Shown here: positions 1 to 64,000 of the stretch, in pieces
Layout of the letters: the number at the start of each line of letters is the position of its first letter
Position numbering within the stretch: the first letter of the stretch is position 1
NCBI RefSeq assembly: GCF_963506605.1
Contig: NC_083279.1
Span: 79,050,001-79,114,000, forward strand
Direction of reading: 5' to 3'
Source of the DNA: Zootoca vivipara
Taxonomy: Eukaryota
Length of the DNA: 64,000 nt
Notes under the pieces: generated by a model
Seen by the model: the letters and a program-made list of their open reading frames with translations, nothing else
Told to the model about the DNA's origin: nothing
Databases searched by the model: none
Program-made: the position numbers and the translations under genes

Positions 1-18
1 ATATTCATTGGTCTAGAA

Positions 19-150
19 CAGGCATCCCCAAACTTCGGCCCTCCAGATGTTTTGGACTACCCCATCATCCCTGACTACTGGTCCTGTTAGCTAGGGATCA
101 TAGGAGTTGTAGGCCAGAACATCTGGGGGGGCGCAGTTTGGGGATGCCTG
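19..150. mobile_element. hAT (Charlie-like) MITE
   Basis: TIRs CAGGCATCCCCAAACT/AGTTTGGGGATGCCTG; perfect 8-bp TSD GTCTAGAA (11-18, 151-158). Confidence 0.9.
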
Positions 151-1734
151 GTCTAGAAACATACCACAGTGCTATGCAAGTGCCGACAACCAGGTGATCC
201 CTTTGGCCCAGCCATGTGTTTACAGGCCCACACTGTGAGGACAGTATCCCTTTAAGTGGGCTGTGCCTAAGTGCATCACATGAGACTGGAAGGGACGTCT
301 GGGTAGCAGAATGATTCAGAAAAGCTATGGCTTCCTATAACAGAGACTCCTCATCTAGTAAATAGTTAATAAAGTTTATCTTATATTTATGGACCTCCTG
401 GTAGGGGCAGGCTTTGCCAAAATCATCTCTTGGGCCAAATGTGGAAATCTGGTGGGCCTAATTAGGGTTCCTAACCCCTGTGCTAGCATATCATAGGCAA
501 ATTCTATAGAAGATCATTGAATTAGCTTTACTTTCCTTGCATGTTGCTCTAGAAAGAGATTTTAATAAACCCTTTCATGAGTGGGAGAAACTTTAAATTC
601 GCAAAAGGTCATCTTTGGATCCAGATTCATCAGTTCCCCATACAGTATTGTTTTCAAGGTGTCCAGTCCTCCATCCCTATATCACTGACTCTCTTAATAA
701 TGGGGTCTTCATTGCAGCTCTCTGTTAAGAAAATCTTACGATGCATTGTACACTTTGCAAACATTACCCACAAGCAAAAGGGTACATTCTATGACTCCTT
801 TAGGATTCTGTGTGTCTACTTGTTATAAGCCATGGCAAAAACAGCCCAGTTGCACATTTTCTCCCATGAGTGGAGAAAAATAAAGTTGGGGTTTTGTTCT
901 ATGCTTCAGATTCAGCTCAGGTTTTTTTTCAAATGGAAACGATACTCCACACCTGTGCGAGGAGAGGGTATGTGGGACAACCCAAAGGGCTGGAAAGGGA
1001 AATAAAACGAATCCCTGTTGAATTTTGTCTCCTATAGGGCTTTCTTTATAATTGTCAAACTCCAAAGAATAAAAAAGTAAAGACAATCTTGAGATACTAC
1101 TTTATGTCTCTCATGGGTGGGTTTAATAGCTAGCTAGTTCTTTCCTGTGCATTAATATTTAAAAACAGATGTCCGGACAATGTGGTCACTCATTCCCTCA
1201 AACTTGGTTACAAAAATGAGACTAAAAGCCTTTGAGGAGCTTGTTAGGAAATGAGATGTTTTTCTTTTAGATTTAGCAATGCTCTTGCTAGGTATTCTTG
1301 TCTTCTTCTTAGCTTGCTTGTGGATAACCTGGTCCTGTGAAGCTACATCAGCTTTTCCCTTCAGTGATCTTGTAAAATCCATCTTTGGTTAAGAACTGAC
1401 AAAGTGTTAACTGATACATATTCTGTGGTTTCTATTTTGCAATGTAGAAAAGAGAAGAAAAGGTTGTTTTACAAGCATTTTCAGTAATGTGCCCTTTCAA
1501 GATACTTGACACTCCTTAAAAATCCCTGGTTTGCAAGGGTTGTTGCACTACAACCACTTTTTCCATGATAAAATATGCATTTCTAGCTCTCCAGGTGGCA
1601 AGGGAAAAGCGCAGGTTGGATTTGTGAGTCCAATAAAATGAAGGCTATAAATATATATATGGGACACAGCTACCTTCTTCGACATCTTTATTGTTGAGAG
1701 GGATCAAACAGAAAATAGAAAGTATAGTTCTCCC

Positions 1735-1786
1735 TGGAACAAAAACATTCAAAGATTCAGTGGAACAAAAACATTCAAAGATTCAG
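1735..1786. repeat. Perfect 26-bp tandem duplication
   Basis: TGGAACAAAAACATTCAAAGATTCAG twice. Confidence 0.9.
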
Positions 1787-1974
1787 TGGGATAAAATATG
1801 GGGAAGAGCCATAAACTCAGCGGTAGAGCTGCTGGACTAGTTGCAACCCTCTCTGTGTGGAGATAGCTTGGCTTCAGTTGTCTAGGTACTGATCACCTCC
1901 AGGTTAGACCACTGCAATGCATTGTGTAGGGGTCTGCCTTTGAGCAGCACCTGCTTTCACTGAGTGGTCTAGAG

Positions 1975-2307
1975 CAGGGGTCGGCAAAGTTTTTGTGGCT
2001 TGGGCCAATTCACAGTCCCGCAGACGCCACGGTGGGCTGGAGTGCATGCATGCGCGCGCACACACATGTGCAAACACTATTTCCAGTGCTCTTCCCAGCA
2101 CAGAGGAGGCATGCGCAGCTTCCCATTGGCTGCAGGAGCTTTCTGCAGCCAATGGGAAGCCAGCCAGCATCGTGGAAGGCGGTCCCCACTCTGCTCAGCA
2201 TCGGTTTAGCATGGCGCACGGGAGCCAACCAAGTGGCTGGTGGGGTCCATGGGCCAGTTAAACGACCCCATGGGCCGCTTTTGGGGCCCTTAGGTTGCCG
2301 ACCCCTG
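1975..2307. mobile_element. hAT (Charlie-like) MITE, 333 bp
   Basis: TIRs CAGGGGTCGGCAA/TTGCCGACCCCTG; TSD GTCTAGAG/CTCTAGAG. Confidence 0.88.
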
Positions 2308-2779
2308 CTCTAGAGAATATGCATTGTATTTTGGGCTGCAAACATCTGCCACAAAAAATACGCACTGTTAAAATTGATTCCAAGGTTGGAAGGAAGTTGT
2401 TTACTTCTTGCTCCACTGGGTCCCAGAGTATTCATAAATGTCCAAGCAAACAGCATATCTTCCCTTTTGTAGCTCTGGAAGATTTACCACCGCTCTGCCA
2501 TGCTGGCAATTGCGTGCAAGATTTAGCATCAAAGAACTGATGATAAATGTGTTGAAATGGCACCTGTCTAGCAGTTGTCCTGCTGCGACAGCTTTGTTGC
2601 TAAATGCAGTTGAATTTCAAAGTGTGACCACCAGCAAAACATCCAAATAGATCTGTCATACCATAAGACACATCAGTCACAGGGACCAAGGGATGTGTTT
2701 AACATCTATTCTGGCTTATCCAGCCTATGCCTTACAGCACTGGTCATCAAGTTTTTGGCAACAGTGGACACATTTCAGT

Positions 2780-4260
2780 ATTAAGATTGACACTTGCTGA
2801 TCTTAATACAGAATTTATATTCCTTTAACATCGGCCAAATCAAACTCAGTGCCAAAGGTGGTTCCAACACCCCTAATGCGAAAGATGTAAAACAAGGGTG
2901 TATTCTTGCCCCTTTTTTAAAAAAAAAAAATTTTATCAGATCTTCCAGAGCACATTCCAGAGCACATGACCCAAAAATCAATCAAAACCCGGATCCACTG
3001 TTACTGTATGCAGATGATGTGGCCTTATTATCACTGACGAGGATAGGCCTGAAATGTTTTTTACACTCCCTGATTTCCTATTGTGAAATCAATAAACTCT
3101 CAATAAACTATGGGAAGACAAAAATTCTGGAAAATAAGAGGACAAGAAATCCAGCAAGTAAAGATGCACAGATATCTCGGAATTTTATTCCAGAGCAACT
3201 CAGGTTGGTCAAACCATCGCACAAGCGCTATAAAACAGGCAAAGTGTACCTCCTCGGAAGTTGTTCGCTTTTACTTTCAGAAAGGTAACCAATTTATACC
3301 AGGTGCTATTCAAGTTTTTCAAGCTAAATTGTCATCCCAGCTACTTTTTGGGATCCCAATATGGATACAAACATATAATAATGATTTAGATAAGATACAC
3401 TCAAGTTTCTTGACGTATCCTGGGGCTCCCAAATGCAATCAAGTATGAGACGATTTGTGCAGAGCTAAGTATGCACACGATGGAATACTGGGTGTGGACT
3501 AGCACTATAATTTGCGTTGCCATTTCCATTGCCAGCCTTTGCGTCTGCTTTCTGAGTTTCTTAAGGACTCTTATAAATCCAGATGCTTCCAACTCTTACA
3601 GAGCAAAATCAGATCTATTGGTAATGACTTGGAACTTTTGTATAATTCAAGTGAGCAATATATTTATCGTAATATTCAAATCAGATTAAGGGACACTGAA
3701 AAACAAAACATTGAGTCAGCTGTAAATAAAATCTGCTCCAAGTTTTATGGTTTAAATACAACAGATAACAGGGTCACTTATATTACAAAATTAATAAATG
3801 CAGTCCAACGCAGGGCCTTTATGTTAGACCAACTGAACGTTTCCCCCTCAGCTTTTGTCAAGGGCAGATATTTAAACATCCCCAGAAATGGTAGACATTG
3901 TGGGTGTTTTTTTGAAGTGCCAGACACAGTAGAACATATTCTTTTCTACTATCCATTGTACAAACAGCTACCCAAACATGTGCTACCCCCTTTTTCTGGG
4001 TAGTCTAACATCATGGCACAATGAAAATATCAGATTCTATCTGTCTGACATTAACCCGGAAGTAGCTACAAGGGTATCAATAGTATCTCTTAGGGTGATG
4101 AATGACACTATTTAGCGGGAAGAAACTCCAATGAAAATCCTCATTATTACATATTTTTACATGGCTGTTCATTTGTATATGTTTTAAGATTTTATATATG
4201 GATGCTTTATGATGGCCTATATTTGTAATGCCTAATAAAGGTTTGGCAAAGTAAGTAAAA
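2780..4260 (+). mobile_element. Degraded, 5'-truncated non-LTR retrotransposon (RT plus C-terminal Cys/His region; RTE-X-like, clade tentative)
   Basis: Frameshifted ORFs 2794..3288, 3110..3448 and 3512..4003 carry VKQGCILAPF, LLYADD, YLGI and GRY..IPR..RHCGC...TVEHIL. AATAAA at 4234 and a short AAGT tail. Confidence 0.8.
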
Positions 4261-4325
4261 ACGATTTTGAGAGAGTGTATGTGGGAGAGGAACTGATGAC
4301 AATATGTGATGGGCCTCTGAAGAGC

Positions 4326-4618
4326 TATAGTGCTATACCTTAGTGGTGGAATGCTTTGCATGCAGAAGGAGCCAAGTTCAATTGGCTTGGAGGGTCACTG
4401 CCGGTCATTGTAAACCAGGAATAGCCAATGTGATGTTCTCCAGATGTTGGGCTATAACTCCCAATGGACCCAGCCAATATTGCCAGTGGTTAGGGTTGAT
4501 GGGATTTGTAGTCCAACAATGTCTGGAGGGCATCACATTGGCGATCCCTGCTGTAGGCCGTGCTGAGATAGATGAACCAATGGTCTGACTTAGTATAAGG
4601 ACCATTCCTCTGTTTCTG
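4326..4618 (+). mobile_element. tRNA-derived SINE interrupted by a hAT MITE (4416-4550)
   Basis: Head ..TAGTGGTGGAATGCTTTGCATGCAGAAGG.. and tail GATGAACCAATGGTCTGACTTAGTATAAGG. The same SINE family occurs at about 11563-11712, 18588-18760, 23975-24160, 28053-28230, 34545-34720, 43190-43570, 52090-52280(-), 56445-56695(-) and 63655-63820. Confidence 0.75.
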
Positions 4619-5203
4619 AAGTAGCATTAAGCAACTAAGCATAAGTGTGCATTTCCTCCTGAAGCATTAAAAGGGAGGGGGGGTCACCGGATGTTGTTGG
4701 ATTTCAACTCCCATCAACTCCAACCATCATGGCCAATGGCTATGGATGGTTGGAGTTGGAGTTCCACCAACATATGGAGGACCATCACTGAGTTACAACC
4801 TAAGTGTGGCATCAATCACACAATGTCGTTGAATGTCAAGAAATATTTTCCACAGTTATTATGGGGAAATAATAAAGGAGGCAGGTTGTGTTGTGCTTTG
4901 AGAACAACACGTGCTCTGAGAAACTTTAGTGGTCAACCATCACTTTGCATTGTAACGACCATAAGCTTCTCTGAAAGCCCACCAAGTTGGAAGGTAGGGA
5001 TTGCGAATGAATAACCAACAACAGTAATTGGGTGGCAATTCTTGGAGTGAAATAAAATCAGTAGATACATTGCTTCTCAGTTGCCTTTATTATATTCCTT
5101 TTTCACGCCATGTTATTAACTTACCCTTTCATTTCAGCCAGTCCCTGCTACCTTGTGTAACGTGATCGTGATTAACGCTGCCTTTATTTCTCCCTCCTTA
5201 CAG

Positions 5204-5292
5204 GCAGGAATGGTGCTGAGGTGTGGATACTTCTGGCTCGGTTTATTTCTGGTGCCCACAGCGTGCCTTGTTAAAGATGTGGCGTGGAGAGC
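5204..5292 (+). CDS. ATP8A2: ATP8A2 internal coding exon (last TM helix region), 89 bp
   Basis: Polypyrimidine tract + CAG acceptor (5201-5203) and GTAAGT donor (5293). Translates [30 protein letters not shown], matching the [19 protein letters not shown] segment of ATP8A2. Phase joins the next exon. Confidence 0.93.
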
Positions 5293-5590
5293 GTAAGTTG
5301 GGGGAATGCACCTCTTCTCGAAAATAATGTTGACATTCAAAATAAGAATGAGTTTCTCTCTTTTAATCTTAACAGCCACTAATCTTAATCTCGGTGAAAA
5401 ATTGCTGCTGATCTGTTGAAGTGGTGGTTGCAGCAGCCATACAAGTTGCTAACCAGCTTCACCAACACTAACAATAAAAATGTTCCAGTTAGTCATAAAG
5501 ACGAATGTTGCAACAAGACTGAAGACCAGTTTATATCCTGATTAGAAATAGTAATACAGAGGTACCTCTACTTACGAATAACTCTACTTA

Positions 5591-5964
5591 CAGAATCATA
5601 GAGCTGGAAGAGACCACAAGGGTCATCCAGTCCAACCCCCTGCCAAGCAGGAAACACCATCAAAGCATTCTTGACATATGCCTGTCAAGCCTCTGCTTAA
5701 AGACCTCCAAAGAAGGAGACTCCACCACACTCCTTGGTAGCAAATTCCACTGCCGAACAGCTCTTACTGTCAGGAAGTTCTTCCTAATGTTTAGGTGGAA
5801 TCTTCTTTCTTGTAGTTTGAATCCATTGCTCCGTGTCCGCTTCTCTGGAGCAGCAGAAAACAATCTTTCTCCCTCCTCCATATGACATCCTTTCATATAT
5901 TTGAACATGGCTATCATATCACCCCTTAACCTTCTCTTCTCCAGGCTAAACATACCCAGCTCCT
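5591..5964 (-). mobile_element. CR1 LINE 3' fragment
   Basis: ORF 5660..5953 (FSLEKRRLRGD...TRSNGFKL...RKNFLTVRAVRQWN.LP..VVESPSLEVFKQRLD) is the CR1 ORF2 C-terminus; CTATGATTCTG tail. Confidence 0.93.
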
Positions 5965-6036
5965 TTACGAATGTTTCTACTTACGAACGGAGCTCTGTCC
6001 GCCATCTTGGATGTGGTTTAGATAGGATTTTTTCTA

Positions 6037-6373
6037 CAGTGGTACCTCGGTTTATGAACACAATTGGTTCCGGAATTCTGTTCATAAACTGAAGCGTTCA
6101 TAAACTGAAGCGAACTTTCCCATTGAAAGTAATGGAAAGTGGATTAATCCATTCCAGACGGGTCCGCGGAGTACTCAACCTAAAGCGTACTTAACCCGAA
6201 GCATGGGTGTAATTGGTTCCGGAAGTCTGTTCATCAACTGAAGCATTCATAAACTGAAGTGAACTTTCCCATTGAAAGTAATGGAAAGTGAATTAATCCG
6301 TTCCAGATGGGTCCGCAGCGTTCGTAAACTGAAAATTCGTAAACCGAGGTGTTCATAAACTGAGGTTCCACTG
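6037..6373. mobile_element. Tc1/mariner (Tigger-like) MITE, 337 bp, with internal tandem duplication
   Basis: TA|CAGTGGTACCTCGGTTTATGAAC ... GTTCATAAACTGAGGTTCCACTG|TA; near-identical copy at 15604-15940. Confidence 0.92.
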
Positions 6374-7841
6374 TACTTACGAATTTTTAGATAGGGTTGC
6401 TTCGACTTACAAATTTTTTCTCCCAATGCATTCCTATGGGATTCGACTTACAATTTTTTTCGACTTACGAATGTGCGTTCGGAATGCATTAAATTCGTAA
6501 GTAGAGGTACCACTGTATCTACTTGCTACGCTTGTTGTCACAAAGGGCTGCACAGATGAATATGTTTGTGTGGGTGTTAAAAGCTTATATATGTAGCAAT
6601 GTACAATATATGTAAACAGGAGTGCCTGGTGTGCTCTGTTCCATGGGGTCACGAAGAGTTTTGAACCACATATGGTTCACCACGCACATTAAGCCAAGGG
6701 GTGGATAGGACCTTACATAGCACAGAAGTTCACCTTCAGAGCTTATTAAAAACAGTGCTATTAAGATGACTGTGAAACGTCACACTCCCATCTAGGACGA
6801 TGCCTAATGATAACAAATGTTTACAGCTTGAGCAACAAAAACATTAACTTGAAATCCTGAATGGGGGGAAAGCCTTGTTTGCTTTTAGCTTTCTTTCTTT
6901 TTTCCTCTACTAGAGCATTTGTATCTTTTCCTCTCTTTCTCTTTGCTACTGTTTTATCTGAACTAGACAGCATGTCTTTAAGCCCCATGGCTTTTCCCTG
7001 CTTCTATTTGAAAGAATATGTCAAGATGCTCCTTGATAGGCTGAGCAACAGACACCCCAGCTGTTGCAACGGAATGAGGGGGCTGAGCATAGAAAGGGTT
7101 GCACATGCAGCTTCCGTGCTGTGAAATCCAAATATTATAACCCATAATGCTGTCATCTTGTGGCAAGATACATATTCAGTAATCTTATGAACTGATCCTT
7201 CTGTCTGGGTTCCTTGCCAACACCCCCAGCAAGACCATTTTTTGGCATTTTCCGGTGAAGACAGAATTGTCTTTACGTTTAAGCCTCCAGCTATCCTTCG
7301 CTCTGCTTGTTGGAGGTAGGCCTTCATAAAAAGAAAGAAAACACAGCCAGGATGGAACGAGCCGTTTTCTCCACTGGGCCGTTTTTCTGTGGACATGTGT
7401 TGACTGGAGTAAGGAGCTAAAGGTTTCTAATTGTGTGGGTTGACAATGTTGGACTTACGAGGAAGGAAGGGAAAGACCTGTTGAAGCAAAAGCTGTGCTT
7501 TACAGATAACTAGCAAAATGGCTGCTCTTCTGATCAGCATGATGTACCTCGAGGGAGAGGGCTTTTATTTTGCAACGCCCCCTGGAGGTGTGTCACTGTC
7601 AGGCCAATCAGGTAGGTTTTGCTGCCACTAAAACAGTGTTCTATCTTCCTGCCTCACTCAGAAGTGAAAGGCAGTATTTAATGTATATGGAAGAAAATAA
7701 AGGAGTGCACTTCAGGCCACTGTTAGGGTAGCCAGTTTTTTGCCCCTCGTGGCTCCCAGTCACCCCACCCATTTACAATAAGCCCTTTGTCTATCTGTAT
7801 AGTTTCATTGAGGGTTTCATTTCTTGGCTGGGCTAGACTCA

Positions 7842-7978
7842 CAGCGTTCTTCAGCCTTAGGTTCCCCAGATGTTGCTGGACTGCAACTCCCATCATGCCC
7901 AGCCAGCATAGGCAATAGTCAAGGATGATGGGGGCTGTAGTCCAACTACACCTGGGGTCCCAGGGTTGAAGAACCCTG
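7842..7978. mobile_element. Old hAT-type MITE (GGACTACAACTCCCATC family)
   Basis: Palindromic CAG..TTCTTCA.CC/GGTTGAAGAACCCTG ends. Degenerate relatives at about 4690-4790, 9285-9415, 10655-10750, 18866-18960, 20688-20819, 22632-22700, 23275-23410, 27027-27115, 29320-29712, 32583-32705, 34050-34175, 53395-53525 and 53685-53760. Confidence 0.7.
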
Positions 7979-9008
7979 TGCAAGAGAATAATGGGATGTC
8001 ACTATGTCAGGCATTTTGGCTATGTCTAATATCTATACTGATGGATGTTCTGCTACATTATCAGTATTGAAACCATATGAAAACACCAGTCTTCATGATG
8101 GGCAGGGTATGTCTCTATGGGTCCAGCCAACTGCCATATTTATTTTTGAGAATGCCACAGGAGAAGATGAGTTGGACTTCTAAGGCAACATGTGCTTATT
8201 TAAAAAATAAAAAATAAACATACCATGGCTGCCATCACAAAACTTGGGTGATGATGTCATTGCCTGGGAATGCTCCAGTCCTGAGCCTCTTAGCTGGAAA
8301 GAGTTTGGCTCTTTAGTCTAAAAGAATTTTGCTGCTCTGATCAATGGATTTAATTTGACTGGAGTGCTGATAGTGAGAAATGGCTATATAACTTGATAGA
8401 GGGGCAGGATTCAGCTGTTACCTTTTCATTGGTCATAACAAGTGCCTCTGTTTTTGTATTCCATTTACATACATCAGTAGGATTTTTGCAAGGACTGCTG
8501 TGGAAAAATGAGATCAAGCTGTTTTGTAATAAATACCAATTTGCCTCTTGTGCTGTGACAGACATGAGATGGAGCAACATCTCCCTCTCTCCAGAGTTTT
8601 CAGCTCAGGATCTTATCTGATAAACTGACAGTTTACAACCCTTGTATTTATAGGCAATTACCAAGCTAGGTTTCTAAATAATGGTTTGGGACATTTTATT
8701 GCTTTGCTTACAAATATGATCATAACATACAAAATTAAAAAATGACTTAATTGTTCCCACCTTTTCCTGCTCTTATAATTTGTGCTTATCCAAATGCATT
8801 GCTTTATGAACCCATCCTCTGAAAGTTAAACTGTCACATCTAAGGTGGTGTGTACGTTTTATATTATTATAAGTCTGCACAAATGGTGACCTGCCAAATC
8901 AGATTCAGCCCATTGAATCCAGGCGTGGATGTACGAAGTGACTCCTTGAAAAGTATTGCATCCACAAACATATGAAATGTGGGTTGGGGTGCAAGCAATA
9001 ACTTCATG

Positions 9009-9098
9009 CATAGCTGCCAAGTTTTCCCTTTTCTCGCGAGGAAGCCTATTCAGCATAAGGGAAAATCCCTTAAAAGAAGGGATAACTTGGCAGCTATG
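9009..9098. mobile_element. 90-bp MITE with CATAGCTGCCAAGT TIRs (hAT-like)
   Basis: CATAGCTGCCAAGTT...AACTTGGCAGCTATG; TSD ACTTCATG/ACTTCATC. Confidence 0.88.
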
Positions 9099-10955
9099 AC
9101 TTCATCTTGTAATCATCAAGTGATAACGTGAACCAGCCTAGCAAATAACCTCTACATCTATACTAATGAATGACTGATCTTAATGGTGACCAAACTTTAT
9201 TAAAACCAAAGCATGAGAATAGTGTCGAAATTCCATAATCTTTTTTTAAAAAAGAAAAAAAGAATGATGTTGGTAGCATGTAAGCAGAGATGGGGGACCT
9301 CTAGCCCACCAGACATTCCTGAACTACAGCTCCTGTCATCCCTGACCATTAACCATACTGGCTGGGGCTGATGGGAGTTGAAGTCCAAGAGCATTTAGAG
9401 GGCAGCAGGTTTGTCACTAAATACACACTACTAATACCATTTCGAGGCATTATTAAGATTGGGCAATCTAAATAGTGGTCCTTTTGCCTACAATTAGACA
9501 CTTTCGGGACATCCTAATGTTACTTGGTCAATTAATAGTCGTGACTAAGCCTTGAAAAGTATGTCACAGAAATCTAATCAGCAAGTATATTTATTTACAG
9601 AATAAAGTTTTGGCTTATTGATGGACAGTTGATCCCACATGTCCATGCAGTTTTCCCACATGAGGTTTAAAAAGACATCATTTGAAACTGGCTCCTCTCA
9701 TAAATGGAAAAAAAACCCTTGGCTATGATGACCCTTCCATTTCTTTTCCAAATTCTCTCCTGCATCGACAACATTCACACCAGCCAGGAAAAAAAATTGA
9801 GGAAGCGTTAAAGTACACAATAGGGTGTTGTGAATAAAAATGTGGGCATTCTTTTGCTGCTGCTCCAGTAAGCCGAAGCCTGACACAGATGAAAATTATA
9901 TAATTTCCTTATTAAGTATGTTGATCACATTTTAAGGTTCCGTGTAGACCAATGCAAATCCAAGGTATCTCATGGCTTGCTTGTGACTTTCCCTTTGGAG
10001 AAAGGTGATGGAGTAACAGCTAGAGAGGAGCTCTGCTCTTTAGTGAGAACAAGAGATTCTTTCTGAAAAATAAATGAATCCAGGCGTTAGGGTTACCAGT
10101 TGCTCTGAAGATGCAAATGTTTGCACCTATGTTATTGTGTGCATGTAGTGAAAAATGGTGCACTCTTTCTGCACAGAAGCAGAAAATACTGGCTGCAGAC
10201 ACCCTTTTCTCTCTCCCTCTTTAAATGGCATATTAAGAAGGGAGAAGAACCACCCTTAGGAGGCAGTGGTTTAGGGAAGAAAAGACCACGTAATTGGCCA
10301 TTCATTATCAAAGAGCCTCCTAAGGTTTTCTGTGCTCCTCAAAGGACAAAATGGAATCAGGCTCTGCTTCTATGAATGTTCAATGAATTCCTTCTCTTTT
10401 CGTTGAATGGCCAAATCTTGAGCAGTCCAATGATGGCAGCAGCAGATCCCCACTCTGTAACCCGTCCGTCAATTGGGCACTGGATATTATTTTCTGATCA
10501 AAGTCAGGAAGAGCGTTCTGTTAAAGCAAACTGCTTTGTCGTTGCTACATGGATGCTGTCCCAGGTACTGCCAAGCTTGAATCAAGTGCTAGCATGCTAT
10601 GCTGCTGCACTCTCTTCATTTCCCCAATCTTCAGTGCTCACCCGACTGCACACACAGCCTTTGCCAACCTGGTGCCCTCCAGATGTGCTAGTTGGGGCTG
10701 ATGAGAGGTGAGATCCAAACATATGGAAGGCACTAGGTTGGTGTAGGCTGGAATAGTGCCACTGAGAAGGTAGCATGCAACCCATGTTTTGCAGTCCAGC
10801 ATCCTCTGCAACCTTGAAAAAGAACCTGGGGCAGTAGGGTCTTGAGCCAGCCCTACTGACTGTCTAACTCCTTGTGGGGAAAATGGAGTCTTTTACATCC
10901 AATGAAAGTTGATGTGTTGGTTTCTTTGTTTTTGTGTCTTTCTCCTGCGATACAG

Positions 10956-11060
10956 GACCAAGCATACCTACCATAAAACATTGCTGGAGCAGGTTCAAGA
11001 GATGGAAGCTAAGTCCAAAGAGCTGGGGAAATCTATGCTGCGTGATAGTAATGGAAAGAG
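10956..11060 (+). CDS. ATP8A2: ATP8A2 coding exon, 105 bp
   Basis: tttctcctgcgatacAG acceptor and AG|GTGGGG donor. Translates (A)[34 protein letters not shown](S), matching ATP8A2 KHT.KKTLLEEVQELE...LGK..LRDSNGK. Contained in ORF 10909..11205. Confidence 0.95.
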
Positions 11061-24529: not shown

Positions 24530-25235
24530 GTGTTGTATGGGGTGTTAGGGAAGGAGTAGTACCTCTGGTTGGGGAAATGTCTCGCTCCTTCTGAGGTAGT
24601 TTGTCCACCTTTGGTCCCCACCCTCCACTCTGCTCTCACCTGTGGCTCCTAGAAGTTGTCAGCATGTGACAGCGGCCACACTCTGGGAAACAGCTTCAGC
24701 TGGCTGGCTAAACCAGGTGAAGGGAGCCGATGGGTCTCAAACTCTTGGTGAGTTATGAGACTTCCCCTGCGTGCAAAGACAGGTTCTGGTGGATTGCGTG
24801 GTCAAGACCAATAGCGGGTTTAATAGTCAAGAAGGCATTTTCTGCAGGTGTTGTAGAGGGAAGCAAGGGGCAGGTGGGGCTTGTCCACTTGGGACATTAG
24901 CCCAACTAGGAGAAGGGAAAGCTCTGATCCTAAACCTCCACTGCCTTGCGTGAGTTCTTTGGGAGAAGAAAAGGCTAAGGAGTAAACCCTTCACAAAACT
25001 GGAGTGGAGTCCCTAAGATGGTTGGATGGCGTCTTGTGCACCTCCTTCTGGTAACTCCTGCAGACAAGCAGGGGCTAAATGTCTTGTTCTCTTTTCCTTT
25101 GGACCACATCAGCAAGACCAAGCCCAGGACCTCCATACACACTGCCCAGGCTTGTAGCCTGGGGAGGTCACCTCCACGCTGCTAATGCAGCAGTTTGACT
25201 TCACCCCCAGAAGTGCACTCCCTTGTCTCTGGAGC
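24530..25235 (+). mobile_element. Non-coding 5' region of an RTE/Vingi-type LINE (tentative)
   Basis: Contains CCCAACTAGGAGAAGGGAAAGCTCTGATCCTAAACCTCCACTGCCTTGC (24901-24949), which I recognise as an RTE/Vingi 5'-UTR motif. No ORF follows. Confidence 0.5.
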
Positions 25236-25643
25236 TTAGTGGGAAACAGAATGGGCTTTTTTAAAAAAACTGGAAATATGCCAAGGTCGGTACTTCTGAA
25301 TAGAACAGTTTAACTTAACATATCCTACATAACATCATGTTGCCCTTTCTCTCTGCAGCAGTTGTGACCCTAAGGAAGTTTGCATGCCGTGCAATGAAAG
25401 TTTATAGAACCTTCCAACTAACTTGGAATATGTATGTTCTCTAAACAGCGATGGCTCAGTGCCATGAGCATATTAGAATTGGCTGGTTGCTTGTTTACAC
25501 TTGAAAGGTATCGGGAGATGCTATATAGATCCTGCACCATCACTGTTGTGCCCACATCTTGTTTTCCTTCTTCGATTTTAAAAGAGGCCATTTAATGGTT
25601 CATGTTGTGAGCGTCCCACTGGGCTTGTTCTTTCTTTTTGCAG

Positions 25644-25735
25644 CATGAACGAACGGGACCACTTGTTAAAAAGGCTTGGCAGAAAAACCCCTCCAAGTCT
25701 CTTCCGTGCTCATTCTGTCCAGCAAGGTGTCTCAC
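25644..25735 (+). CDS. ATP8A2: ATP8A2 penultimate coding exon, 92 bp
   Basis: ttctttctttttgcAG acceptor and GTAAGT donor. Translates [30 protein letters not shown](H), matching ATP8A2 [17 protein letters not shown]. Phases consistent with both neighbouring exons. Confidence 0.95.
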
Positions 25736-26046
25736 GTAAGTAACAGAACTCTGTCCTGAAATGCTGCAGGAGTAACGGGCAGGGTTGGGTTTGCATGCAA
25801 CTCCTATCTGAAGCCCTGTAGAAATGAATGGAAAGCAGAGAGCGGCACACTATGCTCAAATTAGTAGCTTGTACCCTTTAGCAAAATGAGGGCTAGGGAG
25901 AGATGATCCGACAGAGAAGCAAAGTGGCTGATAGTGACACTCCTATTTGGAACTGGAATTAGGGTCTGTGCCTTTCCCAAGATTTCAAATATCCTCAGAC
26001 ATTTGCAAAAACTTTCATTCCTCCATATCCCACCAACCCCCCAAAG

Positions 26047-26389
26047 CATAGCTACCAAGTTCCGGATTGAAAAATCTGGGACCAGCAGCGGCGCGGCAGC
26101 GGAAGTCGCTTCTACACGACTTCCAGACATGCGTAGAAGCGACTTCCAGCGCCGCTCTGCCCATTTCCAAAATGTCCGCAGCACCAGACATGTGTAGAAG
26201 CGACTTCCGATCCCAGCGCCACCTGATTTCCGGTGCCCATACATGGGCAGAGCGGCACCAGAAACATGGCCGCCAGCAGGAGCTGCTTTCCGGGGGATTT
26301 ACGGGATATAAATCCATTCGGGAGACCAGCGGGAAACGGCAAGAAAATACGGGGGTTTCCCGGGAAAAACGGGGTACTTGGCAGCTATG
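26047..26389. mobile_element. CpG-rich MITE with CATAGCT(G/A)CCAAGT TIRs
   Basis: Perfect 8-bp TSD CCCCAAAG (26039-26046, 26390-26397); internal palindromic GGAAGTCGCTTCTACAC/GTAGAAGCGACTTCC units. Confidence 0.92.
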
Positions 26390-28491
26390 CCCCAAAGTCC
26401 GGGAGAAACGTATTACAGTATGATCGCTGCTTTAAACTGTATTTCAGAGAGATGCCAGCTGAAGTTTAAAATGATCAAAAATGATATTTTAACGCTGCCA
26501 TTGAAGGGCAGTCTCTCACAGCTTTCTGCACAACCTTTTATGCAGCCTGACCCTGTGGCAACATCATTGCACAATTTGCTTCCTCAATGCGCTCATTGGC
26601 ATGCAGTAAGGTTTACCTTTATACATATTGTTTCAGCATCAAATGCTGTGCAGTTCAGGGATTTTCCGCAACATAACTTACCCCCTGCCCAGAGTGCATA
26701 CCGTTGTGCTTTTCACCAGGGGGTGAGGGGTGGGGAACAGCACCAAACACCTGGCTTCCTATCGGGGGACCCTCTGCCCTTCTAGTGAGGAAGAGGTTGT
26801 GGGGAGATCAGAGCACTGTAGATACCCCCTCCCCGCCAGCTGCCACCGGCTATTCATTTTGTTTGGGTGGCTCTTAAGTATTCGGAGGGTTTGTGCAGCT
26901 CAGGAATATCTAGTTTATAGTGCTTGCAAGATACCTCCTTCCAGCATATGAGCTCATTGTTCAGGTATGCGCACAGAGAATACTCTGCAAGTGTGTTGTT
27001 CCCTGCTCAACCTCAGGGAGTCTAAGGCAGGCCTGGGAATATTGATGGACTACAAATCCCATCATGCCTGAGCTTTGGCCAACAACACCTGGAGGGCCAC
27101 AAGTTCCCCATCCCTGTTATAGACCCTGGGTCCCCAATGTTGTGCCCTTGGGCATCCTCCTTTCTGTATACGTATATATGGGACATTGGTTTTTGCTCTC
27201 TTTATTGGGAGGGAGCTTATTGGGAGGGAGCTTATTACCACACTTGGAAATGCTCTCCCTGACTATGCAGACCACCATTGGTCTCCCCATATAAGGCTCT
27301 TCTTATATCCATCCTGTTTAGGGGAATTCCCGTTTAGAGGTTATTTATTTGTGCAGGGTACAGAGATGTAAATCATTGCCGATTTACACCCTTAGGCTTT
27401 GGACTGGTTCCAGAGTTGCATCGTTTGAAAAGCAGGTGAAAACAATGAAATGTCCTTCCCCTTCAGACACGCTCTGGATGCGAGAGGCTGTTTGACCCTC
27501 CGGAACAAAAGTGTGAAGAAAAATAATGTTCTGGCACACACAAGAAAGCTTGTGCTGTCAGGTGTGATCTATGAGGCTGTGCACACTGTTGAAGGCATCC
27601 CCGAGCTTTTAACAGGTTGATAAGCCACAGGAAATAAGAAGAGGGTACTAAAATAAATTTTACCTCTGTTAGCATGTCCCCCAGAAATACTAATGATTAA
27701 GGGCCAGTTAGGCTTTGCTGCAATCCTCACCCACCCGTTTTTCTCATGAGCATAAATTTTCACTGTATTTTTAAGACTTTAGAAAGGGGCTGATCCATTA
27801 TCCCCTACAGCACCTGTCATCCCTTATCAATAGATACTGTTAAACAGCACTCCAGGAAAAGGAGGAAGGAAAGGGTTGGGTGCCCAATAATAATTAGCAG
27901 CACAGTTCATGCAACAGAGAAACGTGTATTGTACAATGGTACAAAAATGGTCTGTTACCGAATCAGATTGCCTGATTAAGGCATGTGCCAAAGCAGGTAA
28001 AAGATTGTCGTCCCCATTGAATTGCAGAGAAAATATAGAATATGGGTTGCTTAAGGGCTTTAGCTCAATGATAGAGCATCTGATTTCCATGCAGAGGGTC
28101 CCAGGTTCAATCCCTAACATCTTCAGGTTGGGTTGGCAATGTTTGCTCTCTGGAACCCTGGAGAGCTGCTGCTAAATGGGCCAATGTTCTGATTCAGTAT
28201 AGAAGGCATCTCCCTATATTCCTTCCTATGGAGGTCAGTGTGGTGCAAACACACCAGTAGCAGGAGCACAAGATTACTGATGTTTTTCACACTGTGCTGA
28301 CCTCCCCTCTGCCTCTCCTCTCTCTTGGTAAGCAGCAACAACTGCCCTGCCAGGAAGTTGCCCTAGCAGCTCTGCCCTTCCTGATGAGCTGCTTCTGGGT
28401 ACCTGCTGCCCCTCACCCAATGGGAACACTAACAAAATGATCAGGTAGCTATACTGAGAAGGGTGATACTAACATATCTCCTTACATGGGA

Positions 28492-28596
28492 AAATAAAAA
28501 AATTCCTTCAGTAGCACCTTAAAGACCAACTAAGTTTATATTTTGGTATGAGCTTTCGTGTGCATGCACACTTCTTCAGATACACTTCTTCAGATA
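28492..28596 (-). mobile_element. Short Penelope-like element (pLTR fragment)
   Basis: AGTAGCACCTTAAAGACCAACT signature of reptile Penelope-like repeats; perfect 14-bp TSD CTCCTTACATGGGA (28478-28491, 28597-28610). Confidence 0.8.
28546..28583 (-). ncRNA. Minimal type I hammerhead ribozyme motif
   Basis: Minus strand GUAU-CUGAAGA-A-GUGUG CAUG CACAC-GAAA-GC-UC^AUAC. Core CUGANGA/GAAA, 5-bp stem II, stem I GUAU/AUAC, palindromic AGCU stem III, NUH triplet CUC. Confidence 0.75.
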
Positions 28597-29425
28597 CTCC
28601 TTACATGGGAGATAAACTTGATTTGTAATCTCTCACCCAGAAGGGTATCCAAGCTAACAGCAATACGCTTCTAATACTTCTGCACTGATATCCTCCAGAA
28701 AATGGGAAAACCTATAATTTCACAATATTGCAAGCCTTACTTCCCACACACCATCAGATAACTTCTAAATCCTCAAGTCTCAGATGATTGAAGAGGCTGA
28801 GAATTTGGGACCTGTGTTATGCCAGAGCCTCTATGACACTGCTCTTGCACTCTTGGGCAGCTGTACATGCTCCAAACAATGGGTGTCTTGTTCCAGAGAA
28901 TGGAATAATAGGTGCGGCTTTTAAAAGGGGGGAGGAGAGTTGGGGAGACGTTTAAGCTTTCAATGGCTCTATTGTAAAGCCAGAGATGGAATCTTTCATT
29001 GTTTGGTTTCTAAAGATAGCGGAAATGTGCAATTAGTCAACTTTTGGGTCACATGTAAAGGAGTTGGGGAAGACAGAAATATATGCCAACAGTTTTTCTT
29101 TGTTTCGCCAACAGTAGTGAAAGGCAGAGCGGGATTAAACATCATGCTAAGTGCTGTATCTAGTGGAGTCCCAGTCAAATTTTGGGGGATGGAGGGGTGG
29201 AGTGGAGGAGAGCTCAGTCTACGGGCTTCAGCTCTTAAGTTTCCCATTGTGAAAAGCATGTCCCTCTTGCTTCCAGCACATGGTTTCCTTACAGTAGCAT
29301 AGACTGGTACCTTCTGGGTACTGGATACAGCCTGGTGCCTTCTGGATATTGCAGGCTACAACTCCCATCAGCCCCAGCCAGCACTGCCAGTAGCCAGGGA
29401 TTATGGGAGTTGTAGTCCACAATAC

Positions 29426-29674
29426 CATACCTGCCAAGTTGCTGTCAGAGAAATAAGGGACCGGGCTGGAAATAGCAGACCAGAAGTAGCGCTGCCGCCA
29501 TTTTGGAACTGGGCGGAGCATGCTCAGAAGTGACTTTTGATGCTGCTTTGCCCAGTTCCAAAATGGCCACCGCGGCAGAATAAACCAGGGGGAAACAAAA
29601 AAATTCCGTTTTTCAGCTAGGAACAGCTGGAAAAACGGGGATTTCCCGGGGAAAACGGGAACTTGGCAGCTATG
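29426..29674. mobile_element. MITE with CATA(C/G)CTGCCAAGTT TIRs, nested in an older hAT MITE
   Basis: Flanking duplication CCACAATAC (29417-29425, 29675-29683); internal GCCGCCATTTTGGAACTGGGC/GCCCAGTTCCAAAATGGCC palindrome. Confidence 0.88.
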
Positions 29675-30166
29675 CCACAATACATCACTGGAGGGCAACA
29701 TATTGTCCAACCTTGGTGTATCAACTTTATTAGGGCTTTATTCATGATTGTCCACAGGCTGCCCTATCCCATGTGCTGCAGAGCAGAGCATGGTCGTCAT
29801 GGCAAGTGCCATGAATTGCCTTATCCTCCAGGAATTTGTCCAATCCTCTTTTAAAGCCATCCACACCAAAGTGGTGTGAACCTAGGTGTCACAGGACCAT
29901 TCCCACTCTACTGTTTTAACTATTTAACTATCATTTTTACCTATTGTCTTCTCTTCACATTTAGCTTTCTGGGTTTTATTCATGCTTCTTTTGATTTCTG
30001 TGAGTCTCCTTGAGTCCTGGTTCTGGAAGCAAGGCGGGGGTGGGGGTGGGGGTGATCATGGAACTCTTCTAACCATTCCACCATTGTGGCACTTTCTTTT
30101 AACTATTGACAAGGTATGTTCTTTCATCGATTTCCCCTCTGCGCTGCTCCTTCTCTTCTTCTCCAG

Positions 30167-30264
30167 ACGGGTACGCGTTTTCTCAAGAGGAGCACGGGGT
30201 CGTTTCCCAGTCTCAAGTCGTCCGATCCTACGACACGACGAAACAGAGACCTGGCGTCGAATAA
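30167..30264 (+). CDS. ATP8A2: ATP8A2 terminal coding exon (GYAFS regulatory tail, stop TAA 30262-30264)
   Basis: Long pyrimidine tract + CAG acceptor. Translates (H)[36 protein letters not shown] is the ATP8A/Drs2-type C-terminal motif. Confidence 0.95.
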
Positions 30265-33200
30265 CGGCGGTCCTTTTGCTCAGCTGGTGGCTGGAGTAAT
30301 AAGATCAGGATCAATGCGTCCACTGTTAATACATCCTCGACTAAGGTTGGCAACAGCAGCGTAAACACCAGAAAAGAAAACCCTTTTTACTGTGGCCTTA
30401 GCCAACGAGTTTGTTATGTACGCTTCTCGCAGACCTTGAGCACACATCGTAGGGCAAAACCCTCATCTGAAGCCGGCTGCCTTGCTCTGCCTCACATTTG
30501 TTTACCTTGTTTATGCAGCAGTTTGGCTGTGCTCCACGAGGTGTGAAATTGAAAACCATTTTGTTTTTGCCACGGTTTTAAAAAGAAAGGGAAGCGGGGG
30601 GGGGGAGAGAGAGAGAAGTAGTAGTTCTGGGGAAAGAAGTAACAGTGGTTGTATGTTCTGTGAGAGATCAGCCAAATTTGGATAGGAGCGCTGGCATTTC
30701 CTGTTTTGCCATGCCCAGATCCAAGCGCGCAAAGGGTGCATGTATGAAACCTTTGTAATGTTCACTGTTTATTTGACTGAAAGGCTCGCGGAAAGAGCTG
30801 GGAGGCCAGGAAAACAAATGCATCATGGAGAGAGTGCGGGAGGGCAGGAATGATGGTCCCAGCAACAAACGTGGCCAGCTCGCTTCAGGAGGAATAAGCG
30901 CTCAGAGATGCAAGCCAGCATCATATAAAATAGGTTGCAGAGACATTGGCTATGTACGCAGCAGCTTAGCGGGAGAGGGGCACTTACCATAGGCCCTGCA
31001 GCACAGCCAAGCCATGAGTCTCCCCTGGGAGTGACATGGTGACTTGGGCGCCTGCAGTCACCATGCTGGCTTGCATCCACCCACCGCCGCCTCCTCACCT
31101 GGAGGGCGGCTATGGAGGGGAGGTGATGGGCAGACTCCATGCAGGCCCCACCCAGAGCACCCTGCCCGGCTCGCCTGTCCCCACAGTTGGCTCACCCCTG
31201 GGCACCCGATCGGCTAGCTACATCGCTGTGTGTATGTGGCACCTACAGAATTCCCCCTTGTGCCGCAATATCTATCCATCACCCTGGTCGTCTGCATGGA
31301 GGGACGTGGGTGATGTTTGCATGGCATTCTGCTCAAGAGGCACCTCGAAACAGCAGTTTAAAATGCAGCCTTTTCCCTGGACACCCAAAGCACCAGCAAT
31401 TCCAGCTGCTCTGAATATATTTCCTGCGATCCACAGAAATGTTCTCCCATCCTATGCGAAGAGTGCAGAGGGAACAACCCAGCTTCAAAGTGCGGGCTAG
31501 ATATATGCCAGACATTTAAAGCACATGACTTGTGCCCCACCCCCTGCAGAGGATCCTGGGAACTGTTGTTGGTTAAGGGTTCCAGGGGCTGTAACCCTGT
31601 GCGAGGTGAACTACAGTTCCCAGGGTTCTTTGGGGGAAGCTACATGCTTTAAATGTGCCACAGATGTATGCTTTGTAAGCAGCTATGGATTTCGGCATTT
31701 TCTTCCGCTTTGCTTGCGCTCTTCATACTGGCCTTTTCTGAGAAGGTCCAGACAGCTGGTGCCTTAACATCCCCTGCTTGTAGAACCAACGAGCACTTCT
31801 GGGAGGAGAGGGGAGCAAGAGCCCATTTTGGATGAACCTATGCTCCTTGCAGCAGCATCTTTTCTCCACCAAACTGGTAAAATATTGCAGATCCTTCATT
31901 TGTTATTACGTTTAGGTACCACTTTTCCTCCAAGGAACTGAGGGCGGCATACATGGTTCTGTCCTCACAACAACCCTGTGAATTAGGTTTGTTGTAAAGG
32001 GGAAGCCAATGTGGGGAGAAAAGATCTCCAAGAAAGAAGGATCAGGAAAATCAGATATGAATGAACCTGATGCTGACCTAAGTTTCTCATTTTCTGTTCA
32101 GCACTAAGAGAAATGGCCCAAGAAAACCTTGAACATCCTGGCATAACTACTTCAGGGAAATATTTTTCACAAATAGCCAGAGATTATATCTTACAAACAG
32201 CATAGGCTTTAAGGTTGCCAGCTTTTTTTCTGCAAGGGCTCCTGTGCTTTAACAGCGGGACCACAGGGAGAAATTCAGCAAAGGAGATAGCAATTGGGGG
32301 GATGTGCCAGATTTCCCTATGTTGTGCAGCTGTCAAAAGCACAGAACCGCCCCGCCCCCCGCCCAAAGGGGGAGGGAAACATGGACACGCCTAGTTAGCA
32401 TTACAGTTGGCAAAGCACTGGTTCACTGGGCCACCAGAGGCGAGTTACCACAGCCCTTGCCTCCCTGGATCATGCAGCATTTTGGTTTCCAGGTGTGTTT
32501 CTGAAATGACAAGAAATGCAGAGAACTCTTGCTTTGTTGATTGTCTCGCTTTCTGGATGCCCCATCCAGCCTTCTTCTAGAGCAGGAGTGGGGAACCTCT
32601 CGCCCTCCGGCTGTTGCTGAGCTGCTGCTCCCATCGCTCCTAAATCCATTGGCCATTCTGGCTGGCAGTTTGAGTCCAACAGCATCTAGAGGGCAACAGG
32701 TCCTGGAAGAAGCACGAGCCGTTGGATTCACCCAGTGCTGTTCTTCAAACAATCCTTATTCATTCTTGTAGCCAGACCACGTTTCTGAATAGCATAATGT
32801 AAACACTGTTGCTTGTCTTGAGCCACATTTCTCAGTTACCCCATGCGCTGTGCATAGGCCCTTAAAATGCCGGCTTGGGGTTTTGTTTTTGCCCTTTCCT
32901 TGACCGCCCTCTGGAGCTTAAATATTGATTTAAGTGTATCCGAAAAGCTATCCGCATATGAATATTTATACTCATCAAGCCAAAGGAAAACAGCCTCTTG
33001 GCTCCCTCCCTGGCCGAATCATTCGAAAGGATTAATTCCAGTGCTTGAGTGCCACCATTCAGTCCCTTCTCGGTGCCACCTCTGGCCTCCCCTCCCCACA
33101 TGGAACGCAGAGCTTAATGATCCAGCAGCCTTCTGCATGGTTTTGCTTCAACCATAAATGGAGGGGAGAGGTAGAAATCTCTCCATCCTGCTAGTTTGCA

Positions 33201-34905
33201 TTGCTAATAGGGTAGGGGAGAAGGAGGGAGGGAGACACATTTATGCAAAAAGGGAAAGTTGAAAGGAAAATTGCCAATAGTTTTGGATGTCAAGGGGCCA
33301 AATGTGAGTGTGAGATTGTGTTTCCATGTGTTTTTTGTAAGCGTACGAGGTGAAGCATCATGACGAAGATTCCAAGAGAAGTGAACAATCTGTTCAAGGT
33401 GGAAACAAGCTAACTAGGACTTCCTATTGGACTCATTGGGACTTGCTTCTGAGTAGAGCTTCATAGACTCACGCTTCAGAATCACTCTAGCATTTTCTGA
33501 TTTACGGAATAGCTTATGAGTCTTTTATTCTCTAATTAATGCTAAGGGACAGTGAGAGTTGTAGTCCAGCAATATCTAGAGAGACACAAGTTTGCCACCC
33601 CTGAATCAGGGGCCCGCGAGCCAGCAAAAATCAAGCGTTGTAAAGCCCCAGTAATTTCAATGCATGCGGAGAATGATTTTGCAGTTGAGATGGACAGGAT
33701 TTAGATGCAGCTAAGCTTTGGCTGACTCATGCCCTGAGTCAGCATGGAGAATGCAGGCCTGGTGGCACCAGGCAGTGTGGTTGGCCAAAGGGCCTGGCAC
33801 CACCTCCGTTCTGCAGCCTCCAGTTGCAGTGCCACTTCTGCTGCCTCCATCCACATTGCCCGTCCGCGGATAAGGAGATGCTTGGAGGATGGAGCTTTGG
33901 GGAGGGGAGGGGAGATGCGGGCAGCCCTCACTCATGGGAGGAGGGCATGCTGAGGACCCATGCCAAGGTGGGGCCAGATCCTCATTAGTAAGTTTCGCTT
34001 TCTACAAGGGAAGGCACAATGCCAGATGAGCACCTAAAATCTAAGAGAGCCTCTCTCTGCCAACCTGGCGACTTCCAGGTGTTTCGGATTACGACTCCCA
34101 TCGTCTCAGACCATTGGCCATGCTGGCTAGGACTGAAGGGAGCTGTAGGCCCAAACACCAGGTTGCAAAAAGCTGGTCTACAACGAATTCCAGGTACTCA
34201 GCTATTTCCATGCAATATTCTTAAATACGATAGCCCCCTCCCCCTTTCATTAAAGTAGACTGGATATGGCAAGCATTTCTGGCTCATACAGTGAGACAAG
34301 GGTGTGTGAGAGAGAGATAGCACAGAAATTATTTTACTCAAACTGGAGGCAGAGGATAGCTGAAGGCAGTGAAACCAGGATCTCTGCTTGTCTCTGGTAT
34401 GTAGGACATGCAGGGCTTTCTATTTTGTTTCTGCAATAACAACGCTGATTCCGATTATAACGATACTTAGCTTTTGAATTGTGCTGTTGATTTTTCAGAG
34501 TATTTCACATGACGGATCTTGTCACAACAACCCTGCGAGGTCAGGGGTGAAGCCCAAGTGTTGGCATGCAGAATGTCCCAGCTCCAGTCTCTGACACCCC
34601 CAGGCAGGACTGGGAAAGGCTCCTGCCTAACATCCTCGAGAGCCACTGCCAGTCAGTGTAGACAGTCCTGTGCCAGGTGGACAAATGGTCTGGCTCAGTA
34701 CAAGACAATTACCTATGCTCATTAAAGGAGGTCAGTATTATCATCATCCCCCATATTGCAGCTGAGGCTGAGGTGCAGCATCCTACCTTTTGTGTTTGTG
34801 GCAGAGGTGAGATTCAAACAGGGGAACTCCTGATTTGTAGCCCAATGGCTTGCTTCTGTGCTACGCATGGAAAATCTGTTTGACCAGTGGAACCAAAGAA
34901 ATATA

Positions 34906-35052
34906 CCATATTTTCCCATCTATAAGACGCTCCCATGTATAAGACACCCCCTATTTTGGGACTCAGATTTAAGAAAATAGAGGGGGGTGGCCCCTAAATT
35001 TTGACATTATTTTTAAAGGGAAAAACCTAGTCTTATACACGGAAAAATATGG
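34906..35052. mobile_element. Tc1/mariner (Tc2/pogo-like) MITE
   Basis: TA|CCATATTTTCCCATCTATAAGAC ... GTCTTATACACGGAAAAATATGG|TA. Confidence 0.8.
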
Positions 35053-36563
35053 TAAGTGTGTGGGCAATTGGAAGCAATGTGGCCCCTCTCTCAAACCCCT
35101 TCCAACTCTCTTAAAAAAGTACTTTCTCCATCCTACCCCAGTTATTTGCTTAATCAGGCAAAGTGAGCAGGGTTGGGAAGGAGGGGCTGTCTATTGACAA
35201 GATTTATTTTCCTACCAGAGGCAACGGTGGGGCTGTCATTCTGACCTGTCTCTAAGCTAAGGTCAGCCAGTGTCACATTCAAGCTCTCTGCAGAGTAACT
35301 AGTGAGATACTTGTGTTAGGTGCATGCTCAACCGAAATTACATTCAGTTCTTGTCATGCGACTATATAGTATGTGACATTAGGCCCGGCAGGTCAAACCT
35401 TTGTCAGCATGGGAGGCAGCCTTAATCTGGATCTGGGTTAATCCTACAAAACCCGCCCAGGTCAAGACCTGGCATTCTTCACGTCCCCTGAAATCATTCC
35501 AAACACAAACCTATCCTATCATCGCCTTCCTTGACTTCTCGTCTTAGTGAACAAGCCAATTGTGAATGAGAGAGAGAGAGAGAGAGCGCATCCTGGCCAC
35601 ATTATCAGCCAAAGGGAAATCAGCCCCTTGTACAAACATATTCCACATCCATTGGCAGAGAGTCACTTTTGAAAATGTTGCAGGAAATTGTTATCAGCTC
35701 AACAGGGTAGCGAAGCAGAATAAGATGAAGCTTTTTGTTTGGCAGTCTAGGTTGAGGATTCCATGCTGATAATTTAAAAATAAAAATGTTAAGAGGAAGG
35801 CAAAGGTCTCCTTAGCAGCTCTCTACATTGACCAACCTGCCAGCTTTTCTTGAACAGTCAGGGGAGAAGCCAAATGCCTGCCTTCCCTTGTTAAAAAACA
35901 GATACGGCTTGTTCCTTTGGACAAATATATGATGCTCTGCCAGGGCCAAGATGCAAGAGATGCCATTCCTTTAACAAGTGTCTTGTCACAAATTAAAAAA
36001 CACGGAGCAGGGTTTTGAGTCAAGCTCTGCTGAGAGATCCATTGACATTTTCTGTTTCTTGACAGGGAAGTCAGTAATAACTTGTCAAGAAGAAACAGTG
36101 AATTGCTAATAAAACAATCGGAGTCAAGACCGGTTGCTAAAGGTTTTTTTTTTTTAATGTGCCAGCAGAGCAAATGTGAAGTATATGGACTGTAAATTAA
36201 GATAACAGTCTAGCCTTGCTAATCTGCACTTTGCCGGACCACACACTTTTTAAGGCATCTATACTTTTTCACTAGTTCACAGCCAACCGTTTTAAACGGC
36301 AGATGCTGGAGCAAAGTCTCCAGTTACTGCGGTTACGTTATTTTTAGAACAAGCAGGGCTGTGTTTACCAGCAGATGATTGGTTGTTGTCCTAAATAATT
36401 AAAACCAAAGTAAGTTTGACAAAATAGTGTGGTTTGCCTTGCATTATTTGTGGTTCTTTGCTTCCAGCAACAGAATCCCCTGAGCACAAAGCTGGCAGAG
36501 TGTTGTTGGGATGCCCCACACAGAAATGAGATTTGCTCCGCGGTTCTTACATTGGGAAGTAGA

Positions 36564-37496
36564 CAGCGGCGTCGCTAGCCTTCTGGCTGCCCAGGGTGGC
36601 AAACCAGAAGGCACCCCACCAGGGGGAGGGGCGTCCGTTGTGCGCATGCGTCATGACGCATGTGTCACGACACACGCCTCACGATGCACGACGCACATGT
36701 CGCGCTGTGGAGCAGGTTGCCAGGGGGCAGTACTCCAGCGCCCGGATCCGAGGATCCGGGCACTGGCGCACTGCCACCGGCAACCCACTCCAAAGCGCGA
36801 TGTGTCCTTCTTCCTACTCAGGCGGAGAGGTGAGAGACGCCCCTCGCCGCTCCGCCTGAAGAAGCACATGTCACACTATGGAACGGGTTGCCGGCGGCGG
36901 TGCTCCAGCGCCTGGATCCGATAGCAAGCCGATCGGCAACCCATTCCATAGCGTGACGTGTGCTTCTTCCTACTCAGGCAGAGCGGCGAGGGGCGTCTGG
37001 AAGCTCTGGAGCCAACTGGTGCTTGGAGGTAAGATTCAAATTCTCTTGTGTGAGCCAGATAGTCCCTCCCCTTACCTGGCCATCCCTGGCAACACCTCCC
37101 CAGGCAGGATTGGACGCTGGGCTTGGGTAGGCGGAGACTCCTGGCATCCTACCTGGGAAGGCAACACCAGCCCCGAACTATCAGGGAGTTGTCTCTGGGA
37201 CCAGGGGGCCGTGCGCGTCCATGCAAAAGTTGCCCCCCATTGATGTTTGGAGCGATCATTGTCTTCTTCCTACTCAGGCAGAGGCGGAGTGACGAGGGGT
37301 GTCAGCGGCCGCCGCTGACGCTGCTCTCTGGCCCGCCCCTTGCCTCTGCCCCACCAGGAAGAAGCGAGGGGTGAGGCCAGAAACATCGGGGCCTCCGTGA
37401 TGGCGGTTGCGCCGCCGCCACAGTAGCAAGGGGGTGCCGCGCTGCCCCCCGCAGAGCGGAGCCCGGGGCACCCCGCCCCCTATTGCGACACCCCTG
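36564..37496. mobile_element. 933-bp CpG-rich non-autonomous hAT-like element
   Basis: CAGCGGCGTCGC...GCGACACCCCTG termini; perfect 8-bp TSD GAAGTAGA (36556-36563, 37497-37504); internal CTTCTTCCTACTCAGGC repeats (three copies). Confidence 0.9.
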
Positions 37497-38728
37497 GAAG
37501 TAGACAGATCACTTCAAGGAAGCATAGACATAGCAGAAGCAGAAAAGAGCAGAGGTAGAATGGGAAGGGAAAGGTGGAAACTGGAGGAGGGCAGTCCAAG
37601 AAAGACAAAACATAATAAAGTCCAATAAAGACAGAGAAACATATTAAGAGAAAAACTGTCAGAGGAAGTTTTCTGAAAGATTGCTATGTGTGGCTTGAAA
37701 TTGCCACCAGGATCTGCAAATATTAATTATCCTATTTACAGCCCTGTCACTTTGCACCACATGCAGTGGTGTATTTGTTTTGACTGTATTTACATAGGAA
37801 AACAGGGCAAACATCTAAATCATGGCCCACAATTTAGAACTCAAAGTGTGACCACGTAGTCCGTGGCACATGCATGTTAAATATTCATATCGATTTTTAA
37901 TAGTATTTTTATTGCTTCTTGTATTTTACAGAAGCACATGGAATGCACATTGCAGAACATTAAAATACAACATAAGAAATAAAAGAAGCAACAAAAATGC
38001 AGTTAAAAACCCATACAGAATCTAGCACAGTGCATTGTGATGGCTACAGCAGTTGGGGGTGGGGGGGATTAGCAATTTTCAAGTGGTCCATGGGGGAAAA
38101 GATTTGGGAACCACCTTAACAGTTGAACAGCAGCATCTACAGTGCAATCCTACCCATCTCTACTCAGAAGTAAGACCCACCGATTTCAGTGCTGCTTATA
38201 CTCCCCTTGTAAGCGGGTAAAGGATTGCAGCCTCAGACAACACTACCACATCGGTGGTTGGCTAAGCCACCTCTCCCTGAACACCCAGACTTCTCATCGA
38301 CAAAACTTCTTTTTGGTCTGGATTTAGGTTCAGCCTGTTTATTGTTGCTCATCTCCCTAACCACTGGCCCAAAACATTCACTAGAACGTATCTGCATGAC
38401 TCCATCCCTCTTTTCGTTCCACATTAATGACATTTACACATGGCCTCTCTAGCCTGAGCGAGAGTGGGTATTTTGAGAGTGAGGGGGGTGTCACATGTGA
38501 AAATGGTCCCAGTTACGTTTGAGGAGGCATGAAGAGGTGATTCACTATAAGGAGGGGGAGAGGGAGAGGGAGAGGGAGAGAGAGAGGGAGAGAGAGACCT
38601 AAAATCCACTGTTCTTATGTAGTCTTTCACAAACTGTAATACTTTGTAATGTTTCTGTGTAAAGGAGCAAGAGCGTAATTGTATAATTTCCATACATACT
38701 TGGCTTTACTGCACTTATCATTCATGTA

Positions 38729-38734
38729 AATAAA
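38729..38734 (+). terminator. Candidate distal polyadenylation signal of ATP8A2
   Basis: AATAAA preceded by several TGTA elements in an AT-rich, repeat-free block (38630-38730), followed by T-rich sequence. No transcript evidence. Confidence 0.4.
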
Positions 38735-41406
38735 AAGCCTTACCTTTATTTTTAAAAAAAGTACTCTGAGGAACTATTGTTTTCTCTTTCAGCTTAAGGC
38801 TTGTGTATCTGAACTTGAAACTTACATTTAGCTTATGGTGGAAGATACTTGCTCCTGAATGCCTGTAGACTGTTCCACATTCTTTCCTCTTCTAAATGCA
38901 TCAGGGCTTTTTTTAAAAAGTACTGTATGTGTACTTTAGTGCTGGGCCAAAATCTCAGAATTCTCTGAGGATTTTCTTTTTCAGACTTCCCTCAAAATGT
39001 TGGAGTCAGTCAGCAAAATGTATACACTAAAAAATAACAAACCCATAAAAACTACAATAAAATTGAGAGATACATTTTAATGATCCCCAGCAGACTAGAC
39101 CCCATTGTGTCAGAACAATTGAAGAATTTCAGTCCCATCTCAGAGAATACCTGGCAAAAAATTCCCTGCAACTTCTCCACCTAACAAGGTAGAGAATTTC
39201 AGGCACAGCTGTGTTTCTAAGCTAATGTATTTTCATAATGTTGAAAGAAGCCATGGATCTGGCCCCTGCTCCCTGCAGCCCCATTGCTTCCTTCATCCGC
39301 CTATAGTACAATTTATCAGAATTAACTGTGCCAAAATTTTCTCAGTAGAGACTGAGAACTTTTCTCAAAATGTTATTTTTACACACACACACACACACAG
39401 TTGGCAAATTCTGCTTCCAACAGAGATTATTCAACAAAATGTGTTCCCTCCCCATATTCAACCCTCCACAAATAATGCAGAGAAATTTGGGAGGCTATTA
39501 TGTCCTCATTTTACCTTCATTTTGAATCCCTCAGCAAATTCCATGGCCATGGAATCTGTAGTGGAAAGGCTCTAAGATTAGTTAGGCTGCAATTCTATGC
39601 CTACTTACTCTCAAGCAAAGCCCATTGAACTGAAAAGGGTTACCATTGAGTAGGTTTGCACTGCTAATGATCATTGTGCATTTTCTTAACTGGTTTGAAT
39701 ATTGGGGGTGATTCTTCCTTTATACGGTTGGCTGTCATGTGCGCATCCTCAAATGGAAAGGTGGAATACATATTGACTGAAATTAATAAAAAGATTAAAA
39801 TTAAACAGGGAGACGCAACTGATGAGAACACATCGCTCATTCCAACTAAGTCTTCAGCCAAGCCATCACCAGAGGCTCAATCAGATATATATATATATCA
39901 CCAAGGGAATTTAGCCTGCATAGATCAGCAAAGAAATCAACTCCTGCAATCAAGAAAGAGGAAAAGAAAGGCTTCTGGTGCACGTCTGAAAGTAATGCAT
40001 GTAGGTACACAGTGCAAGTTTACTCAGAAGTAAGCCCCATTCAGTTCAATGGGTCTTGTGCCCATTCAAGTATGCAGAGGACTGCACCCTTTTGACCCTA
40101 TGGTGGCCATATCCCTTACGGCAAAGGGCACTACAAGTCAAGTCCAAAGTCTAACCTGGAAGTCGCCAATGTGTTGCCCGCAGGTGCACATGAATTCTGG
40201 TTTCATCATTTTATAGTTTTTAACTTAGTTTTGTTTTCATTGGGTTGAGTGTCCATAGACCACTTGTGAGACGATTGTAATTAAGTAGCATATAAATTGT
40301 CAGAATAAATAGACAGGTGCCTCCCTGCGCTTTCAAGTTCGACTTGAAATATGCATTCTATTGTAGTCAATAGAAAGGAACAAATGATGTTTGCTAGGCC
40401 TCTCTGACTGGCCCTTGGGAGTTTCTGTAGCCTATCCCCCTTCCCCAAGCCAAGCCCCTCACTAGACCCGCCCTAGGCCCTCTTATTTGGGTCTTATTTG
40501 GCTGGAATGTGTCTTGCAGGCTTAGATGGAGTGTGTGTATGTTTGTGTGTAAAGAAACCATGCTTTTCTCATGGCTCAAATATAGGTAAGAGTCACATCT
40601 ATTGCTCTGGCCAATTTTGCCTCTGGCACCACCCATCACTGCAGGAATTCCCCACAAGGCTGGGGCGGGGGAGTGCCCTACCCTGATCTAAAGGACTTTC
40701 CCAAGTTGCATTATTTCATATTAATTCAAATGGCATGGCCTTCAGGCAGATGCAAACGAGTTCCACCCCATAAAAACCCCATAGTGCATTGTCTCAAGAC
40801 GCTGCAGTGCCGCTGTTTGATGTAAGCATTCCCTCCTTGATCAGACATGGGCTACGCTGTGTCCTGGTGAGCGCTGCTACTGAAGTGGGATGGCCAGAGA
40901 ACTGAATGAAGAGAAGCTACCATTATTATTGAGTTGGAAAGTCTCAGAGAGAGTGAGAGGAAAAGAGAGATATTTTCAATTTAACAGTAGGAGCCAGTTG
41001 TTTTGTGTCTTGACTACCTTACTGGGTGGTTTCGCTGAGAAGATCTTCCAGATGTAATTTTGGCATTAATGAATCTATTCAGGGGGAAAAACATCTGCTG
41101 GGCTGCTTAGGAAACACAATGAAACAGCTGTTGTGTCCATGGTCTTTGCTTTCCACTCTGGTCTTCTTCCTTCAGGAAAATAGATGGAGGCTATTTGAGT
41201 TCAGACGCCATTAAAATTTCTCCTTGCCTCACTTCCAGAAACAGGATTCCAGCTAAAATTAAACAATTCGGCCTCTTGCAATTTATACAGGGTGGGTGGT
41301 GGGAAGCAGAGTGGCCTCCCTTCAAGTTCAAAAGTGCATGCCGTTACACAAACACCCTCAATGTAGACAACATTTTGGGCAAATATCACCCATCTTGAGT
41401 GGAAGG

Positions 41407-41570
41407 AAATATATAAAAATAAAATAATTGTCCAGTAGCACCTTAGAGACCAACTAAGTTCATATCAAGCTCATATCAAGAATAAACTTACCAGTTGGTC
41501 TCTAAAGTGCTACTGGACAATTTTTAAAATATATTTCTACTGCGTCAGACCAACATGGCTACCTGCCTGA
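41407..41570. mobile_element. Penelope-like element fragment with inverted pLTR
   Basis: AATTGTCCAGTAGCACCTTAGAGACCAACT ... AGTTGGTCTCTAAAGTGCTACTGGACAATT inverted pair; ends CAGACCAACATGGCTACC; degenerate TSD ATCTTGAGTGGAAGG/ATCTTGAATGTAAGG. Confidence 0.75.
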
Positions 41571-41597
41571 ATCTTGAATGTAAGGGTTCTTCTGCTG

Positions 41598-41657
<60 letters not shown>
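41598..41657. repeat. (TATC)15 microsatellite
   Basis: Read directly. Confidence 0.97.
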
Positions 41658-43304
41658 ATTATTGGAGAAAGGAGGTCTGAGCCTCCTTGTCTGATAATAT
41701 GAAAATGCTTAACAGTGTATTCCCATCATTGTCTACTCAGAAGTCGCACTGAGTTCAACAGGGATTGTTGCCAGGTAAGTGGCCATGGGACTGCAGTCTA
41801 AACGTTTTTTTTAGGTTTAATTCTGGCTCCAAAGAGAATCCCGCGGGAGAAACACCTCTGATATAAGGAGAACATTTAAGTGGCTCCCAGAAACTGGGAG
41901 AAACTTCTTGGCAGTTGAGTGGGACTGTTCCTCAATTCCTCAGGTGTTGTCGTCTTTTCCTTCAGTGAACGCCCTCTGGCAGTTTAAGTACAGCATTGTG
42001 TTACAGTTGGGGTTGTTTCCCTTCCAGAGGGACCAAAGAAAGATAATTTGTACTTATGTTTTGTGACAGTTTGGCAGGGAGGGGAATTAGCAAATCTGTA
42101 GCTTTGAACAAGCTGATGTGTGTATGCGCAAAAAAAATATTTCCAATAAAACTTTTACTAAAAGAGTCAAGAAGGGTTTTGCTTATTTTGGATTTTTTAT
42201 TTGTTTCCCACCCCATCCATCCAAACTCCAGGCTAATGTGAAATTTGACATCAAATGCACTCAAGGGGTGTGTCTGTAAATTGGGCTGTTATTAGTCATT
42301 ACCTTCGTCACAGAGGAAGACAAGCAGGTCTCAGGTACCACCAGCTGAGACCAGGTTCCGGATACTGAACCCAAGGCTGGCAGTCAGGAGCCTGGAGAAC
42401 CCAAGTGAGGACTCTTGCTGATGCCTTCTCCCAATCCTGAGTGAGTGGCCTGAGGAATAAGGAATTTCCCTCTTCATTATATATCCCTCGGAAGCCACCC
42501 AAAGGAGGAAAAGTGCTCACCTTCAGACTGGGGAATTGGCCCTTTAAGGATTCACAGGGTTGAAACTTGAGGGCTTGATTAGGGGTCCCTCCCAGACTTT
42601 GCCATCATCCCTCTTTGAGCAAGTGTCTCCCTTGGAACTCTCCATGGTGCTGTAATCGCCATCCTACTTCAAGGGTACCTGTTATGGACGGATCAAAACA
42701 AAGGTGTGTCTGGAGCAGTACCTACCCTCTAGGCCAAAATCTTCTATGGGTATTTTTTTTCTGGCTCTTAAAAATCCTACACTAATTCACGAGCCAGGGT
42801 CGCACACCTCATGCTGTGCTGCTTCACCATCTGCCTCTTACACATCTATACTGCTCTTCTCCACCACCTAGAACACAGACACTCACAAACATATTTCCTA
42901 CAAATGCCCAGTTCCTCCCTCCTTTAGCTCCACCCTGAGATAACTGAGCCCACTGCAATCAGGGACTCCCATCCCTTTCAGCAATCTCACTGCAGCTTTT
43001 ACCAATATGTTAAGAAACCCTGTGGTTTTGCTGTTTATAGACCTATTACCAAAAATACAGGTAACACTGGCACTTTACTACCTCTGCTGGTGGCCAGTGT
43101 GTTCTAGCTCCTCTCTCCAGGCTCATAACTTTTTGGTGGGCAGGGGACCCAAAGATACATATAGGTACACGTGAATCTGTTGGGAGGGCAGAACCTGGAG
43201 AGTCCATCCTTTGCACGCAGAAGGTCCCAGGTGTAATCACAGCATCTCCATGGCAGAGAACCCTGCCTGAAATGCTGGCCAACCAAGCTTTGGTTGGTTG
43301 GTTG

Positions 43305-43522
43305 GTTGCATTTGTATCCCACCTTTTTCTCCAAGGAACTCAAGACATCGTACATGGTTCTCGCCTCCTTGTTTAATCCCCACAACAACTGTGTTCGGTA
43401 GGCTAGGCTGTGAGGTGTTCGGAGTGGCACAAGGTAAACCAGTGATCTTAACAGCTGAGTAGGCTTTGAACCCTGGTCTGTGTCCTAGTCCAACGCTCCA
43501 ACCACAACACTGCACTGACTCT
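43305..43522 (-). mobile_element. MIR/Ther1-related (Squam3-like) SINE inserted in a tRNA-SINE
   Basis: CACAACAAC..GTAGG core and tRNA-like head on the - strand. A + strand copy lies at about 57945-58100 in the SHISA2 intron. Confidence 0.65.
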
Positions 43523-45454
43523 CTAGGTGGACCAGTGGTCTGACTTGGTATAAAGCATGTTCCCACGTTCCTGGGTGGGAATTAATGGATACAAAAAACA
43601 TTCACAGTCCTGGGCCTAAAAGTCCTGTTGGCAGCAGGGAAGGCAGCGTGTCCCATTTCACCTCCTGAGGCAAAATAGTGAGGTGCCACTCCAGTGGCAT
43701 AGCGTGAGTTGCCAGTGCCCGGGGCCACGCAGACGGCCGCGGGTGGGACAGAGAGAAACGGACGGAGTACACATGCACATTCAATTGCCTCACCCAGAAG
43801 GTCAAAGCTGCAGAGATAAGAAAATAAGAGTTGTTCTGTTGTCTGGAGAGGTCACTTCCTGGTTGAGACGCCTGGCTGAGACAGGCAGCTGTATTGAGAC
43901 AGCACCAGGTGTTGAAATGTTGCACCCTTAACCATTTTACACCCAGGGCAACCGCCCCTATGGCCCCCTCCCCACGCCACACCACTGTGCTGCCCCGCCC
44001 TACTCTTGCTGTGGCTGTGCCACCACCGAAGTTTCCCACACCTGGGCTGCACGGCAGTGTGCGCGCATTGGCCGTGACAATGGCAAGTTCCACCAAGGTA
44101 TCTCAAGATTTCAGCAAGATCTCACTGCCAGCTCTGCTTTTCCACTGCGGGGCACCTGTGGTGTGCCTCAGCCCTGGGAGGTGGCCGACCCTCCGCTCGA
44201 GAAACTTTTTGTACATCCTCGTTTTGCAAGACCTGAAAAAGGTTTGGTTGGGTTGAGGTCCCACCTTCCTGCCTTTACCCCCTATGCGCTCTTCCCTCCA
44301 CGTTCGCTGAACTTCAGTCAAACAGACTGTTTAAATAATAAAGTGGAACCCTTGGCTTGTCCCCGGTGTCGAGCTTCTCCCCTCCGCTTTCCAAAATAGC
44401 CTCTTGTGCATAAATTACACTTTCCCATTGTTTTGATTAGAAATTCTTTTTGCAGCGCACACGGCACGGGGCGCTACCGGCTGGCAAGCTGCGATCTGGA
44501 GAAGCCGCTGGAGTCGGCTTACAGGCAAAGTTGGCTGGATGGGTCTGGGTTGCTGCCGCTGTCAGGAGAATGAGAGCAGTTCATTAGTCTTGAACAAAGC
44601 AGCGGCGCTAACTATTCTTCCTTCTGTCGCCCAGCATGGATAACAGCGGCTGGCTTCAAATCTTCTGCAGCAGGAGAAGGGACTTCCTCTTTATTTATTT
44701 TTTAAAAAAAGGTGGTGGGGAGGGGAGAAATATATTGGATTTTTAATTGAGCAGGGAGGAGGGAACCTCTGTGCTAATCTTGAAAGGAAAGAACACCTCC
44801 AAGCAAATTAATTTAGTATTTTAGCTTGGGGGGGGAATTAATGTGATCCTGGCTTCTCAATTAATTTAGACATAGAGACCACTATCAGAATGTGGCTGAT
44901 AAGGAATGCTGAAAGGATGCTCCAAATTCCCCTGAAGAGTCAGCTACAAAGGGTTTTATACTTTCTCTTTAAAAAAGTATTACCTTTGCAGCCCAATCTT
45001 CTGTCCCTCCCTCAAAAAAAAACCTAAGACAAGGAAAGGAAACACACAAACCAACATCCTTCATCCATTCCTTAAGCTTTCATAAGCTCTACTTACAGAG
45101 CAAACCTGTGCATGTCTACTCAGAAGTAAGCCCCATGGAGACTGATGGGGCTTACTCCCTTCCTGTGGAATTGCAACCTTAATGTATTCCATTATACTGT
45201 ATATAGAAAGAAATTTACTTTTTTAAAGGCACAGAACAGATTTTAAAACACACGATCAAAACCCTTAAAAATAATCCAATTAAAGGATCTGCCTGCTCAT
45301 GTCGGGGCCCCAGAGTTTGCCTGGCTGTGCATCATTTCAGGAATGTACAAAGCTTGGGCTTCATGATCCTCATACTGCTCCATCTTGTCCAACAGTGATC
45401 TACTGGAAACCGATTTTGGAGGAGACTTGAGAAGCAACATGCCTTCCGCTTACA

Positions 45455-45889
45455 CATAGCTGCCAAGTCCGGGTCGTAAAGATCCGGGATCAGCAGCGCG
45501 CGCATGACCGGAAGTTGCGTGACGCAACTTCCGGTGGCGCTTCGCCCTTCTATGGGCATCAGAAAATGGCGGCGCCAGTGCCGGAAGTCGCTTCCGCGCA
45601 TGACCGGAAACACGTAAAAGCGACTTCCGGCGCCGGCGCCGCCATTTTCTGATGCCCATAGAAGGGCGAAGCGTCACGCAACTTCCGGTCATGCGCGGAA
45701 GTGACTTCCGGCGCCAGCGGCGCCATTTTCTGGTGCCCATAGAAGGGCAAAGCGGCACCAGAAAAATGGCCGCTGGGAAGAAGCGAATTTAAGGGAGAAT
45801 GCCGGGATTTATCACCAAACGGGAGACCGCCGGGAAACAGTAAGAAAAAAGGGGTTTTCCCGGCGGATACGGGATACTTGGCAGCTATG
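45455..45889. mobile_element. 435-bp CpG-rich MITE with CATAGCTGCCAAGT TIRs
   Basis: TIRs CATAGCTGCCAAGT/ACTTGGCAGCTATG; flanking CTTACA duplication; long internal inverted repeats. Confidence 0.9.
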
Positions 45890-46895
45890 CTTACATCCAA
45901 GGGAGATGGGGTTTGTTTAACTTCATTTAGGCCTAGCTCTCACAGACTCTCAGCACCTCTAACAAACAACAGCTCCCAACAGTTGGGGGGAAAGCCACAA
46001 CTGTTTGAAGTGGTATCCTAGTGAATGTGGTTGCGGCAAGAACTTCGGTTTGCACAAAGGGGCTTCCTCCCAAGCACTCCCCAAAATTGGCTCAAGAGGG
46101 ATTGGGAGAACCGCCCCCCCCTCCCCAGATCAGCACATGGCAGGAGAAGAGGGGCATCATTGCGCATGACAAGCCAAAATGCTTCCATGGATGGAATGTT
46201 CATCATAGCGCAACACTGAATTCCACCCATCATTTCTAAATTTGCATTATGTATATCACAACATGCACATTTTATGTATACCTGTATACTTTCTTTTGGT
46301 GCACATCACTGTTTTGGGGGAAATCACCACCTTATATCTCACCAAAATGTTTACAAGCAACAAGCTCACAAGGGACATGAGACATTCATGTCCCCAGACC
46401 GCTCTAAGAAGGAACATGAAAAGAAAACCCAGGGTGTGAGAGACTTTCCAAATATAAGGAACAATTGGAGGCAGGAAATACAATCACCACAATCCAATGG
46501 CAAGACTGCTCAAGGCTGACAACAAGGTGGGGAGTAACACCTTGCTAATCCAGGAAGTACCAAATCCTGCAACAGGAACAGATTTCCTGGTTGCTGCTTC
46601 CTTTGGATTTAAAGATTGAACTAGATCTAGGATTGTTAATGTGACAGCACAGTCTAGCAACCAGCAAATGGAGATCCGAGGGCCAAATCCGCCCCCGAAG
46701 GCTTCTCATCTGGCCTCAGCATAGCCCTTGGTTACACACATTCATGCACACAGACTTAAAACATGCCAATTATTTTCCCCAAGCTGGGGTGCAGGCAAAA
46801 GGGCTCTAAGTTCCTGTCCCCCAGTTTGAACAACAGAGGCTCTGTGAGAGTTTGCCCTTTTGTACACCTGAGCTGCTCACTCTGAAAAGCAAGCC

Positions 46896-47166
46896 AGGTA
46901 AAGGTACCTCTGACCATTAGGTCCAGTCGTGGACAACTCTGGGGTTACGGCGCTCATCTCACTTTATTGGCCAAGGGAGCCGGCGTACAGCTTCCAGGTC
47001 ATGTGGCCAGCATGACTAAGCCACTTCTGGCGAACCAGAGCAGCACACGGAAACGCAGTTTACCTTCCCGCCTATTTATCTACTTGCACTTGGATGTGCT
47101 TTCGAACTGCTAGGTTGGCAGGAGCTGGGACTGAGCAACGGGAGCTCACCCTGTTGCGAGGATTGA
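46896..47166 (-). mobile_element. Sauria SINE, 5'-truncated
   Basis: (ACCTTT)n tail on the - strand; near-identical to 48878-49233. Confidence 0.88.
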
Positions 47167-48877
47167 GCAGAGCTGAAGTATACATGGGGGGGATCTGAGA
47201 AAGAGTTGTGCTGTGGTTTCTGCTAGGCAGCAGTGGATTAAAGAGCCCTTTCCCAATGGATGGAGCCAATGTAGGCAATTGAGCCCTTCCTGGTTGGAAA
47301 CAGGCTGGCACCCGTTGAAAGTGAGTTGTTATCCGGGGGGGGGGGAGGCATACATAATGTGAACCAATCAAAAAGTGCAAGTTATTCCATTCATGCAATA
47401 GTAGCTCCTTGTGCTCTCTAGGTAACAAGCACTGAGCAAGACCCTCAGCTGACGGATCATAGAGACACAGCGATCCCCAGCCTAAGGAGAGGTTTCAGAG
47501 GAAGATGTTTCAAAGAGGCCTGATGTCAATAGCCATGCAGTGTGAGTGTGCCCACTCAAAAAATCTTGCATTGTAAATTCCATTGCTTCACTTCAGGGGT
47601 GGGGAACCTCAGGCCCAGAGGGGTGCATGATCTGGCTCTCAAGACACTTTCCAAGCCACACCCCTCATCAGTCTTGCTGCACACCCTCCTCGAGTTCTTC
47701 CACCTGGCTGGAGTCAGATACTGCGTTTTCCAGCCAGAGGGCTGTTTCAAAATAATTTCTATAGATGGGTATCCATGAAAATGGAACGAATGAATGGGTG
47801 GAGGAATAGTGCCATGCTTTCCTATGAGCCGTGAGCCTCCGAGAGCATTGGATTTTACAGAGCTGTCCGCTGTGCATATCACATATGTTCGTGGGAGGGG
47901 AAAATATACAGCTTTGACATTTCCAAAAATGAGGTGAGGTTGTGCATCTGGTCCTGTGGAACAACCAAGAAACAAGCCCTTCCCTGTATAAGCTTGGTGG
48001 TGTCAAGTCAAGGACACAGCATACAGTCCTGCCAGACTGCAGAGAGGAAAAAGAATTAACTAAGCAGTGGTTCATTTATACAAACAACAGATTAAACCTC
48101 TGTGGTGCCGTTGAGTTATGTCTAAGGGGAGACATAAATCGGAGGAGTGTTAGCACCAAGTGGCAGGAGGAGAGAAATGGCTTAGGGTGGTCCAAGAGGA
48201 CAGCCATGAGTAATGGGAACAACATTTGGAGCAAACAGAAAACATCGGCTGCCTTCCATTTCCTGCCCCGTCTGAGTCACTGGCAGTGAAATTGCTCTGG
48301 ATCAGGATGCTGGGAGAAATTCTGCACCAGAGAGGAGATGGCTACAGAGCCCTGAGACAAGCTGTGTTGTAATGTCTGAATGTGCAAGTGTATCATGTCC
48401 GGATGGCCTTAAAGAGTTGTCCTTTACCTAAAGTGCATAATGAATATGCACTCAGAAACCTCTAAAAGTGCTGTTTTCCAAAGCTATGAGGCAAGAGAGA
48501 AAGACAACATACCTGTTTTAAAGATGAACTTAGAAAATGACAGCCAAACATTGATAATATTTAAAATATTCCTGCTTAAACCTTAAGCGTAAATGTTTCC
48601 CTTGTGTTGAATGACAGATTGTAAGTTCCTTGGGGCAGAGATCAGCCCTCTTATAAAACACGCACAGCAATGAAGGAACAACACCAACTATAGCAATACT
48701 TTTTAACACCTTCTGTGCTCTAATTCTACAAAAATTTGCTGCTGCCATGGGGCAGAGTCTGCAGAGTTCACTGGTTACTGGTTTCATTCTTTCCCCCATT
48801 TCATTTCATTTGTAAACCACTCTTCTACACAACTATATCCAAATATTCAAACTTCAAATCCAAATCCAAACTCTATA

Positions 48878-49233
48878 TAAAGGTAAAGGTAAAGGGACCC
48901 CTGACCATTAGGTCCAGTCGTGACCGACTCTGGGGTTGCGGCGCTCATCTCGTGTTGTTGGCCAAGGGAGCCAGCGTACAGCTTCCAGGCCATGTAGCGA
49001 GCACGACAAAGCTGCTTCTGGCAAACTAGAGCAGCACACGGAAATGCCGTTTACCTTCCCGCTGTAGTTACCTATTTATCTACTTGCACTTTGATGTGCT
49101 TTCGAACTGCTAGGTTGGCAGGAGCTGCGACCGAGTAACAGGAGCTCACCCCGTCGTGGGGATTCGAACCACTGACCTTCTGATCGGCGAGCCCTAGGCT
49201 CTGTGGTTTAACCCACAGCACCACCCGCGTCCC
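48878..49233 (-). mobile_element. Sauria SINE, full length
   Basis: Minus strand starts GGGACGCGGGTGGTGCTGTGGGTTAAACC (tRNA-like A box), has GGTTCGAATCC (B box) and ends in (ACCTTT)n. Confidence 0.9.
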
Positions 49234-49533
49234 CACACTGCTATATAGAAGGCAGCTAAGAAGCCGTCAGAAATGACAAAATACACAATGAAGATCACAT
49301 AACCTAGAAAGTTCTGATCCATTGCAGGTAAGCCATAATGAAAAGCATGACTACAAAAATAAACAAAACAATTAAAGTAATATTCAGTACTAATCCATTA
49401 GAAATATAATATTACAGGATAAAAAGCAAACTCTCAAAATCAGCAAATAAACAGGAAATCACACACACACCCCAACAATCACAAGAAATCATTACTGGGG
49501 TATAATCAATAAAAATGACAGCAAATTCACAAC

Positions 49534-49640
49534 CATGGGCATAGGCAGGGGGCAGCTACCCCCCAAATCAAGCAAATCAATAAAAATACTTAACTGAGGT
49601 TCTGCCCCCCCCAACATGAAGCAACCTGGCTTCGCCCATG
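49534..49640. mobile_element. Short hAT-like MITE
   Basis: CATGGGC...GCCCATG termini; TSD TTCACAAC/TTCCCAAC. Confidence 0.75.
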
Positions 49641-52600
49641 TTCCCAACACATTAAAATACCAGAGTCCTTGAAAAAAAACAAACTGAGCCCCAAAGTCAC
49701 ATAGCTTATGAAATTGCAAAATGCACCAAGTTCCACAAAGCCTGGACATTTATTTCAATGGAGCTGAGCAAATGGGTGCTAAATACTATTGGGGTGCTTT
49801 AAATACATACATCCTTCCTGCAGCAGTACACTGTACTCTTGCTCTGTCTTCCATTCCCCATAGAAGGCATTTCGAAACTGGTGCTATTTTCAGGTGGGAT
49901 TCAATCACAAACCAGCAAATTCAGAATTGCACAAATAAAGCTGATTTGGAGTTCTTGTACAAGAAGCCTGTCTCCCCAAAATATTAATGGGGAGCATAAC
50001 TTATTTATTTATTACTTTTAAAAGCATATCCTCCTTTTAACCATCAAGGCCTTAAAGTGCCTGGCAATGATAAAAATATACAAAATGCAAAGTTTAGAAT
50101 TCAAATTTAAAAACGCGCCAGAAAGGATAACACTTGCCTGATCCGATGCCATCTCTGCAAACAAACTAGAATTGAATGCTCCTTAAACAGCCAGCTTTAT
50201 CTAATCTCCCAGCAAACAAATCGGAATGAATGCTCACTATTTGGCCAATGTCATCTAATCTCCTTGTAAATAAACCAGGATTAATTCTCAGCGAGCAGTT
50301 CATCTGGAAATGAGAGGACTGGTTACTCTGGTTCAATCCTGAAAGATGCAGAGGCAATTGGCCATTCAGAGAGAGAGAGTACACATCTCACGAGCTCTGT
50401 GCTGGTGTGAATATGCCAACATCTCAGGAGAGTTTTGCCCAAGTCTGTGATTGATTCAGAGTAAAAGAATATGTGAGCACAAAAACTAACGATCAATGGA
50501 GAGACTCTGAGAGACACCTGTTGTCAATGGAGAATAAACCACTTGGATTAGTGTGATTGATCACAGTTGTGTAAATAGGAAGATTCAGAAAACCACCTAA
50601 TCGAGCTAATCCCAGTCAGGGATGATGGGAGTCAAAATCCAACCACTTCTGGAGAGGCAGAGATTCACCAAATCTGACCTTTCTCTTCTTTATTTTGAGC
50701 AGGTTAATGTGATGCCCAGGATCAGCTCACCTGATATGTTAACTGCATTCCCATGATAGCTTGATTGTGCAACGTATCTAAATATTCTCAGGCAAACAAC
50801 TCGGGGTAGAATCTGTACCAGGGTAATATAGAGGTTGCCTTATACATTGAACTGGCTCATTGGGCGGATTCACACAAGCAAGGGCACCCAATGAGTCCCA
50901 TTACTGTACCTGTGTGTGCCTCGCACCACCAACAACCCCCAATCGAAATGTATTGGCTACACACCGGGAAGAGAACACTCTCCATCTGTGGCCACTGACA
51001 TTAAATCAAAGTTTACAGCAGCCTAGGTTACCCTACTATGGTTTGCTGCAACCCTCATGAGAAAAACACAGCATCGTGAATGTGCACAGCGTCCCCTCTT
51101 TAATGGAAACGTACATTTTCCTTGAGCTTGCTAAAGCAATTGTCTTGACTTGTTACTGTGGAAATTAGTACTAAGGGAAGCTTCGCCCTCCCTGCCTTCT
51201 TCCTTGCACCTTCCCTGGGCCCCTCAAAATGCCTCAAATTTAGGAATACAAATTTTAAAGAGTCTGGCAAGCTATTCAGCAAACGATATCATTTTATACC
51301 ACCTTTTTTCCCCGCTGAGAGGAAAAACTGTACGTCCTCCGGCTCCAGTTGCAGCCAGTGGCAACATGCCCACAAGACTTCAATGGGAGCAGGATTTGGG
51401 TCCTCTGTGCGATACTGCCAGGTGCAGGCTGTAATGTGAACGGCCATAAATGATCTGGATGCAATGGGGAGCTGCAGCACAGCAGCTTTCCATGAGAAAC
51501 AGTTTAGACATTAATTCAGCAAGGAGACTAGCGCCACTGTAATCAGGGCTTAATTGCACGCTTCAAGTTAAAACGCACGCTTGAATACCTTGGTGAGCAG
51601 GGCTCCGAGTGAAAGCACTTCCTTTTCAAAAGAAACCTCATACCCCAAAAGCTGCGTTTTGTTCCTCGCTTTGTATAGGGTTTCTGAAATTTATTACTGA
51701 AGATGTACGGCTTCCAAGGCCACAATGCCTTCTTCTCAAGGAGTCCGGGAGAAACTCCGCCACGGGCTGCCGTAAAATGTGTTGCAAATCACCAAGTAGC
51801 TGTATAATAATAATAATAACGGGCACAGCCCAGATTCTGTGAGAGTGTTTTGGGAACATGAGCAAAACGGGTATGCATTGAAATCGCTGCCCTTTCCCAA
51901 ACAGCCTCATACATTGGTGCTCACTGAAGAATGTGGTTCAAGTGAAGAAAAACACTTTCAGTTCATTTTATTGGCTGAACTCCTAGTTCTCTCTCATGGC
52001 TTTAAGCACGTCACATCTCACTAGCGAGGAACGACCCTGAAAATTGCCCCCTATTGGTTATTCCCAGCATCAGGGAATAAGAGGTAAAGGAACATGGGAA
52101 GCTTCCTTATAGTCAGCTCATTGGTCCATCTAGTTTAGTACTACCTGCACTGACTGGCAGCAGCTCTCCAGATTTGCAGGCAGAGGACACACCCAGCCTT
52201 ACCTGGTGATGTCAGGGTTGCACCTGGGACCTTCTGCATGCAAAGCAGGTGCCCTGCCGCTAAGTTAGGGCCCTTCTCCCATGCTGCCAGGCACGTGGGG
52301 TCCGTTTAGCTACCATGGCAGACAGCCAAGGATAGACCCAAGGCAAAGCATAGCACCTGTGTCTTTTAGTTGGGTAAAAAGAAATGCCAGTTGTGGCAGG
52401 TAAAGCTTAACTTGGAGGGGTGAAAAGGCCACACCTGCAGAAATAGCCTCTAGTCTTCCATGCAACCATGGAAGCAATGGGGCCTCTGCCCAGGGAATTA
52501 GGTCTGGGCACCCGCAGCTTATGGGGCACTTCAAAGCACCCCCAGAGGCAATGGCAGCACAGTGGGGAACAGATGTGGCATCAGAGCCCGCAATGGACTT

Positions 52601-53449
52601 GCCAGGGCTGAGATCCTTTTTTTCCTCGTTAAAAACCGTTCAGCCATGTGCTCTGCCCAAGAACTGCCATTTTACAAGCTCCGGCTGCACTCAACTTCTT
52701 CACTTGTGCAGAGTGCTTCTGGACCCAGGTGTTACAATTTTTAAATGACCCTTATCCCTTATTGTCTGGTGAACTTGAAGAGACAAGGGTGCCTTAATGC
52801 TTGGAAAGTGGGCAGAGCAGCAGGAAAAAGCCGGGGTGGGGAGGGAGAAAACAGAAAGCAATGGAGCAGGCAGGCTAAACCCCAGAGGACAAGTTGTGGG
52901 CAACCTGGAGGGGGGCCCTAAATGCAAGCGGTGGGTGGAGCCAGAAGCAAAAAGTGGGTGGAGCAATGGATGTGATTCTGACCTTTGCACAGCAGGCTGT
53001 ATTCCAGGGGTTTCTACACACAGAGGCAAGCAAGAGGCATCATCACACATCACAGATCATTCCATGCACTCAAAATCGCTTGTGGGTGTGCAGTAGGGCC
53101 AATGAACGGGGAATGTGGCCTGGGAATGGGTGTGGCCTGGAGAGTTCCCAGGGTCCAGACAGAGAGGTCTGGAGGGCCACATTCCCACACTGCCCCTGAG
53201 CTTAATGCTCCCCATCCCTTCTCTATGAATGTCTCATCTTGTTTTAAATCAAAGCTCATGTCTGCCACCACCGCCACCACACCTAGAGACAAAGCAAGGG
53301 AACCTCTTGGGGTACTTCTATTAAGTATCAACTCAAATTATCATCATCCTAAACTTACTTTTAACTGAAGTTGTAGCTCTTGGTTATTATGTACCGGGGA
53401 TGCAGAACCTTCAGCCCTGCAGGAATTACTGAACCATCATTCCCATCAT

Positions 53450-53495
53450 GGGGTCACGAAGAGTCGGACACGACTAAACGACTAAACAACAACAA
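53450..53495 (+). mobile_element. BovB/RTE 3' terminus, extremely truncated
   Basis: GGGGTCACGAAGAGTCGGACACGACTAAACGACTAAA(CAA)n with 12-bp TSD CATTCCCATCAT. Another BovB-like tail fragment at about 6619-6659. Confidence 0.85.
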
Positions 53496-54042
53496 CATTC
53501 CCATCATCCCTGACCATTGGGCCATGGACTCAGCTACATTGGCAAGGGAAAAACGCTTTGTATGCGTTGTTTTATACGTTCCAACACTGACACCAGATGG
53601 CGCTGTGGAGTTCCGTTTTTCCTAACCTGTTTTCTCAAAGTTTGCAACACATTTAACTGAAACACTTCTTTGATGTGTCTAGATCCAGCCAGCCCATGCT
53701 GTCTGGGGCCGATGGGACTTGAAGTCCAACAAGTCTGGAAGGCCAAAGGTTCCCCATCACTTAACATATACATGCAAATTTTAAGAATTCAATTTCAGTG
53801 GGAAACTGAGCCTGCAATCCTGCACCCACATATCTGCAAGTAAGCCCCGCTGAACTCAACAGGGCTTCATTTTGAGTTGATTTTTTTAAATAAAACTGCA
53901 CTGAAGTCTCTCCCATTAAAACCAATGAGTTTTCTACATTTGGCTGGATCATGTCTTATCTACAACTCAAACGGCAGAGGCCTAAAGCAAATGAGAAATG
54001 AGTAACAAACTCAAATAGAGAGAAAAATCACACCATAAAATA

Positions 54043-54048
54043 TTTAAT
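54043..54048 (-). terminator. Candidate SHISA2 polyadenylation signal (ATTAAA; an AATAAA also at 54195-54200)
   Basis: On the - strand ATTAAA ends an AT-rich unique block and is followed by a GU/U-rich tract (tatggtgtgatttttctctctatttg). Implies a ~3.2-kb 3' UTR. Inferred only. Confidence 0.45.
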
Positions 54049-56930
54049 ATGAAACAAAAGATATTTTTTTCTTCACTTGTAAGAATCAGTTACTCAAGTG
54101 CCCTTTAAGAAATTTAAAAAATTATACCAAACATTAACATTGGTTTTACATTATTATACATGACATATAAAACACCACATGTCACAAACTTTCTTTTATT
54201 ACAACTCAAAAGCATTTCCCCTTTTCAATGTAAATTAATTCCTACATACTTTTGATTTAACTTATTCATTAAAAAAAACAAGTAAACAAACAGATTCACC
54301 TGATTTTCATATAATTAACATGGCATGTGCAATGAATACAATGAATTCTGGGAAACAGAGAAGGGTGCAATCCTATTCATTTCTACTCAGAGGTAAGTCC
54401 TACTGAGTCCAGTAGGACTTGCTTCTAGGCAATTGTGCACAAGATTGTAAACTATTTTTTTCTTCACAAATGGAAAAAGCTAACATCAGTCTCTGAGTCC
54501 ATCTCCCAGAAGTGAAGCAGTGGGCCGAATCCAGGAAACTGCTCAGCATCTTCTGTCTCTTTTCAAGCAAACGGTGTATCAAGGGCATCCATTGCTCTGC
54601 AAGAAATTCCCAGCAGCACTTCTCAAACTGAAAGCTAGACTTTACTAAACAAACATGGTAAGCAGAGTAAGGTAACTGCAAAGGTACCTATTGGACAAGT
54701 GATCTATACCAGTGGTTCTCAAACCCACCATTTGAACATTGCTGCAGGTCTTGGCAGACCACTCAGTAAACTTCACTTTGCTCTAAAAATCAAAGCACAC
54801 ACATAAGTTCAATTTAATAGCTAGGGAAATATTAGTTGGCTGCATCAGCACCTTATTGTGAAAATCACAGATCCTAGGCTATGGTCTTCTTTGCCTGTTC
54901 GATAAAACTGGCAATGACCGAAAAGGACCGAGTCTTCACCATCAGGAAGAAAAAATCAAGTGCATGAGTGAGTATAGCTAGCCTTGCAACCACATGAATG
55001 AAGCTTGTAGACCACAAACCAGCATTTGGGAGCCTCTGGTCCAGACCCTCTAGCACTCTGAGGACAACAAGCAGCAGAAACAAGGAATTCAATGAATTCC
55101 TATGGGTGCAAAAGCACTTATGCACACATGAAAAGAGCTGCATGGGGTAAATTCCATTAAGTTCGGTTCCCTGGATCAGAGTATACTGGTGCAATGTGCC
55201 CATGCGCTTCTGTTTCCTTGTTCAAGAGCATCTCTTTCTCCTGCATTTATCTCTTGTGCACAGAGCATCGGGGTGAGGCAGGAGGAACAAAGCCTTGGCA
55301 CAGTGTCAATATGTAAGTGTCAAACTTCAGCAGACAATATAAATAAATTATATTGCTACATAGTGGTGTGGGTTTTTTGGGTGGTTTTCTAACGAGAAAG
55401 CAAGAGTACTGGATTTCTGAAGCACGAAATACATTAACAATTAACACAGACCTTCCGCTTCTTTTACAACGATTGCCAGAAACGTAGCTGAAGATAAAGA
55501 TGAAATCAACCCGGTTTAGTGCAATATCATCCCTTGAGCCGCCCAAAGACCTTTACATCATGCGGAATTATTTCGCTGTTGAATGAATCTGTACACAACG
55601 GAAACGTGTGGTGATGTCACGCTTCTAATACTTTTACAGGCAGCAAATGGTGGTTAGGTGCGTCTGATATGTGCATGACCACATGCACACACATCACGCT
55701 GAACCCGGAAGGGATTCAAAAACGTCACAAAAAGGGGTGGAACGGGGCGGGGGGGGAGCACAGGGTATTTGCAGGCTTTTTCAATGGGTGCTCCAATTGT
55801 GCATGATTTCGTGCAAGCATGCAATGACCCCCGCGCAAACGGGGAATTGTCTGTACTTCGACAAAAAGAGGTTTTCCGGGGAGCCAGAGGGTTTCTACCT
55901 CTGCAGGTCTTTCCCAGCTCTGTTGTTTGGGCTGACCACTTCTATCTGCTTCACATACAAATCCCATTTCCATGTGGTCCAAGCCACCAGGGCCTGATCC
56001 ATTGAACTGGAAATGGGGTCAAGGAGCCATGCTGGGGGGAAAGTCTTGGCTGCAACCCACTTAATCTCACGCCACCAATGCCCAAATTCCAAAGGCGTTT
56101 CCTGAGCATTGCAAGTGGCGTTTGCAAACAAATGCAGCTACACTTTTGTTGGCCTGCACAAACAAAACAGGTACAGAGGCTTTTGTGGGTACTTCAGCTG
56201 GAATAGAAACTTCTGCTTTGAAAATCGCTGATGTAAGCCACACTTATGCAAAATGCTCGGCTCCTGAGCACTGCCAGGATCCAAAGAAGTATGTAGCTAC
56301 ATCTACGCACCTGAATGGCTTCTGGGCTTGAGCTTCTCAAACAGTCCCATTACCAATACCACATGGCCAACTGTTTCATGATGCAAAAGCAGGCTTTCAA
56401 AAGCAGTTTGCAATATGGCAATATGGCAAAGGGTATAGATAAGATACTAGGAACATAGAAAGACGTTTTATATGAGGTCACAGCTGTTTGTCCACCTAGT
56501 CCAGTGCTGTCTACCCTGATCCCAAGCTCTCAGGAAGCGCTTCCTTCACCTGCTGCCTGGTCCTTTAAGAGGGATGGGGGAACACAGGACAACGATCCCT
56601 GCTTTTTTAAAAAAAAAAAAAAACATGAACAATTGGATAAACACTGGACCTTCTGCATGCCAAGCATGCTCCCTACCACTGAGCTATGGTCCCTCCCTGT
56701 AATTTCAAGTCAAACTTCTAGGACTATGTAACTAACCAGGATTGCACTGTTCATCCTTCTGTCTTCAGTGTGATTGTCGGAACAGCAATACAAAGGGTAG
56801 TTAAAACTCTGGGGGAAAGACACTTCTAAAACAATTATTTCGTACCATGTAACAAGCTGGTTTTCTATTCACTAGGTAAATACCGTCGACTGTGTAGCAC
56901 CTTAAAGGGCACTTAGTGGCTCAGGCATTT

Positions 56931-56932
<2 letters not shown>

Positions 56933-56968
<36 letters not shown>
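56933..56968. repeat. (AC)18 microsatellite in the SHISA2 3' UTR
   Basis: Read directly; reads (GU)n on the mRNA strand. Confidence 0.95.
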
Positions 56969-56971
<3 letters not shown>

Positions 56972-57272
56972 TCTAACCGAAATGTAGATGCCTCTTCAGC
57001 ATAATAACCCTTTGCCCCTGTAAATCATGCACTGGAATGGAAGCATTATCTGGAAATGTTAAATCAAAGTTCTTTTGGCAACTGAACTGAACGAAAAGAA
57101 AACCGTTTATAAATACTGTCCCGACATGCATGAGCCTTCCAAAATTATTTACAAATGAAGTTCGGCAAGCTTCTTTCCAAAAGCGTTCCTTTCCTCTGCT
57201 CACAGTCTTTTATTTTTTTTGCTTGGGTGTCTTTTTTTTTTCCCTTGCTTGCTGCTTCTTCCCTCCTTTGAG

Positions 57273-57884
<612 letters not shown>

Positions 57885-58316
57885 TTATTGAAAGCGCATA
57901 ATAAGCTCAGAGGGTAGTAGCTGTTTTTCCTTCGTTCTTTAGTCACAGCTAGCGTAGCGTAATGGTTAGGGTGTTAGACCAGGACCTTAGGCGGCCAAGG
58001 TTCAAATCCCCGCTTGGCCATGGGTGAACTTGGGGAAGTCACCCTCTCTCAGCCTAACCTACCTCACAGGTTTGATGCGAGGGCAACATGGAAAAGGGAA
58101 GAAGTATCGACCATATGGGATCATCCTGTCGTGCCCCCCCCCGGTCATTCCACATATTTGACAGCCACTGTGAGAAACACACTGCATGCCAAGATCATGT
58201 CACCTGGCTTCCATTACTACAGTGGAGAGGAGACTCAACCCAAGCATGCCATTTTTGGTGGCACTGCCATATTTTGGGCAACATCCAGTTCTGCTCTTGT
58301 AGTAGTAGTAATAGTA

Positions 58317-58559
58317 CAGTGGAACCTCGTGTTATGTACCATCCTCCTTACGAACGCTTCAGGTTACGAGCTCCGCTAACCCGGAAGTAGATGCTCCCGG
58401 GTTGCAAACTTTGCCCCGGGATGCGAGCGGAAGTCATGCGCCGGCAGCGCGGCAGCAGCGGGAGGTGCCATTAGCGAAAGCACGCCTCATGTTATGAGCA
58501 GTTTCGGCTTAAGTGCGGACCTCTGGAACGAATTAAGTTCGTAACCGGAGGTACCACTG
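58317..58559. mobile_element. Tc1/mariner (Tigger-like) MITE
   Basis: TA|CAGTGGAACCTC...GAGGTACCACTG; sits in a (TAG)n tract next to an L2 tail. Confidence 0.82.
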
Positions 58560-58574
58560 TTGTTGTAGTAGTAG

Positions 58575-58812
58575 TAGTAATAATAATAATAATAATGCTT
58601 TATTTATTTATACCCCACGCATCTGGCTGGGTTTCCCCAGCCATTGTTAAATTAAAAATGCAATAAAACATCAAACATTAAAACCATCCCTAAACAGGGC
58701 TGCCTTCAGGTAGCTTCTAAAAGTCAGATAGTTGTTTATTTCCTTGCCATCTGATGGGAGGGTGTTCCACAGGGCGGGCACCACTACCGAAAAGGCCCGC
58801 TGCCTGGTCTCA
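58575..58812 (-). mobile_element. L2 LINE 3' end
   Basis: ORF 58671..59051 ends TRQRAFSVVVPALWNTLP...FRSYLKAALF, the same family as 16553-16917. Confidence 0.85.
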
Positions 58813-61800
58813 TTACACCTGTGTGCAAGTGGCCTTTTGAAATTATTCGCCCTACCTGTGAAACTCCAAGGAAACTGGAGAAATGGCATTTCACTGCAAT
58901 GCCCCAGCTTTTGGAGGGGAGTGGGACTCTGCAGTTGGCCATGGCAAAAGCATAAGCCATCTAAAAAGTTTTCATTTGCGACAACTATGAGCAGCAGCAG
59001 CAGAAGCAATTTTGCTGGAAAGCTGGCCAATATTGTGCATCTTCCATGCACAATGTTCCTCCGCTGAGTGGGGCATTATTCAAGGGCCTTTGAAAGGGAG
59101 TGGAATAGTAGACACCACAAAACAAGAAGTAAAGAAGAGTATCTGGAGAAATTTTTGTGAAGTGGCCTTTTGAAGTGGCCTTTTTTATGGGGACGGGTGA
59201 GTAAAAGTGGGACACAGATAATTTAGTACCGTAGGGAAAAAAGTCCAATAACAAATTTCAGCTCTTCTCTAGTTCACACTAAATTGCCTTGTTGCTTTCC
59301 TATGGCCCCTGCATTGCAAGATATGAGAGAAGAAAAACCACATCTCTTTTAACATTAAGGCAGCAATCTTGTGCACAGTTACCTGGAAGTAAACAGGCAA
59401 ACTCAGTGAGGCTCACCTCTGAAAAGATATGTACAGGATAGCACTGCTGCAAGTCTATAAAAGCTGGCTCAGTACGGCAATGAACTACTAGAGAAAGGTG
59501 GTTTATAGCAAAGTGTTGCTGTTCTTTTTGTAAGTAAACCCCAAAGCTCTGCTGTTGTGCAATCTCTCCATTAATTTCAATGGGGAACAGGCACCCTGTT
59601 ACAAACCTTATTGAAATTAATGCTCTCGCTGCAACAAGCACACTTTCCGGGAGTAAACCAGCTCTAATTATAACATAACTTCAGGCTAGTTCTGATGTGT
59701 TTAGGATTCATGAACAGCAGGCGAAGCGCTGGAAAGCAACCAGGGCTTTCCCAAAGAGAAGACAGAAGGCTGAAGTTTACCTTTTGAAATCCAATCACAT
59801 AAATACATGATTAGGAAGTGGCGCTGTTTATTCACACAGCAACAGGTAGGGTTTGGAGGCGAAATGAAGTGTCACATTGCTTGGGGGGGGGCGGGACTTG
59901 TCTTTCCTGGGATTTTCTTGTTTAAATTGGAGACAAAAATCAATGCATGCTAGGATGTCAGGTCTGAAATACAACTCATCTCGAGATATTCTGGGTAATG
60001 CTGCCACCTAGAATACTGAGGCTAACACGCCATATCCTATCAAAACAGGAATAAAAGGGAAGCTCAGAATTCTGGCATTTGTAAAGCATGAATGAATGGC
60101 TGAGTAAACATCGCAGCTGTGCACTCAAGCCACTGGTGCCTGCCTATTCCCCACTTTCCTCTATTTCAGCAGCTACACAAAAGAGGACGAGCTGAAGTAG
60201 ACATCAGCTTGCATACAATCTGTGCTGTTTCAGTACCATTTTATTCTCTTCCCCCCTAAACAACAAAGAAAGGACAATCTCTACGGTTACAAGCTAGTAC
60301 AGTGACTGTTCATTGCTGCTCAGAGGGTAGCTGGAGATATGCATTCCCTTCACCTTAACACAGTGGCTAGGAGGCAGTATTGGGAAGTCTTGGTTCAAAT
60401 TTCACCTGTGCCAGAAAGCTCAGTAAGCAGCCTCAAGAAATACGGCTACCTGTGTCACAACATGGATGGGAAGGCGCACCCGAACTCCGCAACCTGAACT
60501 GAGCATTTGGAACTGTATTTGGTATTGTTCTAATGTATTTTCAATCTTTTGTTGGAAGCCGCCCAGAGTGGCTGGGGAAACTCAGCCAGATGTGTGGGGT
60601 ATAAATTATAAAATATTATTATTAATTATTATTATTATATTTGCACAGGACCGTTGGTTAGGTGATTTGCATGCCTTGTTGAGATGAGCTGTGTCCTGTG
60701 CAGATCCCAATTCAATAACGTTCCTTCCCAAATTCAAGCTGTTGTGGGTGGGGCAGTTAGTCAAGCTGGTAGAGGGGTTGAAATTCCCGCTTAGCCATTA
60801 ATATTAATATTTCCCCTCTATTTGCTTATGATATAGCAGTATTAAAGAACTGTTGTGAGGCTAAGGTACTCTGGTGCCCAGTTAAAGAAATCTTAAGTCA
60901 GTCAGTCACATCAGTTTTACATGATTGGCGAGTTAATTTATTAAATTTGAATGCAAGTTTTTTAAAAAAAAAATCAGTTCAGGAGGAAGCAGCATAATTT
61001 CTATGGTTAGGGTCATTTCACAAACGGAAGGGCTCCATTCATGGAAAGCACTGAGGCCCAGTGGAGACTCCCTGCTATAGGAAGGAGAAGAGGCAGTACC
61101 TGCTGATTCCTGCACCCACCTGTCAATCACCCCCAATGCCACCTCTCCTGCTGCGCTGGGAAGTTCTCCCACAGCAGCTTTCCAGGAATGGCAAAGACCA
61201 CCCACTGCCTCCTTCCTTCAGCAAGAGCAGAACTCCACTGAGAGCAAACCTGGACCCAACCCTTTCATTTCAGATGACACACTCATGACACAACAAGCCT
61301 CTTCTTAGAAGGCAAGCTCCCAATTGGGGATGACTCTTCTAAGATGTTAGCCACCTACAGTTTTTATTATTACTTGCATTATGGGTTTTTTTTTGAAGAT
61401 CAGCATTAAGAAAAAAGCCTCGTTATTCAGAGACTGGAAACTTAAGTGTTATTAAGTTTTGATGAACAATGCTTCATAAAAATCCTAAGCACATTGCGTA
61501 AGACCTCCTGATTTCAGTGGAACTTGTTTTGAGGCATTGGTCACTACCCTACAAGGAAGTACTCTTGGGCTCACTGAAGTCAACAGCGTAGCTGCATGTA
61601 ACTCTAGGCTGTTTTATAACCACTGTGCTTGTTAGCAGGGTGTTTGTCACTTCATCTATGTTCTCTAAAATACTTTGGCAGTACTGTATACACTTTAGTT
61701 TAAAGTTATAATGGCTTCGTAAGAAGGTGGATTGCAGAGCTCGGCTCCAGAATTTTTGAACTTATTTTGAAATTCTTAGTGGGCTGTCACAGCTCATTAA

Positions 61801-61823
61801 AATAATTACATCATGAGTAAATA

Positions 61824-61968
61824 CAGGGCCGTCTCAAGCAGGTCGGGCGCCCTGGCGCTGAGATTGCTCCGGCGCCCCCGCAGCGCGCAGCATGGCTTCG
61901 TCGCGCAGCGCCCCCCCTGCCAGCCCGGTGCCCTGCGCCACCGGGTTCTACACCTAGAGCCGGGCCTG
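61824..61968. mobile_element. GC-rich hAT (Tip100-like) MITE
   Basis: CAGGGCCGTCTC...GAGCCGGGCCTG; perfect 8-bp TSD AGTAAATA. Confidence 0.88.
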
Positions 61969-62183
61969 AGTAAATAAAATGAAAATGTGATCCAGCCAAA
62001 GTTTGAAATTCCGTTGATTTCAGTGGGAGAGTTCATGAGAGTGTGTTTAGCTTTGTGCTTGTCTTTTCCTCTGAAAGCAGTGGGGTTTACAGTCCTACAT
62101 ATGTCCACTCAGAGGTAAGGCCAGTTGAGTTAAGTGGAACTCTTTCCCAGGTAAATGTGCTTCTTACTATACATGCACATAAG

Positions 62184-62321
62184 CAGGAATGCAACCATGC
62201 ATGTATGGGGCCATGGGTGTCATGCAGCGTTCATGGCCCTAGTAGTGAGATTTGTGGGTGCCTGGCCCCTTCATGGGGAATTTTGTGGGTGCTCAGGCAC
62301 CCCAGGGAGTTGGCACCTATG
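62184..62321. mobile_element. hAT-like MITE
   Basis: Perfect 8-bp TSD CACATAAG; degenerate TIRs (..GTTGGCACCTATG). Confidence 0.7.
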
Positions 62322-62885
62322 CACATAAGGAGTAATTTGCAATAACTAACCAACTTCCCACTTCAAGGAAAATAAACTGGCTACTACTACTTCCTCAGTG
62401 TATCAGCATGGAAAAAGATCCACCTATTTGTTTATTTCTCTCTCCCCCCCTCCCCAAGCATTGAGAAACGGAAGGTTTTCCAGCTGTAGGGGCTGAGAAA
62501 GGGAAGGGAAGGTTACTGCTTCACATGCTTCATTGACTCGAGAAAAACAACACCAATCATTAATGAAAGCACCAAAGTAACATTGACTTGTGTTGGTATA
62601 TAAACAGGGCCAGGGGCATTTTTTGAGTGGCCTCTGCTCAATGGCCCCCATATTGCAATTCCCATTCTGGCACTGCTAAACTTGATAGCCTGTTGTAAAC
62701 TTCTACAGGCACGTGGGCGAGGGAAGGATGAGTTTGAGGGGAAAGGTAGGGTAGGAGCTACCTACCTACAAAGCCCAGAAAGGACGTCATAAGATTTTAA
62801 AATGTATTTCAGCCCAGCATCAACAACATTCTCCTGCACCTAAATAACACGTGAGAAAGGCTCAAGTCATTTCTTTTGTGTAATG

Positions 62886-63021
62886 CAGGCATCCCCAAAC
62901 TGCGGCCCTCCAGATGTTTTGGCCTACAACTCCCATGATCCCTAGCTAAGAGGACCAGTGGTCAGGGATGATGGGAATTGTAGTCCAAAACATCTGGAGG
63001 GCCGAAGTTTGGGGATGCCTG
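62886..63021. mobile_element. hAT MITE, same family as 19-150 in opposite orientation, in the SHISA2 intron
   Basis: Same TIRs; perfect 8-bp TSD GTGTAATG (62878-62885, 63022-63029). Confidence 0.9.
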
Positions 63022-63787
63022 GTGTAATGTGTGAACCTGGCTCTGAAGCAGCTTGCAAATTAATATTTCAAACAGAAGTCCTAAATTGGTTGCAACTTGC
63101 ATAGTCCTCAATATTTTTTATAAAAGTTCTTTCCACCCCACAAGAACAACATTCACAAGTGGCACATGCCATGCCTTATGCATGCCACATGGGTAAACCC
63201 CGAGAGACTAGTCAAGAGTTCCTACTCAGTGCTGCATTGATAGGCTTGCTAAAGAAACTTCTCTGTGTTAAGTGGGCAGGTGAGAGTTGGGTGGGTAGAA
63301 AGCAGTTGTCTGTGGTACTAATAAGCACAGCAGAAGAGTACCTTCTTTTCAGCCTGTGGTGGAAACTACGCACGTACTAAAAACGCTGTGAAAATGCTTT
63401 TTTAAAAAACGTTTCAGAAAATACATTGGATTTTGCATAGCTCACTGTTGCCATCTAGTATCATATTTGTATATTGCAATTTACAACACATTTAAAAGGT
63501 TTTATTTGCAGCTGTGTAGATGAGTCCCCTGTGTGTATCTTCCCTGAGTGTAGGATAATAATAATCCTGGGCCTTGAGACAAGGTGGGGGCTAAGATCTA
63601 GGAACAGATGGCTTGTTTTGTTTTTAAAGAAAGCAATGCAACTATGAGAAATATGGGAAGGGCTGTAGCTCAGTGGAAGGGCAGCTGCTTGGGTTCAATT
63701 CCAGGTCGTGCTGGGAAAGACTCTGAAATCCTGGGGATGCTACTGCCTGTCAGTGTAGGCAATACTGAGCTCAAGCAAACTAGCTCA

Positions 63788-64000
<213 letters not shown>

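What the first reader, a model, noticed from the sequence alone, without database searches (positions are those of the whole stretch)
28478..28610. Intact minimal hammerhead ribozyme in a 105-bp Penelope-like insertion with a 14-bp TSD
Seen: the - strand of 28546-28583 reads GUAU CUGAAGA A GUGUG-CAUG-CACAC GAAA GC UC^AUAC. The hammerhead core is complete (with one extra A after the CUGANGA box), stem I and stem II pair perfectly, and stem III is the loopless palindrome AGCU. The non-coding unit is bounded by a perfect 14-bp TSD, and the 5' half of the core (GTATCTGAAGAAGT) is tandemly duplicated at its end. Established: Penelope-like elements carry minimal type I hammerheads with palindromic stem III that are thought to cleave as dimers. 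Inference: this is a recent copy of a truncated or non-autonomous, retrozyme-like lizard PLE family. It is antisense to the last ATP8A2 intron, so it would cut only antisense transcripts (predicted site between 28550 and 28549).
Basis: partly seen in the sequence, partly recalled or inferred. Interest (0 to 1): 0.7.

Follow-up and report, generated by a model that had tools for sequence, protein, structure and literature searches.

The report
Penelope retrotransposon run-off stub with hammerhead
This 105-base insert is one of thousands of short scraps of a young Penelope-like jumping gene in this genome; it carries a known kind of minimal hammerhead ribozyme motif, was likely made when the element's enzyme copied only the front end of an uncut RNA and stuttered once, and is likely idle here.

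Summary
The motif is a textbook Penelope-type minimal hammerhead, extra A included, with 13,219 exact copies in this genome. The insert is not its own retrozyme family. It is the pseudo-LTR front end of an RT + GIY-YIG element of Neptune type: L114 holds an 811-aa open frame followed by the same stretch. Among 100 arms, 47 end at the hammerhead's front edge and 1 near the cut site. Of 100 listed copies starting on stem I, 69 have a non-native G in front, as a copied cap would leave. Inverted twins pair one tailed and one short arm in 43 of 45 cases. Best reading: internally primed reverse transcription ran off the 5' end of a capped, uncut RNA. The 14-nt duplication (78 exact cases) is a recurrent slip, reaching 4 units elsewhere. 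RNA reads show no pile-up at the cut site (insensitive library). The scan already noted run-off, twin priming and the extra G on other DNA, including this genome. An ordinary member of a known kind; the interest is family-level mechanism.

The parts
28478..28491 (.). Target-site duplication, copy at the element's 3' end (last base also fits the element)
   Evidence: 29 of 33 twin insertions of the family have 11-15 bp duplications
28492..28545 (-). Element leader 3' of the hammerhead, ending at the family's 'short' 3' end (about +96); the ~35-40 bp tail is absent
   Evidence: same as the L114 pseudo-LTR except for one T in a T run; bimodal 3' ends
28546..28583 (-). Minimal type I hammerhead motif, 38 nt; predicted cut between 28550 and 28549; activity untested
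   Evidence: 13,219 exact copies; architecture as in PMC4209133
28558..28571 (-). Stem-loop II, a perfect 14-nt palindrome; second cluster of arm ends in the family
   Evidence: read from the sequence; 16 of 100 arms end at +14..+21
28583..28583 (-). First base of stem I; inferred main capped transcription start of the parent element
   Evidence: 3,764 copies begin here with a non-native base, G in 69 of the 100 listed
28584..28596 (-). Re-copied 5' segment that makes the 14-nt tandem repeat; inferred reverse-transcriptase slip at the RNA 5' end
   Evidence: 78 exact cases; 1-4 full units in 30 loci, in both subfamilies and with both 3' ends
28597..28610 (.). Target-site duplication, copy at the element's 5' end (first base also fits the element)
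25736..30166 (+). Host intron before the last coding exon of a P4-ATPase gene (ATP8A2 by recall and neighbourhood)

Best explanation
The insert is a short, promoter-less piece of the pseudo-LTR of a young RT + GIY-YIG Penelope-like retrotransposon, likely made by target-primed reverse transcription that started about 95 nt inside a capped, uncut element RNA, ran off its 5' end at the hammerhead's first base and slipped back once. Shown: identity with the parent's pseudo-LTR, the target duplication, two alternative 3' ends, the pile-up of 5' ends at the hammerhead's front edge, the G excess there, and the recurrent 14-nt repeat. Inferred steps: (1) the endonuclease cuts the target with a stagger of about 12-14 nt; (2) the cut end primes at the upstream one of two internal start sites; (3) the enzyme copies through the uncut hammerhead to the cap; (4) the cDNA end realigns 14 nt back on a 2-5 nt repeat and re-copies 13 nt; (5) it joins the other target end through 1 nt of microhomology. 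This copy lacks the TATA-like run, the tail, the ORF start and a same-strand partner. It is therefore likely dead on arrival, and its ribozyme likely silent unless an antisense transcript pairs with another copy in trans.
For: Parent: L114 has an 811-aa open frame with RVT_1 (E 4.8e-11) and GIY-YIG (E 4.9e-5), followed by the same stretch; the tail runs into an ORF start. All 100 listed places of an exact 30-mer (5,118 in the genome) were mapped: 47 end at -1..+9, 16 at +14..+21, 2 at +10..+13, 3 at +22..+33, 1 at +34..+41, 5 at -30..-2 and 26 further upstream. Only 2,104 exact matches keep 14 native upstream bases, against 13,219 hammerheads. Extra G: 69 of 100 listed against 31 expected (P 9e-15), and 12 of 16 in fetched loci at that position. 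A TATA-like run lies about 25-35 nt upstream. 3' ends are bimodal, about +79-107 and +129-145; twins pair one of each in 31 of 33 and 12 of 12 cases. PMC11167929 shows, for an anole PLE in vitro, two internal start sites matching the tail, extension of both strands, and uncut RNA as the main template. The repeat has 1-4 full units with differing junctions and occurs in both subfamilies.
Against: No transcription start was seen directly. Raw RNA reads show no pile of read starts at +1..+4; the few small piles listed lie 16-22 nt upstream or elsewhere, and one row was not shown. 20 of 100 arms reach +1..+3, so the start is heterogeneous or chance matches extend it. The extra G could be an untemplated addition by a stalled enzyme. 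The test for one RNA copied twice was weak: 2 rare variants were shared by both arms against 46 in one arm only, and 2 of 29 pairs shared a non-modal T-run while 3 were discordant. PMC3846280 reads such inversions as self-priming on an antisense template. The in vitro data are for a Poseidon, not this clade. The sample comes from the first 17 Mb of one contig and from one subfamily.
Confidence: 0.72

Rival explanations
1. Ordinary 5' truncation of a long read-through template: the enzyme stalls at the hammerhead's stems and falls off, so the front edge marks an RNA structure and not a transcription start.
For: 31 of 100 arms do run upstream past -1, some over 2 kb, so read-through templates are used. 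5' truncation is the usual account of PLE copies (PMC8557442). Upstream bases -14..-7 can pair with +12..+19 (read from the sequence).
Against: A stall should fall on the 3' side of a stem, where the enzyme arrives. Only 4 of 100 arms end at +22..+41, while 47 end after the whole motif is copied. The G excess sits at one position.
Confidence: 0.18
2. One reading: a non-autonomous retrozyme-like family that spreads as hammerhead-cut, perhaps circular, monomers.
For: 57 of 63 arms that reach stem I carry the exact motif. The motif is unchanged in a relative only 80% alike over 523 nt. That relative forms a real 598-bp four-fold tandem array (L172). A preprint derives animal retrozymes from PLEs (10.64898/2026.07.22.740005).
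Against: The window unit is solo, spans the cut site and has no constant ends among look-alikes. A circular-permutation junction was sought and occurs once, as part of an inverted arm. 1 of 100 arms starts near the cut site.
Confidence: 0.05
3. The copy acts on its host: the hammerhead cuts an antisense transcript in the last intron and so tunes the ATPase gene.
For: The motif is intact, and family-like sequence is abundant in RNA reads.
Against: The insertion is young (apparently missing in organism B) and one of 13,219. It is antisense to the pre-mRNA and has no same-strand partner in the window. Such motifs showed no activity as monomers and low activity as dimers (PMC4209133), and the anole motif needed the element's protein (PMC11167929).
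Confidence: 0.03

Closest known systems
Minimal hammerheads (min-HHR) of metazoan PLE pseudo-LTRs (Cervera and de la Pena 2014, PMC4209133; first two of four text parts read)
   Same: Type I core, short helix I, unpaired base between positions 9 and 10.1, G10.1-C11.1, palindromic helix III; mostly solo copies, some opposite-strand pairs 100-700 bp apart; reported in Neptune elements of fish and in turtle and snakes.
   Different: Helix II is 5 bp plus a loop that completes a 14-nt palindrome. The motif is almost invariant here, whereas the paper stresses variability. Cleavage was not tested here.
Poseidon of the green anole, PAc (Frangieh et al. 2024, PMC11167929; first two of four text parts read)
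   Same: Two alternative 3' ends about 35-40 nt apart (tail), hammerhead near the ORF start, uncut RNA as template, no RNA-seq ends at the cut site.
   Different: This element has the linker zinc finger that Penelope/Poseidon lack, and its ORF starts after the tail and not inside stem II. The parts read report no strict tail/short pairing of twin arms, no run-off pile-up and no extra G.
Canonical EN+ PLE insertion structure, Neptune/Nematis linker type (PMC8557442 and PMC3846280; passages read)
   Same: Inverted 5'-truncated copy, tail often on one side only, palindromes at inverted junctions, TATA-like run in the pseudo-LTR, variable target duplication.
   Different: The window copy is a single short arm. 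The one-sided tail is counted here as near-obligate (43 of 45).
Non-LTR retrozymes (10.64898/2026.07.22.740005, first two of five text parts read; PMC7229834, search listing only)
   Same: Small, non-coding, type I hammerhead, derived from a PLE.
   Different: Defined by tandem units that each carry a hammerhead. The window unit is solo with variable ends; L172 elsewhere does fit.

Membership tests
EN+ Penelope-like element (Neptune type) | Single ORF with RT and C-terminal GIY-YIG in the parent | tested here: met
   L114, 811 aa open but lacking its N-terminus; Pfam RVT_1 and GIY-YIG above cut-off
EN+ Penelope-like element (Neptune type) | [quoted passage not shown] | tested here: met
   read by eye in P0001 against the definition in PMC8557442
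EN+ Penelope-like element (Neptune type) | RT phylogeny within Neptune | not tested
   no named reference set was fetched; Neptune over Nematis rests on the vertebrate host (recalled)
EN+ Penelope-like element (Neptune type) | Hammerhead in the pseudo-LTR, optional 30-40 bp tail, inverted 5' copy, variable target duplication | tested here: met
   family level; the window copy itself has neither tail nor inverted arm
Minimal PLE hammerhead | Complete core, extra base at 9/10.1, G10.1-C11.1, short helix I, palindromic helix III | tested here: met
   against PMC4209133
Minimal PLE hammerhead | Core kept across family copies | tested here: met
   57 of 63 arms exact; unchanged in an 80%-alike relative
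Minimal PLE hammerhead | Self-cleavage as a dimer or with protein help | not testable with these tools
   RNA reads show no listed pile-up at the cut site, but the library type is insensitive
Non-LTR retrozyme | At least two tandem units, each with a hammerhead | tested here: not met
   solo in the window; met only at L172
Non-LTR retrozyme | A monomer of constant length propagated as a family | tested here: not met
   look-alikes differ at both ends
Non-LTR retrozyme | Circular or cut-to-cut RNA monomers | tested here: inconclusive
   no such joint among the 15 shown of 69 in standard RNA-seq; no small-RNA or RNase R data

The most novel reading that the evidence does not exclude
This family's thousands of stubs are a genomic record of the PLE reaction. 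A dimeric telomerase-related RT primes both ends of one staggered cut at two fixed internal sites of a capped RNA that starts on the hammerhead's first base. It runs off the cap and can realign to add the same 14-nt unit up to three more times, as telomerase does. It then joins the two cDNAs, often through the hammerhead's palindromic stem II. The hammerhead would then not be what makes the template; it would mark the RNA start and help resolve the insertion.
Probability: 0.45. Interest if true: 0.6.

Novelty: new member of a known kind. Interest (0 to 1): 0.3.

Why it matters
The single copy matters little. The family offers a very large, young, nearly identical set of insertions that bears on open questions about PLEs: why the tail is one-sided, why inverted copies form, and whether the hammerhead cuts the RNA that gets inserted. 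The counts here say the inserted RNA was nearly always uncut and give exact start, stop and slip positions that an in vitro assay can test. Repeat addition by realignment would be a functional echo of the kinship with telomerase.

Tried and rejected
(1) Circular ~145-nt monomer (my first idea): rejected; the supposed junction occurs once and is part of an inverted arm, and the native upstream sequence is the parent's 3' UTR. (2) The 14-nt duplication as a fixed family feature: rejected; 78 against 13,219, with variable unit number and junctions. In the unbiased sample, 5 of 67 short arms had some re-copied 5' segment. (3) Copies starting at the cut site: 1 of 100. (4) Rfam at gathering score: no hammerhead; the E-value mode was not run. 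(5) No RNA holder was listed for the window stretch; this is no evidence either way. (6) Empty allele: no joint skipping the insert among the 15 shown of 28 rows in 4 runs, so only indirect evidence from organism B. (7) Single-template test: inconclusive. (8) An on/off hairpin from upstream bases: the predicted fold did not show it. (9) No complete intact parent was found: 20 of the 46 ORF-start matches were read and none stayed open beyond 186 aa; L114 lacks its N-terminus. (10) Lunse et al. on dimer cleavage is not held and is known to me only through a review passage (PMC6765202). (11) Six paper searches listed no paper whose title or abstract start proposes twin priming or cap copying for PLEs; none of the PLE papers listed contains 'twin priming'. 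Subscription papers and all supplements were not seen and may hold such statements.

Full report
Observation. Every stated feature is in the sequence: 14-bp flanking repeats at 28478-28491 and 28597-28610, 105 bp between, a minus-strand minimal hammerhead at 28583-28546 with the cut predicted between 28550 and 28549, and a 14-nt tandem repeat. Rfam has no hit for it at gathering score and its fold is unremarkable (z -0.44). It is real because it recurs: 13,219 exact copies of the 38 nt, 0 for the reversed control. It lies antisense in the intron before the last coding exon of a P4-ATPase gene; the name ATP8A2 is recalled.

What it belongs to. A search with the 105 bp scored 40 of 467 candidates and found 9 places, the window included, matching all 105 bases exactly. 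Their surroundings differ: many go on into a ~35-40 bp extension and many have an inverted arm in front. Loci chosen by the extension (901 exact matches) show that the native upstream sequence is a TATA-like run and the end of an ORF, and that the extension runs into an ORF start. L114 holds an 811-aa open frame with RT and GIY-YIG domains followed by the window's stretch, one T apart. The protein has the linker finger that marks Neptune and Nematis and is absent from Poseidon (PMC8557442 passages). No tree was built and no complete intact parent was found (20 of 46 ORF starts read). The insert is thus the hammerhead-bearing front of a PLE pseudo-LTR. Its motif, extra A included, is the min-HHR of PMC4209133, which also reports mostly solo copies, opposite-strand pairs, no monomer activity and low dimer activity.

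Age. In three runs of the same organism from different samples, contigs run from the element into the right flank, and in two of them also from the left flank into the element. This suggests an empty site but does not show it; no skipping joint was among the 15 rows shown of 28.

How it was made. I number from +1, three bases before stem I, so the motif is +4..+41 and the cut follows +37. All 100 listed places of an exact 30-mer (5,118 in the genome; first 17 Mb of one contig) were fetched and mapped. The 5' ends: 47 at -1..+9, 2 at +10..+13, 16 at +14..+21 (the stem II palindrome), 3 at +22..+33, 1 at +34..+41, 5 at -30..-2 and 26 further upstream, two of these running off the fetched DNA. 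Chance matches can shift an end by a few bases. Templates were therefore nearly always uncut, and copying mostly stopped just after the whole motif. A copied cap explains this (established for other reverse transcriptases; recalled), and a TATA-like run lies at a fitting distance. An untemplated addition is not excluded.

The 3' ends fall in two groups, about +79-107 and +129-145. Head-to-head twins pair one of each in 31 of 33 cases (one exception is a nested locus) and in 12 of 12 hand-picked pairs of mixed subfamilies (P 6e-11 against one half). 29 of the 33 have 11-15 bp duplications. This fits the two internal start sites and two-strand extension shown in vitro for the anole Poseidon (PMC11167929), and it quantifies the one-sided tail described in PMC8557442 and PMC3846280; the latter prefers self-priming on an antisense template. 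Whether both arms come from one RNA molecule stayed open: 2 shared against 46 unshared rare variants in 90 pairs, and 2 of 29 pairs with the same non-modal T-run (shuffle P 0.0014) against 3 discordant. The window copy is a single arm with the short end, like 13 of the 34 unpaired arms.

The duplication. It occurs exactly 78 times. In the 30 loci picked for it, 14 have 2-4 full units and 16 have one plus a part; 24 and 6 belong to the two subfamilies, and 17 are tailed and 13 short. It therefore arose repeatedly. The bases around the RNA start recur 14 nt downstream (2-5 nt of match), so a cDNA end that has run off can realign and copy again; this step is inferred.

RNA. About 6% of each of three raw RNA runs from one study was laid on L114:3850-4900. 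Depth rises from about 20-50 just upstream to hundreds or thousands over the leader, but 57-86% of laid reads run on into unlike sequence, as passively transcribed genomic copies would. No listed pile of starts or ends lies at +1..+4 or at the cut site (8 of 9 rows shown). Standard fragmented libraries are a weak test, so neither the start nor cleavage is shown.

Retrozyme question. The preprint read defines active non-LTR retrozymes by tandem units that each carry a hammerhead. The window unit fails this. A 598-bp unit repeated four times at L172, an internally deleted relative with the identical motif, meets it. It also shows that the motif is conserved where neighbouring sequence is only 80% alike, which suggests selection on the motif in the source elements.

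Verdict. A real but ordinary stub of a known kind of element. The family-level pattern is more interesting than the copy, is partly in print as description, and was already noted by this scan in other genomes and once in this one. Those notes are unchecked and are not counted as support; the counts above are my own.

Noticed in passing
L172 (G000:C1:2776000-2782000), about 1320-3742: A 598-bp unit in tandem with four hammerheads identical to the window's: an internally deleted relative (ORF start fused to ORF end). It fits the definition of a non-LTR retrozyme and is the natural locus for a dimer-cleavage test.
   Followed up: partly
L039, L057, L062, L063: Direct partial tandems in which the tail and the first 30-60 bases of the ORF are followed at once by a new copy starting at or just before stem I, in three of the four behind an extra G; this looks like a template jump from one RNA's 5' end into another and may be how pseudo-LTR tandems arise.
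   Followed up: no
L138 and other twins: Both arms meet exactly in the 14-nt stem II palindrome; two copies of the motif are predicted to pair through it at about -30 kcal/mol, which could compete with the stem III dimer.
   Followed up: partly
window 28054-28123 (+): tRNA-like match just above Rfam's score with very high contig depth: likely the head of a tRNA-derived SINE.
   Followed up: no
window about 41400-41510: Decayed remnant of an older subfamily of the same element, without a hammerhead.
   Followed up: no
window 29347-29424 and 29490-29574: Two neighbouring inverted repeats (28 and 42 nt arms), probably parts of other repeats.
   Followed up: no
window 57276-57884 (-): Open frame resembling the last exon of SHISA2 (recalled), tail to tail with the ATPase gene.
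   Followed up: no
L114, 14 to 7 bases upstream of +1: Eight bases complementary to the hammerhead core and stem II start, present only in read-through RNA; the predicted fold did not form this pairing.
   Followed up: partly
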